From an uncultured bacterium (GTDB taxonomy: Bacteria > Fermentibacterota > Fermentibacteria > Fermentibacterales > JCC-6), in NCBI GenBank assembly GCA_964386635.1, contig CAYLRO010000012.1:1010-65009 (forward strand): a stretch of DNA of 64,000 nt, written 5' to 3'. The translations under genes were made by a program, and so were the position numbers. This document shows, one piece after another, positions 1 to 64,000 of this stretch. The notes under the pieces are model-generated. The model worked only from the letters and a program-made list of their open reading frames with translations, was not told the DNA's origin and did no database searches. How positions within the stretch are numbered: the stretch's first letter is position 1; every line of letters begins with the position of its first letter.

Positions 1-1407
1 GGTAGGCGATCCGCGGTTTGAAGAGCTCTGCTTCAACACCATTCATGTCCTTGAGCCGGGTAAGCATTGTCTGAAGATGAAGTTCACCCATTCCGCTCAC
101 TGTGGTCTGGCCGATGTTGGCTTCGTTCTTTGTTACAAAGGTGGGGTCCATTGCGCCTAGTTTGTGCAGTCCCACACCCATCTTGTCTTCATCTCCGCGT
201 TTTCTGGGAGTGATGGCCGCCCTGTAGACAGGGTTCGGGAATGCAATGGGATTAAGTTTGATCTGTGAGCTCTTGTCACATAGAACATCGTTTGTGATGG
301 TGTTCTTGAGTTTTGCCACAGCGATTATGTCGCCTGTAACCATTTTGTCGGTATCTTCCCTGGCAGACCCGTTTATGTAGTAGTAGTTACCCAGTCTCTC
401 AGACTGGCTTCTGGACGTGTTTATCACCTCGTGAGAACCGCCGGCACTTCCCCTGAGAACCTTGATGTAGACCATGTCACCAACATGTTTGTCCAGCTTG
501 GTGCTGAAGGCTCTTGCCATGAAGTCTCCTGCCGGGTCCATTGGAACAGGTTCACCGTCAACAGTATTGACTGCCGGTGCATCCAGAGGTGATGGACCGT
601 AATCCACTACGGAATCCAGAACGAAATTCAAACCTGTCGGCGGAAGAGAAGCACCACTGAATACCGGGAACAGTCCTCTGTTCTTCACCGCTGTCTTTAT
701 TCCCCTGTTAAGCTCTTCGTCAGTAAGGGTTTCATTGGTGAAGAATGCTTCCATGAGTGCTTCGTCAGCCTCAGCTGCTTCTTCCACAAGCTGCATGCGG
801 TATTCCCCGCATTTTTCCTTCGCGCTTTCAGGAAGAGGTATTTCCTTTCCGGAAGGGTCAACTGCTTTACCGGTGATTACATTGACTATACCCTTGAAGG
901 TATCGCCTTCCATCACAGGGAACGAAACCGGAACAGCATGCTTGTGGAACATCTCCCGGGCTTCTTCCATGACCCTGTCGAAATTGGCATTCTCTCTGTC
1001 CACTCTGTTCACATAGATGAAAACAGGGAGTTCGGCTTCAGCTGCAAATTTCCATGTTTTGAAGCTGCCCACCTCGACACCGTCTGTGCAGTCAATGAGG
1101 AGGACAGCCATCTCAGCTGCAGAAATGGCGCCAATGGTTTCTCCGTAGAAATCAGCAAGTCCCGGTGTGTCAATGATATTGACCTTGTGGTTCTTCCACT
1201 GACAGTTACCGACGCTGGAACCGAAGCTGTGTTTTTTCTCTCTGCTTTCAGAGGTGTAATCAAAAGCGCTGGTTCCTTCATCAACGGAACCCAGTCTTTC
1301 ACAACCTCCACCTGTGAAGAGCATTGCATCGCAGAAGCTGGTCTTGCCTACAGAACCGTGTCCCAGTACGACAATGTTCCGCAGTTTCTCGGGAGTGTAG
1401 TTTTTCA
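1..1407 (-). CDS. Translational GTPase of the EF-G family (EF-G paralog/EF-G-like). The 3' part runs off the window start.
   Basis: The reverse-strand reading frame is open from the window edge to ATG at 1405-1407 (MKNYTPEKLRNIVVLGHGSVGKTSFCDAMLF...). It has a G1 P-loop (GHGSVGKT), DTPGxxDF (G3) and NRVD (G4) motifs, and an EF-G-like domain order. It is absent from the ORF track only because it lacks an in-window stop. Confidence 0.7.
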
Positions 1408-1614
1408 TATCTGTCTCCGATTTTTATGGTTATTGCTATTATCATCATTGTAAATTAAATAGCTATTACAGGGCTTGTTTCAGAAACTCAATATTACCGT
1501 GGAAGGTATAGCCCTGTCAACAGTTGAACAGGGTATGGTCAGAGGTGTATATATTGTATTATCAAATCACCCTGGATATTCACAATTTCTGTCGGAGAAA
1601 AGGAACCGTAAACA

Positions 1615-1929
1615 TTGGAGATACTCAGGCTTTTTCCAGTGGTAGGAGCGATTGTTGTGGGCTTTCTGATACTTCGAAAAGTCTTCAGCTCGTTCTCCGG
1701 TCCGTCAAGAAAAGATCAGTACCGGCTTCTGGAAGAGGAGCAGAAAAAGGCGGACAGGAAGATCACAGGGTGTAACACACCGAGATGTCCTTTATGTGGA
1801 GGTGATACTGAAAGGTATCAGTATCCTCACATCAGGGTGTGGAGATGTGTGAAATTTCCTGAGTGCAGAGGTTTTGTCAAATCGGCAAAAGGTGGAACCC
1901 GATTCGCCAGAAAATGGCGGGATACATAG
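1615..1929 (+). CDS. Small membrane-anchored protein with a C-terminal topoisomerase-type C4 zinc ribbon
   Basis: An N-terminal hydrophobic helix (LFPVVGAIVVGFLIL) is followed by CPLCGG...RCVKFPEC, which resembles the zf-C4_Topoisom pattern (CPxCG...GCSxYPxC). Confidence 0.45.
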   Translation: MEILRLFPVVGAIVVGFLILRKVFSSFSGPSRKDQYRLLEEEQKKADRKITGCNTPRCPLCGGDTERYQYPHIRVWRCVKFPECRGFVKSAKGGTRFARKWRDT

Positions 1930-1968
1930 TTTAACCTCCATTTGCTGTGATTCAATAAGGAGACACAA

Positions 1969-4041
1969 TTGGAATTCGGAGCCAGGATCAACCGACATCC
2001 CATTTTGTCCGCCCCTGAGGACAAGTGGGTCAAGTTTACATTTAACGGAACTGAAATGCTGGGCCGCAGCGGTGAAATGGTTTCTTCTGCAGTGTTTGCT
2101 GCAGGGAAGCACGTTTTCGGCCATCACCACAAGGATGAAAGCCCCCAGGGGCTGTTCTGTGCCAACGGCCAGTGTTCCCAGTGCACACTTATTATCAATG
2201 GCGTTCCCCTGAAAAGCTGTATTGTTCCCCTGGAAGAGGGAATGAAAGTACAGACCGTGGAGGGACTGCCTCCACTGGAAGACATCCAGGGTCCCGGAGT
2301 ATCCCCTCCAGAATCCGTGGAAACAGATGTGCTGATCATCGGTGCAGGTCCGTCAGGCATGGCAGCGGCAAAGGAACTGGGATCGGAAGGCTACAATGTA
2401 ATCATTGCTGATGACAAGGACAGAATGGGCGGAAAGCTGGTTCTTCAGACTCATAAGTTCTTCGGTTCCGTTGATGACTGTCGTGCGGGAACCCGTGGAA
2501 TCACAATAGCTGAAATACTTGCCCGAGAGCTTGAAGATCTTTCGTCAGTGGATGTATGGCTGGAATCTGTAGTTCTTGCGGTTTTCAAGGATGGCACTGT
2601 TGGTATCAGAAAGCCTGAGGGTTACAGAATAGTTAAACCCCGCCAGCTTCTTGTTGCTGCCGGAGCCCGTGAGAAATCTCTCCCATTTCCGGGATGCACC
2701 CTTCCGGGAGTATATGGAGCCGGAGCTTTTCAGACCCTTGTAAATCGGGATCTTATCCGGTGCTCCGAGAGGATATTCATTCTCGGCGGAGGCAATGTGG
2801 GACTGATCGGAGCATATCATGCAATACAGGCTGGTATGACTGTTGTGGGACTGGCAGAGGGTATGGACAAATGCGGCGGATATAAGGTTCACGCCGACAA
2901 GATTGTCCGGCTGGGGGTTCCCATTTACACAAGACACACTGTTCTGGCTGCTCACGGTGATGAGCAGCTTGAGAGTGTAACAGTTGCAGAGGTTGACGAG
3001 ACATTCACTCCTGTTCCAGGAACAGAGAAGAACTTCAAAGTGGACACTCTCCTTGTTGCAGTTGGTCTCAGCTCTGTTAACGAGTTTCACAGGAAAGCGG
3101 TTGAATTCGGTATACCCTCAATGGTCACAGGAGATTCAGAGGAAATTGCTGAAGCAAGCGCCGCCATGTTCTCCGGCAAAATCTGCGGTCGCAGGATAGC
3201 ATGTTCACTGAAGGGTGAGGAGTCTGAAATCCCTGCAGACTGGACAGAGAAGGCTGAAATACTCAAAAGCCCCGGGGGTAAGACAGAGAGTTACCGTAAG
3301 TCCGAATTGAATTCAGGTGTTTATCCGGTAATTCACTGTATGCAGGAAATCCCCTGCAATCCGTGCATGACCGTTTGCCCTAAAGGTCTTATTTCCACTT
3401 CCGGCCACCCTGTAATGGGACTTCCGGAGTATTCAGAAGGCTGTATCGGCTGCCGTAAGTGTGTTGCCATCTGCCCCGGTCTGGCTGTTACTCTTGTTGA
3501 CATGAGAAAGGACAGTCAGTTTCCCGTTGTTACCGTTCCCTGGGAGCTCGGGGAATGGAGAATAGCCCAGGGAGAAGTCGTTACGGTTACCGGCTGGGAG
3601 GGTGATATCCTCGGTGAGGGAACGGTTCAGGCCCTCAGAAAAGCCCCGGGTTATCCCGGAACAATGCTTCTGGACCTGAGAGTTCCTGCTGATTTTGCCA
3701 ACCTGGTCGCCGGTGTGAGAGTACAGTCTCCTGAGGATACTGCAGCTGAAGATACTGTTCCGGAAATTCCCATTCCGGACAGTGCAATAGTCTGCAGATG
3801 TGAAAGAGTAACAGCAGGAGAGATAAGAGAACAGCTCAGGCTTGGTGTAAGGGACATGAACGAATTGAAAGCCCTGACAAGAGCCGGTTTCGGCTCCTGC
3901 GGCGGTAAAACCTGCAGTACATTGATTCCCCGGATCATCAGATCAGAAGGTATTGATCTCTCGGAGATAACCGACTTCACCGACCGTCCGCTGTTTGCTG
4001 AAACCAGGCTGGGAATCTTCTGCGGTAAGGAGAACAAGTAA
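1969..4041 (+). CDS. Multi-domain Fe-S flavoprotein oxidoreductase: [2Fe-2S] sarcosine-oxidase-alpha/HcnA-like N-terminus, FAD/NAD(P)-binding pyridine-nucleotide-disulfide oxidoreductase core, 2x Cys4 ferredoxin-like motifs and a BFD-like [2Fe-2S] domain
   Basis: An N-terminal Cys cluster (CANGQCSQC...C) and a Rossmann motif (VLIIGAGPSGMAAAKEL) are followed by a second nucleotide-binding motif (ILGGGNVGLIGA), then CNPCMTVCP and CIGCRKCVAICP (4Fe-4S-type), then C-terminal CRCERVTAGEI...GSCGGKTC (BFD-like). The stop overlaps the next start (TAATG at 4039-4043). Confidence 0.75.
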   Translation: MEFGARINRHPILSAPEDKWVKFTFNGTEMLGRSGEMVSSAVFAAGKHVFGHHHKDESPQGLFCANGQCSQCTLIINGVPLKSCIVPLEEGMKVQTVEGLPPLEDIQGPGVSPPESVETDVLIIGAGPSGMAAAKELGSEGYNVIIADDKDRMGGKLVLQTHKFFGSVDDCRAGTRGITIAEILARELEDLSSVDVWLESVVLAVFKDGTVGIRKPEGYRIVKPRQLLVAAGAREKSLPFPGCTLPGVYGAGAFQTLVNRDLIRCSERIFILGGGNVGLIGAYHAIQAGMTVVGLAEGMDKCGGYKVHADKIVRLGVPIYTRHTVLAAHGDEQLESVTVAEVDETFTPVPGTEKNFKVDTLLVAVGLSSVNEFHRKAVEFGIPSMVTGDSEEIAEASAAMFSGKICGRRIACSLKGEESEIPADWTEKAEILKSPGGKTESYRKSELNSGVYPVIHCMQEIPCNPCMTVCPKGLISTSGHPVMGLPEYSEGCIGCRKCVAICPGLAVTLVDMRKDSQFPVVTVPWELGEWRIAQGEVVTVTGWEGDILGEGTVQALRKAPGYPGTMLLDLRVPADFANLVAGVRVQSPEDTAAEDTVPEIPIPDSAIVCRCERVTAGEIREQLRLGVRDMNELKALTRAGFGSCGGKTCSTLIPRIIRSEGIDLSEITDFTDRPLFAETRLGIFCGKENK

Positions 4042-5177
4042 TGTACGATGTGATAATCATCGGAGCCGGCTCAGCGGGAACTCCTGTTGCCATGTCCCTT
4101 GCTGCAAGAAATGTAAAAACACTGGTAATTGAATCAGGCAGCTCTTCCGGTCAGGGTAACAACAAGTGTGCCATCGGAGGCGTAAGAGCCACACACAGTG
4201 ATCCTGCCAAGGTCGCTCTCTCTCTCCATTCACTGAAAACATTCTCAACCTGGAAAGAAACCCACGGTGAGGATATCGGATGGACAATGGGAGGATACAC
4301 CTTTGTAGCTTATACCGGATCAATTGCACAGTCCCTCATGGCGATGATCCCGGATCAGCAGAAAGCCGGTCTGAACATTGACTGGCTTTCAGCGGAAAAG
4401 ATACGGAAGCTTGTCCCCGGTATTAATCCTGATGGCCTTCTCGGCGGTACATTTTCTCCTGAAGACGGCAGCGCCAGCCCCTTGGAGAGTTCATATGCAT
4501 TTCACCGGAATGCTGTGAAGAATGGTGCAGAATTCAGATTCCGTGAGAAAGTGCTCAGTATAGAGAAAAACAACGATTTCACCGTTGTAACTCACAGGGG
4601 CAGCTACCAGGCTCCTGTTGTTGTTAACTGTGCCGGTTCTTTTGCCAGAGAAGTCGGGGCAATGCTTGGGGCAGACCTGCCTGTTTATCCCGACATGCAC
4701 GAGGCCGGTATTACTGAACCTGTTCAGAGGTTCTTTGAACCCATGGTGGTTGATATCAGCGGGGAAGAGGGAAGTACCAACTACTATTTCTACCAGTACA
4801 GCACCGGTCAGGTTGTTTTCTGCATAACACCGGATCCACCCAGACTGGGAACCGAAACTTCTGAAACCTCAGAGTTCCTTCCCATGGTTTCAAAGCGGAT
4901 GGTCAAGCTTTATCCCAGGCTTGCCAATCTGAAAGTGAGAAGAACCTGGAGGGGATGTTACCCCCAGACACCTGACGGTTCACCGATTATTGGAGAAACC
5001 GGTGTGGACGGATTCCTTGCAGCAGTTGGAATGTGCGGGCAGGGTTTTATGCTGGGTCCTGGTGCAGGTGAAGTTCTGGCACGGAAGATCACAGGAGAGC
5101 TTACCGATACAGACAGAATGGTTCTGCAGTCACTGAGACTGGACAGAGAGTTCACAGGAAGCGAGGCACTCAAGTAG
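4041..5177 (+). CDS. FAD-dependent oxidoreductase of the DAO family (sarcosine oxidase beta / HcnC / glycine-oxidase-like), the partner subunit of the preceding gene
   Basis: An N-terminal GxGxxG motif (YDVIIIGAGSAGTPVA), DAO-family length and a C-terminal G..GxG motif (GMCGQGFMLGPGAGEVLA). It is translationally coupled to the upstream Fe-S flavoprotein. Confidence 0.75.
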   Translation: MYDVIIIGAGSAGTPVAMSLAARNVKTLVIESGSSSGQGNNKCAIGGVRATHSDPAKVALSLHSLKTFSTWKETHGEDIGWTMGGYTFVAYTGSIAQSLMAMIPDQQKAGLNIDWLSAEKIRKLVPGINPDGLLGGTFSPEDGSASPLESSYAFHRNAVKNGAEFRFREKVLSIEKNNDFTVVTHRGSYQAPVVVNCAGSFAREVGAMLGADLPVYPDMHEAGITEPVQRFFEPMVVDISGEEGSTNYYFYQYSTGQVVFCITPDPPRLGTETSETSEFLPMVSKRMVKLYPRLANLKVRRTWRGCYPQTPDGSPIIGETGVDGFLAAVGMCGQGFMLGPGAGEVLARKITGELTDTDRMVLQSLRLDREFTGSEALK

Positions 5178-5267
5178 GGCTTCGCTGCCCCTGACACTTG
5201 CCCCGTATATATATACGAGCTATCTTTAGTTGTTCTGTTAAATTAAACATTCAGGAGGTGTTTTGTT

Positions 5268-7670
5268 TTGGTTAAACTATTTTTTGTTCTGATGATTGTC
5301 AGTACCTTGTGTATTGCAGGTGAGCTGACAGTTTCTGTTCCTCTACAGGGAACAGATCTGAACATCCAGAGGGAAGGGCTGTTCACATCGGTCACTATTC
5401 CCGGGATGTTGTCCGTGTTTAACGAGGGATCTCCGGCACTCCCGATAATGCCTGTGAGAATTGCTCTTCCCACAGGGTGCAGAGCCACTGATATTCAGGT
5501 AACAGGTGTGGAATGGGAAACCGTTTCAGGCAGATTTGAAATACAGCCTGCAAGCGGTTGCGTTCCCATCTCTGCCGGTTATGACCAGGTACAGGCCGAG
5601 CCTGATCCCCACATTTACAACCGTGATGAATACTACCCGGGGCATGTTGCAGCTCTTGCAAGCTCCAGTGTCTACTGGGGTATTCCTCTGGCCTATGTTA
5701 CTGTAAATCCTGTAAGATGGAATCCGGTGACAAAGAATCTGCAGGTTCTCAGCGATCTCAGCATCAGTGTTTCCTACCAGGATGACCAGTCAGTAAGACT
5801 TGTTGAGAGAAGAACTTCCGCAAGCGAGAATATGGCTATGGACATCGCCAGCCGCCTTGTGGTTAACCCTGAAGGCGTAAGCGGTTCCGGTGCAACTCTT
5901 GTTGCTCCAAGAGACCTTACTTACGGCCAGTATGTAATCATCACACATCCTGACTACGAAAGTCAGGCACAGGAACTTGCAGACTGGAAGACACTGAAGG
6001 GCATCCCTGCAAGTGTCTACACCACAACCTGGGTAGAGTCTCAGTACTCATGCGCAGATCTTCAGCAGGAGATGAGAGCATTTCTAACAGACTGCCGCGA
6101 TGACGGTACAGACTACGTTCTGATCTTCGGTGATGATGACAAAGTGGGATGCAGAGATGCAAAACTTGTGGGAGACAACTCTAGCTCAGAGATAGCTCCA
6201 GCAGACCTGTATTTCGTAGACATAAATGACACCGCTCCCGGAGCAGATCTCTGGAACTCAAACGGTAACGGAACCTGGGGCGAAGTCCCTTACCCGTACC
6301 AGTATCCCCAGCCTGCAGGTTACGACCAGGTTGACTATCACCCGGACCTCTGGGTGGGAAGAGCCAGTGTGAACACCGCTGCAGAAGCTGACATTTTCCT
6401 TGACAAGGTGTTCATCTACGAGGGTATTCAGACTGTTGATTACTTTGAGACTGCTCCCAGAGAGCTGCGCATAGGTTATTCAACTGGTGAGCTCTTTTCC
6501 CAGTACAATATCTGGGGTTATTCCGATGCCGAGTCCATCGGAACATTCCTTCCCTCTGTCGAGTGGGAAGAGGAGAAGTGTTACGAGTTCACAGGTAACA
6601 ACAGTTACCAGATCACAATCGACATGATCGATGCAGGACCACATCATGTATACCACGCCAGTCACGGTGCGGAAACTTCCATGTGGACCTCATCCGGAAG
6701 CAGTTACACAACCGCTCACATCATGGCACAGACGAACATTCAGAGTGGTAATCTGCCTGCAATCTGGCAGTCAATCTCCTGCCTTATCGGTCACCTTGAC
6801 GGATATGAGTGCTGTGGAGACGCATGGCTGAACTCCCCCAATGGAGGCGGCTTCGGTAACTTCAACAGCCGTTACGGCTGGGGCAATTTCGCAGGACCAT
6901 GCACCGGTCCCAGTCAGGCACTCAGCATAAGGTTCTACCAGGATCACTGGCAGAATGACATTTACAACCTGGGTATTGCCCATGGAACAAGCATGGACTG
7001 TTTCAGTCCTCCATGCAGCACATACATGGACTGGTGTCTGAAAGAGTACAACCTCTTCGGCGACCCGGAGCTTCCAATGTGGACAGAAGTTGCTGCAGAC
7101 CTCTCTGTAAGCCATCCTGCTTCTATAAATCAGACCGGTGATGTGACCTTCACAGTTACCTCAGGCGGCAATCCTGTGGAAAACGCAAGAGTCTGCATAC
7201 AGAAGGGTGACTGGAAGACAGGTGAGACCTATGTGGTTGCCTACACAGACGCTTCCGGTGAGGCCACTCTCTATGCAACACCTGCAACAACAGGAACAAT
7301 GAGTGCCACTGTCTGGGCCAGGAACTGCAACACATACATGGGCAGCATTGAGGTAACAGACGTGGGAACTGAGCAGATGTGCAGCCCTGTGGCACTGAAC
7401 TGTTTCAACCCTGTGAGCCCCAACCCTGCAGTTGAGAGTGCAGCACTGTCGTTCACTCTTGCAACACCTGCACAGGTCTCACTTGATGTGTACGACCTTG
7501 GCGGCAGAGTTGTGACAACCCTTGTAAACGATAACATGCAGTCTGGAAGCCACAGCCTTCTCTGGGATCTCAGTGATTCCTCAGGCAACAGCGTTCCAGC
7601 CGGTGTTTACCATGTAAGACTGACCACTCCTGAATTCACTCAGGTGAATCCTGTGATGGTTATCAGATAG
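5268..7670 (+). CDS. Secreted gingipain-like cysteine peptidase (peptidase family C25) with a Por/T9SS-type C-terminal sorting domain
   Basis: It has a signal peptide, and a catalytic-His region (HVYHASHGAETSMW) and Cys region (ISCLIGHLDGYEC) typical of C25. The C-terminal ~90 aa (CFNPVSPNP...VYDLGGRVVTTLV...AGVYHVRLTTPEFTQVNPVMVIR) match the T9SS CTD / Por_Secre_tail pattern. Confidence 0.7.
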   Translation: MVKLFFVLMIVSTLCIAGELTVSVPLQGTDLNIQREGLFTSVTIPGMLSVFNEGSPALPIMPVRIALPTGCRATDIQVTGVEWETVSGRFEIQPASGCVPISAGYDQVQAEPDPHIYNRDEYYPGHVAALASSSVYWGIPLAYVTVNPVRWNPVTKNLQVLSDLSISVSYQDDQSVRLVERRTSASENMAMDIASRLVVNPEGVSGSGATLVAPRDLTYGQYVIITHPDYESQAQELADWKTLKGIPASVYTTTWVESQYSCADLQQEMRAFLTDCRDDGTDYVLIFGDDDKVGCRDAKLVGDNSSSEIAPADLYFVDINDTAPGADLWNSNGNGTWGEVPYPYQYPQPAGYDQVDYHPDLWVGRASVNTAAEADIFLDKVFIYEGIQTVDYFETAPRELRIGYSTGELFSQYNIWGYSDAESIGTFLPSVEWEEEKCYEFTGNNSYQITIDMIDAGPHHVYHASHGAETSMWTSSGSSYTTAHIMAQTNIQSGNLPAIWQSISCLIGHLDGYECCGDAWLNSPNGGGFGNFNSRYGWGNFAGPCTGPSQALSIRFYQDHWQNDIYNLGIAHGTSMDCFSPPCSTYMDWCLKEYNLFGDPELPMWTEVAADLSVSHPASINQTGDVTFTVTSGGNPVENARVCIQKGDWKTGETYVVAYTDASGEATLYATPATTGTMSATVWARNCNTYMGSIEVTDVGTEQMCSPVALNCFNPVSPNPAVESAALSFTLATPAQVSLDVYDLGGRVVTTLVNDNMQSGSHSLLWDLSDSSGNSVPAGVYHVRLTTPEFTQVNPVMVIR

Positions 7671-7690
7671 CATCTGTTTCAGCAGATGAC

Positions 7691-7727
7691 AGGGGAGGGG
7701 CATTGCCCCTCCCCTTCCTTGTTTCTG
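7691..7727 (+). terminator. Rho-independent terminator downstream of the C25 peptidase gene
   Basis: A GC-rich perfect hairpin (aggggaggggc-att-gcccctcccct) is followed by a T-rich tract (tccttgtttct). Confidence 0.5.
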
Positions 7728-7770
7728 ATCCTGTGAATTAACATAGTGCTGCTGAAGAAGGGAGATCCAA

Positions 7771-8181
7771 TTGAAAAAAGCACTTGTTCTTCTAATGGCT
7801 CTGCTGCCTGCAGCTGCATCAGCTTATCCGTTCATGGTGGGAGCCAGAATTTCCACTCCGCAGATTGCTTCCATATCACTGACCTACCGGCCCAGGAGCT
7901 TGTGGTTCATTCAGGCGGAGCCCGGAGTTGGGGGATGCAAAGCAGCCCTTGGATTAGGCGGCAGCTGGAAGTACACATTCGGGCTGGGCCTGAAAAGTTC
8001 TATCCTCTACACATGGGGAAAGACATGGGGCAATGTTGAGACCGGTCAGACATACGCTGGCGGCGAGGGAGTGCTGCTGATTTCAGGAATAAATCTTACT
8101 TTCGGTCTTTACACCCACGTTGCAGGGGATGCAGAAGACAAGGACATGCTTGTGTCAGTTGGAGCTGGAATAGGCTTCTAG
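7771..8181 (+). CDS. Hypothetical small secreted/outer-membrane protein (Gly-rich, beta-strand-like)
   Basis: It has a signal peptide (MKKALVLLMALLPAAASA), alternating Gly/aromatic composition and a C-terminal aromatic residue (GF). No family was recognised. Confidence 0.35.
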   Translation: MKKALVLLMALLPAAASAYPFMVGARISTPQIASISLTYRPRSLWFIQAEPGVGGCKAALGLGGSWKYTFGLGLKSSILYTWGKTWGNVETGQTYAGGEGVLLISGINLTFGLYTHVAGDAEDKDMLVSVGAGIGF

Positions 8182-8187
8182 GAGACT

Positions 8188-8736
8188 TCAGATCGGGTCG
8201 TAAATCGAGAGTTCTCTGGTGCGCCTCTCTGCATTGGAATCTGCCACGGCTTTAACTTCTTTGATGGCGTTTATATAGGCTGCAGGGAGGTTGTTCTCCA
8301 TGGCGCCTTCCAGAACATGCCTTTTGTACCAGGCGAAAGGCTTCAGCAGCGGATCATGATTCAGAGCTTTGTATGTATACACCTCAAGGGGTTTTCCTCT
8401 GAACTCAATTGTTACAGTGTGGGCATCGTACCCGTAGCCAAGCCCCTCGAACTCATCAAGGGTGGGTTTGTCTTCCCGGTTGATCCTGTATACCACACCG
8501 TAGACAACATCATCCGGATTTGCCGTTTCCTTAATGTCGCACTTGGTACTGCCATCTGCTTCACTGGGTTTGCTGAAGCAGAGCCGGAAACCTGACAGTG
8601 TGCCAACGCCAAGAGGCTCTGCAGGAATTCTCTGCTGCAGTCTTCTTGCAGACATGTTGGAACCGTAGGCAAAATAGTTATACAGGACAAACTCTCCTCT
8701 TGTTCTTGGAGACGCTGATATACAACTGAAGCACAA
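8188..8736 (-). CDS. Gamma-glutamyl cyclotransferase-like (GGCT/AIG2 family) protein
   Basis: It carries the YFAYGSNM motif characteristic of GGCT-like proteins. The exact start is uncertain; there may be an N-terminal extension. Confidence 0.55.
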   Translation of the reverse strand: MCFSCISASPRTRGEFVLYNYFAYGSNMSARRLQQRIPAEPLGVGTLSGFRLCFSKPSEADGSTKCDIKETANPDDVVYGVVYRINREDKPTLDEFEGLGYGYDAHTVTIEFRGKPLEVYTYKALNHDPLLKPFAWYKRHVLEGAMENNLPAAYINAIKEVKAVADSNAERRTRELSIYDPI

Positions 8737-8802
8737 CGCTGTCTATACTCCATGTGACATGGATGTTCCCATTGGTTAAATTGACAGTTCAAGGAGGTAT
8801 AC

Positions 8803-9246
8803 ATGATCCAGAGAGGAATTGTTAAAAGCGTCGCCGAAGGAATGGCAGATGTTGAGGTTGGCGGTGGAGAGGGATGCAGTGCATGTAATTCCCGGGAAAG
8901 CTGCATGACCCTGTCCGGAAAGAGACCGGATGCCAAGGTAATTACCGTTGAGAATACACTTGGAGCTTCCGAAGGAGATGCCGTTCAGCTGGAACTGCCT
9001 GTAAGTGCCACAATGAAGATCATCTCCATTACCTTTGTGGTGCCTGTGCTGCTGCTGATAGTCGGATACTGGATATTGATGCCTGCTGGAACTACTCAGG
9101 GAGCTCTGGGGGCTGTGGGCGGTCTTTTTATCGGCATGATCATTGCCCTGTTCGTTAACCGGACGCTTGGGAAGAAAAAAGAATACAGAATGAGAATGAC
9201 CGATATAGTGGAGAAAAACTGCCAGGAAACGGAAGTGCTGAATTGA
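8803..9246 (+). CDS. RseC/MucC-family (SoxR-reducing-system-like) small membrane protein
   Basis: About 147 aa, with an N-terminal Cys cluster (GCSACNSRESC) followed by two TM helices. Its stop overlaps the TTG start of tldD. Confidence 0.5.
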   Translation: MIQRGIVKSVAEGMADVEVGGGEGCSACNSRESCMTLSGKRPDAKVITVENTLGASEGDAVQLELPVSATMKIISITFVVPVLLLIVGYWILMPAGTTQGALGAVGGLFIGMIIALFVNRTLGKKKEYRMRMTDIVEKNCQETEVLN

Positions 9247-10676
9247 AAAACATTGCACAGAGAACTGTTGATAACCTGAAATCGCTAGGGGTGGATTACG
9301 GGGATGTGAGATGTGAAACTGTAAAAACCGAGAATACCGGATTCAGAAATGCAAGGCTTGAGGAATGTGATGTACGGGAAACTCAGGGTGTGGGAGTCAG
9401 GGTACTGATAAATGGAGCCTGGGGTTTTTCTGCCTGCACCGGTTTCAAACAGGAGGATATAGACACTGCAGCTGCCAGGGCAGTAGAGATCGCCAGGGCT
9501 GCCGGCGGTCGCGGGAAGGTGGAGCTTTCTGATCTTGATATACAGCAGGGTGTTTATACAGGCCCCTGTGAGAAAGATCCCCTTGAGGTGTCCAGGGAGG
9601 ACAAAATATCCATCCTGCAGAAAATTTCAGATGACATGATGGCAGATGACAGAATCAAAAGCAGCTGGGCAGAGCTCTGGTTCGAGAACAGGAACAGAGT
9701 TATCGGAACAACCAGAGGAGACCTGATTGAAACAGATCTCACCTTTACTCAGCCATCACTGACTGCCACAGCTGTTTCCGGAGGTGATGCCCAGAGCCGC
9801 AGCTTCCAGGACGGGGCAAGAATAGCCGGCTGGGAGTGGGTTGAAGATTCCGGTTTTGCCCGGTGGGGAGAGAAGGCAAGAGAAGAAGCGCTTCTGAAGG
9901 TTCTTGCAGACGAGAGCCCTTCCGGCGAGATGGACCTTCTTCTGGATGGTCTCCACCTGAGTCTTACCATGCATGAATCAGTAGGGCATCCAACTGAAAG
10001 TGACAGAGCCCTTGGCTGGGAAGCCAACATGGCAGGAAGAACCTTCCTTAAACTAAACGACCAGGGTTCTCTGAAGTATGGTTCGGAAAAGGTAAATTTC
10101 ATTGCCGATAACACACTTCCCTATGGCGTTGCAAGCTGGGGATGGGATGATGATCTGGTTCCCGGTCAGAAATGGTACACTGTTAAAAACGGCATCTTTC
10201 AGCAGTTCGGCTCTGTCCGGGAGACTGCTCTGCTTATAGGCAGAGATTCAAGCACCGGATGCTGCAGAGCAATGAATGCCCAGTGCTTCCCTATTAACAG
10301 GCAGCCGAACTTCTACCTGGACCCCGCTGATAATGGAGTGTCGCCTGAAGATCTGGCATCTGAGATCGATCACGGTATCTGGATAGAGGGAAGAGGATCA
10401 TTCTCCATTGATCAGAGAAGGGAGAACTTCCAGTTCGGAGGAGATATTTTCTGGGAGATAAAGAACGGGAAAAAGGTACGTCCGTTGAAAAAAGTCATAT
10501 ACAGGAGCAAAACACCTGTTTTCTGGGGTTCGCTGGACGGGATAGCTGATAAACGATACTTCCGGACTATGGGGCTTCTCACATGTGGGAAAGGTGAGCC
10601 GATGCAGAGTGCCAGAATGACCCACGGAGCAAGCTACGGCAGGTTCAGGGGTATCGAAGTGGGAGGAGGCAGATAA
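9243..10676 (+). CDS. tldD: TldD-family metallopeptidase (peptidase U62)
   Basis: It has the HESVGHPTESDR metal-binding motif and typical TldD length. It is coupled to the downstream pmbA-like gene (ATG overlaps the stop at 10676). Confidence 0.85.
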   Translation: MKNIAQRTVDNLKSLGVDYGDVRCETVKTENTGFRNARLEECDVRETQGVGVRVLINGAWGFSACTGFKQEDIDTAAARAVEIARAAGGRGKVELSDLDIQQGVYTGPCEKDPLEVSREDKISILQKISDDMMADDRIKSSWAELWFENRNRVIGTTRGDLIETDLTFTQPSLTATAVSGGDAQSRSFQDGARIAGWEWVEDSGFARWGEKAREEALLKVLADESPSGEMDLLLDGLHLSLTMHESVGHPTESDRALGWEANMAGRTFLKLNDQGSLKYGSEKVNFIADNTLPYGVASWGWDDDLVPGQKWYTVKNGIFQQFGSVRETALLIGRDSSTGCCRAMNAQCFPINRQPNFYLDPADNGVSPEDLASEIDHGIWIEGRGSFSIDQRRENFQFGGDIFWEIKNGKKVRPLKKVIYRSKTPVFWGSLDGIADKRYFRTMGLLTCGKGEPMQSARMTHGASYGRFRGIEVGGGR

Positions 10677-11956
10677 TGAACCGGAAAGAAATGCTTGATA
10701 TTGTTCAGTCTGCCGTTAAGGAAGCTGGAACCAGGGATGCAACCGCTGAACTCACTGAGAACAGGGAGGCCAGTGTACGGTTTGGTCAGAACAGGATCAC
10801 TCAGAATCTTGACATTTTCCGTCGTGAACTGAGACTTACAGTTGGCGACGGCAGCAGAAAAGCAACAGTGAATTCTCAGAGGGTGGATCTGGATTCTCTT
10901 CCAGTTCTTGCCTCTGAGGCCAGAGCACTTCTTCAGACCTCCGCTGTTGATCCTGAGTACATGCCTCCGGTTCCTCCCGGACAGAACTATGAAAGCATCC
11001 CTGAAGCATGGGATGAGAGCACCGCATCCTGCCCTGCTGCTCCCAGGATCGAAGCGGCAGGCAGTGTTATTGATACGGCTTCAGCCCTGGGTTATGAGGC
11101 AGCAGGGTTGTGCCGCATGACTGCTGCAAAAACAGCTTTGTGTACATCTACAGGCAACTCGGTTTTCCACAGATCCACTGAGTTCGACATGTCTTTCACA
11201 ATGGACAGAGGACTGGCCTCAAGTTACAGATCTCTCAGCGGAACAAGGTGGGACGATCTGGATATTCCCCAGGCGGCAGAAGAGGTGGCCTGTGAAGTAT
11301 CCATGGATATGGACGCTGTGGATGTTGAGCCGGGAGAGTACAGGATAATCCTTGAACCTCAGGCAACCTGGAATCTTGTGATGTTCCTCCCCTGGCTGAT
11401 GAATGCCCGGAGTGCCGATGAAGGTGTCAGCGTTTTCAGTAACATGGAGGGCAAGAGGATCACAGGAAGCGATATAACTATCTCTTCAAGCCTTCACGGT
11501 GCAAGACCAGGCCGTCCTTTTGATGAAGAAGGGCTGCCTGCTTCTGACATCACATGGATTGAACGGGGTATTGTGAAGAACCTTGCCTGCGACAGATTTA
11601 CAGCAAAAAAGACAGGCCGTCCGCCTCTTTTCTTCCCGAGCACTCTGGATATGAACGGCGGAGAGGGAACTGTTGCAGATCTTGTTAAACAGGTGGACAG
11701 AGGAATTCTCATCAGGCGGTTCTGGTACATCAGGTTTGTTGATCAGAAAACCCTGAAGCTTACAGGAATGACCAGAGACGGGGTATTTCTGGTTGAGAAC
11801 GGGAAGATAGTGAAACCGCTCCGGGATTTCCGCTGGAACTGGAGACCTCTTGAACTCTTCTCATCTGTGGAGATACTGGGTAAAGCTGTCAGAATGAGCC
11901 CTGGGATGATTCCCCCTGTTGTGACAGGCCCTCAGACATATCCCTTTACTGATTAG
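10676..11956 (+). CDS. pmbA: PmbA/TldE-family protein, partner of TldD
   Basis: U62 family fold and length; paired and translationally coupled with tldD. Confidence 0.8.
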   Translation: MNRKEMLDIVQSAVKEAGTRDATAELTENREASVRFGQNRITQNLDIFRRELRLTVGDGSRKATVNSQRVDLDSLPVLASEARALLQTSAVDPEYMPPVPPGQNYESIPEAWDESTASCPAAPRIEAAGSVIDTASALGYEAAGLCRMTAAKTALCTSTGNSVFHRSTEFDMSFTMDRGLASSYRSLSGTRWDDLDIPQAAEEVACEVSMDMDAVDVEPGEYRIILEPQATWNLVMFLPWLMNARSADEGVSVFSNMEGKRITGSDITISSSLHGARPGRPFDEEGLPASDITWIERGIVKNLACDRFTAKKTGRPPLFFPSTLDMNGGEGTVADLVKQVDRGILIRRFWYIRFVDQKTLKLTGMTRDGVFLVENGKIVKPLRDFRWNWRPLELFSSVEILGKAVRMSPGMIPPVVTGPQTYPFTD

Positions 11957-11965
11957 GAGGAGCTG

Positions 11966-12343
11966 ATGGATCTGGCTATCCTGGGTCTTTTCGGTGCAGC
12001 TGTAACAGTTGTTCTTATAGTGGTGCTGGATTCATTCTTCCTCCATGTGGGAGCAAAGCTTGCCGGTGTAAGAAAAGCAACCTTCGGCAGAGCAGTGCTG
12101 GCATCAATTGCATGTGCAATGTCTACACTGCTGCTTGCGCTGCTCTTTTCATGGATCCCGGTCTCCGGTCCTGGCCTGGGGTTCCTGATAGGGCTTGTTC
12201 TAACAGTAGTGGTTCTGCAGGCTGTCTACAGCACCACTTTCGGAAAGGCATTTCTACTCTGGCTTTTCAATGTAGCGGCTCAGGCAGCTGCTGTAATTAT
12301 CGGGATGTTCCTGATTCCGGCAGTTCTCACTGTTCTGGGGTGA
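11966..12343 (+). CDS. Hypothetical integral membrane protein (3-4 TM)
   Basis: Highly hydrophobic 125 aa ORF directly after pmbA. No recognisable motif. Confidence 0.4.
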   Translation: MDLAILGLFGAAVTVVLIVVLDSFFLHVGAKLAGVRKATFGRAVLASIACAMSTLLLALLFSWIPVSGPGLGFLIGLVLTVVVLQAVYSTTFGKAFLLWLFNVAAQAAAVIIGMFLIPAVLTVLG

Positions 12344-13111
12344 TCACCATTGAAATCGTATACCGAAACAGGTCTCTCCCTGGAGGGACCTGATCGGCTG
12401 AGTATCATGGATGTGATGTCTGAAAAAGACACCCATTTTCTCGTGGCCTGAAGGATGATCAGCGTAAATCTCAACAAAATGCCTGCTGCTTTCGCCGCCG
12501 TCTGTGTGAAAGTAGAAATCTGAGTGGAGCAGCGTTCCATAGATCATTTCACCTGAAGAGACCACAGGATAATCGATTACACTGTGCAGTGACCAGTCGA
12601 AGATGTGCCCTTTCTGGAAAGATGCATTCTGCGGCCTGTAGATACCTGCGGACAGGTGGTATTCCGGGGTCCATCCTCCAGGCATGAACACTGCATGATC
12701 TTCCATTGCCGGTTCTATACTGTTGCTTACACCAAGCTTCAGGTTGTTCATGTACTGACCGCAGGTATCCGCCATGTCAATGTTATGGAAACACTCATGG
12801 TCAGTGAAAAGTGAGAAGAGAAGGTCTCCGTAGTCCACATCAAGTTTACCCCGGATGTTCCAGTGAGCGCCGTAGACATTGAAGGCGGTGTCACCATCCT
12901 TGTCGCTCTGACCCATGAAAGTTTCCACACCAAGGCCGATACCGAAACTGACGGGGCCGAACTTTACAATGCCTGCATCATCCTGGATCAGTGCATAGAT
13001 CAGCTGGTCTGCGTCTGGATTGAAGAAATATCTGGCATCAAAGAATCCGTCATTGCTTCCTGGAAAAGAAAGATCCCAGGCAGAGGTCAGCGCTAGAATA
13101 AGAAGGAGCAT
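12344..13111 (-). CDS. Hypothetical secreted protein
   Basis: Signal peptide (MLLLILALTSAWDLSF), aromatic-rich. No family recognised. Confidence 0.4.
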   Translation of the reverse strand: MLLLILALTSAWDLSFPGSNDGFFDARYFFNPDADQLIYALIQDDAGIVKFGPVSFGIGLGVETFMGQSDKDGDTAFNVYGAHWNIRGKLDVDYGDLLFSLFTDHECFHNIDMADTCGQYMNNLKLGVSNSIEPAMEDHAVFMPGGWTPEYHLSAGIYRPQNASFQKGHIFDWSLHSVIDYPVVSSGEMIYGTLLHSDFYFHTDGGESSRHFVEIYADHPSGHEKMGVFFRHHIHDTQPIRSLQGETCFGIRFQW

Positions 13112-13114
13112 CTG

Positions 13115-13720
13115 TCAGCTCTCTTTTTCCATGTGTCTTTTCAGGGCTTCAATAAGATAAGACTCCGGCTGTGCACCCTCAGTGGCGAAAGTTTCATTAA
13201 TTACTGTTCTGGGAACACCCTGAACCTGATACTTCATGGCTTCATCCTGAAACTCGTTAGCCTCGATTGCCTCTGCGGTGACCCTGTCGGAGTAGGCTGC
13301 CATACGGTGAGCAAGCACAACTGCTGCGGGGCAGTGTGGGCAGGTGGGAGTTACAAATACCTTCATGTGCAGATCTGTTGTTAATCCGTCCAGAAACTCT
13401 CTGGTCTCCGGTGTAAGGACAACCTGGTCTCTGCCGTTGTCTATGATCGCTGTGAGAAGGCTGCTGAATTCGTACCCGGAAGGAGTTCCGCGAAACAGTA
13501 CTCTTCCGGTTGTTCCTATGTCCAGAGCGGGAAGCATCTCGCCTGATTCTGACTCAACAACTTCTACGGTAAGCTTTTCAGAAAGCTCCGCCAGTTCCTT
13601 CAGTATCTCTTCTGTATCGCTTGCTCCCTGTGCTTTTCTGAGCTGAACAGGAACAGTCTTCAACAGTTTGTCAAAATGTTCTTTTACAGCTTCCCTGTCG
13701 GTCTGGGAAAGTAATGCCAT
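13115..13720 (-). CDS. Protein-disulfide oxidoreductase of the archaeal/thermophile PDO type (glutaredoxin-like, tandem thioredoxin folds)
   Basis: About 200 aa with a CPHC active-site motif in the second thioredoxin-like half. It sits with trxB and trxA in one same-strand cluster. Confidence 0.6.
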   Translation of the reverse strand: MALLSQTDREAVKEHFDKLLKTVPVQLRKAQGASDTEEILKELAELSEKLTVEVVESESGEMLPALDIGTTGRVLFRGTPSGYEFSSLLTAIIDNGRDQVVLTPETREFLDGLTTDLHMKVFVTPTCPHCPAAVVLAHRMAAYSDRVTAEAIEANEFQDEAMKYQVQGVPRTVINETFATEGAQPESYLIEALKRHMEKES

Positions 13721-13732
13721 TTGTTCTCTCCT

Positions 13733-14692
13733 CTAATCTGTCTGCTGCAGCAGCTCGAATATTGCCGCGGCGGCCCTTGCACCGTCTGATACGGCGGTTA
13801 CCACCTGTCTGAAACCGTTGTTTGTTACATCACCGGCGGCGAATACACTTGGGTTCGATGTACCAACTATATTTTTAGTGACAACCGCGCCCCTCTTATC
13901 AAGTTCCACCAGGGTGCTGAAGGGTTCTGTTGCTGGCTTTGTCCCCACATACAGGAACACACCGTCTGTGGCAACCTCAATTTCACCATCCGGTGTTTCA
14001 AGTACTGCACCGGTTACTCCCTGTGCATCTCCCGTTATCCTTTTAAGGTGAGAGTTCCAGTATGGAGTTACCTTACTGTTCTCCAGAAGTTTTCTGGCCA
14101 GATAAGGTTCCGCCCGGAGTTTGTCTCTTCTGTGAACAAGAGCAAGTTCCGATACAACATCGGCAAGATGAAGAGCTTCCTTCACAGCACTGTCGCCTCC
14201 ACCTACCACTATTGCCTTCCTGTCTCTGAAGAAGGGAGCGTCACATGTGGCACAGAAGCTTACACCTCTGCCGTAGTATTCATCCTCACCAGGGACCCCC
14301 AGTGTAGCTGGAGCTGCACCAGTTGCTATGATCAGGTAGTCAGTTGTGTAAATTCCGCCGTCAGTAGTTACTTTGATTCTGTCACCTTCAGCTTCAGCGC
14401 TTTCAACTGATTCCATACGGAAAACACCGCCGGCCTTCACAGCCTGTTCCTTCATGGCTGCAGCCAGGTCCGATCCGGCAATTGATACAAAGCCCGGATA
14501 GTTCTCTATCTCAGCAGTAAGAGCTGCCTGTCCTCCCGGTTTCCAGCTTTCAATAACCACATGGTCAATTCCATACCTTGCTGCATAAATAGCTGCAGAA
14601 AGGGCGGCAGGGCCGCCCCCGGCGATAATCAGCCTGTGGCTGTTAACACCGGGAGTGGAACCGCCGTCAATGATGCCAACCTTGAAATCCAT
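13733..14692 (-). CDS. trxB: Thioredoxin-disulfide reductase
   Basis: Two nucleotide-binding motifs (IIAGGGPAALSAAIYA), a redox-active CATC disulfide and typical ~319 aa length. Confidence 0.85.
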   Translation of the reverse strand: MDFKVGIIDGGSTPGVNSHRLIIAGGGPAALSAAIYAARYGIDHVVIESWKPGGQAALTAEIENYPGFVSIAGSDLAAAMKEQAVKAGGVFRMESVESAEAEGDRIKVTTDGGIYTTDYLIIATGAAPATLGVPGEDEYYGRGVSFCATCDAPFFRDRKAIVVGGGDSAVKEALHLADVVSELALVHRRDKLRAEPYLARKLLENSKVTPYWNSHLKRITGDAQGVTGAVLETPDGEIEVATDGVFLYVGTKPATEPFSTLVELDKRGAVVTKNIVGTSNPSVFAAGDVTNNGFRQVVTAVSDGARAAAAIFELLQQTD

Positions 14693-15021
14693 TAACCAAG
14701 CTGACCTTTGGCAAGAGCATCAAGTTCACGCTTGAGTGATGCCTTGTCTCTGAAGCCAACCATACGGTCGATCTCTTTCCCGCCGTGGAAGATTATCATT
14801 GTGGGAACTCCTCTAACACCGTACTGGTTTGCTTCTGCAGGACTCTGATCGATGTCAACTTTTACGAAATCTATCTTGTCGGAAAGTTCTCCGGAAAGAC
14901 TTTCAAGTACAGGATGAAGCATCTTGCAGGGACCGCACCATTCAGCACTGAAGTCCACAACTGTAAGTTTATCTTTGCTTCCGGTTACTTCCGGAATCAT
15001 GCTTCCTTTGATCTGTTTCAT
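14692..15021 (-). CDS. trxA: Thioredoxin
   Basis: WCGPC active site, 109 aa. Confidence 0.9.
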   Translation of the reverse strand: MKQIKGSMIPEVTGSKDKLTVVDFSAEWCGPCKMLHPVLESLSGELSDKIDFVKVDIDQSPAEANQYGVRGVPTMIIFHGGKEIDRMVGFRDKASLKRELDALAKGQLG

Positions 15022-15227
15022 TGTTTTTCCTTTCGCAAGTTGTTTGTCATTGTTACCTGCTTCTCAAAGAGCATATTGCATGCCGTTTGTAACTCGTTGT
15101 TATTCAGGCTATTCCGAAATACAGTGTAAGACTGTGTGTCAAATGTCCAGCCCCTTTTATGCAAATCATGTTCATTGTATTATGTAATGTTAACCAGGGG
15201 AGCGAAAGACACAACAAGGGAGGGTGT

Positions 15228-15632
15228 ATGAAATCACTTCTGATCATTGGATTTGCGGTATGTACCGCACTTGCTTTTGGCGTTCCGGATGTTCCGGATG
15301 TGCCGGATGCAGACATTCCTGATATTGAGATTCCCGGTATGGAGCTTCTTGACGAAGTTCAGGTTAAACTCGACGGGCTTGTTTCCCAGACTGATGAACT
15401 GAGAACACTGATTCCGGACCTTGCGGCACTGGATAATGTTTCAGCGAAACTTGAAGAGCTCAGGGATACCGATCCTGAAATGGCTGAACTTCAGGCTGAG
15501 ATCGATGCCCTGCGCGGGGAACTTGTTTCCGCCAGAGAGCAGATCACATCAATAACCGATGAAATTGATGCTGAAGTCAGCACTATCAGAACCACTGTGG
15601 ACCAGTTCACAGAAGGTCTTCCTGTTAACTAG
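15228..15632 (+). CDS. Secreted coiled-coil protein with an N-terminal (VPD)n repeat. Start is either 15159 or, more likely, 15228 (MKSLLIIGF...).
   Basis: Signal peptide after the internal Met. GVPDVPDVPDADIPDIEIP is encoded by a 9-nt tandem DNA repeat. The remainder is heptad-like and acidic. Confidence 0.45.
   Translation: MKSLLIIGFAVCTALAFGVPDVPDVPDADIPDIEIPGMELLDEVQVKLDGLVSQTDELRTLIPDLAALDNVSAKLEELRDTDPEMAELQAEIDALRGELVSAREQITSITDEIDAEVSTIRTTVDQFTEGLPVN
15282..15310 (+). repeat. Short tandem repeat (gttccggat x3, degenerate) encoding VPDVPDVPD
   Basis: Direct reading of ggcgttccggatgttccggatgtgccggatgc. Confidence 0.6.
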
Positions 15633-15647
15633 GAATTACTGATTCTG

Positions 15648-15678
15648 AAAGGCCGGGCGTTCTGCCCGGCCTTTTTCA
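15648..15678. terminator. Bidirectional rho-independent terminator between convergent genes
   Basis: aaaGGCCGGGCgttctGCCCGGCCttttt: a perfect 8-bp GC stem with A-tract and T-tract flanks, lying between the + gene ending at 15632 and the - gene ending at 15676. Confidence 0.7.
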
Positions 15679-17043
15679 GTATGCACCGTCTCCAGAGATT
15701 ATTGCGGAAGGTGTAAGAATCAGAATAGCCAGATCCATCCAGATTGACCAGTTGTCAACGTAGTAGAGGTCAAGTTTTACCATTTCATCGAATCCAAGGT
15801 CGCTTCTTCCGGATATCTGCCAGATACCTGTAACCCCCGGGATGGTCTGAAGCCTTTTATAGTCACGCCTGCTGTATTCTTCCACTTCTTCCGGAAGAGG
15901 GGGCCTGGGACCGGCAAGGCTCATTTCTCCCTTTACAACGTTGAACAGCTGTGGCAGTTCATCTATTGACCAGCGTCTGATAAACCTGCCGAATCTTGTG
16001 ATTCTGGGATCATTCTTTATCTTGAAAAGAGGACCGGTTGATTCATTGGATTCCATAAGTTTGCTTTTTTCAGTGTGAGCACCCTTTCTCATTGATCTGA
16101 ACTTAAGCATCTGAAACGGAATGTTGTCCCGTCCAAGACGGGTCTGCCTGTAAAGAACAGGGCTGCCGCTGTCCAGCAGAATCATTATTCCTGTGAAAAG
16201 AAACAGTGGAGAGAGGAGCAGAAGAAGTGTGGTGGTAATTATTATGTCAGAGGTTCTCTTCAGAAAGAGCCCCCAGCCTGAAAGAGGGGAAGGGGCAGTT
16301 TCAATGAGAGTGGTTCCTCCCATATGGGCAACCCTGGCGGTAAGACTTATGAGGGAAAACACATCTGCGGCGATTTTGTAGTGTATTCCGATCTTCTCAC
16401 AATGAAGGATCAGCCTTGAGAGATTCTCTCCGGGTATGGACCGGTCAGCAACAACAACTTCGTCTATCCGTTTTTCGTCAATTTCATCAGTGATCTGTTC
16501 CAGTGGCGATTCTGGCGGGGTGTATCCGATGATTTTATAAGGGAGCTGTGCTCTTGTTTCCATGAAAGCCCCAAGTTGTTTCGCCTCTGCCGAGTCTCCG
16601 ATAATGAGTACCGAAGAAGGGGTTCCAGACCTTACGGCAAGCCTTTTCAGCACCCAGTGCCACAGGCTGAGGAGAATAATGGAAACAGGGCATGCAAACA
16701 CCAGTACAAATCTTGAGAAAAACAGCTGTCTGGTCAGGAATGTGGTTGCGAAAGTGAATACCATTGCCATGAGAGATGCTCTTATTATTCCCGCTACTTC
16801 TTCAATCATACCAAGGCCGAATTCGCGTCTGTAGACACCGAATACAGCCATGAAGGCTACCTGAACTGAACCAAGAACGAAACCGCTCAGCATGTAGTGA
16901 TAGGCTGACAGACGAAAATCGTAGCCCATGATACCTGCCAGCAGTGAGTGTCTTATCCAGAATCCACCCATGAATACAGCTGCAATCAGAATGAGATCAG
17001 CTGGAGGCAGAATTTTCAGAAGGTTGCCCTTTTTCCTTCTCAC
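15676..17043 (-). CDS. Undecaprenyl-phosphate sugar phosphotransferase (WbaP/WcaJ/EpsB-type 'bacterial sugar transferase')
   Basis: The C-terminal catalytic domain (FKIKNDPRITRFGRFIRRWSIDELPQLFNVVKGEMSLAGPRPP...PGVTGIWQ) is classic, preceded by N-terminal TM helices. The ORF-track start at 17229 overlaps the upstream gene by 190 nt. A GTG at 17041-17043 overlaps the upstream TGA (GTGA) and is preferred as the start; 16971 (ATG) is an alternative. Confidence 0.8.
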   Translation of the reverse strand: MRRKKGNLLKILPPADLILIAAVFMGGFWIRHSLLAGIMGYDFRLSAYHYMLSGFVLGSVQVAFMAVFGVYRREFGLGMIEEVAGIIRASLMAMVFTFATTFLTRQLFFSRFVLVFACPVSIILLSLWHWVLKRLAVRSGTPSSVLIIGDSAEAKQLGAFMETRAQLPYKIIGYTPPESPLEQITDEIDEKRIDEVVVADRSIPGENLSRLILHCEKIGIHYKIAADVFSLISLTARVAHMGGTTLIETAPSPLSGWGLFLKRTSDIIITTTLLLLLSPLFLFTGIMILLDSGSPVLYRQTRLGRDNIPFQMLKFRSMRKGAHTEKSKLMESNESTGPLFKIKNDPRITRFGRFIRRWSIDELPQLFNVVKGEMSLAGPRPPLPEEVEEYSRRDYKRLQTIPGVTGIWQISGRSDLGFDEMVKLDLYYVDNWSIWMDLAILILTPSAIISGDGAY

Positions 17044-17855
17044 TTTCTTCTCCCTGGTCCGAAGCCTGCTATTGCCAGGGGGTGTGTTATCAGAAACCTG
17101 ATCATACTTCGTATGTGGTAATTCAGTGTTGTTCCTCCTGATGCACTTTCCCTTCTGCAGACATGGTGGATTTCCGCTTCCGGTACGTACCAGACCTCCA
17201 TTCCGCTTTTCCAGGCCCGCCAGCACCATTCAACGTCTTCAAAATAAAGAAAATAGGATTCGGACATCAGTCCTGCCCGTTCTCTTCCAGCAGGGGTAAG
17301 CCACAAGGCTGCTCCTACAAGCCAGTCAGCTTTCACAGGCCTGCCATTTCCTGAGAATCGGTTAAGATGATCTGCGGAAATTCTTCTGCCGGCTGCGGTT
17401 CTGCTGAACATGGATCTTCTGGAAGCAATTACAGGAATGGACGGCCATGTTCTAGCTGTTGACTGCACATTTCCACTTCCGTCAAGCATTGCCGGGCCAA
17501 GCAAGGCTGCATCAGGGTGCTTTTCAGCAAACTCATGAAGTTTTACGGCGGCCCCTGGAAGCAGAACGACATCCGGATTCAGAAAGAAAAGAGAATCACC
17601 CTTTGCTCTTGCAGCGCCAATGTTGTTTGCTGCAGCAAGCCCCAGATTCCTTCCATTGCGGACAGTTGTGATCCTGTGGGAAAAACCTGCGAGAGTGTCC
17701 ATGGTGCAGTCGCTGGAATCGTTATCCACAACGACAATATCAACAGGTGCTTCAGATGAAGGGAGAGAAAGCAGTGAATCAACAGCCTGTTCAATCACAG
17801 AACCGCTGTTATAGGTTGTTATTATGGCTGACCAATTCATGGGATTAATATACAA
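17040..17855 (-). CDS. Family 2 glycosyltransferase
   Basis: GT2 N-terminal pattern (AIITTYNSGSVIEQAVDSL...DIVVVDNDSSD). It is translationally coupled to the downstream sugar phosphotransferase. Confidence 0.75.
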   Translation of the reverse strand: MYINPMNWSAIITTYNSGSVIEQAVDSLLSLPSSEAPVDIVVVDNDSSDCTMDTLAGFSHRITTVRNGRNLGLAAANNIGAARAKGDSLFFLNPDVVLLPGAAVKLHEFAEKHPDAALLGPAMLDGSGNVQSTARTWPSIPVIASRRSMFSRTAAGRRISADHLNRFSGNGRPVKADWLVGAALWLTPAGRERAGLMSESYFLYFEDVEWCWRAWKSGMEVWYVPEAEIHHVCRRESASGGTTLNYHIRSMIRFLITHPLAIAGFGPGRRK

Positions 17856-17858
17856 AGA

Positions 17859-17882
17859 GGGAAGGGCCTGAGGCCCTTCCCG
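17859..17882 (-). terminator. Terminator hairpin downstream of hup
   Basis: gggaagggcc-tgag-ggcccttccc, a 10-bp perfect stem between the hup stop (17903) and the GT2 start (17855). Confidence 0.5.
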
Positions 17883-17902
17883 TCATTGCTGTATGAAGCA
17901 GC

Positions 17903-18175
17903 TTAGATTGCTTTGTCCTTAAGGGCCTTGCCGGCCTTGAAATAAGGAACCTTCTTGGCAGGATACTTTTTCTTCTGGCTTGTTCCGGGAACAACACCCT
18001 CACGGGCTGCTCTTTCCTTGATACCGAATGTTCCGAAGCCGATCAGAGTGATTTTATCTCCTGACTCGATAACGTTTGTAATCCCGTCGATGAAAGCATC
18101 AACTGCTGCCGAAGCATCTTTCTTTGAAAGATCAGCCTTTGCGGCCACGTGGTTGATAAGTTCCTTTTTGTTCAA
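17903..18175 (-). CDS. hup: HU-family nucleoid DNA-binding protein
   Basis: 90 aa with ITLIGFGTFGIKERAAREG...P arm motifs typical of HU/IHF. Confidence 0.85.
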   Translation of the reverse strand: MNKKELINHVAAKADLSKKDASAAVDAFIDGITNVIESGDKITLIGFGTFGIKERAAREGVVPGTSQKKKYPAKKVPYFKAGKALKDKAI

Positions 18176-18272
18176 CTCCCTACCCCTTTCTCAATTGTGT
18201 AACGTGAAAACCCATGTAACCTGTTTACACTAGACCCTTGAAAGCGCCTTGTCAAGTGCATCCGTGGGTGTT

Positions 18273-20432
18273 TTAAAAACTGCTGGTATGCTGCTCGAGC
18301 TTGATATCCGGGAAGGCTTTGATATTGATTCTGAAATAAAACCCGGTATCTATGTCTGAGACGTGACGTGTGAATATGGCTTCCCAACTGTCCAGGTCGC
18401 GCCTTATGGTGTAATCCTGGCTTATAAAATCATCTGCTGCAATATCATAGTATGTCCTGTAGTTCAGGGACCATCTGGATGTCAGGTCGATGCTTGCAGA
18501 TAATCTCAGCTTGTTAATCTCTATTCCCGTCTCCTGAAGATCAGGGCTCCAGTTGTGGGAGATGCCTATTCTCCATGCGAGAGGAGATATGACCAGTCCG
18601 GAATCCGGCCTTAGTGTGGGGTCTGTTCCTGCCAGCTGGAAACTTGTGGTAAGGTTTACATCCTGGGTTTCTCTCAGATACGGGTCGTAGGAGGCATCTA
18701 TCCTTGTAGAGAACCAGCCTGCCGGTGTCATGTTCAGAGAGGCGCTGATATCGGAGAACTGATTCTCCTCTCTGTCAGGGCTCCAGCTGGTGCTCAGGGA
18801 AAAATCTGCAAGGCTTTTTCTTTCAATATTTCCTCTTGAGAGCTTTTTGCCCTCCAGTGTATTTACAAGGGAGAGCGATACAACAGTTCCAGAAGACGGA
18901 AGAGAGAGATCTGAGAAACTGTAGAAGAGAGAATCCGCCTGGTCTACATCCATGATCCCCCGGGTTGAAGTAACGAAACGATCAGGCGACCATGAAACAG
19001 AAACAGACGGGGTAACAGCGTGTCTGAAAACTGAGTATCCGAGAAAGTCGGAAGCGAATGTTCCATAAAGGTCTGTTGACAGCGAAAGTCCTGCAGAACC
19101 ATGAATCCATGCAGGATATCTGTTGGACTGCATGTCCCTGTCGTAAACAACGCCTTTTGCACTGATGGACGGTGATACAGCAAGAATACCGCCCAGCCTG
19201 TGGGAAGCAGTAAGACTTGAATTGATTCTTGATCCGGCATTGTACAATGAGGAATCTTCCCATTCAGTGTTTTCAGAAAGGTAATGGGCACTCATGTTCC
19301 AGTAGATGCTGTGCCAGAGCATCTGATCATCCGGGTCCGCCGGGGACTTGAATAGAGGGGCTGAGGGAAGACTGTATCTGAAATCGGGAGCAACAAGTTC
19401 GGAGATGAGTTCATTGTCTATTGTGTCAGCCAATACATCCAGTTGTTCAGTGTACTCAAGGTTGAGTTGTGCGCTTCCACTACCGACATTCCTGGAAAAG
19501 GACAGCCATGATCTCAGTTCGCTTTCCATTCTCTCTTCAGGAGTCTGCTGAGTTTCTTCCAGATAGGATATGTCACTTACGAAATTCCCTGTAAGCTTCA
19601 CTATTGTTCCGTCTGGCAATTCATGGTTATGGGAAGTTTCAATAAGCCATCGGTCTCTCTGATTCTCGAATTGTCTTCGCCACTGGAGTCTGGAGCTGCC
19701 ATTCATGACATATCGGAGTGAGTGCCTTTCTGTAGCTGTTATCTGAAATCTCGTTTTTTCCATGAGATCGGCACTTATGAGAAGGTCAGTATAGTCAGAG
19801 AAGCCGAAGTAGTAGCCCATCTTTCTCAGGTATCTTCCGTCACGGGATGATGATCCCAGAGTTGGAATTGTGAATCCGGAGGATCTGCCCCTTCTGATGG
19901 GAAAGACAGCATACGGCAGCCAGAGAACAGGTGTTTCTTCAACATACAGAATTACTGGCCTGGCAACAGCCTTGTCATCAGGAAACACCTTCATTGTGTT
20001 TGACCAGAAATAGTAGTCAAAGGTATCTTTCTCACAACTGGTGAACCGGACATTGGTAAGGTTAAACTCGTGCCTTGAGAGCATGGTGACCGTTTCGCTG
20101 CTGTAAATGGCTCTGTCGAACAATGACGAGGTATCAAAAGTTCTGGCGGTGCGGGTGGGAATGTGGTAGATAAGACCGGTTCCTGTTGCTGTTTCCCCGC
20201 CGTCCGACAGTTCCATGTTGCCGTTTGCAGTGACAGTTTCTTCCTGAGAGAGATACTCGATTGTGTCAGCTGAGATGCTCATCTGACCGTACTCGAGAGA
20301 TGCAGCTCCTGTCAGGAACAGGTTTTCACTCTTAACAGCAAAGATCAGAGAATCAGCGGCATAGGCCATGGATTCCATAGGGGTTGGTTCGCCATTCTGG
20401 GACAACAGGATGCATAGAGGGATCAGCAGCAT
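18273..20432 (-). CDS. LptD/OstA-like outer-membrane LPS-assembly protein (large beta-barrel)
   Basis: Signal peptide, OstA-like N-terminal segment (LTGAASLEYGQMSISADTIEY...ANGNMEL), about 700 aa rich in alternating aromatic/polar residues, and a C-terminal Phe. Confidence 0.55.
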   Translation of the reverse strand: MLLIPLCILLSQNGEPTPMESMAYAADSLIFAVKSENLFLTGAASLEYGQMSISADTIEYLSQEETVTANGNMELSDGGETATGTGLIYHIPTRTARTFDTSSLFDRAIYSSETVTMLSRHEFNLTNVRFTSCEKDTFDYYFWSNTMKVFPDDKAVARPVILYVEETPVLWLPYAVFPIRRGRSSGFTIPTLGSSSRDGRYLRKMGYYFGFSDYTDLLISADLMEKTRFQITATERHSLRYVMNGSSRLQWRRQFENQRDRWLIETSHNHELPDGTIVKLTGNFVSDISYLEETQQTPEERMESELRSWLSFSRNVGSGSAQLNLEYTEQLDVLADTIDNELISELVAPDFRYSLPSAPLFKSPADPDDQMLWHSIYWNMSAHYLSENTEWEDSSLYNAGSRINSSLTASHRLGGILAVSPSISAKGVVYDRDMQSNRYPAWIHGSAGLSLSTDLYGTFASDFLGYSVFRHAVTPSVSVSWSPDRFVTSTRGIMDVDQADSLFYSFSDLSLPSSGTVVSLSLVNTLEGKKLSRGNIERKSLADFSLSTSWSPDREENQFSDISASLNMTPAGWFSTRIDASYDPYLRETQDVNLTTSFQLAGTDPTLRPDSGLVISPLAWRIGISHNWSPDLQETGIEINKLRLSASIDLTSRWSLNYRTYYDIAADDFISQDYTIRRDLDSWEAIFTRHVSDIDTGFYFRINIKAFPDIKLEQHTSSF

Positions 20433-21313
20433 GATCCTCTTACCATGGATGCCGCTCCGTAGGCTCCTGCTTCCGGGGAGTTTTCAAGAAGAGTTACACT
20501 CCAGGGATGTCTGCACCTTTTCATGTACTCCTGCCTTGCCGGGATGCCGAAATGAGTCAGTCCTGCTGACAGTCCTCCAGCGATAAAAAAGCCCGATGGA
20601 GCAAAGCAGTTTGCAAGATTGGCCAGCCCGATTCCAAACCACCTTCCATATTCTCTGAAAGCTTCTCTTGCAGGGCTGTTGCCGGATGCAGCCAGGATGG
20701 AAATCTCAACAGGGGACTTGTGATGGCCTGTGATTCTTCTGTAGTACCATTCAAGAGCCTTGCGCCCGGCATACCTTTCCCAGCAACCGGTGGAGCCACA
20801 GGAGCAGGGTAATCCCCCTTCCCGGATCGTGGTGTGTCCGAACTCTCCGGAACCGCCGGTTCCATAGAGGATCCTGCCATTATTGATAATCGTTCCGCCG
20901 ATTCCTGTGCCCAGAGTAATAAAGAGCCAGAGCCCCTTATCCGGTATTTCTCCTGAGTTTATAGCCCCGATGGCAAAAACATTGCAGTCGTTATCCAGCT
21001 TAACCGGAGCATCAAGATATTCCTGAAGAACGGATACTACATCAGTACCTGACCAGAGGGGGAGATTGGGGCTGCTGATCACAACACCTGTTTCTCTGTC
21101 TATGAGCCCTGCTGTACCCAGACCGACCGCTGCGGGATTTGGATCTCTTTCAAGTATTACTTCAGCAGCATGTGACAGTACACTGGCAGGTGTGGAGTTC
21201 TCGCCTGTGCTGAAAGCTTCAACCAGAGTAAAACCTGAATCACCAAGGCAGCCCACTTTCGTGAAGGATCCACCTACATCAATACCCCAGAACAGCCTTC
21301 TACTCAATACCAA
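20423..21313 (-). CDS. ROK-family sugar kinase (glucokinase / N-acetylhexosamine kinase type)
   Basis: N-terminal GIDVGGS ATPase motif and the ROK zinc motif CSCGSTGCWE. Confidence 0.8.
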   Translation of the reverse strand: MVLSRRLFWGIDVGGSFTKVGCLGDSGFTLVEAFSTGENSTPASVLSHAAEVILERDPNPAAVGLGTAGLIDRETGVVISSPNLPLWSGTDVVSVLQEYLDAPVKLDNDCNVFAIGAINSGEIPDKGLWLFITLGTGIGGTIINNGRILYGTGGSGEFGHTTIREGGLPCSCGSTGCWERYAGRKALEWYYRRITGHHKSPVEISILAASGNSPAREAFREYGRWFGIGLANLANCFAPSGFFIAGGLSAGLTHFGIPARQEYMKRCRHPWSVTLLENSPEAGAYGAASMVRGSCC

Positions 21314-22976
21314 TGATCTCCCCTTCGCAAACTGTCATCATAGGCCAGGAGATTCTCATTTCCGACTGGCTGCCCAGTACGCACCTTCCTGATGCTCCGT
21401 AATAAGCCGGGGCAGAAGACAGTTTTCTGACAATACGGCTTCTTGTTGGATTTGAAGAATTTTCCCAGGCCTCCAGCAGCATTCCAGCGGCATCAAACCC
21501 CTGGGCAGCTATTGTGGTAGGGGCGTTGCCTGTTGCTCTGGTAAATGTGTAAACAAACCTGGCTGTTTCTGGATATAGAGAAGACAGACCGAAAGCAGCA
21601 GTGAAAACAGCACCTTCCACATACTCACCCCCGTGCCTGAGAAGAAGCTCATCATCCCACCCGGAAGTGCCGAAGAGAGGAACTTCAAGGCTGTAGAACC
21701 TGAGCTGCGGTGAAATCTGAACAGCATCCCAGGCTGATACCGGGAGAAACATCGCCTGAGGCGCATATGCCTTTACTGCAGTTATCTGATCCTTGAAATC
21801 AGTAGATCCCGGCTGGTAACCCTGTGATGAGACAATGGTTCCCCCGAGGCTTTCCACTGTAGTCCTGAATTGCTCAACCTCGCCTGTTGCCTGGGCAGTG
21901 TGTGGGTAAATAACACCAAATCTGCTGTACCCGCATTCCCGCATTGCATATTCAGCAACTGCAGCAGCCTGATCACCTTCACTCACCACCAGCCTGAATA
22001 CTGGTTCTCCAATCCTGTCCACATCTCCTGATGTAGCGGTGGGTGTCAGTACAGGCAAGCCGGATTCCCTTGCAATTGCTGCAATTTCCAGTGTGGAAGA
22101 ACTAGTAAGAGGGCCAAGAACAGCAACACAGGAGGGATTGTCTGCCAGAGATCTTGCCAGATCGATAAGTCTGCTGGAAACACCGCCTGTATCAAAATTC
22201 ACAAGTTCCGGCGAGTTCTGGTGCATCTCAGAGTATCGGTCAAAAGCCAGATGTGCTCCTTCGGCTACCTGCTTTGCAAAATCGGATCCCTGGCCTGTAA
22301 GAGGAAGAAGAAGGGCAATCCAGGAGTCTGCGGAACCGGCAGAACCTTGAATCTCTGGTCTTCCGTAGGTTTCATGAGCACCTGGATAGAGTCTGTCTAT
22401 TTCGGAACCGTAAAGAATGACTCTCTCTGTGTCTCCTGACTGAGCGTACCGATCTTCAAGCTCCAGAAGAACATACAGTTCAAACCAACCCTGCTCTCTC
22501 AGATCAGGAAGATTTCCAGTGCGTATATGGCTAAGCTGTTCCCTGCAAAGCTCAACGGCATCTTTTGCTCTTCTGGCATCCAGAAGTTCAAGGTCCACAA
22601 GAGAAAGACTGGAAAGAGATGATACTGGCGAGGTGGACGTTTCCGCCATAGCCTTAAGAAGTGCCGCCCTGGATCTCACTGCTGGGTTACCTGCTGACAG
22701 ATACCGTGATGCCTGAGTGATGGCCTCTGACGGATTCCCCAGAACAAGAAGAGCTTCAGCCTTCCCCATTTCCCAGAAAGGAGTATCCGGGCTTGAAGGC
22801 GAGGACAGCAGAGCGGATTCAAACAGCTCCAGTGCTCTCTGGTTGTCTCCCTCCTCAAGTTTGATTTCTGCCAGAGCAGCTTTTTCTTCAGCAGTGGAAT
22901 CTTCGTTTATGTCAGGTTTGCATGAGGTCAGGGCAAGAAGCATCATTACAATGACTAATGAATGGTTGAGTTTCAA
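21300..22976 (-). CDS. Lipoprotein with N-terminal TPR repeats and a C-terminal type-I periplasmic-binding-protein (LivK/LpoA-like) domain
   Basis: Lipobox (LALTSCK) and TPR-like helical N-terminal half. The C-terminal half has a PBP type-I-like pattern (VAVLGPLTSSSTLEIAAIARESGLPVLTPTAT...). Confidence 0.5.
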   Translation of the reverse strand: MKLNHSLVIVMMLLALTSCKPDINEDSTAEEKAALAEIKLEEGDNQRALELFESALLSSPSSPDTPFWEMGKAEALLVLGNPSEAITQASRYLSAGNPAVRSRAALLKAMAETSTSPVSSLSSLSLVDLELLDARRAKDAVELCREQLSHIRTGNLPDLREQGWFELYVLLELEDRYAQSGDTERVILYGSEIDRLYPGAHETYGRPEIQGSAGSADSWIALLLPLTGQGSDFAKQVAEGAHLAFDRYSEMHQNSPELVNFDTGGVSSRLIDLARSLADNPSCVAVLGPLTSSSTLEIAAIARESGLPVLTPTATSGDVDRIGEPVFRLVVSEGDQAAAVAEYAMRECGYSRFGVIYPHTAQATGEVEQFRTTVESLGGTIVSSQGYQPGSTDFKDQITAVKAYAPQAMFLPVSAWDAVQISPQLRFYSLEVPLFGTSGWDDELLLRHGGEYVEGAVFTAAFGLSSLYPETARFVYTFTRATGNAPTTIAAQGFDAAGMLLEAWENSSNPTRSRIVRKLSSAPAYYGASGRCVLGSQSEMRISWPMMTVCEGEIIGIE

Positions 22977-23053
22977 ATGAAGTACCCCCCGGCGGTTTGC
23001 GTGTTACATCAGCCTGAAATATCTCGCCTGCCGCTGTTTTCTGCAATGATAAA

Positions 23054-23077
23054 GGGGGCTCCTGCAAGGGAGCCCCC
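23054..23077 (-). terminator. Terminator hairpin downstream of the SurA-like gene
   Basis: GGGGGCTCC-tgcaag-GGAGCCCCC, a perfect 9-bp stem. On the - strand it is followed by TTTATCATT. Confidence 0.55.
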
Positions 23078-23097
23078 AAAGTACGATATTCAATTTG

Positions 23098-25101
23098 TCA
23101 GATGATTTCCGGAGTCTCGTCAGGGTCTTCCGAAGGGATGAACTCTTCAATAGGGGTTTCCATGTTCTCAATCATCCACTGGGCATCATCTGCAAGTTCT
23201 GATTCCGGGTAGGTATCAACAAGAACCCTGAAGGACTCTCTGGCAGAGTCGTAGTCACGAAGCTGTTCGCTGAAAGTGAATCCAATGAGGAACTGTGCCT
23301 GGTCGCACCTCTCGTTCTCAGGATGTCTCTCAATGTAAAGCTTGAAATACCGTACTGCAGTCTCGGGATCTGTTGCCATTGTTTCCTGTGCCAGAGTCAT
23401 CAGGCTGTCTGCACCAATCTCCTCCGAAGGAAGGAATGCATCTTCATTGATCTCCACCTGGTAGGTTTCTCTGAGCTGCGGGAATATGGTTTCATAGAGG
23501 TATTCGTTAACAATATTGGGTCTCAGAGCTGCCTCAATGGACTCCCTGGCATCCTCAAGCGGCTTTACGCCTTCTTCGAGTCTGTCAGTAACCATTAGAA
23601 GGATAAGTCCCTGATCCGTAGGAGCAGGTCCGAAAATGGTTCCGGGCTCAGCGGCATACAGCTCTTCAGCGAACTCCAGGTCACCGGGGAAATAGGGAAT
23701 AGGTGCATTCACCGGGATCCAGCCAAGGTCACCGGAAACTGCTGCAGTAGGCTGGTGGGTAGAGTACTCTGCTACAGCAGCCTCGAATGAGGTTTCCTCA
23801 ACTGCTGCCAGCGCAAGGTCCATCTGTCCCCGGGTTTCTGTGAGAATAACGGAAACTTTCACCTGGGGATCCTGTCTGTATATGTCGCCGGTGTGCTCTT
23901 CGTAGTAGGCAATCACTCTTTCCTCAGGAACCGGTGCTGCTTCAACTATAAACTGCTGATAGTAGGCCTGTATCAGTGCACCCTTTCGAGTTTCTTCCGC
24001 CTGCTTCTCAGCCTGTTCCACCTGAGCTACAACTGAACTGTCGCTGTCAAGACCTGCTTCAACTGATGCAAGACGCATGAGTTCTCTCTCAAGCATACTG
24101 CCTGCGATGAGCTGCTTGCCTTCCGGCGTCTCATAGGTAGCCCTCTGATAAGGGGGAATTGCTTCGAGTTCCAGGGCGATGTCTTCTTCAGTAATCTCAT
24201 CCTGTCCTATTACTGCGTATACACCGTCCACAGGCACATCATGAACTGTTACCTGGAATCTCTCGTGAAGTTCAGGAAGGAAAGTGTTTCGGAAATAGTC
24301 GTTAACAAGGGCAGGTCTGAGCATATCATCAATGTTTGCTCTGACATCCTCCATGGAATCGTAATACTCTTCTCTGTAATCGTTAACCTGGAAGATATGA
24401 ATTCCGAGATTGGTTTCGTATGGAGGGAGAACCGTTCCAGGTTCAGTTGAAAGAAGAAGAGCAAGAAGCTCCTGGTCTTCACCTACGAACGGAATATCCA
24501 GATCTTCTCCAACCCAGCCCATACTGCCGCCCTGAGATGCTGTTGCAGAATGCTCGCTTATCTGAACTGCTACAGAATCGAAGGACATTCCGGCAGCAAG
24601 CATTGCCTGGGCTTCTGAAAGCGCCTGATCATCACTTACAAGAATGTGTGAGACCAGAGCTGTGGGATAGTGATAGTAGACGTGCATGTTTCTCTCGTAG
24701 TATCCCTGAGCAAGGGAGTCAGGTATCTCCATGCCCTCTATGATCATTGTCTGGTAGAAAACCTGCCCCATGGCTCTTGTCCGAACATCTTCGATCTGCT
24801 TTTCAGAATCTCCAACCATGGCAATAACTGATGAATCCTCTTCAAGACCTGCATCTGTGGCAGCAAGAAGAAGAAGCTCTCTTTCGATTATATGATCCAG
24901 CAGTGCCCTCTTGCCCCGAAGACTCTCAAATGAGGCTCTCTGGTAGGGAGGAATCCGAAGTATTTCTTCATCCAGGTCTTCCATTGTTATTACTATATCA
25001 CCCACTCTGGCCGCTTCATCAGAAGCCAGTGGTCTTGTTCCGCAACCCGAAAGTGCGAGAAGAAAAACAGGTATGCAGTAAATCAGTTTCCGGATCATCA
25101 T
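23098..25101 (-). CDS. SurA/PrsA-like periplasmic peptidyl-prolyl isomerase lipoprotein with two tandem SurA-N + parvulin modules and a C-terminal TPR-like tail
   Basis: Lipobox (LALSGCG). There is internal duplication (IPPYQRASFESLRGKRALLDHIIERELLLLAATDAGLEEDSSV vs IPPYQRATYETPEGKQLIAGSMLERELMRLASVEAGLDSDSSV) and two parvulin-type segments (GSMGWVGED..., GDLGWIPVN...). Confidence 0.7.
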   Translation of the reverse strand: MMIRKLIYCIPVFLLALSGCGTRPLASDEAARVGDIVITMEDLDEEILRIPPYQRASFESLRGKRALLDHIIERELLLLAATDAGLEEDSSVIAMVGDSEKQIEDVRTRAMGQVFYQTMIIEGMEIPDSLAQGYYERNMHVYYHYPTALVSHILVSDDQALSEAQAMLAAGMSFDSVAVQISEHSATASQGGSMGWVGEDLDIPFVGEDQELLALLLSTEPGTVLPPYETNLGIHIFQVNDYREEYYDSMEDVRANIDDMLRPALVNDYFRNTFLPELHERFQVTVHDVPVDGVYAVIGQDEITEEDIALELEAIPPYQRATYETPEGKQLIAGSMLERELMRLASVEAGLDSDSSVVAQVEQAEKQAEETRKGALIQAYYQQFIVEAAPVPEERVIAYYEEHTGDIYRQDPQVKVSVILTETRGQMDLALAAVEETSFEAAVAEYSTHQPTAAVSGDLGWIPVNAPIPYFPGDLEFAEELYAAEPGTIFGPAPTDQGLILLMVTDRLEEGVKPLEDARESIEAALRPNIVNEYLYETIFPQLRETYQVEINEDAFLPSEEIGADSLMTLAQETMATDPETAVRYFKLYIERHPENERCDQAQFLIGFTFSEQLRDYDSARESFRVLVDTYPESELADDAQWMIENMETPIEEFIPSEDPDETPEII

Positions 25102-25352
25102 TTATTTACCCCCTGGTTGTCTTTTCCCTGAACTGTATCGGTTTCATAAGTGATCAGCCCTTGAGCAAACTCGGCCATTGCAGCCTTTATCGCGTTTTGT
25201 TGAGTATCCTTCATTCCAGGAACAAGGCAGGGTGCTCCGTCGCGGAGAGCCCTTACCCGTTTGGACATGGCCAGAGCCAGTTGATACTGGTTGGTGGTTT
25301 TTGCAGCCAATTTCTCAACTTCTTCAAATGATTTCATATACTGAGCCTCCAT
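25098..25352 (-). CDS. rpoZ: Probable DNA-directed RNA polymerase subunit omega
   Basis: NQYQLALAMSKRVRALRDGAP resembles the RpoZ core (NRYELVLLAAKRARQL). The start was chosen at MEAQYMK..., since the ORF track's 25400 start adds an unlikely N-terminus. Its stop overlaps the SurA-like start (ATGA). Confidence 0.5.
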   Translation of the reverse strand: MEAQYMKSFEEVEKLAAKTTNQYQLALAMSKRVRALRDGAPCLVPGMKDTQQNAIKAAMAEFAQGLITYETDTVQGKDNQGVNK

Positions 25353-25459
25353 TGCCGGCGTTTGGACTTGTTTCGGAAAATAGTGACGCGAAATATACAA
25401 AAAGATACCCCGGATGAGGATGCTTGTTCCTCGTCCGGGGTATCAGTGAAGGTATTACT

Positions 25460-26422
25460 TTATTCTACTTCTTCGTCAGCAGGGTCACCGGAGTGGTATT
25501 CCATGAGCATTTCCCACTTTGGCGGATCCACCAGGTCAACCTCTCTGAGTTCAGTTTTCACATAACCCAGTTCGGTCAGATCCCACATTCTCACAACAGC
25601 GATATTGTCATTGTCACCTGCAATGGCTCCCTCGGCTCTGCTGGGGAAAGTGAGAGGCTGCTGATATCTGACCTCTACCCTTGAGGCTTCCGGGTCGGAT
25701 GTTGTATAAGCAACAAAGACCCATGTCTGAAGGTTGAGAGAGTCGCCTCGTGCACGGCCTCTGGCTTCCGGATTCTCCCAGAAGGTAAGAAGAGTGTCCT
25801 CCATGATCTCAAAGACGTATTCGCCACCCAGGGGGTCGGAAAGCTCGAAAACGTTAATCTCGAGGTTCTCAACATCTGTTGGCTTTATAAGCGCAGGGTA
25901 CCTTCCGGCAAGGTATGAAGCCTGCTCTTCACTGACTCTGATAAGAGCCGATCTGGAAACCTCGACACGCTTGTTATCTGCGTATTCCTGGAAGGGAATC
26001 CGTGTGAAAGTTTCCAGCCAGTCTGCTTCCATGAAAAGGGAGTCGGGGTAGTCTTTGTCTATAAGACCGCCGACAACGCCCCCGTGTCTGTCATGATTCG
26101 GGCATGAGATGGCGAACTGGGTACCCAGTGCCAGTTTTGGATCGTAATGATAAGCCGAGTCAGGAAAGCCTGCTGCCCTGAGAGATGGACAAACTGACAT
26201 TGTGTCTGCGAAATTTCCGTAAACAAGAAGCGAATCCAGTGTAGGTGCAGGAGAACCATTGTATTCGTACATGTGCTCGACATTTGATTCAGCAAGGGTG
26301 AACATCTGAACTCTGCAGTTCTCGCGAGGAACTCTGTACATTTCTACCCGCTGGTGAATCCTGAAGATGAGCAATGCGGCAAGGAGCACAATCAGCACTC
26401 TCACAAGAACCTTTGAACCCAT
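25460..26422 (-). CDS. Hypothetical membrane-anchored protein
   Basis: Single N-terminal TM (VLVRVLIVLLAALLIF), 320 aa, no recognisable motifs. Confidence 0.4.
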   Translation of the reverse strand: MGSKVLVRVLIVLLAALLIFRIHQRVEMYRVPRENCRVQMFTLAESNVEHMYEYNGSPAPTLDSLLVYGNFADTMSVCPSLRAAGFPDSAYHYDPKLALGTQFAISCPNHDRHGGVVGGLIDKDYPDSLFMEADWLETFTRIPFQEYADNKRVEVSRSALIRVSEEQASYLAGRYPALIKPTDVENLEINVFELSDPLGGEYVFEIMEDTLLTFWENPEARGRARGDSLNLQTWVFVAYTTSDPEASRVEVRYQQPLTFPSRAEGAIAGDNDNIAVVRMWDLTELGYVKTELREVDLVDPPKWEMLMEYHSGDPADEEVE

Positions 26423-26509
26423 TTAAACCCCTCCGAAAGGTATTTAATGTTATTACATTTGTTTTTCCAAAAGCTGTCCACGTAATTTACGACTGACCAT
26501 CTAACAGTG

Positions 26510-27190
26510 TCAATAAGCTCCGGGACTGAACACTCTGCCACCAAATGGAATTTCCGGTACAAAAACAGAAACCATCACAGAGTCCTCCGAGTATGCAACC
26601 ATACCGGCAGGCAAAGCAAGTGATGCTGAGTGAGGCTCTATTCCCGGGAATACGCTATCCGTCCGGATACTGTCCATAAGGGATACAACTGATGCTGGAC
26701 CACTGACGCTTACTCTGGCAGGATCAACATTTACATGCCTGAATCTCGCAGGTATGCCATCACTGAAAACCGGGGCTACAGGAAGATTTCTTGTTATAAC
26801 AGTATCCACTCTGATGGATATCTGTTCCGGAAGTACCTGTGAAAGTTCAATCTGTGCTTCCGGCTCAAGCGAAGGAGAAGTAAGAAGGATATTGGAAACA
26901 AGGGGAAGCTTGCCTCCTTCCAATGGCACAAACTCCCTTGATATACCGGAAATTCTGTTGCCGATCTGAAAACTCAGCATCCTCCAGCCACTGCCTGTGT
27001 ATCTCACAGTAGCTGAATCTGCTGAGGTGCTCAGAATCATGTACTCCTCCGGTATGTTCACTGAAACAGGCAATCTGTATTCAACCGGGAACATCTCCTG
27101 ATCAATGGCGGAGATCCATATCAGTATACCCAGCAATACTGCTATAAAAATCCTGCTCGCTCGCTCAATTCCAGTAAGATCAGCTTTCAT
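26510..27190 (-). CDS. YbbR-like domain membrane protein
   Basis: N-terminal TM then repeated beta-rich modules (VSVSGP...). Resemblance to YbbR/CdaR repeats is tentative. Confidence 0.4.
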   Translation of the reverse strand: MKADLTGIERASRIFIAVLLGILIWISAIDQEMFPVEYRLPVSVNIPEEYMILSTSADSATVRYTGSGWRMLSFQIGNRISGISREFVPLEGGKLPLVSNILLTSPSLEPEAQIELSQVLPEQISIRVDTVITRNLPVAPVFSDGIPARFRHVNVDPARVSVSGPASVVSLMDSIRTDSVFPGIEPHSASLALPAGMVAYSEDSVMVSVFVPEIPFGGRVFSPGAY

Positions 27191-27488
27191 TGCCCGGCGT
27201 GATGAATCCGATGGCGTTCTGATCTCTGTTATCTGTAAGCTTGCCGTTCTTTTCCTCGAAGGTCTTTACCTGTTGAGTCAGCTGATGGGCAAATGCCTTT
27301 GCCGCGTGAGGAGACATGATAACTCTGGATTTGAGATTTGCTGCTGTGGAACCTGGCATTATTCTGGCAAAATCCAGCACGAATTCTGCACGGGAAAAGG
27401 CCACCAGCACCATATTGCTGTAAGTCCCGTCAACTTCTTCAGGCTTTACATTGATCCGTGGTTTCTGTTTCATTACTTCCTTTTCCAT
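27180..27488 (-). CDS. DUF3467-family small protein
   Basis: YSNMVLVAFSRAEFVLDFARI...SRVIMSPHAAK matches the conserved DUF3467 core pattern. Confidence 0.5.
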   Translation of the reverse strand: MEKEVMKQKPRINVKPEEVDGTYSNMVLVAFSRAEFVLDFARIMPGSTAANLKSRVIMSPHAAKAFAHQLTQQVKTFEEKNGKLTDNRDQNAIGFITPGNES

Positions 27489-27655
27489 CCTGTTTTAGAA
27501 CACACTCCCTTTAATATGAGTTACTATAAAGCAATACACAAGCAATCCGGTTCTGAACCTCTATTCTGCCTGGAGTGCCGACCTGCTTATTTTTCGTTAT
27601 TCTTATTGAATACAGAGGATGAGATCGCAATTTGGCTTGATGACTGGAGGCGATA

Positions 27656-28651
27656 TTGATACCTGAAAGAAACTCGGCAGCTCTTCTCGATCTCTTTAAG
27701 GGTAAAAAGATACTTGTATCAGGGGATCTGGTTCTGGATCATTACCTTGAGGGAAAGGTTTCAAGGATTTCTCCGGAAGCTCCTGTTCCTGTAGTTTCGC
27801 TGGGAGACAATTCGGAGAGGTGGATACCAGGGGGAGCTGCAAATGTAGCATTGAATGTAGTCTCTCTTGGAGGAACGCCCTGTATGTCAGGTGTTGTTGG
27901 AAACGACACTAATGGAAAGCTTCTTCTTGCCCTGCTTGCAGATGCAGGAGTGGATGTGTCTGCAGTTGTCACAGACCCGGCCAGACCCACAACCGTTAAA
28001 ACCAGGATAATGGGGAGAAACCAGCAGCTGATGAGAGTGGACAGGGAAAAAACAACCCCGCTTGACCCTGAAGTTGACCTGAGGCTGAGATCTGTTCTGG
28101 AGAAGGCTGTCCGGGAATCTGATTCTGTGATAATGGAGGATTACAACAAGGGAGTTCTTTCTTCAGGATTGATCCACCACATAATCCGTCTTGCATCTTC
28201 TGCAGGAGTGCCGGTTTCCGTTGATCCCAAGGTAATGAATTTCTGGGAATACAAGGGAGCATCACTCTTTAAACCCAACCGTCACGAAGCCGGGACAGCC
28301 CTGGGTACTTCAATAGAAACTGTAGAGCAGGCATTTACTGCTGCTGAGAAGATCAGGGAACAGCTGTCAGCAGGTGCTGTGCTTCTAACTCTCGGTTCGA
28401 AGGGATCTGTACTGGTTCAGGGTGAATCAGAGGAGTTATTTCATATACCCACCGTTGCAAGGCATGTTTTCGATGTGTCCGGAGCAGGAGATTCGGTGAT
28501 TGCTGTAATGGGCCTGGCTGTCTGCTGTGATATGAGCATGCATGATGCGGCCAGACTGGCTAATCTTGCTGCTGCTGCAGTTTGTGCCGAGCCAGGTGTT
28601 TATGCAGTGAAACCGTCAGACATTGTCCGGGAGGCCAGCAGATTTGAGTGA
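27656..28651 (+). CDS. hldE: D-glycero-beta-D-manno-heptose-7-phosphate kinase (RfaE/HldE domain I, PfkB family)
   Basis: PfkB-type carbohydrate-kinase motifs ([12 protein letters not shown]; [12 protein letters not shown]), about 330 aa, directly followed by the domain-II gene. Confidence 0.8.
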
Positions 28652-28670
28652 GGTGAAAAGAGCTCCTGTA

Positions 28671-29123
28671 ATGACTGCCTGCGAGGCCGTTAAATTCCTC
28701 GAACAACGCAGGGCTCCATGGTACACAGTGGTTTTTACCAACGGATGCTTTGACCTTCTTCATCCTGGACACCTGGAGATTCTTGAGAAGTCCAGGGCAA
28801 TGGGAGACCTGCTGGTGGTCGGGGTGAATACTGACGAATCCGTGAAAAGGCTGAAAGGCCCATCACGACCTGTACAGAGTCTTGACAGCAGAGTTGCAGT
28901 TCTTTCCGCCATCCGTTTTGTTGACTGTGTTGTACCATTTTCCGAGGATACACCTGAGGAACTGATCTCTGTCCTACTTCCGGATGTTCTTGTAAAAGGA
29001 GGAGATTACACTGTCGATACCGTTGTGGGAGCTGAGACCGTACTGAGAATGGGCGGCAGAGTGGAGATTGTTCCAGTTCTGAAGGGTTATTCCACAACAG
29101 CTCTTCTGAAAGATCTGACTTAG
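28671..29123 (+). CDS. D-glycero-beta-D-manno-heptose-1-phosphate adenylyltransferase (RfaE/HldE domain II, cytidylyltransferase family)
   Basis: [19 protein letters not shown] nucleotidyltransferase (H/T)xGH motif. Start taken at MTACEAV; the ORF-track alternative at 28623 would overlap the domain-I gene. Confidence 0.8.
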
Positions 29124-30682
29124 TGTCGGGAAAAGATGTTTTTTCTGTTCTTCTGGGATTTACCCTGTTATGGATCGCTGTCTCTGTTCCAATACTGTCA
29201 TCTCCCCTTGGTCACTATCCGGTAATTGACGCATCCTGGCATTATCTGTGGGCAGATGAAGCCGCCTCCGGCAACACTTTTGTTTATGCACCCTATTTCA
29301 GGGCTCCCCTTTACCCGCTGATTCTCAGCCTGGTTTTCAGACTGACAGGCAGTTCAATAACCGCAGGGGCCATTCTAAGTTATCTCTTCAGTCTTTTCAC
29401 TGTTCATCTGGTGCAAAGAATGGTGTATGCATCAGCCGGCAGGCGAGCCTCCATTCTTGCAGCCTGCGCTGTTGGATTGAATGGAGCATTCCTTTTCTAC
29501 AGTTCCTCTCTTCTTATAACTCCCATGTATGTATTTCTGCTGATCCTTTCGTTTTTCCTGTTTCAGAAGGAAAAACCATCTCCTCTGGGCTGGTTTGTGT
29601 TAGGCCTGGCTGTTGTAACAAGGCCGTCTGCTATTCTTCTTCTGCCTGTTTCTTTCATCCTCTACAGACAACTCTGGAGAAGCAGCTGGCTGTTTTTGCT
29701 GCCGGTTGTATTTATCTGGACGGTGAACTGGACCCAGGGTGATGCAGGCAACATTGTTTCCAGTCAGGGCGGTATCAATCTGTACATAGGCAGTGGTCCT
29801 GAGGCAGACGGGTATACCTCTTTTGCACCTGCTGCAGAGGGTAGATGGGCACCGGAGGATGATCTGCCGTATGTGGATAATGTCTGGGCAGCAGGAAATG
29901 CGGTTTTCAATGGAGATTTTTCACCATCTGAGATATCCCGGCTCTGGATTCACCGCACTCTTGAGTATGTGTGGAGTGAGCCGGGCAATTCAACAAAGCT
30001 TCTGCTGAGAAAATTACTGTATCTTGTATCTCCGGTTGCAATTCCCAGCAACTACGACATTTACTATTACACATCCTATTCACCATTGCTGGTGCCTCTG
30101 GCAGGATCTCCCGGGATACCTGTATCCGGTCTTATCCTGTGGTTTCTGTTGCCGGGAGCACTGGCAGCAGGTTCTTTTGATAAAAGGGAGAAGGGGCCTT
30201 TTCTGTGGGCAGCGGTCCTTGCCTGTGGCGTGCTGCCGTTTTTCGTCACAGCCAGATTCGTACTGCCTGTAATGCCCTTTATGGTTATATTACTGGCCCC
30301 GAGATTCATGAGACAGCCGGGTAAGTCTCTTGTCCTTGCACCATTGGGTGTTCTGGCAGGATTGAGTCTGGCGCTGCTTACTTCCTCAACGGTAAGATCC
30401 GGGGGGGTCAATATGGCCTTCCATGACGGAGTTGCCCACTGTCAGCAGGATCTTGTGGAGAGGGGAGAGTATCTTCTCCTGATGGCAGTGGAAGTTGCCA
30501 TGGATAGAGAGGACGGTATCGATCTTAATGGAACAGATGCTCTGTACAACCTCGGGATCATTGCCTTCAGAAGGTTGGACTTCCAGTCTGCAGAGGAGTA
30601 CTGGAGGATGGCTCTGGAAAGAGATCCGGGGAATATTCAGGCTGGAGAAGCCCTGCAGGGGTTGACTGGTCAATCTCTTTAA
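29123..30682 (+). CDS. GT-C superfamily integral-membrane glycosyltransferase (ArnT/PMT/GT39/GT83-like) with a C-terminal TPR segment
   Basis: At least 10 predicted TM helices, ArnT/PMT-like topology, and a C-terminal soluble TPR-like region (ALYNLGIIAFRRLDFQSAEEYWRMALERDPGN). Confidence 0.55.
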   Translation: MSGKDVFSVLLGFTLLWIAVSVPILSSPLGHYPVIDASWHYLWADEAASGNTFVYAPYFRAPLYPLILSLVFRLTGSSITAGAILSYLFSLFTVHLVQRMVYASAGRRASILAACAVGLNGAFLFYSSSLLITPMYVFLLILSFFLFQKEKPSPLGWFVLGLAVVTRPSAILLLPVSFILYRQLWRSSWLFLLPVVFIWTVNWTQGDAGNIVSSQGGINLYIGSGPEADGYTSFAPAAEGRWAPEDDLPYVDNVWAAGNAVFNGDFSPSEISRLWIHRTLEYVWSEPGNSTKLLLRKLLYLVSPVAIPSNYDIYYYTSYSPLLVPLAGSPGIPVSGLILWFLLPGALAAGSFDKREKGPFLWAAVLACGVLPFFVTARFVLPVMPFMVILLAPRFMRQPGKSLVLAPLGVLAGLSLALLTSSTVRSGGVNMAFHDGVAHCQQDLVERGEYLLLMAVEVAMDREDGIDLNGTDALYNLGIIAFRRLDFQSAEEYWRMALERDPGNIQAGEALQGLTGQSL

Positions 30683-30731
30683 GCAATAAACGCCGTTAAT
30701 AAAGAAGTACATATAAAGAGTCACCAAGCTC

Positions 30732-32834
30732 GTGGAGGGTGTTTTGAATCTCAATTTTCTATTCGTATACTTTGCTCCAATTGTCGCTCTGGGAACCGGT
30801 ATCGCCGCCTGGCTTATCTACAATTCCGTAAAGAAGAAGCCGGCAGGCACCGAAAAAATGAGTCGCCTTGCTTCAATGATACATTCCGGAGCCATGACCT
30901 ACCTGAAAACCCAGTACAGAATACTGGCGCTTTTTGTGGTACTTGTTGCAATACTTCTTTTCTTCGGAGTCAACAGAGCCACATCAGTTGCATTTATTGC
31001 AGGAGCTCTATGCAGCATGATCGCCGGTCTGGCCGGTATGAGTGCTGCTACAATGGGCAACGTCCGAACAACCAATGCAGCAAGAACAAGTCTTTCTCAG
31101 GCTCTTTCCGCAGCTTTCGGCAGTGGCAGTGTCATGGGATTCGCAGTGGCATCACTGGGGCTTCTTGGTGTTTCTGCTTTTTATCTTGTCTTTCAGGAGG
31201 TTGAAACTGTACGCAGTTTTGTTCAGAGTTTCCTGGGAATGGATGCCCTGTCCCTTGAGAGTATTGCGGGATTCGGTATGGGGGCAAGCAGCATAGCCCT
31301 TTTTGCCAGAGTCGGTGGAGGAATATTCACAAAAAGTGCCGATGTAGGCGCGGACCTGGTAGGCAAGGTGGAGGCTGGTATTCCAGAGGATGATCCCAGG
31401 AATCCGGCAGTTATTGCAGACAATGTCGGAGACAATGTGGGTGATGTAGCCGGTATGGGTGCAGATCTCTTCGAATCATTTGTCGGCTGCATCATTGCAG
31501 CAATGGTTCTTGCATTCGGTATGGATACTGCAGGGATTTCATCCATTTTCTCAGGAGGCAGCCTGCCTGGAGAAATGGAGCATTCAGGCAGAACATCACT
31601 TATTGCATTGCCGCTGGTTCTCGCCGCCCTTGGCACGCTTGCCAGCCTTGTGGGTGCTCTCTACGTCAAACTCTTCAAAAAGGGATCACCTGATCAGGTG
31701 TTGAGAAACGGAACATTTGTCAGTGCCGGTCTTGCCATGGTGTCTGCTTTCTGGATGGTCAAACTTCTGAACATGAACCTGGGTGTTTTCTGGGCGATTG
31801 CCGCAGGTGTCATTGCAGGAACAGCCATAGGCCTTATTACAGAATACTACACCAGCCGTGGACCTGTTAAGAAAATCGCCCGTTCTACCAGTACAGGCCC
31901 TGCTACTACCATTATCGAGGGAATCGCTGTAGGAATGGAATCCACTGTTGCTCCGATTCTTCTCATAGCGGCAGCTATCCTGGTGAGTTACAACTTTGCC
32001 GGTCTCTACGGTATTGCCCTGGCTGCCCTGGGCATGCTGATGAATGTGGGAATGACAATGTCAGTTGATGCATACGGACCTGTGGCTGACAATGCCGGAG
32101 GTATAGCAGAAATGGCAGGGCTCCCTGCTGAAGTAAGAGAACGAACAGATAAACTCGATGCTCTGGGTAACACCACAGCTGCAATGGGCAAGGGTTTTGC
32201 CATTGGTTCAGCGGCTCTTACATCCCTGGCTCTCTTCTCTGCGTATGCGGAGGTGTCGGATCTTTCATCAATAGACATACTGAAACCTCATGTTGTAGCC
32301 GGTCTTCTTGTAGGCGGGCTTCTTCCGTTTATCTTTGCTTCCATTACCCTGAGAGCAGTGGGAAAGACTGCCATGAAAATGGTGGAAGAGGTCAGATGGC
32401 AGTTTCACAACATCAAGGGTCTTATGGAGGGTGAAGCGGAACCGAAGACTGAGAAATGCATAGATATCGCAACAAGAGGAGCTCTCAGAGAGATGATCCT
32501 GCCTGGTCTCATGGCGATTGCTGTTCCAGTTCTGGTCTACTTCGGTTTTGGCGTAAACGGGGCAGAGACTCTGGGGGGCCTTCTTGCAGGATCAATAGTG
32601 ACAGGTGTTCTTCTGGCTATTTTCATGTCCAACAGCGGCGGTGCATGGGATAACGCAAAAAAATACATTGAAGAGGGGAATATGGGCGGTAAGGGTTCAC
32701 CTTCCCATGCTGCAGCGGTAATTGGTGATACAGTAGGCGATCCGTTCAAGGACACCAGCGGTCCTGCACTTAATATTCTGATTAAACTCATGACAGTAGT
32801 CGCCCTTGTTCTCGCACAGGTTCAGGTGGGCTGA
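30732..32834 (+). CDS. hppA: Membrane-bound proton/sodium-translocating pyrophosphatase
   Basis: Signature [19 protein letters not shown] and [21 protein letters not shown] motifs; 700 aa polytopic. Confidence 0.9.
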
Positions 32835-32854
32835 GCACTGAGAAAGGAAATAGA

Positions 32855-33097
32855 ATGACTGACACTCTTGTTCTTAACGAAGAAAACGTAAGGGCAAAAC
32901 TCGAGGAAGTTCGTCCAATGCTTCAGGCAGACGGCGGAGACATCGAGTTCGTGGCACTTAAAGACAAAGTAGTTCAGGTAAGGCTTCAGGGTTCATGTGC
33001 CGGGTGCGCATTTGCCACAATGACTCTCCAGTTCGGAGTAGAGAAAACACTCAAGAAGTACTTCCCGGATATGGAGCGTGTTGAGAACCTCCAGTAA
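32855..33097 (+). CDS. NifU-like (Nfu-type) Fe-S cluster carrier domain protein
   Basis: GGDIEFV...VRLQGSCAGCAFATMTL matches the NifU C-terminal domain CxxC pattern. Confidence 0.7.
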   Translation: MTDTLVLNEENVRAKLEEVRPMLQADGGDIEFVALKDKVVQVRLQGSCAGCAFATMTLQFGVEKTLKKYFPDMERVENLQ

Positions 33098-34277
33098 AGG
33101 GGCAGCATCACGAAAGCAGGCTTGCCTGCTTCTCAGGGGGAGCTCGCAGTGGCTCCCCCTTTCGCCGTCTGACAGAGCTTTTGCCCAGAGAATATTCCGT
33201 GAGACCGTAGTCTGGAAGAAGTACCTGGACTTTGTTCTTAACCGGTATACATCCCAGCCTGTGAGCAAGCTTGATCAGGACATAGTAAGAAGTCTTCGAA
33301 TCGGAGCAGCGCAGCTCCTTATCCTTAAGACTCCTGCCCACGCTGCTGTTTCCGCCACAGTTGAAGCCCATGAAAGAAGAAGAACAAGAGGGCTGGTAAA
33401 TGCTGTTCTCAGAAAAGTGGCGGGATACAGGGAAAAGTCAAACATCCCTCTCCATATCAGGTATTCCCACCCTGAGGCACTGGTAAAAAGATGGGCTGAG
33501 CAGCTGGGAGCAGAGAAGACTCAGAGACTCCTGCAGTGGAACAATACTGTTCCTGAACTTGGAGGTTACGCATTCGGTGACCTGCCTGAAAACTCCACCT
33601 GTGGAAAATATCTGGAAAAGTACAGACTTCTTGAAAGAGGCGGCCGATTTGATCCTCCGGAAGATTTCTACATCCAGGACGAATCAGCAGCTGTTGTTGG
33701 ATTCGGTATGTCAGAACTCCCCGGCAGCAGTGTGCTTGAACTTGGAGCAGCTCCCGGGGGGAAAACTGCTCATCTGGCTGAAAAAGGAACTGTTTTTGCA
33801 ATTGATGCAAAGCCTGACAGAATGAAGAGATGGCAGGAGAACAGCAGAAGACTGGGATGGAAAAACTGTATGGGAATTGCCGCTGAATCAGAAAAGCTTC
33901 CTTTCAGCGGAAAATTCAGCAAGGTTATTGCCGATGTCCCCTGCACCAACACTGGTGTCTACCGCAGAAGATCAGATGCCAGATGGAACTGGACACAGAC
34001 ACTCCACAATGAGCTGATAGGAATACAGCGCAGGATGCTGCAGGAATCTTCAGCAGCTGTTGAAAAAGGAGGAGTGCTTATCTACTCCACCTGCAGTATT
34101 GACTGTGAGGAGAACCAGGAAGCCGCTCTGCATTTCGAAGAGAACAACAGTGATTTCAGTAGAGTTGATTTTCCCGGGCCGGAGACACTGGTTAATTCCC
34201 AGGGTTTTCTTTCATATTTCCCTCCTGACGCCATGATTGACGGTCTTTTCGCTGCAGCCTGGATCAGACAGAGCTGA
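33078..34277 (+). CDS. rsmB: 16S rRNA (cytosine-C5)-methyltransferase RsmB/Sun family
   Basis: NusB-like N-terminal region, SAM-binding ELGAAPGGKT, and catalytic DVPCTNTGV and YSTCS motifs. Confidence 0.8.
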   Translation: MLRTSSKGAASRKQACLLLRGSSQWLPLSPSDRAFAQRIFRETVVWKKYLDFVLNRYTSQPVSKLDQDIVRSLRIGAAQLLILKTPAHAAVSATVEAHERRRTRGLVNAVLRKVAGYREKSNIPLHIRYSHPEALVKRWAEQLGAEKTQRLLQWNNTVPELGGYAFGDLPENSTCGKYLEKYRLLERGGRFDPPEDFYIQDESAAVVGFGMSELPGSSVLELGAAPGGKTAHLAEKGTVFAIDAKPDRMKRWQENSRRLGWKNCMGIAAESEKLPFSGKFSKVIADVPCTNTGVYRRRSDARWNWTQTLHNELIGIQRRMLQESSAAVEKGGVLIYSTCSIDCEENQEAALHFEENNSDFSRVDFPGPETLVNSQGFLSYFPPDAMIDGLFAAAWIRQS

Positions 34278-35844
34278 AAGGAATTCGGATTTGAGAACGG
34301 AAACAGCTTTTCTAGCAGCAGCTCTTGTGATTGTAGCAGCCGCTTTTGTTTTCTCACTTTCTGTTCCTCTTTACGGGGATACCCTGGGTTATGGTGTACG
34401 CACTCTGAACTGGATGAGGGATAACGGTTACCAGCCTGTTCCTGCAGGAGAGGGAAGGGGGGAGCAGGCAATGGGGCATCCTGCACTGTTCTTCTGGGTC
34501 TGGGCTCTTCTCACTGCAGTTGCAGGGAATTCCCTCTGGGTTGCCAGGATTCTCCCGGCAGTTTCCACTTTTTTCTGTCTCTGGGGGATGTACCGGCTTG
34601 GAAGGCGGCTTTCCTGTGAGACTGCCGGATGGCTTTCAGCCCTGGCGCTGGCAGCAACTCCGATCTTCTACATGCAGATGCTGAGACCCATGCCTGAAAG
34701 CGCAGTTGCCGCAGCAGTAGTGTGGTCAACTCTGCACTATGTGAAGAAGAATTACCTCAGTGCAGCTCTGCTCTGTACCCTGGCAGTAATGCTCAGGGAA
34801 CAGGCTGTAATTCTGGCAGGAGTTTTCTTTCTTGCAGAACTTCTTCACGGAGGATTAAGAAAACCGGGAAAACTGCTTCTCATGTGTATGCCTCTCCTTG
34901 GTATAGCAGTAACAGGTTTCGCGAACCTGGTGGTGAACGGATACTTTTTCTTCCCTGCTCATCTGGGTGCGGCAAGTGAGATGGAACCTGGCTGGCTGGT
35001 TTCCCGGATCAGGTTTTTCGGTGGCTACCTTATTGCTTCGGAATTCAGGTGGCTTCCAGTGACTCTGGCGGCAGCCGGGATGCTCAAAGGCTCTGGAAGG
35101 AATACCTACACTCTTCCATTTGCTTTCATTCTGCTGTTTCCCGCTCTCTTCTATCCCCCGGAGAGAATCGCTTTTCTTGTTTTTACAGTTCTGCTCATTT
35201 TCGTTTACCTTCTCAGAGAGCGCAAGGTCCCGGGCAGGGTTTTCAGCCTTTTTCTTCTCATGCCTGCAGCAATGGTGATTTTTCTGGTGGTGATAGTTAA
35301 ATTTGCACCTGGGGGTGGAATGGGTCTTTACAGATATTTGATGCCGGCGCTTCCGCTGGTTATTCTGGCTCCCATAGTAATGCTGTTCAGGTACTATTCT
35401 CCAAGAACCGCTCTGGTTTTTACAGCGGTTTTCATAATTGCCACAGCTTTCACCGACAGATCTCACCAGGATGGATACCAGTTCGGTACTGACAGGGGAT
35501 CAATCGGTTCTCTGGTCTGCTTCAGAGAAGCGGTTGAATACGGTGTATCACTGGGAGACACCATACTTACTTCACCAGCTTACATTGCGTATTACTCAGA
35601 GCCTGTGTGCGGTACCGTAAGCTCTCCCTGTCCCGCAAGGGAAATTCGGGAGGGGGAAACTCTCTCCCCTGAAGCTTCCTACACAGTTATCCTTTCACCG
35701 TGTTCAATGGTTCTTTCTGATCTGGACGGGATTCAAAGAATGATCCCTGACGGATCTTACATTGAACGCATTGAAGAAATGCCGCTGATGCTAAGAGAAA
35801 ATGGAGTAGAGGTTTACAGGATAGAAGGGTTCTCCACTCCTTAG
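34237..35844 (+). CDS. Second GT-C-type polytopic membrane glycosyltransferase-like protein (ArnT/PMT-like)
   Basis: Multiple TM helices, Dol-P-sugar-transferase-like N-terminal loop. Start is uncertain, since the ORF-track start overlaps the rsmB 3' end. Confidence 0.45.
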   Translation: MTVFSLQPGSDRAERNSDLRTETAFLAAALVIVAAAFVFSLSVPLYGDTLGYGVRTLNWMRDNGYQPVPAGEGRGEQAMGHPALFFWVWALLTAVAGNSLWVARILPAVSTFFCLWGMYRLGRRLSCETAGWLSALALAATPIFYMQMLRPMPESAVAAAVVWSTLHYVKKNYLSAALLCTLAVMLREQAVILAGVFFLAELLHGGLRKPGKLLLMCMPLLGIAVTGFANLVVNGYFFFPAHLGAASEMEPGWLVSRIRFFGGYLIASEFRWLPVTLAAAGMLKGSGRNTYTLPFAFILLFPALFYPPERIAFLVFTVLLIFVYLLRERKVPGRVFSLFLLMPAAMVIFLVVIVKFAPGGGMGLYRYLMPALPLVILAPIVMLFRYYSPRTALVFTAVFIIATAFTDRSHQDGYQFGTDRGSIGSLVCFREAVEYGVSLGDTILTSPAYIAYYSEPVCGTVSSPCPAREIREGETLSPEASYTVILSPCSMVLSDLDGIQRMIPDGSYIERIEEMPLMLRENGVEVYRIEGFSTP

Positions 35845-36740
35845 GATTTTCTGTTGCATACATTGATTATCTCAGCGGCTATGCTTACAGCTATTTCACA
35901 TGGAGAGTGGCTTCCAATTGAGATGCCGATTGGAGAATGAACTCTGGCCAGCTGTTCCTCTGTGAATCCTTCAGCCCTCATCATTGAAAAAATGTGATGA
36001 GTAGTTGTTCTGCTTGCCATCATCCCCAGGTACTTAAGGTTCTTTGTCAGCATCTGACGGAGGATTACTGCATCTCCCTGATGCGATGCCGGCATGATGA
36101 TAACTATTGCCCTGCCGTTGTCAGGGACAAGTTTTCCTGCATCCAGATAGCTCATATGAATCTTTTTCCAGGCCTGATCATTGGCCTTCATGGTGTGCAC
36201 ATAATCCCTGTCATCAATGATTATAGTTCTCATGTTCAGACTGTTCAGTACAGGGGTCAGGGCAAGGCTGCAGTGGCCTCCGCCGAAAACAAACACCGGC
36301 CAGGGGAGCTGAAGATTTTCCGTGTAGATCCAGCATTCATCCCCTGTGAGACCTTCCCGGTTATGGTATCCTGTGAATTCAAGTCCTTCAGCGGTAACTC
36401 GTATTCCTCTGGTGCTGTCCATCATGTGGTTCATGGGAGGTGACGGGATCAGGAGGATTTTCTGACTGCCTGAACAGATCATCCCTGACTTTTCTCCCGG
36501 TTCAGCAAGCTGATTATGGCTGTACGAAACAAGCGCAGTTTCAGATACGCTCTGCTGAAGCATCTCCCGGGCTGCGGCAATCACCTTGAATTCTAGAGTA
36601 CCGCCACCAACAGAACCCAGAAGAGTACCATCTGAAGATACCGTCATTTTAAACCCTGTCTTTCCAGGGCAGCTTCCAGTTGTTTCAGCTACAATACAGA
36701 GCACAGATTTACTTCCGGCAAAGAGTTCAAGCGTTTTCAT
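35841..36740 (-). CDS. xdhC: XdhC/CoxI-family xanthine dehydrogenase accessory (Mo-cofactor insertion) protein
   Basis: XdhC_CoxI N-domain (LCIVAETTGSCPGKTGFKMTVSSDG...GSVGGGTLE) plus a Rossmann-like XdhC C-domain (VFVFGGGHCSLAL). Start chosen at MKTLELF (ATG 36740), which overlaps the stop of the upstream membrane-protein ORF. The ORF track's 37061 start merges two genes. Confidence 0.7.
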   Translation of the reverse strand: MKTLELFAGSKSVLCIVAETTGSCPGKTGFKMTVSSDGTLLGSVGGGTLEFKVIAAAREMLQQSVSETALVSYSHNQLAEPGEKSGMICSGSQKILLIPSPPMNHMMDSTRGIRVTAEGLEFTGYHNREGLTGDECWIYTENLQLPWPVFVFGGGHCSLALTPVLNSLNMRTIIIDDRDYVHTMKANDQAWKKIHMSYLDAGKLVPDNGRAIVIIMPASHQGDAVILRQMLTKNLKYLGMMASRTTTHHIFSMMRAEGFTEEQLARVHSPIGISIGSHSPCEIAVSIAAEIINVCNRKS

Positions 36741-37207
36741 TTGAAAATTTCCATGCAGAGAGGATAGAAGATTGCCATAAGAGATGAGAATATCGCACTT
36801 GAGAGGAACCTCCATTTCAAAGAGACTTTGTTCTGGATCAGATAGTTTGCAGCGAAAGCCACCGGCAGGTTTACAGCGAAAGATTTTACAGAAACAGCAA
36901 GCAGGGTCCAGTGTATATCCGTGATTCTGTTTGAAAACAGAGAGATGAAGGCAAGATGTCTTGCTATCCAGAGGGGATTGAAATAAAGCACTGCCATGGC
37001 TGCTCTTGCAGAACCGCTGTACTTCTTTTCTATATATCTGAACCAGGCCGGGATCTCCCACGCATAGACAACTGCCCCCACTGCCATTATTCCAACCATC
37101 CTGATGACTGAAAACTCTGAAATGATCAGTGATGCTGTTGTGTCACCTGCAGAGTAGATGAGAAGACCTCTGATTACATTGCCTGTGCTGTATTCGGGAA
37201 GCTTCAA
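36737..37207 (-). CDS. Hypothetical 4-5 TM membrane protein embedded in the xdh cluster (possible substrate/cofactor transporter component)
   Basis: Hydrophobic 156 aa ORF between xdhB and xdhC on the same strand, coupled at both ends. Confidence 0.4.
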   Translation of the reverse strand: MKLPEYSTGNVIRGLLIYSAGDTTASLIISEFSVIRMVGIMAVGAVVYAWEIPAWFRYIEKKYSGSARAAMAVLYFNPLWIARHLAFISLFSNRITDIHWTLLAVSVKSFAVNLPVAFAANYLIQNKVSLKWRFLSSAIFSSLMAIFYPLCMEIFK

Positions 37208-37208
37208 A

Positions 37209-39464
37209 TTACCTGGCTTTCCTGAGAGTCATGAGAACCCTCTCCGGCGTCATCGGTGCGGTGTATTCAGTTTGAATATCCCCACTGAAACTCTTCATGG
37301 CGCCGGCTATGGCGAACCATGTTCCTATTCCGTACATGAACGGGGGTTCACCAATGGCTTTGGAACCTCTCAGGCCAACATTTTCCGGGAGTTTTTCTCC
37401 AGGGGGGAAAGAAACCTGAATCTCAGGGGTGAACTGAATGTCCGGCACTTTATATGTGGCAAGAGCATCAGTGAGAAGCCTTTTTGACTTTGGGTCCCAT
37501 GCAAGTTCCTCCATAGTGACCCAGCCTATCCCCTGAACAAGAGCCCCCTCTACCTGTCCCTGGTCGATAACAGGGTTGAGCTGTGTTCCTCCGTGGTGGA
37601 CTATTCTTACTCTGTCAACTCTGTAGGTGCCAAGCAGGCAGTCTACTGTAACCTCAGTGAGAGCAGTTCCGGCAACATGATATGCGAAAGGGGCGCCTTT
37701 TTCCGTTTTCCTGTCGAAGTGTATTCCAGGGGTTGCATAGTGCGAGTGCTCCGACAGGCTGATTCTCTTCATGTATGAACTGGTGATCAGACTCTTCCAG
37801 CTCTTTCCCGTGCTGTTCCCGTCCAGCAGAAGTACGCTGTTTTCCATGCTGAGCTGTTCCGGACTGCAGTTCATCTCCTCAGCAGCTCCAGCCAGTATTC
37901 TCTTCAGTATTTCCCGGCAGGCAAGGCGGGTGGCATTGCCGTTCATGTCAGCGCCTGAACTGGCTGCAGTGGGAGAGGTGTTTGCATTTCTCGTTGTGTT
38001 TGCAGATTCCATGCGGATATTCCCCACCGGAATGCCAAACGACATTGCAGCTGTCTGTCTGATCCGGGAGTTTACCCCCTGGCCCATTTCTACAGCACCG
38101 GTGCTGATTCCCACGCTGCCGTCAGTGTATACATGAACCAGGGCGCTGGCCTGGTTAAGGAATGTAGTGGTGAAGGATATGCCGAAGCACACCGGCATCA
38201 TTGATATCCCCTTCTTCATCCACCTGTTCTTCCCGTTGAATTCATCTGTGTCTGCTCTGCAGGACTCAAGAAAAGTTCTGCACTGATCCCAGGAGGTCCT
38301 GACTTCATCGGCACTGTATTCCATTCCGTAGTGGAAGCTGTCACCTTTTTTCAGAAGATTGATCTCCTGGATGGTCTCGGTATTGATTCCCGAAACAGCT
38401 GATGCTTTGTGAATTGCCGCTTCCATTACGAACATTGCCTGGGGTGCCCCGAACCCTCTGAATGCTGTGTTAGGGGCGAGGTTGGTCCGGCAGCAGCAGC
38501 CTGTTGCCCGAACATTCGGGATGAAATAGCTTGCAGTGGAGTGAAAAAGGGTTCTTTCAAGGATAGCTGTGGAAAGGTCGCTTGATGCACCGCTGTTCTG
38601 AAAGTAGTCCACCTCCCACAGGAGTATTTTCCCCTGATCTGTGAGCCCGATAGTGAAGTCGGAGATGTAGGGGTGACGTTTGCCGGTGTTAATCAGGTCA
38701 TCATGCCTGTTCAGTACAAGCTTTACCGGTTTCCCGGTTGCCCATGAGCCCAGAGCTGTAATAACAGCCCAGGGAGTTGCCTGGTCTTCTTTGCCTCCGA
38801 AAGCTCCTCCCAGTCTGGGAACATCCACCTCCACACTGTGAATCGGAATGCCAAGAACTCTTGCTGATATCTTCTGCACATAGGACGGCCCCTGTGTTGA
38901 GGAAGTTATCCTGAATGTTCCATCTTCGCCGGGAACGGTTAATGCACTCTGTGTTTCCAGGTAGAGGTGTTCCTGACCACCTGTTTCAGCAGTGCCGCTG
39001 ATAATGAAAGTACAGTTCTTTCTGGCTTCCTGAACATCTCCGCAGGAAAATGTTCTGGGAGGGGTGAGAAGCTGTCCATTCTCACAGGCTTTCCTGGGAT
39101 CAGATACAGCTTCCAGTTCTCTGATTTCAGCACTTATCATTCCTGCGGCTTTTCTTGCGTTGGCGTAACTGTCGGCCAGCACTACCGCTAACGGTTGTCC
39201 GATGAAGTGAACCTCCCTTTCTCCAAGAAGAGGTTCATCCATAAGGATGTTACCAATCTGGTTCTCACCGGGAATGTCTGAGGCAGTCAGCACTTTCACA
39301 ACACCGGTGGATGCAAGAGCCTGGTCCGTGTTCAGAGAGAGAATCTCTCCGTGTGCAGATGGTGATGTGAACACGTATGCGTGAAGTGTTCCGGCAGGTT
39401 CCGGCAGATCAGAAGTAAATATTGATTTTCCTTTTACATGCAGTTTTGCGTCGTAATGTTTCAC
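37209..39464 (-). CDS. xdhB: Xanthine dehydrogenase / aldehyde-oxidase family molybdopterin-binding large subunit
   Basis: About 750 aa with Ald_Xan_dh_C-type motifs (GGAFGGKE; GQGVNSRIRQ...; EPPF..IG). Coupled with the upstream Fe-S/FAD subunit. Confidence 0.85.
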   Translation of the reverse strand: MKHYDAKLHVKGKSIFTSDLPEPAGTLHAYVFTSPSAHGEILSLNTDQALASTGVVKVLTASDIPGENQIGNILMDEPLLGEREVHFIGQPLAVVLADSYANARKAAGMISAEIRELEAVSDPRKACENGQLLTPPRTFSCGDVQEARKNCTFIISGTAETGGQEHLYLETQSALTVPGEDGTFRITSSTQGPSYVQKISARVLGIPIHSVEVDVPRLGGAFGGKEDQATPWAVITALGSWATGKPVKLVLNRHDDLINTGKRHPYISDFTIGLTDQGKILLWEVDYFQNSGASSDLSTAILERTLFHSTASYFIPNVRATGCCCRTNLAPNTAFRGFGAPQAMFVMEAAIHKASAVSGINTETIQEINLLKKGDSFHYGMEYSADEVRTSWDQCRTFLESCRADTDEFNGKNRWMKKGISMMPVCFGISFTTTFLNQASALVHVYTDGSVGISTGAVEMGQGVNSRIRQTAAMSFGIPVGNIRMESANTTRNANTSPTAASSGADMNGNATRLACREILKRILAGAAEEMNCSPEQLSMENSVLLLDGNSTGKSWKSLITSSYMKRISLSEHSHYATPGIHFDRKTEKGAPFAYHVAGTALTEVTVDCLLGTYRVDRVRIVHHGGTQLNPVIDQGQVEGALVQGIGWVTMEELAWDPKSKRLLTDALATYKVPDIQFTPEIQVSFPPGEKLPENVGLRGSKAIGEPPFMYGIGTWFAIAGAMKSFSGDIQTEYTAPMTPERVLMTLRKAR

Positions 39465-40813
39465 CTGCTTATCCCCCTGGTCAGGTGAACCCTGATCTGA
39501 GATTTCAGCAGTTCAGTTTTGTATTCCTTTGATCCTCTGATATCGCTTATTGGAGAAATTTCAGAGGCCGCAGTGTTCCCGGCTGAAGTGATCAGCTCCT
39601 CTGTCAGTTCATTACCCCGGAGTATCTCAGCAGTATTCTTCAGAAGCAGCGGGAATGGCGCTACTCCTCCTGCAGCCATGGAAACGGAGATGATTCTTCC
39701 TTCAGAGAGCTTTATCAGACAGGCGGAGTTCACAGATGCTATGTCCAGGTATTCTCTCTTGCACACCTTAAGTGCGGAAAGTATTTCACCCTTTTCAGGT
39801 ACCGGAAAAGTCAGGCTGTTCACTATCTCATCTTTTTCAATTCTGAATTTCTTGTAACCCAGATAGAATTCACTCAAAGGTATGCTGCTGCTGCAGGTAT
39901 GAACTGTTCCGTTCAGTGCCAGAAAGAGCACAGCCAGATCACCAATAGGAGAACCGTTCATGATGTTTCCCCCTACAGTTGCCCTGGATCTGATCTGTGT
40001 TGAGGAAATCCTTCGGAGAAAGCCGTCCAGGTCCGGAAACAGATCAGTGAGCACTTCCGAGTTCCTGAGTGAATTCACTGTTGCTCCTGCCCCTACTGTT
40101 ACCGTGCCGGATGAAACGGAAATCCCATCAGGTACCAGTATGAAAGCTGGCGTTGAAGAAACCAGCTGTTCATCCGGATGCACGTACACATCGGTGCCGC
40201 CTGCTACAAGGGTTTTCCCGCGGCCATCAGGAGAATGACTACCGATATTGTGAAGCATTTCCGGTATGTCACTGAAGTAACCAGGCACATGCCCTTCGCT
40301 TATAAGCATTTCCAGACGATCAGCAAAATGTTCAGGAACAGAGGTCATTACATTTTCCACGGCTCTTTGAACTGCAGCATATCCTGTACACCGGCAGATG
40401 TTTCCATCCAGTGATTCCATGGCATTTTCCAGAGTGAGCTTTCTGGTGCCCAGGAGAAATCCCGTAAGACTCATTATCATTCCCGGGGTGCAGAATCCAC
40501 ACTGTGATGCAGCCTGATCAAAAAACTCCTGCTGGAAAGGAGTGAGTCCTTCTTTTCTGCTGATACCCTCAATTGTCACAAGATGGGCTCCCTGCAGTTC
40601 TGCCATGGGCAGGAGGCATGAACAGACGGAGTTGTACTCCATTCGCCGGTTAACCGGTTTTCCAAGAACAACTGTACAGGCGCCGCAGTCTCCCTCTCTG
40701 CAACCTTCCTTTGTTCCCTTGAGGTTGTGCTGCTCTCTGATCCAGTCGAGAACCGGACGACCTCCCGGGTCACTGGATGTGACTGTACTTCTGTTGCATA
40801 TGAAAGTGATCAT
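39461..40813 (-). CDS. xdhA: Xanthine dehydrogenase small subunit: fused [2Fe-2S] ferredoxin and FAD-binding (CO-dehydrogenase flavoprotein) domains
   Basis: Plant-type and helical 2Fe-2S motifs (CREGDCGACTV; CGFCTPG; CRCTGY), then an FAD-binding domain (LVAGGTDV). Confidence 0.85.
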   Translation of the reverse strand: MITFICNRSTVTSSDPGGRPVLDWIREQHNLKGTKEGCREGDCGACTVVLGKPVNRRMEYNSVCSCLLPMAELQGAHLVTIEGISRKEGLTPFQQEFFDQAASQCGFCTPGMIMSLTGFLLGTRKLTLENAMESLDGNICRCTGYAAVQRAVENVMTSVPEHFADRLEMLISEGHVPGYFSDIPEMLHNIGSHSPDGRGKTLVAGGTDVYVHPDEQLVSSTPAFILVPDGISVSSGTVTVGAGATVNSLRNSEVLTDLFPDLDGFLRRISSTQIRSRATVGGNIMNGSPIGDLAVLFLALNGTVHTCSSSIPLSEFYLGYKKFRIEKDEIVNSLTFPVPEKGEILSALKVCKREYLDIASVNSACLIKLSEGRIISVSMAAGGVAPFPLLLKNTAEILRGNELTEELITSAGNTAASEISPISDIRGSKEYKTELLKSQIRVHLTRGISR

Positions 40814-40965
40814 GTTTCTCCCTCCTCAGGGAAAATAATGATCTTTTCCCCTTCCGGGCAGTGAAAGGCTGCATCTGCGGTTGTGCTGCTTGTGCATAAC
40901 GGATATATTGCCCCGATCGCAAGGATCGAATGGTATATTTAATTGATATGAAAGGAGTTACTCGG

Positions 40966-41871
40966 ATGAAAAACACCGCCATCCTGACGGTATTTCTTCT
41001 TTTCCTTCTGGCAGCTGCCTGCGGTGAACAGGTGGAACCGGTTGAACAGATAACAGAACTGACAGAAGAAGGGATTGTTGAAGAGTCATCAGCAGTGGTG
41101 CCGCTTCCTTCTGCAATTCGTGTTCGGGTTGCCACAACAACAAGCCTTTACGATACAGGCCTGTGGGGATACCTCGAACCCATGTTCGAAGAAGCAAACG
41201 GTGTTGAACTTGACGTTCTTTATGCAGGAACAGGCAAGGCCATCGACTGGGCTCGCCGCGGTGATGTTGATGTTATCACAGTTCACTCCAGGAGCCGTGA
41301 AATTCTCATGGTTGAAGACGGAGTAGGCATTGAAAGAGTACCCTTCGCATATAATTATTTCCTCATTGTAGGGCCTGAAAATGATCCTGCCGGTATTGCC
41401 GGTATGCAGCCTGAGGAGGCCTTTGCAACACTGATGGATACAGGCGCAGGCACTTTCGTCAGCCGTGGTGATGATTCCGGAACACACGGCAAGGAAAAAT
41501 CTATCTGGACCAATGCCGGCTTCGACTACGATGCTGATGTTCGCACAGCCGGTGAATGGTACATTGAGGGCGGAAGCGGTATGGGCCCTACTCTTGTCAT
41601 GGCTGACGAGATGCAGGCTTACACACTGTCTGATATTGGAACTTTCCTTGCATATCAGGGTGATCTGAGCCTTGTTCCTGTTGTTGATCAGGGCGATGCG
41701 CTGCTGAATGTATACTCTGTTCTTGCAGTGAGTACTGCCCGTGATTCCGAGATGGCACAGGCTCTTGTGGATTTCCTCGTTTCCCCGGAAGTTCAGGTCC
41801 TGATTGGCGAGTATGGTGTTGAAGAGTATGGCAGGCAGCTGTTTACTCCTTGCGCCGGAGAAGATCTCTAA
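40966..41871 (+). CDS. tupA: Tungstate/molybdate ABC transporter periplasmic substrate-binding lipoprotein (TupA/WtpA-like)
   Basis: Lipobox (LLAAACG) and a PBP-like-2 fold pattern with TTTS...DTGL and RGDDSGTH motifs. Start at ATG 40966 has a good SD (AAAGGAG); the ORF-track 40930 start is probably too early. Confidence 0.65.
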   Translation: MKNTAILTVFLLFLLAAACGEQVEPVEQITELTEEGIVEESSAVVPLPSAIRVRVATTTSLYDTGLWGYLEPMFEEANGVELDVLYAGTGKAIDWARRGDVDVITVHSRSREILMVEDGVGIERVPFAYNYFLIVGPENDPAGIAGMQPEEAFATLMDTGAGTFVSRGDDSGTHGKEKSIWTNAGFDYDADVRTAGEWYIEGGSGMGPTLVMADEMQAYTLSDIGTFLAYQGDLSLVPVVDQGDALLNVYSVLAVSTARDSEMAQALVDFLVSPEVQVLIGEYGVEEYGRQLFTPCAGEDL

Positions 41872-41877
41872 AAATCC

Positions 41878-42573
41878 ATGAACCATCTGATCGAAGCTTT
41901 GGGCATTGCATTCCGGATGATCTTTACCGGTGATCCGCTGGTGTATCAGATTACACTTCGGACTCTGCTGATAGCCTCGATCTCCACATTGACCGGTTCT
42001 CTGCTGTTCATCCCTCTGGGAAGTTTCATATACTTCCGGCGGTTTCGGTGGAAGAGAGTTGTGGTGGGGTTCATACAGACAATGTACAGCGTGCCAACGG
42101 TCTTTGTGGGCATGCTTGTGTTTCTCATGATTTCAAGAAGCGGCCCCATGGGTTCCATGGGGCTTCTTTTTTCCCCTGGAGCCATTGTGATCGGTGAGGT
42201 GTTTCTCATTGCTCCGATAATCACAGGACTGACCATATCCGCTCTTCAGGGAGTAGGCAGTGGTCTTGCGGATACTGCTCTGGCCCTTGGGGCAAGCAGA
42301 GGAAGAATGGTTCTGAAGGTTCTTTTTGAAGCAAAGTATGCAGTTCTGACTTCTGTTCTCATGGGTTTCGGAAGGGCTGTTTCAGAGGTGGGAGTAGCTC
42401 TCATGGTAGGTGGGAACATCTCAGGCTACACCAGGACTCTCACTACAGCCATTTCCCTTGGAATAGGAAAGGGAGAAACTGCTCAGTCCATTGCCCTTGG
42501 AATAATCCTGTTGTCTCTTGCCATGATAGTCAGCATCACTGTTAACATCATACAGCATGGAGGAAGGAAATGA
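41878..42573 (+). CDS. tupB: ABC transporter permease (TupB-like)
   Basis: BPD_transp_1-like TM protein, 231 aa, between the binding protein and the ATPase. Confidence 0.8.
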   Translation: MNHLIEALGIAFRMIFTGDPLVYQITLRTLLIASISTLTGSLLFIPLGSFIYFRRFRWKRVVVGFIQTMYSVPTVFVGMLVFLMISRSGPMGSMGLLFSPGAIVIGEVFLIAPIITGLTISALQGVGSGLADTALALGASRGRMVLKVLFEAKYAVLTSVLMGFGRAVSEVGVALMVGGNISGYTRTLTTAISLGIGKGETAQSIALGIILLSLAMIVSITVNIIQHGGRK

Positions 42574-43619
42574 TCCTCCGGCTGCGAGACATTACTGTAA
42601 AAAAAGAGAAGAACACTATTCTGAAGAGAGTGTCACTGGACATTCCTTCCGGCGAGTTCTTTGTACTTATGGGCCCTACAGGGTCAGGAAAGACCACCAC
42701 GCTGAGAATTGCCGGTTTGCTGGACACTCCGGATACCGGGGATGTCCTGTTTCAGGGGGAAACCGTTCCCAGGTCAGGGAAGAGGCTTCTGAAAACACGC
42801 AGACGAATTGCCACGGTCTTTCAGAGTCCGGTGATGTTTCAGGGAACCGTGCTTGAGAATCTGGAATGGGGTCTGAAGATCAGGGGTCTGTCAAAGGAAG
42901 AGACAGTATCCCGAGTTTCCAGGATTGCTGATCTTGCAGATCTTAACGAACTCCTTTCCCGGGATGCCTCTACCCTTTCCGGGGGAGAGACAAGACGAAC
43001 CGCACTGGCCAGGGCCCTTGTTCTGAACCCTGAACTGCTGATTCTCGATGAACCAACCACATCTCTCCATCCGTCATTCAGGAAAGAGTTCCTTGAATCT
43101 CTCCTGATGCTTCACAGAGAAACAGGAACTACATTTCTTATGGCTACCCACGATTTTACCGATGCTCTTGCTGCAGGAACCATGGGAGCAGTGATGCGCC
43201 AGGGGGAAATTGAGCAGCAGGGTTCCATTGACCAGATACTCTTCAGTCCCAGGAGCCGATTCATGGCTGACTTCACTGGAACCGGAAACATTCTTTCTGC
43301 GGTGTTCTGCGGTAACATGGCTGAAACCGGCGGGATTACCGTAAAGCATACAGGATCCAGGCAGGGCAGGGGCTTCATCGCAGTTCCCCCGGAGGTGATT
43401 GTTCTCTCCAGAGTCCCAGGTGTAACAAGTGAAAGAAACAGATTCCAGGGAACTGTTTCCTCTCTTGAGAGAAAAGGGCTTAACTGGACAGTAACAGTGG
43501 ATGTGCAGGAAGTAGTGTTTGCAGTAGCAGTAACAACCGGTGCACTTGATGAGCTTGAGATACAGGAAGGGTCACCGGTCTGGATATCCTTCAAGGCCAG
43601 TGCTGTTCATGTATTTTAA
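42570..43619 (+). CDS. tupC: ABC transporter ATP-binding protein with C-terminal TOBE-like domain (TupC-like)
   Basis: Walker A GPTGSGKTT, signature LSGGETRR, Walker B LILDEPT, and a C-terminal ~100 aa oxyanion-binding-like extension. Confidence 0.8.
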   Translation: MILRLRDITVKKEKNTILKRVSLDIPSGEFFVLMGPTGSGKTTTLRIAGLLDTPDTGDVLFQGETVPRSGKRLLKTRRRIATVFQSPVMFQGTVLENLEWGLKIRGLSKEETVSRVSRIADLADLNELLSRDASTLSGGETRRTALARALVLNPELLILDEPTTSLHPSFRKEFLESLLMLHRETGTTFLMATHDFTDALAAGTMGAVMRQGEIEQQGSIDQILFSPRSRFMADFTGTGNILSAVFCGNMAETGGITVKHTGSRQGRGFIAVPPEVIVLSRVPGVTSERNRFQGTVSSLERKGLNWTVTVDVQEVVFAVAVTTGALDELEIQEGSPVWISFKASAVHVF

Positions 43620-43831
43620 AAGTAAATGATTCCCACTGGCAGTTCCCCGCCTGCGGACAGATTGTGTTTACCAGAGAAGCTTGATAGCACCGGATATGGT
43701 CTGGTTTGATAAAGCATGTTGAATCAGTGAGATAGAAAAGTATATTCTGATGAGAAGGGACTGATTCAGGGTAGAACCGCAAAAGTCCGGTAAACGTTAT
43801 TTCTGCACAGAGAAGGAAGAGGTGACGGAGA

Positions 43832-44287
43832 ATGGCAATGAGAATATCGATCAACTGGAATGTTTTCGTTATTTTCGGAGTGGTGATACTTGGTTTCATT
43901 GTTGCGGGATTTCTTGTTTCCGATAATGCAGAAACAGATGACGGTTTCCCCCTGAATATTTTTATGTGGGGAATGGCGGCAATGTTTACATTATCTTCAG
44001 GTGGTATTCTTCTCTGGGCGGCAATCTCCAACAGGAGACGGGAAGAGATAGAGAGGAACTGGTATGATGCAGAGGCTGAGATACTGGAGGTATCGCAGAC
44101 AGGCGCATACATAAACAATCAGCCCAGACTGAAATTCAAGCTTCTGGTTCAGTCTCCAATGCACGGGCAGCAGGTGGTAGAGCATAAGCAGGTCATTCCG
44201 CTGACTGAACTGGCTCAGTTCGGAAAAGGCATGAAAATTTCCGTGAAAGTTAATCCGGAGAATCCCCGGGACATTATGCTTGGTTGA
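43832..44287 (+). CDS. Hypothetical membrane protein (DUF3592-like: two N-terminal TM helices plus a beta-rich domain)
   Basis: Hydropathy pattern only. Confidence 0.35.
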   Translation: MAMRISINWNVFVIFGVVILGFIVAGFLVSDNAETDDGFPLNIFMWGMAAMFTLSSGGILLWAAISNRRREEIERNWYDAEAEILEVSQTGAYINNQPRLKFKLLVQSPMHGQQVVEHKQVIPLTELAQFGKGMKISVKVNPENPRDIMLG

Positions 44288-44358
44288 TACACTGAAACAC
44301 CTCTTTGCCAAACACGACTCCTGTTTGTATCATTCCCTGAACAAAAGAGGGGAATAAC

Positions 44359-45564
44359 ATGGATCTGACAAAAGAGATAATATCAAGAATACCCAAGACT
44401 GACCTGCATCTTCACCTGGACGGGTCTATACGTATAGAAACACTTATCGAGCTGGCCAGACAGGAGGGTGTGGAGCTTCCATCTTACACTGTTGAAGGCC
44501 TCTGCGAGACTGTATTCAAGGATAACTACGAAGACCTTGAAGACTATCTAAAAGGTTTTGGATATACCTGTGCTGTAATGCGCACCAGGGAAAACATAGA
44601 GAGAATATCTTACGAACTCGCAGTTGATAATCAGAAGGAGGGAGTAAGATATATAGAAGTCCGGTTTGCCCCGCAGCTTCACGCCGGTAACAACATGAAT
44701 CTTCTGGAGACCATACAGGCCGTCCATGCAGGTCTCAGCAGGGCCAAGAGGGAATTCAACAACAGACCCTGCATACTCAGCGGCGAGGAACCACCGTTCG
44801 AGTATGGCATAATTATCTGTGCCATGAGGTATTTCAACAAACACTTCTCGGATTATTTTAAAGACATTATTTCTGTTCATTCCTTCTCGCAACCCGACAA
44901 AATATTCGGGCTTGCATCAATGGAACTGGTTGGCGCAGGGATCATGGCAAAGAGAGAACTTGAGATCCCTGTTGTGGGGGTTGATATCGCAGGGCCTGAG
45001 AAAGGCAACCCGCCTATTCATCACAGGGATGCCTACATGCTGGCTCAGAGAAACTTTCTGAAGAAAACAGTTCACGCTGGAGAAGCGTACGGGCCTGAGA
45101 GTATCTACCAGGCTATAACCGAGCTTGGTGCTGACAGGATAGGCCACGGTACATCTCTTTTCAATCCTGATGCCATCACTGAAAAAGGGATAGAAGACAG
45201 AGAGAGGTATGTTGATGATCTTGTGCAGTTCATAGCAGACCGCCGGATAACCATAGAGGTGTGTCTTACTTCCAACATGCAGACCGATCCTACGCTGAAG
45301 AGGCTGGAGGACCACCCGTTGAAGCACATGATGGAGAACAGGCTCTCATGCTCGCTTTGCACAGACAACAGAACTGTTTCACACACAACCGTCACAGACG
45401 AAATATTCAAAGCAGTAAATGCTTTCGATCTTTCCCTGAGGGACATCAAGAACCTTATGGTCTACGGCTTCAAGCGCAGCTTCTACCCTGGCAGTTACAG
45501 GGAAAAAAGAGAATATGTAAGGCAGTGTATGGAGTATTTCGAAAAGGTCACCGGAACAGAATAA
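44359..45564 (+). CDS. add: Adenosine/AMP deaminase-family metallo-hydrolase (adenosine deaminase-like)
   Basis: Metal-binding HLHLDGS at the N-terminus, plus HAGE, RIGHG and SLCTDN motifs typical of the ADA superfamily. Confidence 0.75.
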   Translation: MDLTKEIISRIPKTDLHLHLDGSIRIETLIELARQEGVELPSYTVEGLCETVFKDNYEDLEDYLKGFGYTCAVMRTRENIERISYELAVDNQKEGVRYIEVRFAPQLHAGNNMNLLETIQAVHAGLSRAKREFNNRPCILSGEEPPFEYGIIICAMRYFNKHFSDYFKDIISVHSFSQPDKIFGLASMELVGAGIMAKRELEIPVVGVDIAGPEKGNPPIHHRDAYMLAQRNFLKKTVHAGEAYGPESIYQAITELGADRIGHGTSLFNPDAITEKGIEDRERYVDDLVQFIADRRITIEVCLTSNMQTDPTLKRLEDHPLKHMMENRLSCSLCTDNRTVSHTTVTDEIFKAVNAFDLSLRDIKNLMVYGFKRSFYPGSYREKREYVRQCMEYFEKVTGTE

Positions 45565-45584
45565 CTCAGAAGTCGGAAACTGTT

Positions 45585-46436
45585 TCAGATCTTTACTGCT
45601 CCCAGGAACAGTCTCTCATATTCAACTTCTGACCCGCTGTCAGTTGTGAGTTCAATTGTACTGATCAGGTTGTGATATTCCTCCGGTATCGGGAAGATGA
45701 ACCAGTTTTCTTCATCATTCTCCAGTACTGGCCGCCAGGTTTCCCATAGAGCTGTTATTTCCGTGGAATTCAGTCTGGAATCCGCCCATCTGCAGATTGT
45801 TTCCTGAGCAAGTTCCGGGTTTACGGTCATATTCAGAGGGATCAGTGTGCCATTCCTTATCACCATCAGGTACTGAGTTCCCATTGCGAACTGAAGCCCT
45901 TCAGTAATCAGGTCATTATTGAATGTGAAATCACCTTCAGAATCTCTGAGAAAGAACAATTCTGAAAACTCCGGTCCTACTGTACATTCGTAGTAGAGGA
46001 AATTCTCCTCAACCTCAGTGTTGTAATGACTCAGGTGCAGCGAAGGTACAGCCCTCCAGAAATCGATGCCCCAGTAAAATGGACCCTGGTAAAGGGTACG
46101 CTCTTCCTCCATCTCAGTAAGGAAGTGATTTGCTGAAATATCCCACCGGGTAACCCCAGGGGCATTCTGTGCAGGTTCGGGATATGTGTATGTAATGCTC
46201 TGTTCACCGGTATGAACTGCTAAAGAGCCTGAAAAAGGGCTGCCGTGAATCCATATCACAGGAGCTTCAGCCTCCTGAACGTATTCCGGATACTCTCCAG
46301 GTTCCCATGGACCGTTGCACAGAACATCCCCTGATTCCTGGAAGACAACAACACCCCATTCATGAACAACATTCATGGCATCACTGTTGATTGCAACTAC
46401 GTCCGTGTCCACCAGCAGCGGTATCAGAGGGATCAT
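45585..46436 (-). CDS. Hypothetical protein, paralog A of a tandem pair (unknown family)
   Basis: 283 aa. Shares MxPLIPLLVDT, HEWGVVVF, WIHG.PF.GS, FLYYECTV, CRWADS.L.S.EI.ALWETWRPV, WxxFPIPE and EYxRLFLGAV with the adjacent ORF. Good SD upstream. Confidence 0.4.
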   Translation of the reverse strand: MIPLIPLLVDTDVVAINSDAMNVVHEWGVVVFQESGDVLCNGPWEPGEYPEYVQEAEAPVIWIHGSPFSGSLAVHTGEQSITYTYPEPAQNAPGVTRWDISANHFLTEMEEERTLYQGPFYWGIDFWRAVPSLHLSHYNTEVEENFLYYECTVGPEFSELFFLRDSEGDFTFNNDLITEGLQFAMGTQYLMVIRNGTLIPLNMTVNPELAQETICRWADSRLNSTEITALWETWRPVLENDEENWFIFPIPEEYHNLISTIELTTDSGSEVEYERLFLGAVKI

Positions 46437-47320
46437 TACAGTGTCTCCTGATGTCTCTGAAGTTCAACAGCGCCAAGAAAAAGTCTGTGGTACTCCACAT
46501 CTCCGTACCTGCCTGTTTCAAGAGAGATCGAGCTTATTCCGTTGTGGCAGGCTTCAGGTATAGGGAAAACAAGCCAGTAGGAGTCTTCTTCTGAAAACAC
46601 AGGTCTCCATGTTTCCCAGAGGGCTTCTATCTCTGAAGATTTCAGCATTGAATCAGCCCACCTGCAGAAGGTTTCTTCAGCCAGCTCAGGATCTGTTTCT
46701 CCAGCCATGGGCAGGTCCAGAGGAATGAATTCCCCACCTGTGAGTTCAACTGGGAAAATGCCGTATGGAGTGAAGTAGAGAGCTTCCTGAATCGCTTCAT
46801 TATCAATTACCGGGTTTCCGGACATTCCCCAGTGGAAGAGCTTTTCGGTGAGTTGTGGGTTCACAGTGCATTCATAATAGAGAAATTTTTCCACCTCTCC
46901 TGTGCCATGGATGGTCAGTGGTATTGAAGGTACACTGCGCCATGACTCAAGTGCCCATTCATAGGGGCCACTGTAGGGAGGGGGGGATTCTTCATAAGAT
47001 TCCGGCAGCGCGGCAGAAATATTCCACCTGACATTGTCAGAGGTTGACGATGACGGCTGAGGATGTGTGAAAGTTATAGATTCACCATCTGGTACTGTTA
47101 CAATGAATGAGCCCTGAAAGGGCTCACCGTGTATCCAGACCACAGGTGCTTCAGCGCAGGCATCTCCCGGGTCCATCCATTCAAGATGCTCCGGTCCCCC
47201 GCAGTAGACCGATCCTGATTGCTCAAATACCACCACACCCCATTCGTGAGCGATGTGAAGTGCGTTAGGGTTGTCAACAGCTATTGCTGTATCAACAAGA
47301 AGCGGAATCAAAGGGAACAT
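46436..47320 (-). CDS. Hypothetical protein, paralog B of the tandem pair
   Basis: Start placed at ATG 47320 (MFPLIPLLVDT), which has an AAGGAG SD and aligns with paralog A's N-terminus. The ORF-track start at 47419 adds 33 unaligned residues. TAATG overlap with paralog A. Confidence 0.4.
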   Translation of the reverse strand: MFPLIPLLVDTAIAVDNPNALHIAHEWGVVVFEQSGSVYCGGPEHLEWMDPGDACAEAPVVWIHGEPFQGSFIVTVPDGESITFTHPQPSSSTSDNVRWNISAALPESYEESPPPYSGPYEWALESWRSVPSIPLTIHGTGEVEKFLYYECTVNPQLTEKLFHWGMSGNPVIDNEAIQEALYFTPYGIFPVELTGGEFIPLDLPMAGETDPELAEETFCRWADSMLKSSEIEALWETWRPVFSEEDSYWLVFPIPEACHNGISSISLETGRYGDVEYHRLFLGAVELQRHQETL

Positions 47321-47437
47321 TGGATCTCCTTTCAGTTTACAGGAGATACAATGGCTGGAACCGGAGTATTCCACAAGGGTTTGTTGACCGGTTGGAATTG
47401 ATCCGCTATTCTCTTTCATAACAAGTGAGAGGCGAAC

Positions 47438-49702
47438 ATGAAAACTTATACTATTGCAGTATTAATCGTTGCATCCTTCTGTGCCCGGGCTTCCGACGGA
47501 GTACTGCTGGTGGAATTCGATGCTTCTGAATATTCTCTCCTGGAGAGTAGTGAGGGAGTGCGAATTGAGATGGATGGATTTTCTCCCTTCACCGCTCCCG
47601 GAGAACCCCGTCTTCTCAGGAGAAACTTTGCCGTACTGCTTCCTCCCGGTGCTCGTGCAGTGTCCGCCGAGGTTCTCAGCACGCATTCTGAAGAACTCCC
47701 GGGGGAGTATCTGCTGGAATCATCAGGGGGTGTGTATGTCATTCCGGGTCTGGAGGAAAGTGACATAGACCGGCGTAACATTGCCCTGGCCCATGAGCGT
47801 GTTCAAACAATGGAAAGGAGTTCCACTTCCCGGAATGTCTTTCCTGAAGATATCGCCTGGTTGTCAGCTGCCGGAACATTGCGAAAATATTCCTATGCTC
47901 AGGTTTCGTTCTGTCCGTTTTCATACATTGCCGCTTCAGGGCAACTGACTCTTCACAGTTCTGTACAGGTTGCCGTGCACTACAGGTTGCCTGAGCCGGG
48001 CAGCCGGGAAGCCGGCCAGACTGAATCTCTGATGGGCGACACCGCCGCAGATGAGAGGGCAGGGGAGATGTTCTTCAATTTCGCTGAAGGATGTTCTGAC
48101 TACTTACCGCAGGCACCGGATTCTGAGGATGTCTTTGACTATCTGATAGTAACCACAGACGAGTTGCTGTCAGCAGTGGAATCCACTTCTTTCATCGCCT
48201 GGAAGACGGAAACAGGTTTCTCCGTTAAAACCATAACTGTCTCGGATCCTCTTATCACAAGCCAGCAGGGAGAATCCCAGGCTGAGCAGATAAGGAATTT
48301 CCTCAGAGAGTATTACGGCGTATGGGGCATCGAGTATGTGCTGTTTGTTGGTGATTACGAGTCTGTACCTATGCAGATCTGCTATCCCGATCCTGACTTC
48401 CATGTTTATGACCCGTCCAATCCGGGTCTGGTTGCTCCGGGTACACCAACAGATGCTTACTACGCAGATCTTTCTTTCCCGGATTCAGAATCCTGGGATC
48501 TTGACGGAGACGGATTCCCCGGGGAGTTCGGACAGGACATGCCTGATTTCCTCTGTGAGCTTGCTGTGGGAAGAATACCGGTGAACAACCCCATGTGGAT
48601 AATGGATGTTCTGGCCAGGACTGTGGCCTTCGAACAGGATTCAGGCAGCTGGAAGAACAATGTTCTCAATGCTGGAACCATTCTGTTTTTTGAGAATCAG
48701 GATTACGGCGGTTATCCACTGGTTGACGGAGCTGTTCTTCTGGACTCGATGGAAACAGGGCTTATGACAGGAATGAACATCACCCACATGAGCGAGCAGT
48801 GGGGTCTGCAGAAGTCTCTTCTTCCATGGCCTGCCATCAGTGAAGGCATTTTTTCCAACCATTGGAGAACCGGGGAGTACAGCGTTGTGAACTGGTCTGG
48901 TCATGGCTGGCCTGATGGTGCTGCAAGGTCAGTATGGAGCTGGGATGATGGCGACGGAGTCCCTGAAACGTCAAATGGAGAGATCAATTCTCTTTACTTC
49001 ATTAATGTTCTCTCCACTGTTCTGGAAAATGATCACCCTTCCGTTGTTTTTGCCGTCTCCTGTGATGTCGGTTATCCGGAACCAAATATGTGGGGGAACT
49101 GTGGAATTGACATGCTTGCATCGCCTGAATGGGGCACATCTATCGGGGTGGTCAGTGCTTCCAGGCCCGCTGCGATTTCCGGGGACTGGAAGAACAGTCC
49201 CGGTGGAACAGAGCAGATCTGTTACGAATTCAACAGATATCTGTTCCAGGAAGCTGACAGAACCGGTGATGCTCTCTACAACGGCAAGTATCATGCAAAC
49301 AGCGTGTACGGATGGGAGATGGTGTACGAGTACATGAATCTCTACAATTTCAATCTATACGGTGATCCTTCTCTTGAACTTTCAGGAGCACAGACAGGCG
49401 TGGAGGAGCAGGAGGAAGGGGAGAATTCTGCCGGGCTCCTTGTGACAGGTCCCAACCCGTTCTCTGCAGGAACAGTGTTTCAAGTCACAGTTCCATGTGA
49501 TGGTAATCTGACAATGTCAGTTTTCGATCTGTCAGGAAGAAAAGTTGCAACTCTTGTAGACGATTTCGCAGCAGCTGGAGTTCACAATGTTGAATGGAAC
49601 GGTTTCTCAGGAGAAGGAGAAGCACTGGGAACAGGGACCTATTTCGCCGTAACGGAAACGAATGGTATCAGACTGTCCGCAAAAACGGTAATTCTTCGGT
49701 AA
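47438..49702 (+). CDS. Second secreted gingipain-like C25 cysteine peptidase with a Por/T9SS-type C-terminal sorting domain
   Basis: Signal peptide, His region (VNWSGHGWPDGAA), Cys region (VFAVSCDVGYPE), and a C-terminal CTD (LLVTGPNPFSAGT...MSVFDLSGRKVATLVDD...GTYFAVTETNGIRLSAKTVILR). Confidence 0.7.
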   Translation: MKTYTIAVLIVASFCARASDGVLLVEFDASEYSLLESSEGVRIEMDGFSPFTAPGEPRLLRRNFAVLLPPGARAVSAEVLSTHSEELPGEYLLESSGGVYVIPGLEESDIDRRNIALAHERVQTMERSSTSRNVFPEDIAWLSAAGTLRKYSYAQVSFCPFSYIAASGQLTLHSSVQVAVHYRLPEPGSREAGQTESLMGDTAADERAGEMFFNFAEGCSDYLPQAPDSEDVFDYLIVTTDELLSAVESTSFIAWKTETGFSVKTITVSDPLITSQQGESQAEQIRNFLREYYGVWGIEYVLFVGDYESVPMQICYPDPDFHVYDPSNPGLVAPGTPTDAYYADLSFPDSESWDLDGDGFPGEFGQDMPDFLCELAVGRIPVNNPMWIMDVLARTVAFEQDSGSWKNNVLNAGTILFFENQDYGGYPLVDGAVLLDSMETGLMTGMNITHMSEQWGLQKSLLPWPAISEGIFSNHWRTGEYSVVNWSGHGWPDGAARSVWSWDDGDGVPETSNGEINSLYFINVLSTVLENDHPSVVFAVSCDVGYPEPNMWGNCGIDMLASPEWGTSIGVVSASRPAAISGDWKNSPGGTEQICYEFNRYLFQEADRTGDALYNGKYHANSVYGWEMVYEYMNLYNFNLYGDPSLELSGAQTGVEEQEEGENSAGLLVTGPNPFSAGTVFQVTVPCDGNLTMSVFDLSGRKVATLVDDFAAAGVHNVEWNGFSGEGEALGTGTYFAVTETNGIRLSAKTVILR

Positions 49703-49711
49703 CAGGCAGGA

Positions 49712-50659
49712 TCAGCGGGATTCACTGATGCTGTAAGTGTAACCTTCGTCCATCTTTTCAGAGGATTCAATGTGAGTTTTCAGATATTGGCCGCAGTTGC
49801 TGCCGATCTTGTTCTCTTCCTGTTCTCCTATACTCACTATCACGTCATAGCCGGCATTCCTGATGGAATTCACCAGGTCATCCCTCTCTGCACCTGAATA
49901 CGGATCAATGTGAGATATGAGTTTGTTCTCTTTAGCTTTGTAAGTGGGATTGAGAGGAGTGATCTTAATGAGGAAGATTTCAGGGTCAAAGTGCTGAAGA
50001 AGTGTTTCAGCACAGAGTGGAGAGCCTTTTGCCAGGGCGAAATTCAGTGTGATCTTTCTATCCTTCTGTCTGTAAAACCTTTTCCCGTAGGCTGCTATCT
50101 CGTTCATGCTCCAGGTATTCACAGGAATGATACTTCTTCTTAACACAGGATCTGTTGTGTGAATGGAGAACTGAAGCTGGAATTTTCCACCTCCGTACAG
50201 TTTTTCCTTCACATCAAGAAGTCTTTCAAAAAACTGCTCAGTACCCGCTGGAGCAACAGTGGAGATGGAAGGCATGAAACCGGGAGCCTGGATCATATCC
50301 GGGATGTTCTGAAGAACATCTATCACTGCGGGATTCAGAGCCGGCTCACCCATTCTGGCAAACTGAACTTTAAACTGCTTTGACGGAACCCGCATGTCCG
50401 GAAAACGTCGACTTATCATCATCTTTATCTGTGAGATAATCTCTTCTGCGGTAAGTTTGCCCTGGTACTCCGAACCGGCATCGCACATTGAGCAGCCAAC
50501 CGGGCACCCGAAAAGGGTGGAAACAAGCAGCACCCATTTCTCCTGAAGTGGAAGAGGGGGCTGCACCGACTCGGCACATTCCACCTTTCCTCTCCTGTCA
50601 AACTCTACGATGTAGACCCTTGCAAGGTCATCTCTTCCGCTTGATGCCAGTACTTTCAC
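49712..50659 (-). CDS. RlmN/Cfr-family radical SAM enzyme, truncated form lacking the RlmN N-terminal accessory domain
   Basis: CPVGCSMC (Cx3Cx2C). Core blocks align by eye with RlmN (ARMGEPALNP ~ MGMGEPLLN; FSIHTTDPVLRRSIIPVN ~ LSLHAPNDEIRDEIVPIN; IKITPLNP ~ INLIPWNP; GSNCGQY ~ AACGQL). Confidence 0.55.
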   Translation of the reverse strand: MKVLASSGRDDLARVYIVEFDRRGKVECAESVQPPLPLQEKWVLLVSTLFGCPVGCSMCDAGSEYQGKLTAEEIISQIKMMISRRFPDMRVPSKQFKVQFARMGEPALNPAVIDVLQNIPDMIQAPGFMPSISTVAPAGTEQFFERLLDVKEKLYGGGKFQLQFSIHTTDPVLRRSIIPVNTWSMNEIAAYGKRFYRQKDRKITLNFALAKGSPLCAETLLQHFDPEIFLIKITPLNPTYKAKENKLISHIDPYSGAERDDLVNSIRNAGYDVIVSIGEQEENKIGSNCGQYLKTHIESSEKMDEGYTYSISESR

Positions 50660-51444
50660 TTAAGAAACTCCGCTGTTGTCATCGCCGCTTTAACTCCGTT
50701 GCCCACAGCAATTGCCGTTTGCCTGAACCTGTTGTTCACGCAGTCTCCACATAGATGAAATGAACCGTCTTCAGGCGGCGAACATACAAGCTCTTCCTGA
50801 ATAAATGCCACATTCGGAACTCTTCCGCAGGCCACAACGGCGATGTCTTCGCTGTGTGAAACGGGAAAAACAGTGAATGGAAAAAGGCTTATTTTCTCCA
50901 AGCTTTTCACCCGTCTGATTAAATCGGGCAATGCTCCTGAGAAATCTCCTCTGGCATAAACATTCACCGGCATGGTGCGGCTCAGGGTGAGGGCATAATC
51001 AAGAGCTGCATCACCGCCTCCTATTACTGCTGCCGAACGGTACAGCTGATACGGAATATTCTTCACTTCACTGAAGATGTTCTCCCGGGGAAAGTCCGGG
51101 ATTTCGATTCGCACAGGCTTTGTGCCTGATGCAACTATCACAGATCTGTATCTGCATGATTCACTTGCAGTAAGAACCTCATACCCGCCTGAGGGGAGGG
51201 CTGTCAGTTTAAGAACTTTCTGTTTTACAATTCTTCCGGGAAGAGGAAACTGAGCTGCAAGTTCCCTGCCTGTGATACCCTTCCTGACACCGGGATAGTT
51301 ATTCACGGAATTTGCATTCAGAAGCAGTCCTCCCGGAGTATCAGGCTCATAGACACAGGGTGATATCCCGTATAACTCCAGCTGGGATGCTGCTGCCAGA
51401 CCTGCCGGCCCTGCACCTATAACCGCAGCGAATTCAGTAAGCAT
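50656..51444 (-). CDS. FAD-dependent pyridine nucleotide-disulfide oxidoreductase, short thioredoxin-reductase-like flavoprotein
   Basis: AVIGAGPAGLAAA and AVIGGGDAALDYA dinucleotide motifs. 262 aa, no canonical CxxC. Confidence 0.6.
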   Translation of the reverse strand: MLTEFAAVIGAGPAGLAAASQLELYGISPCVYEPDTPGGLLLNANSVNNYPGVRKGITGRELAAQFPLPGRIVKQKVLKLTALPSGGYEVLTASESCRYRSVIVASGTKPVRIEIPDFPRENIFSEVKNIPYQLYRSAAVIGGGDAALDYALTLSRTMPVNVYARGDFSGALPDLIRRVKSLEKISLFPFTVFPVSHSEDIAVVACGRVPNVAFIQEELVCSPPEDGSFHLCGDCVNNRFRQTAIAVGNGVKAAMTTAEFLK

Positions 51445-52063
51445 TGCAGATAGTTGTGGAAACAGCTCTTCTGCTCACCGGTTTACAGAACCCGTGGGCA
51501 AGGTTAGCCGTTGTAGCACGGTGCAGTTCTCTGTTGAGAGTTGCTGTACCGTCAACAGGCATAACAACATGATAACCGTGAACAAAAGCGGATCTCGCTG
51601 TGGTTTCACAGCAAAGATGGGTCATAACTCCTGTGATCACTACAGAAGTTACTTCCAGCTGAGAGAGCAGTTCGTTCATCTTGGTTTTATAGAAAGCATC
51701 GTACTGCGTCTTTGTTATCACTCCACCCCATGAGGTGTCAAAAGAGCTGTTGATATTGTGCAGGGGATTCCCTTCAGAAATCCTGTCCTTCCACCAGACA
51801 TCCATCATCCCGGCATTCTCCGGAGTATTTATATGTCTTGTGAAAATCACAGGAAGATCCCTGGCCTCAAAAGTGTCAGCAAGTTTGCTGAGCACAGGGA
51901 TCAGATCAGGGGCTGATGGAACGAATGCATGGGATTTCGGAGAGAGGAAATAATCCTGCATATCAAGTATGAGAAGGGCTGGTGTGCCTGAAAGCAGGCA
52001 CTCAACAGTACCTGTTCCCAGGGAGTCGGTGTTGAGAAGATGAAGATATCGCTCCTTCAGCAC
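51434..52063 (-). CDS. Isochorismatase-family cysteine hydrolase
   Basis: ALLILDMQDYF and VVITGVMTHLCCETTAR (catalytic Cys) motifs. Confidence 0.75.
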   Translation of the reverse strand: MLKERYLHLLNTDSLGTGTVECLLSGTPALLILDMQDYFLSPKSHAFVPSAPDLIPVLSKLADTFEARDLPVIFTRHINTPENAGMMDVWWKDRISEGNPLHNINSSFDTSWGGVITKTQYDAFYKTKMNELLSQLEVTSVVITGVMTHLCCETTARSAFVHGYHVVMPVDGTATLNRELHRATTANLAHGFCKPVSRRAVSTTICNAY

Positions 52064-52075
52064 CGGAACCTCCTG

Positions 52076-53389
52076 TCAAGTGAGAGTATTCTGAAGGCAA
52101 TCCCCGAATATAGCAAGCATCTCATCAGTTTCCTTTTCACTTGAATTCAGAGGAGGCCACAGATAGATTACCGGTCCCAGAGGTCTCAGGAGAAGGCCCT
52201 CTGATATGGCCATTTCGGTCACCAGAGCTGCAGCTCGTTTTCCACCGGCACTTTCACTGATCTCAAGGGAGCTCATGCTTCCCAGAGAGGCAGCATTGTG
52301 GACCCCGGGTATGGTTCGGAATTTTCTGAAGGCCCCGGCGAGTTTTGCAGGTACGCAGGATCGCTCAACGATCTCTTCCTCCTGGAACACCTGCAGGGCA
52401 GCTGTTGCTGCTGCAGAAGCAAGGGGATTTCCTGCGAAGGTATGGCCGTGGTAGAAGGTTCTGTCCTTTTTGCCCGTTGATCTGAATGAATCGTAAATCC
52501 TCTCAGTTGCCAGCACTGCACTCATTGGCAGGTAACCTCCCGTGAGAGATTTACCGACTACAAGCAGGTCGGGAGTTACACCGGCGAGATCTGACGCAAA
52601 CATCTTTCCGGTTCTCCCGAATCCCACAGCTATTTCATCCAGAATCATCAGAACATCCAGTTCGCAACAGAGTTTGCTGAGCTTTCCGATGTATTCAGGC
52701 GGGTAGATCCGTATTCCGGCAGCTCCCTGGCAAACCGGTTCAGCGATTACTGCAGCAGTTCTGGATGCTTCCCTCCGGAGTATTTCCTCCATTCCTGCAA
52801 AACACCTGGTGCTGCAGGATTCAGGAGATTCGCCGAAAGGGCAGTGAAAGCAGTGGGGAGCAGGTGCCTGTACGGATCTGTTCAGAGCATGAGCAATAGG
52901 CTGGTGGAATCCCGGTATGAAACCCAGTGCCACTGTTCCCAGTGTATCCCCGTGGTAGGCATTTGTCAGAGAGATGATGTTTTTCTTTTCACTGCGCCCG
53001 AGATTCCACCAGTACTGAATTGCCATTCTCAGGGATGCCTCAACAGCACTTGCTCCATCTGAAGCATAGTAAGCTCTCGTGAGACCGGCAGGTGTTACCT
53101 GGCTAAGCATGTCAGAGAGCTCAATTACAGAGGTGTGAGACATTCCGCCTGTAATAGAATGCTGCACTCTAAGTAGTTGTTCAGCAACAGAGTTAACGAT
53201 ATGAGGGTGACTATGGCCCAGGTTAACGCACCACCAGGAGCTGATACCGTCCATGTATTTTCTGCCCTGGGTATCCCAGAGGTGAACGCCCCTGGCCTTT
53301 TCAATCACCGGGAAGTTTTTTACTATGAATTTGTTTATGTCGGTGTATGGATGCCAGAGGTGCTTCAGATCTGATTCTCTGTAGTTCAT
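52076..53389 (-). CDS. bioA: Adenosylmethionine-8-amino-7-oxononanoate aminotransferase
   Basis: Class-III aminotransferase, 437 aa, N-terminal LWHPYT motif, located in the bio operon. Confidence 0.85.
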   Translation of the reverse strand: MNYRESDLKHLWHPYTDINKFIVKNFPVIEKARGVHLWDTQGRKYMDGISSWWCVNLGHSHPHIVNSVAEQLLRVQHSITGGMSHTSVIELSDMLSQVTPAGLTRAYYASDGASAVEASLRMAIQYWWNLGRSEKKNIISLTNAYHGDTLGTVALGFIPGFHQPIAHALNRSVQAPAPHCFHCPFGESPESCSTRCFAGMEEILRREASRTAAVIAEPVCQGAAGIRIYPPEYIGKLSKLCCELDVLMILDEIAVGFGRTGKMFASDLAGVTPDLLVVGKSLTGGYLPMSAVLATERIYDSFRSTGKKDRTFYHGHTFAGNPLASAAATAALQVFQEEEIVERSCVPAKLAGAFRKFRTIPGVHNAASLGSMSSLEISESAGGKRAAALVTEMAISEGLLLRPLGPVIYLWPPLNSSEKETDEMLAIFGDCLQNTLT

Positions 53390-54072
53390 TCTTTAAGCGA
53401 CTCCATGAGTTTCCTGCATATCCCTGTAAAGAATTCAAAGGGAAATCTGTCAGGAGAAAATGGGATTTCACCCAGGATACAGGTCTTTCCGTATTCCCGG
53501 ATTGTGGCGATGTTGTTCCTGCTGTACAGTGGAGAGGGCTCACTGATCTGATTCATCACAACACCGGCAAGAGCAAGCCCTGCATTGCGAATGGTATTTA
53601 TTGACATCAGTGTATGGTTGATTGCTCCCAGCCTGTTTGCTGCTACAAGCACCACTGGCCAGCCCAGTGAAATCATCAGATCCAGCATGGTTTTTCCTGA
53701 ACCCAGCGGAACAAGTACTCCCCCTGCTCCTTCCGCAACAATGCATTCATGGTTACGGGATAATTCTTGCAGTTTGCCTGCAAGTTCATTTACATTTATT
53801 GAACTGTCTGACAGTTCCGCTGCAAGGTGCGGAGAACATTCATGTGAAAATCGAACCGGACAGAGCCTCTTCTTCTCGCTGAGGTCTGCAGACCAGCCGG
53901 ATCTGTTGAGAGAGAACTCCAGATCAGATGAAACATCGTTAACGCAGCCTGTCTGTACAGGTTTTAACGGGATAGCATCAATGCCGGCATTTCGAAAAGC
54001 TCTTACTATTCCTGCTGTCACGAATGTTTTTCCGGCGTCTGTATCGGTGCCGGTAATAAAGAGGTTCCTCAA
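53386..54072 (-). CDS. bioD: Dethiobiotin synthetase
   Basis: LFITGTDTDAGKT P-loop, 228 aa. Confidence 0.85.
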   Translation of the reverse strand: MRNLFITGTDTDAGKTFVTAGIVRAFRNAGIDAIPLKPVQTGCVNDVSSDLEFSLNRSGWSADLSEKKRLCPVRFSHECSPHLAAELSDSSINVNELAGKLQELSRNHECIVAEGAGGVLVPLGSGKTMLDLMISLGWPVVLVAANRLGAINHTLMSINTIRNAGLALAGVVMNQISEPSPLYSRNNIATIREYGKTCILGEIPFSPDRFPFEFFTGICRKLMESLKE

Positions 54073-54074
54073 AC

Positions 54075-54869
54075 TTACTGCCTGACAGCTTTCAGAAAGT
54101 GAACGGAGTAGGTGGAGGGTACAAATCCTCTTTTATCTTCATAATCAGAACTGTACTTCCTCAGTGCCTTTCTGAGTATTCCAGGTTCAGTTGATGAGAA
54201 ATTGCCGTGCCGGGAAAGGGAGGCGCCGATGCCATTGAGAGCTTTCAGCGCCTTGGCCGGTGAGGAAAATCCTACACTGACAGAACGGGTTCTGCTTTCC
54301 ACTATCCGGAAACCTGACCTTCTGAAAAGTTCATCCCACTGGTCTCCAGTCAGGTAGTTAAGAGAGTTCCACTTTACACCGGTTTTCTCAAAACTGTGCT
54401 GAAATTCTCTCAGCATTCCCTTTACAGGGATAGCATGAGCCGTACTTCCTCCCGGGGCAACCAGGGAAGCGATTTTCTCGGTGAACCTGACTGGATCCAT
54501 TACCCATTGAGCAGCGCAGCTGGACACAACAAGGTCATAGAGTCGGTTACACTCTGATTTGTCGAAGTTCCAGATGGTGTGCCGCACAAGGAAAGAGGGA
54601 GGAACCTTGGTGCGGCACACCCTGACCATTCCGGATGCACCATCGGTAAAAACCTTGCTGGCACATGGGAACAGCCTGTTGAGTTTTTTTGAAAGTATTC
54701 CGGTTCCACAACCCAGCTCAAGAACGGAATCAGGCTGTGAGTGTCTTATCATTTCTGCAAGTTCTTCTGCGATCCGCCTGTGATGAATGGCGAATTCATC
54801 ATATCCGTCAGCAGCCCTGGAGAAATTACTCAATATCAGTTTTCGATCAGGTAGAGAGACTTCCGGCAA
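54075..54869 (-). CDS. bioC: Malonyl-ACP O-methyltransferase (SAM-dependent MTase)
   Basis: VLELGCGTG SAM motif, 264 aa, located in the bio operon between bioH and bioD. Confidence 0.7.
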   Translation of the reverse strand: MPEVSLPDRKLILSNFSRAADGYDEFAIHHRRIAEELAEMIRHSQPDSVLELGCGTGILSKKLNRLFPCASKVFTDGASGMVRVCRTKVPPSFLVRHTIWNFDKSECNRLYDLVVSSCAAQWVMDPVRFTEKIASLVAPGGSTAHAIPVKGMLREFQHSFEKTGVKWNSLNYLTGDQWDELFRRSGFRIVESRTRSVSVGFSSPAKALKALNGIGASLSRHGNFSSTEPGILRKALRKYSSDYEDKRGFVPSTYSVHFLKAVRQ

Positions 54870-55497
54870 GATCCACCACAGCCTTTCCTATTACATTTCC
54901 ATGGTTAACCGGGAGGAGATGACCTGCGCCTTCTATGGAAATCGTTTTACACCGGGGCATTACAAACTCAGCCAGATACCTGGAGATTTCCACCGGGATT
55001 ATCCTGTCCCTGGTTCCATGGATTATTGTTACCGGAACAGACGGATCCGGCACAGCCAGATGGTTGAACATTACAGAAAGCCCTGATATCAGCTCCTCCA
55101 TGGAGAATTCGTCTGATTGCTCAAGGAGCCGTGGCAATTCAGTTTCAGCTGCACCGCATTCAATGAAAAATGATCTGAGATAACCCCTGCGGCTTCTTGT
55201 GAGCATTCTGCTCATCATTGAACACCGCTCCGGCTCAATTCCAGGTCTGTTCACACCTGCAGCAATACATGTCATTGAGGACACAAGAACCATTCCCCTC
55301 ACTTCTGCTCTTCTTGACAGGTCCATTGCTATCTGTCCTCCAAGTGACCACCCTGCGAGAATACAGTTTTCCGGAAGTTCGAATTCTCCGCTCATGATCC
55401 TGTCCCAGGAGATGCACTTTTTTTCCAGACCAGGGCAGTTAACATTCTTCCATATCCTGTCACCGGTTGCCCAGCCGCTTATGAATACGATCTGCAT
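54847..55497 (-). CDS. bioH: Pimeloyl-ACP methyl ester esterase (alpha/beta hydrolase)
   Basis: GWSLGG nucleophile elbow and His near the C-terminus; operon context. Confidence 0.6.
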   Translation of the reverse strand: MQIVFISGWATGDRIWKNVNCPGLEKKCISWDRIMSGEFELPENCILAGWSLGGQIAMDLSRRAEVRGMVLVSSMTCIAAGVNRPGIEPERCSMMSRMLTRSRRGYLRSFFIECGAAETELPRLLEQSDEFSMEELISGLSVMFNHLAVPDPSVPVTIIHGTRDRIIPVEISRYLAEFVMPRCKTISIEGAGHLLPVNHGNVIGKAVVDLAGSLST

Positions 55498-56597
55498 TAC
55501 AGCCGTCCTATCTCTGCTGCTGTTGCAGCAAGATCACCGGGAGAGTGGGCAAGGGTTACGGAGAATCTCAGTCTTGCTGTGTTCTCAGGAACGGTGGGAG
55601 GCCTTACAGCTACTGCGAGAATTCCCTTTGCTTCAAGCTGTTGTGCTGATTCCACAGTTTTACAGCAGCTCCCTGTAAATACAGGTACGATCTGGGAGGA
55701 GGAAGACTGAACAATACCGGCTTCTCTGAGACTCTTCCTGAACAGTTCAGCTCTTTCAAGAAGATCACCGCCCATTCCAGGATTCTCCTTCAAAACATCA
55801 AGTGCTCCAAGAGCTGCGCCTGCAGCACAGGGGGGAAGACCGGTGGTATAAATGAAGCTTCTGGACCGGTTGACCAGAAATTCCCGCACTGATCCGGAAC
55901 AGGATACAAATCCTCCATAACTTCCCAGAGATTTGCTCAGGGTACCGGTGAGAATATCCGGTGTGATCCCCATCTCTCTGCAGAGACCGCCTCCTTTTCC
56001 GAATACACCAATCGCGTGTGCTTCATCAACTGCAAGAAGACAGCCATACTTCAGGGCGATTTCACTGATTCTCTTCAGCGGTGCCTTGTCTCCATCCATG
56101 CTGAAGAGCGAGTCTGTGACAATTATCCTTTTTCCTGTGGACTCATCATTTTCAATCATCTTCTGAAGAAGCTCAGTATCACAGTGGCGGTATCGTCTGA
56201 CTTTTGCTCTGGAATGGCAGGCGCCGTCAACCAGACTTGCATGGTTCAGGCGATCTGCGAAAATGGTATCATTCCTGCCTGCAACTGCTCCCAGCACTCC
56301 AAGATTTGCAAGAAAGCCGCTGCCGAAAACAAGTGCGGTTTCCATTCCCGTGAGAGCTGCAAGTTCGCTCTCAAGCTCTTCGTGAACAGCAAGGTTTCCC
56401 GTCATAAGCCTGGAACCTCCGGCACCTGTACCGTATTCCTCCAGCATTTCCAATGCTCTGTGCTTTACATGCGGATGTTTTGACAGGTTCAGGTAATCGT
56501 TGGAAGAGAAGTTCAGAACATTCCTGTTCCTGAGAACAAGGGATCTCAGCTGCCCCTTTTCTTCAATGCTCCTCAGTTCTCTGAGAGCGAAGTTCAC
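55497..56597 (-). CDS. bioF: 8-amino-7-oxononanoate synthase
   Basis: Class-II aminotransferase/AONS pattern (FSSNDYLNLS), 366 aa. Confidence 0.85.
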   Translation of the reverse strand: MNFALRELRSIEEKGQLRSLVLRNRNVLNFSSNDYLNLSKHPHVKHRALEMLEEYGTGAGGSRLMTGNLAVHEELESELAALTGMETALVFGSGFLANLGVLGAVAGRNDTIFADRLNHASLVDGACHSRAKVRRYRHCDTELLQKMIENDESTGKRIIVTDSLFSMDGDKAPLKRISEIALKYGCLLAVDEAHAIGVFGKGGGLCREMGITPDILTGTLSKSLGSYGGFVSCSGSVREFLVNRSRSFIYTTGLPPCAAGAALGALDVLKENPGMGGDLLERAELFRKSLREAGIVQSSSSQIVPVFTGSCCKTVESAQQLEAKGILAVAVRPPTVPENTARLRFSVTLAHSPGDLAATAAEIGRL

Positions 56598-57481
56598 AAT
56601 CTGTACCCCGACTCCCTGACAAGCTTTCTGTCCTCTTCCGGAGCAGTTCCTTCTGTGGTAAGCAGAGAGCCTGTCATGAGACCGGTGACACCGTAATCAA
56701 ACATGAGACCAGCTCTGTCTTCAAGCTTTGCCCTGCCGGCACAGACCCTGAGTTCGGATTCAGGATTCACCAGCCTGAACAGGGCAATGATTCTGAACAG
56801 TTTCTCCCGTGAAAGATCTTCGCCGGATATCTTTGTTCCCGGCACATCCAGATAGAAGTTAAGAGCAATGGAATCCGCTTTCAGAGAATTCAGCGTGAAG
56901 GCCATATCCACCCTGTCTTCATCGCCTTCCCCGATGCCTATTATTCCTCCTGAGCAAAGTGACAGACCTTCTTCCCTTGCTGCTGAGGCTGTTTCCACCC
57001 TCTCTTTCCAGCTGTGGGTGGTGCAGATTTGCCGGAAGAATCTTTCAGAGCTTTCAATGTTGTGGTGGTATCTTGATATGCCTGATCTTTTTAACGCCTT
57101 AAGTCTGCTGCGGTTAATTATTCCAAGAGAAGCACAGAGAGGGCACAGGTCTTTGCCTGCTTCAGCCAGCAGGCATATTCTTCCCAGGTCTTTCCATGAA
57201 ACACCTCTGCCGCTTGTAACTGCGGAAAACCTGTCTATTCCTGCATCTGTTACAGACCTGTGTGCCTCTTTCATTTCCTCAAGGCTCAGCATGTCACTGC
57301 CTTGAGAATGCGACTGAGCGCAGAAAGCACAATCCTCGGAACAGGCGCCATTTTTGCAGTTTACTATTGCGCACAGCCGAACTCTTCTGGTGAAAGCAGT
57401 ATCCCGTGCTTCCATGCACATCACTCTGAGTTCCTCCATGGGAATGGAGGTAAGGACGCTAAGAGCTTCTGATCTGTTCAT
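56594..57481 (-). CDS. bioB: Biotin synthase (radical SAM)
   Basis: CSEDCAFC radical SAM motif and BioB-length ORF. Confidence 0.9.
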   Translation of the reverse strand: MNRSEALSVLTSIPMEELRVMCMEARDTAFTRRVRLCAIVNCKNGACSEDCAFCAQSHSQGSDMLSLEEMKEAHRSVTDAGIDRFSAVTSGRGVSWKDLGRICLLAEAGKDLCPLCASLGIINRSRLKALKRSGISRYHHNIESSERFFRQICTTHSWKERVETASAAREEGLSLCSGGIIGIGEGDEDRVDMAFTLNSLKADSIALNFYLDVPGTKISGEDLSREKLFRIIALFRLVNPESELRVCAGRAKLEDRAGLMFDYGVTGLMTGSLLTTEGTAPEEDRKLVRESGYRL

Positions 57482-58247
57482 TTCTCTTCCACTTCAAATA
57501 CAGTTTTTCAAGGTTATCAAGAACCAGAGCTGTGAGTTCTGCCCTGGAGACCATCTGTCCAGTCAGCGAAAACACTGACTCGCTGTGAGCAACTGCGTTT
57601 CTGTGGGAAATATTCAGACCAATCCCGGCAACCAGGTGGTGGATTCTGTCAATCTCTCCACAAACCTCACAGAGAACTCCCCCGATCTTTCCCCTGCCGC
57701 TCCACAGTCCGGTTTTCAGAAGAGTAAGAGGAAGAGAAGGGCACAACTCACTTACCGCTGCTGCAAGAGCTTCAAGGGCGATTCGCTCGATCTCCACAGT
57801 TCTTTCCACAGGTATTTCCGGATTGAGTATTACTGACATGTACAGGTTTTTCCCTGCGGGACTTTCCCAGGTTTTTCCATCCAGTGCTTTCCCGGCGGTC
57901 TGCGTGTCAGCTGTAACAACAGTTCCTTCTCTTGAATCTGTATAACCCAGTCTCATTGCCCGCTGGTTAGTGGAAATGATCTCTTTATGGTATTCAATGT
58001 TGTTTCCCATTACTCTGGAATTAAGCAGAGATGAAAGGACCTCAGCAGATGGTATGTCAGGTACAGACAGCAGCTGGTATCCAACTTTTGTCGAAGAGAG
58101 TATCTCAAAACCCAGATCTCTCAGACCTGCGATGTTCTTGCTTACAGCTGCTCTTGAAACACCAAGTTCCTCAGCAATCTTCTGCCCTGAGACATCACCG
58201 TCACCTGCCTTGAGAAGCCTCACAATTTCTGCTGCTGTCCTGTTCAT
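57459..58247 (-). CDS. birA: Bifunctional biotin-[acetyl-CoA-carboxylase] ligase and biotin operon repressor
   Basis: N-terminal wHTH (IAEELGVSRAAVSKNIAGLRDLGF) plus a BPL catalytic domain. Start chosen at ATG 58247 (AGGAGG SD 4 nt upstream), because the ORF-track start at 58298 lies inside the operator. Confidence 0.8.
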   Translation of the reverse strand: MNRTAAEIVRLLKAGDGDVSGQKIAEELGVSRAAVSKNIAGLRDLGFEILSSTKVGYQLLSVPDIPSAEVLSSLLNSRVMGNNIEYHKEIISTNQRAMRLGYTDSREGTVVTADTQTAGKALDGKTWESPAGKNLYMSVILNPEIPVERTVEIERIALEALAAAVSELCPSLPLTLLKTGLWSGRGKIGGVLCEVCGEIDRIHHLVAGIGLNISHRNAVAHSESVFSLTGQMVSRAELTALVLDNLEKLYLKWKRNEQIRSS

Positions 58248-58291
58248 GACCCTCCTGTGGAATCCATGAACAATGGAAAAAGAATTACGTA

Positions 58292-58321
58292 TTGTCAACC
58301 GCGAATGGTGACAGGTTTACA
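58292..58321. promoter_or_regulatory. Putative BirA operator (bioO) upstream of the birA-bio operon
   Basis: TTGTCAACC-n13-GGTTTACA: an imperfect inverted repeat resembling the TGTAAACC/GGTTTACA-type BirA box, about 45 nt upstream of the birA start. Confidence 0.5.
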
Positions 58322-58457
58322 TAACGATCCTCGGTGCAGTCGGGTTGCATATATTTAAAAACACATTCGCTTCGCTGGAAGGTGATTACATGAAAAGAGA
58401 GAATGTTTTTCCACTCTCAGGCAGTTTAAGAAACGCTAATGGTCTGCCGGGTCAAAA

Positions 58458-59246
58458 GTGAGCAGATTTCCGCAACCTCCTGATTCAATCGCTGTAAATT
58501 ATTCTGACTGGAAGTGGGAGAAAGCCTGGGACTGGCTTCCTCTTTCGATAACCTGGCGTCTCACATGCCCCACGGGAGAGGTGAGATACCTGAAGCTGGC
58601 CATTCCGGAGCACTTCCCCTCTCTTCAGGACGAAGCTTTAAGAATGCGCTGGGCAGGAGAGTATCTTCCTGTACCTCAGGTGCTTGATTCAGGATATGAT
58701 GGCAGAGTGCGGTGGCTTCTTACAAAGGGTCTTCCCGGTCTTGATGCCACAGATCCATTCTGGAAGAAAGACCCTGAAAGACTGGTGAGTGCTCTTGCAG
58801 GCGGTCTTAAAACCTTTCACAAGGCACCTGTAAAAGAGTGTCCTTTCGATTTCACACTGGACAGAGCCATTGCACTTGTAAGAAAACGGGCTGAAAAAGG
58901 GCTGATAAACAGGGAAACAGATCTCCATGAAGAGTTTTCTCATCTGACTGTTCATGAAGCAGTATCTCTTCTTGAAAGGACGAGACCCTCTTCAGAAATT
59001 CTTACTGTCTGCCACGGGGACTATTGCCTGCCTAACATTCTTCTGGAGAACTGGAAGCCCACAGGCTTCATTGATCTGGGAGAGCTGGGAGTTGCTGACA
59101 GGTGGTGGGACATTGCAGTTGCCTCCTGGAGCGTTACCTGGAATCTGGGGCCCGGGCTTGAAGATCTGTTTTACAGAGAGTACTGTATCGAACCTGATCC
59201 TGCAAGAATTAATTTTTACAGACTGCTGTATGACTTGTCATCCTGA
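58458..59246 (+). CDS. Aminoglycoside 3'-phosphotransferase-like kinase (APH(3') family)
   Basis: Catalytic HGDYCLPNIL (HGDxxxxN), IDLGELGVADRWWDIAVA (DxG...DR) and C-terminal INFYRLLYDL, closely paralleling APH(3') enzymes; 262 aa. Confidence 0.7.
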   Translation: MSRFPQPPDSIAVNYSDWKWEKAWDWLPLSITWRLTCPTGEVRYLKLAIPEHFPSLQDEALRMRWAGEYLPVPQVLDSGYDGRVRWLLTKGLPGLDATDPFWKKDPERLVSALAGGLKTFHKAPVKECPFDFTLDRAIALVRKRAEKGLINRETDLHEEFSHLTVHEAVSLLERTRPSSEILTVCHGDYCLPNILLENWKPTGFIDLGELGVADRWWDIAVASWSVTWNLGPGLEDLFYREYCIEPDPARINFYRLLYDLSS

Positions 59247-59270
59247 CTGGAACATTGTTTAGCATGGCAG

Positions 59271-59276
59271 TATAAT
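59271..59276 (+). promoter_or_regulatory. Candidate -10 element (TATAAT) for the tandem-lipoprotein/rSAM operon
   Basis: A consensus TATAAT lies 39 nt upstream of the first paralog's start, in the 68-nt gap after the APH gene. The -35 is weak. Confidence 0.3.
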
Positions 59277-59314
59277 AGTCTACGGAGCTTTATCAATATT
59301 CTGTAAGAGGTGCT

Positions 59315-59770
59315 ATGTCTGTTTTCATTTTCAGAACCAGGAAGAGTCTTCTCAGGTTTCATGCACAGGCAGTTGCTTCACTCCTTGGCATTGCCGGTGT
59401 TCTTTCAACTGCATGCGATACCTTTTCAGCAGTACCTGCTTACGGTCCTCCCGGGGTTTCTCTTACTCTTACAGGAAGTGTCCTCTCAGCTGCAGACAGT
59501 TCCACGATACCTGATATATATCTTAAAGCTCTCAGCCCTGATTCCAGCATATCGTACTTCGAGAACTTTTCCGTCAGTGACGGCAGTTATTATCTGTACC
59601 TGGAAACCTGGGATGAGGTGTGGCCGGATACCATTCGAATTGTTTCGCAGGATGTGGATGGTTCTGAAAACGGATCTTTCCTCAGTGCAGATACTCTGGT
59701 TTTTCCTCCTCAGGTGAATGAAGAGGCACAAATAGAAACAGACATATTTATGGAACCGGAGGAAGAGTAG
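59315..59770 (+). CDS. Small lipoprotein, paralog 1 of 4 (beta-sandwich/CarboxypepD_reg-like domain, acidic C-terminus)
   Basis: Basic N-terminus plus hydrophobic core ending in a Cys (LGIAGVLSTAC). Shares YGPP, V.S.DSS, SDG.YY, WPD.L.I...D.DG..NG and a C-terminal EPEEE with the next three ORFs. Confidence 0.45.
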   Translation: MSVFIFRTRKSLLRFHAQAVASLLGIAGVLSTACDTFSAVPAYGPPGVSLTLTGSVLSAADSSTIPDIYLKALSPDSSISYFENFSVSDGSYYLYLETWDEVWPDTIRIVSQDVDGSENGSFLSADTLVFPPQVNEEAQIETDIFMEPEEE

Positions 59771-60225
59771 TGGCTGCAGTCTTTTCAGCGAGAAGAAAAC
59801 TGATAAGGTACTGCAGTAAGGCACTTGGATACACTCTGGGGCTGCTGGGGGTTATTACCGGCTCCAGCTGCTTACCGCCCTTGAATTACAGTGTTCCGGA
59901 CAATTTCAACCTTACTGTTCAGGGGAAGGTCATGTCAGCTGAGGACAGTACCGGTATCAAGGAAATCCATCTTTTTCTCGCGAATACAGATTCATCAGAT
60001 TGCTTCAGTGGTTCCCAGACAGACAGCGAGGGGAATTACATTATTGGTATGGGCAGCAGCGGAGAGATATACTGGCCCGACACACTTCTTCTCATTGCAG
60101 ACGACATGGATGGAGGCTGGCACGGAGACTTTCAGGATGCCGATACCATAATCTTTGCTCCCTACATAGGAACCAGCACCATGTTTAGCATCGACTTCTA
60201 TCTGCAGCCTGAAGAGGAGAAGTAA
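59770..60225 (+). CDS. Small lipoprotein, paralog 2 of 4
   Basis: GTG start overlapping the previous stop (TAGTG). RRKLIRY...LGLLGVITGSSC lipobox-like; same conserved blocks; ends QPEEEK. Confidence 0.45.
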   Translation: MAAVFSARRKLIRYCSKALGYTLGLLGVITGSSCLPPLNYSVPDNFNLTVQGKVMSAEDSTGIKEIHLFLANTDSSDCFSGSQTDSEGNYIIGMGSSGEIYWPDTLLLIADDMDGGWHGDFQDADTIIFAPYIGTSTMFSIDFYLQPEEEK

Positions 60226-60656
60226 TGCCGGAAGCAGTTTTTTCAGCGAGAAGAAAACTGTTCAGGTACGTTGACAGATTAACCGGATTCATCCTGGGGC
60301 TGCTGGGAGTCATCAGTGTTTCCTGCGGTATTGAGCCCGTGGCCTATGGTCCCCCGGACGGATGTTTCATAACCGGTCTGGTGAAAGATAACGGTACCGC
60401 TGTTCAGGGTATCGAGATCAATGTGCAGAGCCCTGACTCATCAATCATTTATCATTCAACAGAAACCAGCAGCGATGGTGCTTACTGGGCAGATCTGTAT
60501 GAATGGCCTGATTCTCTTCTTATTACAGCCTCGGATATAGACGGGCCTGATAACGGTTCATATCTGCCTGAGGGAAAGTATATCACAGATATCCCTGAAG
60601 AAGGTTCTCTCTACTACACTGTGGATTTCGAACTGGAACCGGACCCGTCAAAGTAA
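60225..60656 (+). CDS. Small lipoprotein, paralog 3 of 4
   Basis: TAATG overlap with paralog 2. RRKLFRY...LGLLGVISVSCG; same conserved blocks; ends EPDPSK. Confidence 0.45.
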   Translation: MPEAVFSARRKLFRYVDRLTGFILGLLGVISVSCGIEPVAYGPPDGCFITGLVKDNGTAVQGIEINVQSPDSSIIYHSTETSSDGAYWADLYEWPDSLLITASDIDGPDNGSYLPEGKYITDIPEEGSLYYTVDFELEPDPSK

Positions 60657-61088
60657 ATGGCTGAGTACATAAGGAAATCCGAACGGAACCTGATGAAGTT
60701 CTGTACAAGGGTTTTTGGAGGAATACTCTCTCTGTTCGGAGTTATCACCAGTTCCTGCGGCAGCATGCCATGCGATTACGGGGTGGAACCGGTGCATGCA
60801 GTGGTTGTTCAGGGAATGGTTAGAAGCGATACAACAGCAATTGAGGGCATCAGACTGCAGATTCTGAGTATGGATTCCAGTCAGGTTTACAGTTCCAGTC
60901 TGTCGGGTCACATGGGAAGTTACTACCTGTCAAGTGAAGAGAAGCCGGATTCCATTCTTATCACGGCAACGGATGTAGATGGAGAAGCAAACGGGCTTTA
61001 CCTTCCTGCAGAAACCTTCAGGGCAACTGATCCGGAGAAGACGGAAGAGGAGTTTGTAATTGATTTCAATCTTATTCCCGATGGATAG
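60657..61088 (+). CDS. Small lipoprotein, paralog 4 of 4
   Basis: ATG immediately after the paralog 3 stop. FGVITSSCG lipobox-like; same conserved blocks. Confidence 0.45.
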   Translation: MAEYIRKSERNLMKFCTRVFGGILSLFGVITSSCGSMPCDYGVEPVHAVVVQGMVRSDTTAIEGIRLQILSMDSSQVYSSSLSGHMGSYYLSSEEKPDSILITATDVDGEANGLYLPAETFRATDPEKTEEEFVIDFNLIPDG

Positions 61089-61091
61089 TCC

Positions 61092-62168
61092 ATGAATTCA
61101 CTCAAGCCTGGTTTAAAGAAAAGAATTCACCTTGACCTCTTCTCTCATTACAGGAAACTTCAGGCGGCAATACATGAACTGAATTACCTTTTCTGGGAGT
61201 GCACCCTCCGGTGCAACATGAACTGCGGCCACTGCGGAAGCGACTGTTTTTCATCATCAACTGTCCCTGATATGCCTGCGGAGGATTTCCTGAAAGTTCT
61301 CAGGTCCGTGAAAGAGAAAATGGATCCCGGCGGAATTACCATTGCTGTAACAGGCGGTGAACCCATCATGCGAAAAGACCTGGAGAAAGCCGGGGAGCAG
61401 ATCGCTCTCCTGGGATATCCATGGGGTATTGTGAGTAATGGATGGGCGCTGGACAGAAGAAGGCTGAATTCACTGTTGAATGCCGGGATGAAAACACTGA
61501 CTGTAAGCCTTGACGGGCTGGAGGATTCCCACGACTGGCTGCGGAAAAAAGGATCCTTTAAACGGGCTGTGAATGCTCTGTCATGTGCGGCACAGAGTTC
61601 TCTGCCTGTGTTTGACACAGTTACCTGCCTTACACAGAAGAATGTGAACCAGCTGGAACAGATCAAAGATCTTCTTATCAGTACAGGCGTTAAAAGATGG
61701 AGGATATTCAGCATCTTTCCAAAGGGAAGAGCCGAGAATCAGCAGGAGATGAAACTCACAGGCAGTCAGCTTCGCGGTGTAATGGAATTCATTAAAGAGA
61801 CCCGGAAAAAAGGAGAGATAAAAGTCAGCTACAGCTGTGACGGTTTCCTGGGGGCATATGAAAAGGAAGTCAGAGATGACTTCATGTACTGCAGAGCCGG
61901 GATAAGTGTTGCTTCTGTTCTTATTGACGGTTCAATATCCGCATGTCCCAGTCTGCGGTCGGATTTCATTCAGGGCAATATCTACAGGGATGACTTCCTG
62001 GACTGCTGGGAGAATCGTTTTCAGGTAATGAGAAAGAGAAACTGGACAAGAACCGGGATATGCGCTGACTGCAGCTACTGGAAATGGTGCAACGGCAACG
62101 GCCTGCACCTGAGAGACGAGAACACGGGAGAGCTTCTTATGTGTCAGCTTAAAATGATGGAAGATTAA
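61092..62168 (+). CDS. Radical SAM / SPASM-domain maturase (anSME / QhpD / peptide-modifying family)
   Basis: CNMNCGHC (Cx3Cx2C) radical SAM cluster, GGEP and VSLDGLEDSHDWLRKKGSF (SxDG...HD..R block of anSME-type enzymes), and a Cys-rich C-terminal SPASM region (CPSLRSD...CADCSYWKWCNGNG). Starts 3 nt after paralog 4. Confidence 0.8.
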   Translation: MNSLKPGLKKRIHLDLFSHYRKLQAAIHELNYLFWECTLRCNMNCGHCGSDCFSSSTVPDMPAEDFLKVLRSVKEKMDPGGITIAVTGGEPIMRKDLEKAGEQIALLGYPWGIVSNGWALDRRRLNSLLNAGMKTLTVSLDGLEDSHDWLRKKGSFKRAVNALSCAAQSSLPVFDTVTCLTQKNVNQLEQIKDLLISTGVKRWRIFSIFPKGRAENQQEMKLTGSQLRGVMEFIKETRKKGEIKVSYSCDGFLGAYEKEVRDDFMYCRAGISVASVLIDGSISACPSLRSDFIQGNIYRDDFLDCWENRFQVMRKRNWTRTGICADCSYWKWCNGNGLHLRDENTGELLMCQLKMMED

Positions 62169-62195
62169 GGCGGCGGAACCCGCTGTTCCGCCGCC
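62169..62195. terminator. GC-rich hairpin between the convergent rSAM and DUF2141 genes
   Basis: ggcggcggaac-ccgct-gttccgccgcc, an 11-bp stem. No clear U-tract, so it may act as a bidirectional terminator or attenuator. Confidence 0.35.
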
Positions 62196-62243
62196 ATCCT
62201 TGTGCAGGCTGGGAGTTGTACCTGCACCGGGAGGGGAACTCAG

Positions 62244-62744
62244 TTATCTGGGCGGACCGCCGCCGGAACCTCCGCGGCCTCCACCTTCGCCACCTCCAGG
62301 AGGACCTCCCTGAGGCTCTTCCATTTTTCTTACAGTGATACTTGTACTGGATACGGTGCCCTCATGGATGAAACAGATGTCCTCAAACTCAGGTCTTGAT
62401 CCCCCCTGAGACTCCATCTGAGGCAGCTCACCGGATATCCCGACGAATTCGTCTTCCATGTCAAACTGGCCGTTCTCGTTAGCATCGTGGTATGCCATTG
62501 CCACATATCTGCCTTCCGGCACTGAAGGTATTTCAAGATGAACTGCAAGGCTCTCAATGTTTGCTCTGTAGGTTAGAGCAGCTCCATCAGGATTCGGAGG
62601 GAAACCCAGTTCCTCTTCAGTGAGCAATACAACAACAGCCTGGCCAGAATTGTCTTCGAATCCTGTTACTTCCACCAGTACTGTTCCATCAATTGCGACT
62701 TCTGTGCCGGATCCCAGCAGTATCAAAAACATCAGTAAACTCAT
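62244..62744 (-). CDS. DUF2141-like secreted protein with a C-terminal Gly/Pro-rich low-complexity tail
   Basis: Start at ATG 62744 (AAAGGAG SD; MSLLMFLILLGSG signal). The conserved DUF2141 block is GRYVAMAYHDANENGQFDMEDEFVGISGE, and the tail is QGGPPGGGEGGGRGGSGGGPPR. The ORF-track start at 62828 adds an unlikely N-terminus. Confidence 0.5.
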   Translation of the reverse strand: MSLLMFLILLGSGTEVAIDGTVLVEVTGFEDNSGQAVVVLLTEEELGFPPNPDGAALTYRANIESLAVHLEIPSVPEGRYVAMAYHDANENGQFDMEDEFVGISGELPQMESQGGSRPEFEDICFIHEGTVSSTSITVRKMEEPQGGPPGGGEGGGRGGSGGGPPR

Positions 62745-62941
62745 TTCAACTCCTTTCTTCACAGCAAAGATTGCTTCCTTTCCCGTCAGAAGTGTTTCCC
62801 GCTTGTAACAGATTGTATCCTGAATCACTGGAGCTGGTTCAGATATTGCAGAACAGAATGACCTGCTTTATACTTGTTAAAGTAAGAGGAATTATGTCAG
62901 CATGCACAGTGAAAATCATAATATTCGTATGACTGGAAATA

Positions 62942-63733
62942 TTGGGGAGATTTATTATGAGGATGGTTGTCCTGTTTTCTGTATTTGCCGTTTTCACCTT
63001 GTCCTGTGAATCCAGTGTTACAGGTTCCGAAAATGAAGTTATTCAAAGCATGAAGTTTGTTGAGATCTCCCCAGGGACGTTCGAGATGGGAGCTTCGGTA
63101 GATGAAGAGGGATCCACCGCTCTTGAAAGACCTGTACACACTGTAACCATTGACTACTCATTTGAAATTATGAGCATAGAGGTTTCCCAGGGTGTATGGG
63201 AAAGTGTTATGGGCAGCAATCCTGCTGCAGGTGCTTCCCAGGGAGAAAACTATCCGGTTTATAATGTATCATGGGATGACTGCCAGGAATTCTGTAATCA
63301 GATGAACATTATGGATTCCGCATATACATACCGACTGCCTGCAGAATCCGAATGGGAGTTCTGCTGCCGGGCAACCTCGGTTACCGCTTTTTACTGGGGA
63401 AGCAGCACAAACTACATTGATAACTTTGCATGGTGCGCCTTCACTGCTGGTGGGAATCCTCACCAGGTACAGGAACTCATATCAAATCAGTGGGATCTCT
63501 TCGACATGTCCGGGAACTTGTTTGAATGGTGTCAGGACAGCTATCATTTTAACTACAATGGTGCACCTGATGATGGAAGCGCATGGATTGATGCACAAAA
63601 CGGAGACAGGATAGTTCGCGGCGGATGCTTTGAATCAACTACTGCTGCCTGCAGATCTGCTTTCCGAGAGCCAATGGATCAGAGTCAGGGGTTCGAGAGC
63701 ACAGGTTTCAGGTTAGTTCGTACTCCGAACTAG
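62942..63733 (+). CDS. FGE-sulfatase/SUMF1-family domain lipoprotein (formylglycine-generating-enzyme-like fold)
   Basis: Lipobox (VFTLSCES), then FGE-family blocks YRLPAESEWEF, RIVRGGCF, GFRLVRTP. Confidence 0.65.
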   Translation: MGRFIMRMVVLFSVFAVFTLSCESSVTGSENEVIQSMKFVEISPGTFEMGASVDEEGSTALERPVHTVTIDYSFEIMSIEVSQGVWESVMGSNPAAGASQGENYPVYNVSWDDCQEFCNQMNIMDSAYTYRLPAESEWEFCCRATSVTAFYWGSSTNYIDNFAWCAFTAGGNPHQVQELISNQWDLFDMSGNLFEWCQDSYHFNYNGAPDDGSAWIDAQNGDRIVRGGCFESTTAACRSAFREPMDQSQGFESTGFRLVRTPN

Positions 63734-63833
63734 TTATCTGTCATCACGGTTGAGCAGATCTCTTATCCTGGATCATGTCCTCTGCTATATTCTTCGCTGA
63801 TGGATGAATGAATACTGATGGAAGGCGGACGAT

Positions 63834-64000
63834 ATGTATAGCAGAGCAGCTGTTCCTCTTTTTACCGTTGCAGTTCTGATCTTAACAGGGTTTGCAGATG
63901 CTTACCCTGTGAGAGACATTCAAATACCCCTCCCTGAGGAAATGGGCCCTGATGTGCTCATCTCCGATCCCGACGTTCCCCTGTCGCCGCCTCCGGACCC
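63834..64000 (+). CDS. 5' end of a secreted protein gene running off the window
   Basis: ATG at 63834, signal-peptide-like MYSRAAVPLFTVAVLILTGFADA, then a Pro/Asp-rich open frame to the window end. Confidence 0.35.
   Translation, partial: MYSRAAVPLFTVAVLILTGFADAYPVRDIQIPLPEEMGPDVLISDPDVPLSPPPD

Follow-up and report, generated by a model that had tools for sequence, protein, structure and literature searches.

Four paralogous putative lipoproteins encoded next to a radical SAM/SPASM enzyme: a four-copy member of the rSAM/lipoprotein system

The window (the whole 64-kb stretch of DNA that was analyzed) contains four tandem genes on the same strand, called P1 to P4 here, followed by a gene for a radical SAM/SPASM enzyme (rSAM). 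The features of the locus were as follows.

59315-59770, + strand: P1, partner lipoprotein paralog, 151 aa (family HMM, 130 bits)
59414-59416: Cys34 of P1, in a signal-like N terminus with a lipobox-like STAC
59438-59446: tether motif of P1, A42-Y43-G44-P-P, followed by a CnaB/CarboxypepD_reg-like beta-sandwich
59770-60225, + strand: P2, paralog, 151 aa, with a GTG start overlapping the P1 stop (family HMM, 122.8 bits)
59869-59871: Cys34 of P2
59884-59892: tether motif of P2, N39-Y40-S41-V-P, in which Ser replaces Gly
60225-60656, + strand: P3, paralog, 143 aa (TIGR04134, 27.8 bits)
60324-60326: Cys34 of P3
60342-60350: tether motif of P3, A40-Y41-G42-P-P
60657-61088, + strand: P4, paralog, 143 aa (TIGR04134, 26.7 bits)
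60756-60758: Cys34 of P4
60774-60782: tether motif of P4, D40-Y41-G42-V-E
61092-62168, + strand: TIGR04133-family radical SAM/SPASM enzyme, 358 aa
61212-61235: CX3CX2C motif of rSAM (C41, C45, and C48)
61836-62144: SPASM region of rSAM (C249, C267, C285, C324, C327, C333, and C351)
62169-62195, no strand assigned: GC-rich hairpin of 11 pairs, 9 of them G-C, from a consensus scan only
62244-62828, - strand: DUF2141 gene
62942-63733, + strand: gene for an FGE-sulfatase domain protein

The four tandem genes had been considered paralogs in a sequence-only reading of this DNA, and the alignment agreed with this view: identity to P1 was 32 to 33%, 22 columns were invariant, and the mean column identity across P1 to P4 was 56%. 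Each of them scored 121 to 130 bits against the family HMM, which found no further member in the 64-kb window. The coordinates and the tight spacing were also as claimed, with the junctions TAGTG, TAATG, and TAAATG and then a 3-nt gap before rSAM. All four proteins have a basic N terminus, a hydrophobic helix, a lipobox-like Cys34, a beta-sandwich, and an acidic C terminus. Cys34 is the sole Cys common to P1 to P4; the residue at position -3 to it is noncanonical (S, G, S, and T, respectively), and the lipoprotein status of the paralogs is a pattern-based prediction. The C/S-x-P/A-x-R motif was absent from all four paralogs, as had been said of CxPxR. A short precursor ORF was likewise absent: with gene gaps of 0 to 3 nt and no independent ORF in the 68-nt leader, the locus leaves no space where one could be hidden.

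The DUF2141 and FGE-sulfatase domain genes were present as described. They had been regarded, together with a third secreted protein, as parts of the locus, but these genes are either convergent with rSAM or located beyond a strong hairpin. This hairpin directly follows the stop codon of rSAM, in the gap that separates it from the convergent DUF2141 gene, and is likely the end of the operon. When related loci were inspected, DUF2141 recurred near rSAM in only one (L003), the FGE-like gene was found in none, and no third conserved component besides rSAM and the partner was found. The absence of a sulfatase was confirmed up to 7.7 kb past rSAM.

The assignment of the enzyme as a radical SAM/SPASM protein was supported by its Pfam scores (Radical_SAM, 77.8 bits; SPASM, 30.2 bits, with a cutoff of 21.5). 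The seven C-terminal Cys residues are conserved in the rSAM family, and the core has additional conserved ones, with C52 and C179 invariant and C37 near-invariant. The AF2 model (pLDDT, 92.6; pTM, 0.90) has an N-terminal helix at residues 8 to 27, and its closest solved folds in Foldseek were the peptide maturases SuiB, SkfB, PqqE, and ChlB (TM, 0.63 to 0.69). The enzyme had been proposed to be an anSME/QhpD-type maturase because of an SLDG...HD..R block. However, this block occurs in rSAM/SPASM enzymes generally and is not diagnostic of either type, and neither anSME nor QhpD was among the 25 best NCBIfam matches of rSAM or its 50 best structural matches. Against TIGR04103, which we take to be the family of the splicease PlpX, rSAM scored 105 bits (cutoff, 725), not above its scores for the heme enzymes NirJ2 and AhbD.

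The locus had been thought to match no described system. In fact, the pair corresponds to NCBIfam/TIGRFAMs TIGR04133 ("rSAM_w_lipo"), to which rSAM scored 523 bits with a cutoff of 425, and TIGR04134 ("radical SAM-associated putative lipoprotein"). JGI names both the enzyme and the partner "rSAM/lipoprotein system," and the NCBI naming agrees. The catalogued pair is classed as a "hypoth_equivalog," having been predicted by bioinformatics with no assigned function, and no experimental work on any member of the system was found in the searchable literature. The window shares with it the gene order, tight coupling, an enzyme that exceeds the curated cutoff, and partners of about 150 aa with a lipoprotein-type N terminus. 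It differs in having four partner copies, where one or two are usual, and in the scores of the paralogs, which were 23 to 28 bits or no match versus the TIGR04134 cutoff of 39.8. P1, P3, and P4 matched this family at E values of 2e-6 to 5e-5 (P1, 23.5 bits and 4.5e-5), whereas P2 gave no match despite its score against the broader family HMM. Relatives of the paralogs from Fermentibacteraceae were above the cutoff (42.8 and 44.3 bits), and one from Bacteroidales reached 111.6 bits. The paralogs are divergent members of TIGR04134, and the locus is a four-copy member of the catalogued system with four candidate substrates.

The association between partner and enzyme was examined in 98 related rSAM loci from several phyla and in 6 partner-centered loci. 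A partner adjoined rSAM in at least 90 of the 98 loci. This figure came from automatic detection, and visual inspection recovered a partner at six of the eight loci that had been missed; the background of the partner motif in nonadjacent ORFs was 6/1,050. In 74 of 90 loci, the nearest partner preceded rSAM on the same strand at a distance of no more than 60 nt. In reverse, rSAM was present at five of the six partner-centered loci, the partner-family gene at L103 having none within 3 kb. These results support the earlier view that the paralogs and rSAM form one functional unit. The number of partner copies per locus was 1 to 4, and a second four-copy array was found (L098); such an array is therefore uncommon but not unique. 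Given the adjacency in both directions, we consider it quite likely that the partner is the substrate of rSAM. Alternatively, the substrate of rSAM could be a tetrapyrrole, a lipid, a cofactor, or another non-protein compound, and the lipoproteins could be functional partners that, for example, bind or display the product in the envelope. Its non-self NCBIfam matches NirJ2, AhbD, NirJ, and the uncharacterized TIGR04053 scored like peptide maturases, the small-molecule enzymes BlsE and DesII were among its structural neighbors, and no RRE domain was found in rSAM, all of which would suit such a role. However, translationally coupled genes, a partner copy number that varies from 1 to 4, short partners resembling RiPP precursors, and conservation confined to one short linear motif within a disordered tether are all hallmarks of an enzyme-substrate pair, and conserved biosynthetic or transport neighbors were lacking, making a non-protein substrate improbable.

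The proposed beta-sandwich was supported for P3, whose AF2 model showed a helix at residues 2 to 33, a low-confidence linker at residues 31 to 43 that holds both the Cys and the YG, and seven strands at residues 47 to 132 with a pLDDT of >90. This model matched CnaB, SdrD-B/UafA, transthyretin-like, and carboxypeptidase-D regulatory domains in Foldseek. Across the family, only the N-terminal module is common to the partners, namely a signal-like helix, the Cys, and X-Y-G-x-P; what follows can be a beta-sandwich or a low-complexity sequence rich in Ser, or may be missing altogether. Some partners have just 53 to 84 aa and neither a beta-sandwich nor an acidic tail, for example at L019 (...FLASCKDPNPPVPEYGIIPMYGVPATS...) and L024 (a 73-aa ORF). 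Therefore, the beta-sandwich and the acidic tail are dispensable.

This finding bears on the modification first proposed, in which an anSME/QhpD-like enzyme targets either the folded beta-sandwich or the acidic C terminus and modifies Cys, Ser, or acidic residues there by thioether or formylglycine formation, with the DUF2141 and FGE-like proteins in the same maturation locus. anSME and QhpD are SPASM enzymes able to act on proteins, and they modify export-bound proteins in the cytoplasm before translocation, a pre-export logic in common with the mechanism proposed below; the acidic C termini are also real. However, many partners lack the domain and the tail, no Cys other than that of the lipobox is shared, and the locus has no sulfatase, C/SxPxR motif, or QhpC-like Cys-rich subunit. 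The enzymes are not close relatives by HMM or fold, and the two neighbors are not conserved and lie past the hairpin. This model is largely refuted by the comparative data, and we regard it as highly improbable.

The highest-information columns of the family HMM were the Cys (5.8 bits) and the Y, G, and P of the tether (5.1, 3.4, and 3.5 bits). Among 308 partners having a lipobox-like Cys, 298 had YG within 40 aa C-terminal of it, and 60 had two or three YG in this tether. YG occurred 29.8 times per 1,000 aa in the tether, compared with 3.4 in the remainder of the partner and 2.0 in the rSAMs. Its context was [E48% M20%]-Y-G-[T/V/S]-P83%. P2 is the only one of P1 to P4 without YG, having YS instead, and the P4 motif is without Pro; hence, not all four are necessarily substrates. 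YG-x-P could conceivably be a structural or sorting element, yet it is retained in partners without the domain.

The Cys, the most conserved single residue of the partners, could itself be a reaction partner, as a thioether donor or an auxiliary-cluster ligand, rather than a lipidation site, with the hydrophobic N terminus as a leader or membrane anchor instead of a cleaved signal peptide. Auxiliary cluster I of rSAM appears to have only three Cys ligands, because Gly337 stands in for the fourth Cys of CX2CX5CX3C, and in CteB an open auxiliary-cluster site binds a substrate Cys. Nevertheless, 221 of the 308 partners matched the lipobox pattern, and the NCBI and JGI curators both name the partners lipoproteins. 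The distance from Cys to YG ranged from 0 to 32 residues, and longer in Ser-rich forms, a spread that speaks against any fixed crosslink of Cys to Tyr/Gly. A reactive Cys is thus very unlikely.

The best explanation overall, which we hold with modest confidence, is an rSAM/lipoprotein system whose enzyme modifies the partner tether before export. The four prelipoproteins and the cytoplasmic enzyme would be translated from one tightly coupled operon, and the enzyme would bind each partner at its still unfolded N-terminal module ahead of Sec export, the unusually conserved basic/hydrophobic "signal" helix probably doubling as a leader-like recognition helix. Radical chemistry would then take place at X-Y-G-x-P, a few residues past the lipobox Cys and within the disordered tether that leads to the beta-sandwich; it seems reasonably likely that the enzyme targets this YG tether. 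Export, lipidation at Cys34, and cleavage would follow, giving a membrane-anchored protein that carries the modification on its tether.

As for the chemistry, the motif match tentatively suggests tyramine splicing, which we consider possible but doubtful. rSAM-SPASM spliceases cut out C8H9NO (tyramine, -135 Da) at XYG motifs; they were discovered via YG motifs in ORFs beside rSAM-SPASM genes, and there are binary systems of enzyme and precursor, with enzyme binding predicted for a helix of the precursor (PMC11414181, PMC10849128, PMC9811515, PMC11626197). PlpX, PcpX, RhaX, and RcsX are the spliceases of such spliceotide systems (Morinaka 2018, Scott 2022, Richter 2024). Here too, an rSAM-SPASM gene adjoins its candidate substrate gene, Y-G is the only motif besides Cys common to all partner classes and is sometimes repeated two or three times, the system is binary without a separate RRE protein, and the substrate N-terminal helix could bind the enzyme. 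The likeness is one of motif and architecture, and the TIGR04103 score of rSAM is far under the cutoff. In addition, the partners have signals of the Sec/lipoprotein type where spliceotide precursors have Nif11/NHLP-type leaders, Glu takes the place of Met or Leu as the favored X, and only the partner family has the conserved Pro at +3.

The same Y-G-x-P tether could undergo another reaction in which the tyramine stays, namely a Tyr crosslink (-2 Da), epimerization, or hydroxylation; we judge this unlikely, and within it the Tyr-centered crosslink is the main alternative to splicing. One form of it would be a three-residue cyclophane of the ChlB type (triceptides), joining the Tyr ring to the beta-carbon of residue +2. 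Such synthases (ChlB, MicB) are SPASM enzymes of similar size with aromatic-X-X motifs, often in tandem, and the two or three motifs in short partners recall multi-cyclophane precursors. ChlB was among the best structural matches of rSAM (TM, 0.65 to 0.69), as were the C-C crosslinkers SuiB and PqqE, but a TM of about 0.65 is common to all SPASM maturases. No sequence-level membership of rSAM in a cyclophane synthase family was found, and the partners differ in being exported lipoproteins. X2 is generally variable in cyclophane motifs, whereas in the partners X2 is an invariant Gly and X3 varies, the acceptor position +2 being T, V, S, G, C, P, or M. Y-G-X does fit the aromatic-X-X pattern, but X2 is not Gly in the motifs YSK, HAS, and FTK (PMC12912966). 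An invariant Gly directly after Tyr is exactly the requirement of splicing.

The four small putative lipoproteins (P1 to P4) and the radical SAM/SPASM gene downstream of them (rSAM) are arranged as the sequence-only reading had described, with stop/start junctions TAGTG, TAATG and TAAATG and then a 3-nt gap to rSAM. The genes are the following, where the tether is the stretch after the lipobox-like Cys:

59315-59770, + strand: P1, 151 aa, tether AYGPP (Y43)
59770-60225, + strand: P2, 151 aa, GTG start, tether NYSVP (residues 39-43, Y40)
60225-60656, + strand: P3, 143 aa, tether AYGPP (Y41)
60657-61088, + strand: P4, 143 aa, tether DYGVE (Y41)
61092-62168, + strand: rSAM, 358 aa, Pfam Radical_SAM and SPASM domains

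The proposed paralogy of P1 to P4 was confirmed by an end-to-end alignment, with 32-33% identity to P1 and 22 invariant columns. A family HMM built here gave 121-130 bits for each of the four and found no further paralog within the 64-kb window. The locus was also checked for a short hidden precursor ORF, and there is no space for one, in agreement with the same reading. All four N termini have a basic n-region and a hydrophobic helix, followed by STAC, GSSC, SVSC or TSSC; they fit a permissive lipobox pattern only, the residue at -3 not being L, V or I. Cys34 is the sole cysteine common to P1, P2, P3 and P4. An AlphaFold model of P3, based on a 7-sequence alignment (mean pLDDT 78), consisted of an N-terminal helix (residues 2-33), a low-confidence linker (31-43) and a confident seven-strand beta-sandwich (47-132). 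Both the Cys and the YG of P3 are found in the linker, ahead of the first strand. The modeled sandwich is similar to CnaB, SdrD-B/UafA, transthyretin-like and carboxypeptidase-D regulatory domains, so the initial guess of such a fold was right.

The window derives from a MAG of the Fermentibacteria type, to which genomes of Candidatus Sabulitectum were nearest. The enzyme matched the NCBIfam model TIGR04133 (rSAM_w_lipo) over HMM positions 1-349 of 350 with 523 bits (E 3e-157), above the curated cutoff of 425. TIGR04133 also expects an adjoining gene for a small putative lipoprotein, and four such genes are found directly upstream. By all testable enzyme criteria, the locus is a member of the TIGR04133 system. 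The scores against the partner model, TIGR04134 (lipo_with_rSAM), were 23.5 bits for P1, 27.8 for P3 and 26.7 for P4, all below the cutoff of 39.8, and P2 gave no match. Relatives scored 42.8 and 44.3 bits in two Fermentibacteraceae loci (L002 and L003, respectively) and 111.6 bits in a Bacteroidales locus (L004). P1 to P4 are divergent members of a wider TIGR04134-type family, outside the curated threshold. The JGI annotation calls the two genes "radical SAM enzyme (rSAM/lipoprotein system)" and "putative lipoprotein (rSAM/lipoprotein system)," and NCBI uses the TIGR04133/TIGR04134 names. In bioinformatic terms, then, the locus does match a described system, and the claim to the contrary is wrong. 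Both models have the status "hypoth_equivalog"; the curators' flag is over a decade old, and pipelines already name both genes. In the searchable literature, no paper was found on the TIGR04133/TIGR04134 pair, on the "rSAM/lipoprotein system" or on its function; the sole match for the pair names came from a misprinted identifier of the T9SS CTD model TIGR04131, and a Bacteroidales RiPP-mining paper did not cover the family. The pair is widespread, with thousands of rSAM homolog clusters, including those of human-gut, rumen and sediment anaerobes. The locus is a further example of an already known kind and is itself not new.

In rSAM, the cluster motif CX3CX2C corresponds to C41, C45 and C48, and the Pfam scores were 77.8 bits for Radical_SAM and 30.2 bits for SPASM (cutoff 21.5). 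The C-terminal region has seven invariant cysteines (C249, C267-x12-G-x4-C285, C324-x2-C327-x5-C333 and C351), and Gly337 takes the place of the fourth Cys in the canonical CX2CX5CX3C. By analogy with solved SPASM enzymes, this pattern points to a pair of auxiliary clusters, of which one would have a site that is open or occupied by a ligand other than Cys. Three core cysteines outside CX3CX2C and SPASM are also conserved among TIGR04133 homologs, C52 and C179 invariably and C37 in at least 90%; they could donate an H atom, bind an extra cluster or form a disulfide. The AlphaFold model of rSAM (pLDDT 92.6, pTM 0.90) shows one N-terminal helix (residues 8-27), a partial TIM barrel and the SPASM region, and it contains no RRE-type winged-helix domain. 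Its top matches among solved structures were SuiB, SkfB, BlsE, PqqE, DesII and ChlB, with TM scores of 0.55-0.69. The nearest NCBIfam models other than its own were TIGR04053, NirJ2, mycofactocin maturase, AhbD, TIGR04103 and GDL-peptide maturase, all at 100-120 bits and far under their respective cutoffs; TIGR04103, which we take to represent the splicease PlpX, gave 104.8 bits against a cutoff of 725.

An anSME/QhpD-type maturase, as initially proposed, was rejected. Both families were outside the 25 best NCBIfam matches of rSAM, which places its anSME (TIGR03942) score under 56 bits, where the cutoff is 349, and anSME was also outside the top 50 folds. The C/S-x-P/A-x-R motif is absent from all of P1 to P4. 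As already noted from the sequence, no sulfatase is seen; this also holds for the genes called over 7.7 kb downstream and 10 kb upstream. None of the three marks of an anSME system, namely the HMM match, the motif and a sulfatase partner, was thus found.

The association of the enzyme with its partner, a TIGR04134-type small protein encoded beside rSAM, was examined in 98 independent TIGR04133-type rSAM loci, of which 13 came from species-representative genomes, 80 from metagenomes and several from exact-protein look-ups. Automated detection found a partner ORF in 90 of the 98 loci. As a background, the motif of the N-terminal module (N-module) was seen in 6 of 1050 ORFs that are not adjacent to rSAM. 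In 74 of the 90 loci, the partner closest to rSAM precedes it on the same strand with no more than 60 nt between them. On inspection, six of the eight loci missed by the automated detection were found to carry a partner, which was of a divergent "FQACYG.P" Bacteroidales type in L006, of a Ser-rich "MFYKHWKK...FW.C...LYGV" type in L045, L047, L061 and L081, and a 250-aa form in L023. As for the other two, L076 is cut by a contig end, and in L064 no partner was found by either approach. In the reverse direction, an rSAM/SPASM gene was immediately downstream in five of the six partner-centred loci on long contigs, and it was absent within 3 kb in L103. An adjacency in at least 90 of 98 loci supports the idea that the paralogs are the likely substrate set of rSAM.

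The number of partner ORFs per locus, counted automatically with some spurious regex-only matches included, was one in 46 loci, two in 34, three in 9 and four in 1. A four-copy array was also present in L098 (156, 157, 160 and 161 aa), while L014 is the same locus as that of the window. Therefore, the four-gene array represents the upper end of the known copy range, not a new architecture. A word-indexed protein search with P1 to P4 retrieved only 7 close relatives. An exhaustive HMMER search retrieved 1731 representatives at E values up to 1e-3, including giant multi-repeat surface proteins that match the beta-sandwich only. In these metagenome proteins of 1000-5100 aa (P0128, P0137, P0139, P0168, P0246 and others), the partner sandwich (positions about 44-92, with the TD..G.Y and D.DG..NG blocks) is repeated 5-22 times. 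This repetition suggests that the passenger domain is a common surface-protein repeat unit recruited to the rSAM-associated N-module.

The partners are heterogeneous outside the N-terminal module, with three kinds of passenger. Most have a beta-sandwich, a Fibrobacter-like group has Ser-rich low-complexity sequence, and recurrent partners of 53-84 aa have no domain whatever. The short forms, such as MKRLILKLYDKLIIGLLFSSFFLASCKDPNPPVPEYGIIPMYGVPATSVVNNQTPHNVNTIKK and ...VVVSGCPPVVLYGPAPEYGVVPVYGVPVDYNLDK, are found beside rSAM alone or alongside full-length partners (L010, L015, L016, L019-L021, L024, L025, L032, L034, L039, L042, L046, L096 and L102). When 97 short representatives were aligned, information content was highest at the lipobox Cys (5.8 bits) and the Y (5.1), G (3.4) and P (3.5) of Y-G-x-P, followed by "LLG" in the hydrophobic helix and the D-x-D-G-x-x-N-G block in the sandwich. 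A lipobox-like Cys was present in 308 of 316 unique partners. At least one YG followed within 40 residues in 298 of these 308, and 60 had two or three. Per 1000 residues, YG was found 29.8 times in the tether, as against 3.4 times elsewhere in the partner and 2.0 times in rSAM proteins. The residue before Y-G was E in 48% and M in 20% of cases, and Y-G was followed by T, V or S and then by P (83%). Compared with the family, P2 of the window is among the rare members without the Gly. The existence of domain-less partners of 53-84 aa, together with the conservation of Cys and Y-G-x-P, argues that the element travelling with the enzyme is the signal-like helix plus Cys plus X-Y-G-x-P, not the beta-sandwich or the acidic tail. 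The same two features speak against a modification of the folded domain or the acidic tail, which had been suggested before. Judged from this conservation, the X-Y-G-x-P motif of 4-5 residues, in the tether by the lipid anchor, is the likely target of the enzyme.

Enzymes of the rSAM/SPASM type work in the cytoplasm and are sensitive to oxygen, and for most of them the substrates are peptides or proteins; when they act on exported proteins, as anSME does, the modification precedes translocation. Translational coupling, variable copy number, precursor-like minimal partners, conservation limited to a short motif within a disordered tether and an unusually conserved "signal" helix together fit an enzyme paired with its substrate, where a linear N-terminal segment would be what the enzyme recognizes. 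By analogy, the locus would function as RiPP and protein maturase pairs do.

Spliceases are rSAM-SPASM enzymes that cut a tyramine equivalent (C8H9NO, -135.06 Da) from X-Y-G, giving rise to alpha-keto-beta-amino acids; they form binary systems of enzyme and precursor in many bacteria, with a precursor-leader helix predicted to bind the enzyme, and were discovered via YG-motif searches of ORFs beside rSAM-SPASM genes (PMC11414181, PMC10849128, PMC9811515, PMC11626197). PlpX, PcpX, RhaX and RcsX are experimentally verified spliceases. With the X-Y-G motif as defined in PMC11414181 and PMC10849128, an rSAM-SPASM gene adjoining X-Y-G precursors is found in the window, with AYG in P1, AYG in P3 and DYG in P4, and NYS in P2. 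Because the partner family shows YG motifs beside an rSAM-SPASM gene, tyramine splicing of the tether is our leading guess for the chemistry, and by the same analogy it is plausible that the locus belongs to the spliceotide class. The main alternative to splicing is a crosslink centred on Tyr, as installed by three-residue cyclophane synthases (ChlB, MicB), which would shift the mass by -2 Da. The sequence Y-G-X satisfies the aromatic-X-X pattern, though trivially, and the invariant Gly after Tyr favours splicing over the crosslink. ChlB matched rSAM with TM scores of 0.65-0.69, no better than SuiB or SkfB, and the two reactions cannot be told apart from the structural neighbours. In a more far-reaching scheme, TIGR04133 enzymes would be spliceases, or other Tyr-directed radical maturases, with exported lipoproteins as their natural substrates. 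The X-Y-G-x-P motif by the lipid anchor would be converted into an electrophilic alpha-keto-beta-amino acid (ketoamide), and the Sec/lipoprotein signal would double as the RiPP leader in a class of backbone-spliced lipoproteins. Taken as a whole, this scheme is tentative, and we consider it somewhat unlikely. P2 is the only paralog with N-Y-S-V-P rather than X-Y-G and also the only one without a TIGR04134 match; it may not serve as a substrate, may be decaying, or may offer a natural control for the YG hypothesis. The neighbours of rSAM-SPASM genes were reportedly screened for YG motifs by Scott et al. in 2022 (in Chem), and this clade may already figure there.

The interest lies in the X-Y-G-x-P tether as the probable target across the family, more than in the window itself, and an old database prediction becomes directly testable. 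Should the scheme hold, ketoamide "warheads" tethered to the membrane would be present on the surface of Fermentibacteria, Hydrogenedentes, Spirochaetes and many Bacteroidales of gut and rumen, where they could act, for instance, as anchored protease inhibitors or traps; they would be either bare (53-84 aa) or fused to a beta-sandwich. If the chemistry is tyramine splicing, the editing of backbones to beta-amino acids would reach beyond secreted RiPPs to envelope lipoproteins, and bacterial surfaces would carry a pharmacophore known from protease inhibitors. The minimal partners of 53-84 aa would suit enzymology as substrates and could be used as protein-engineering tags.

The genes after rSAM had been proposed as components of the locus:

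62244-62828, - strand: DUF2141 protein with a Gly/Pro-rich C-terminal tail (…PQGGPPGGGEGGGRGGSGGGPPR)
62942-63733, + strand: FGE-sulfatase-domain protein with a lipoprotein-like N terminus (…FTLSC)

This proposal was not supported. Among the related loci, L003 alone has a DUF2141 gene beside rSAM, and the FGE-like gene and the one that follows it were found in none. The DUF2141 gene is convergent with rSAM, with a hairpin of an 11-bp stem between them at 62169-62195. The best NCBIfam matches of the FGE-sulfatase-domain protein were PvdO (89 bits) and GldK (59 bits), far under the cutoffs. The gene after it, read in L014 (12743-14404), encodes a 553-aa protein with a hydrophobic N terminus and a weak ZinT-like match (16.8 bits), and no Pfam family was above threshold for this protein. 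All three encode uncharacterised envelope proteins and together make up a small cluster. Three Bacteroidales loci from rumen and gut have their partner gene in divergent orientation to rSAM, and next to it comes a gene for a conserved secreted protein of about 200-211 aa, with a signal-peptide-like N terminus and the ending ...GWRF:

L005, 4927-5562, - strand: protein of about 200-211 aa
L006, 1250-1873, - strand: protein of the same kind
L008, 291-893, - strand: protein of the same kind

It looks like an outer-membrane beta-barrel and had no NCBIfam match. As a candidate for a conserved third component it was rejected, since it is limited to these three loci and was not found in the others; the neighbour in L099 is unrelated.

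Directly upstream of P1, with a 68-nt gap, is the following gene:

58458-59246, + strand: APH(3')-like aminoglycoside phosphotransferase homolog

It scored 204.0 bits against NCBIfam APH_3p, one bit short of the curated resistance-gene threshold of 205, and was found in none of the related loci. A promoter scan with the sigma-70 consensus, which may not fit this organism, gave no site that exceeded chance and none on the plus strand ahead of P1, so that the APH-like gene may be co-transcribed with the lipoprotein array. An Rfam scan of the whole 64-kb window found nothing. Further upstream, at 53386-58298 on the - strand, is a cluster of genes whose roles were assigned from Pfam domains only: dethiobiotin synthase-like (CbiA/AAA_26), BioC-like methyltransferase, BioH-like alpha/beta hydrolase, BioF-like aminotransferase (class I/II), BioB-like (Radical_SAM plus BATS) and BirA-like (HTH_11 plus BPL_LplA_LipB). 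In L014, a BioA-like Aminotran_3 gene and an isochorismatase-family gene are found further upstream of it. This Bio-like cluster runs away from the APH-like and lipoprotein/rSAM genes and is unrelated to the rSAM/lipoprotein finding.
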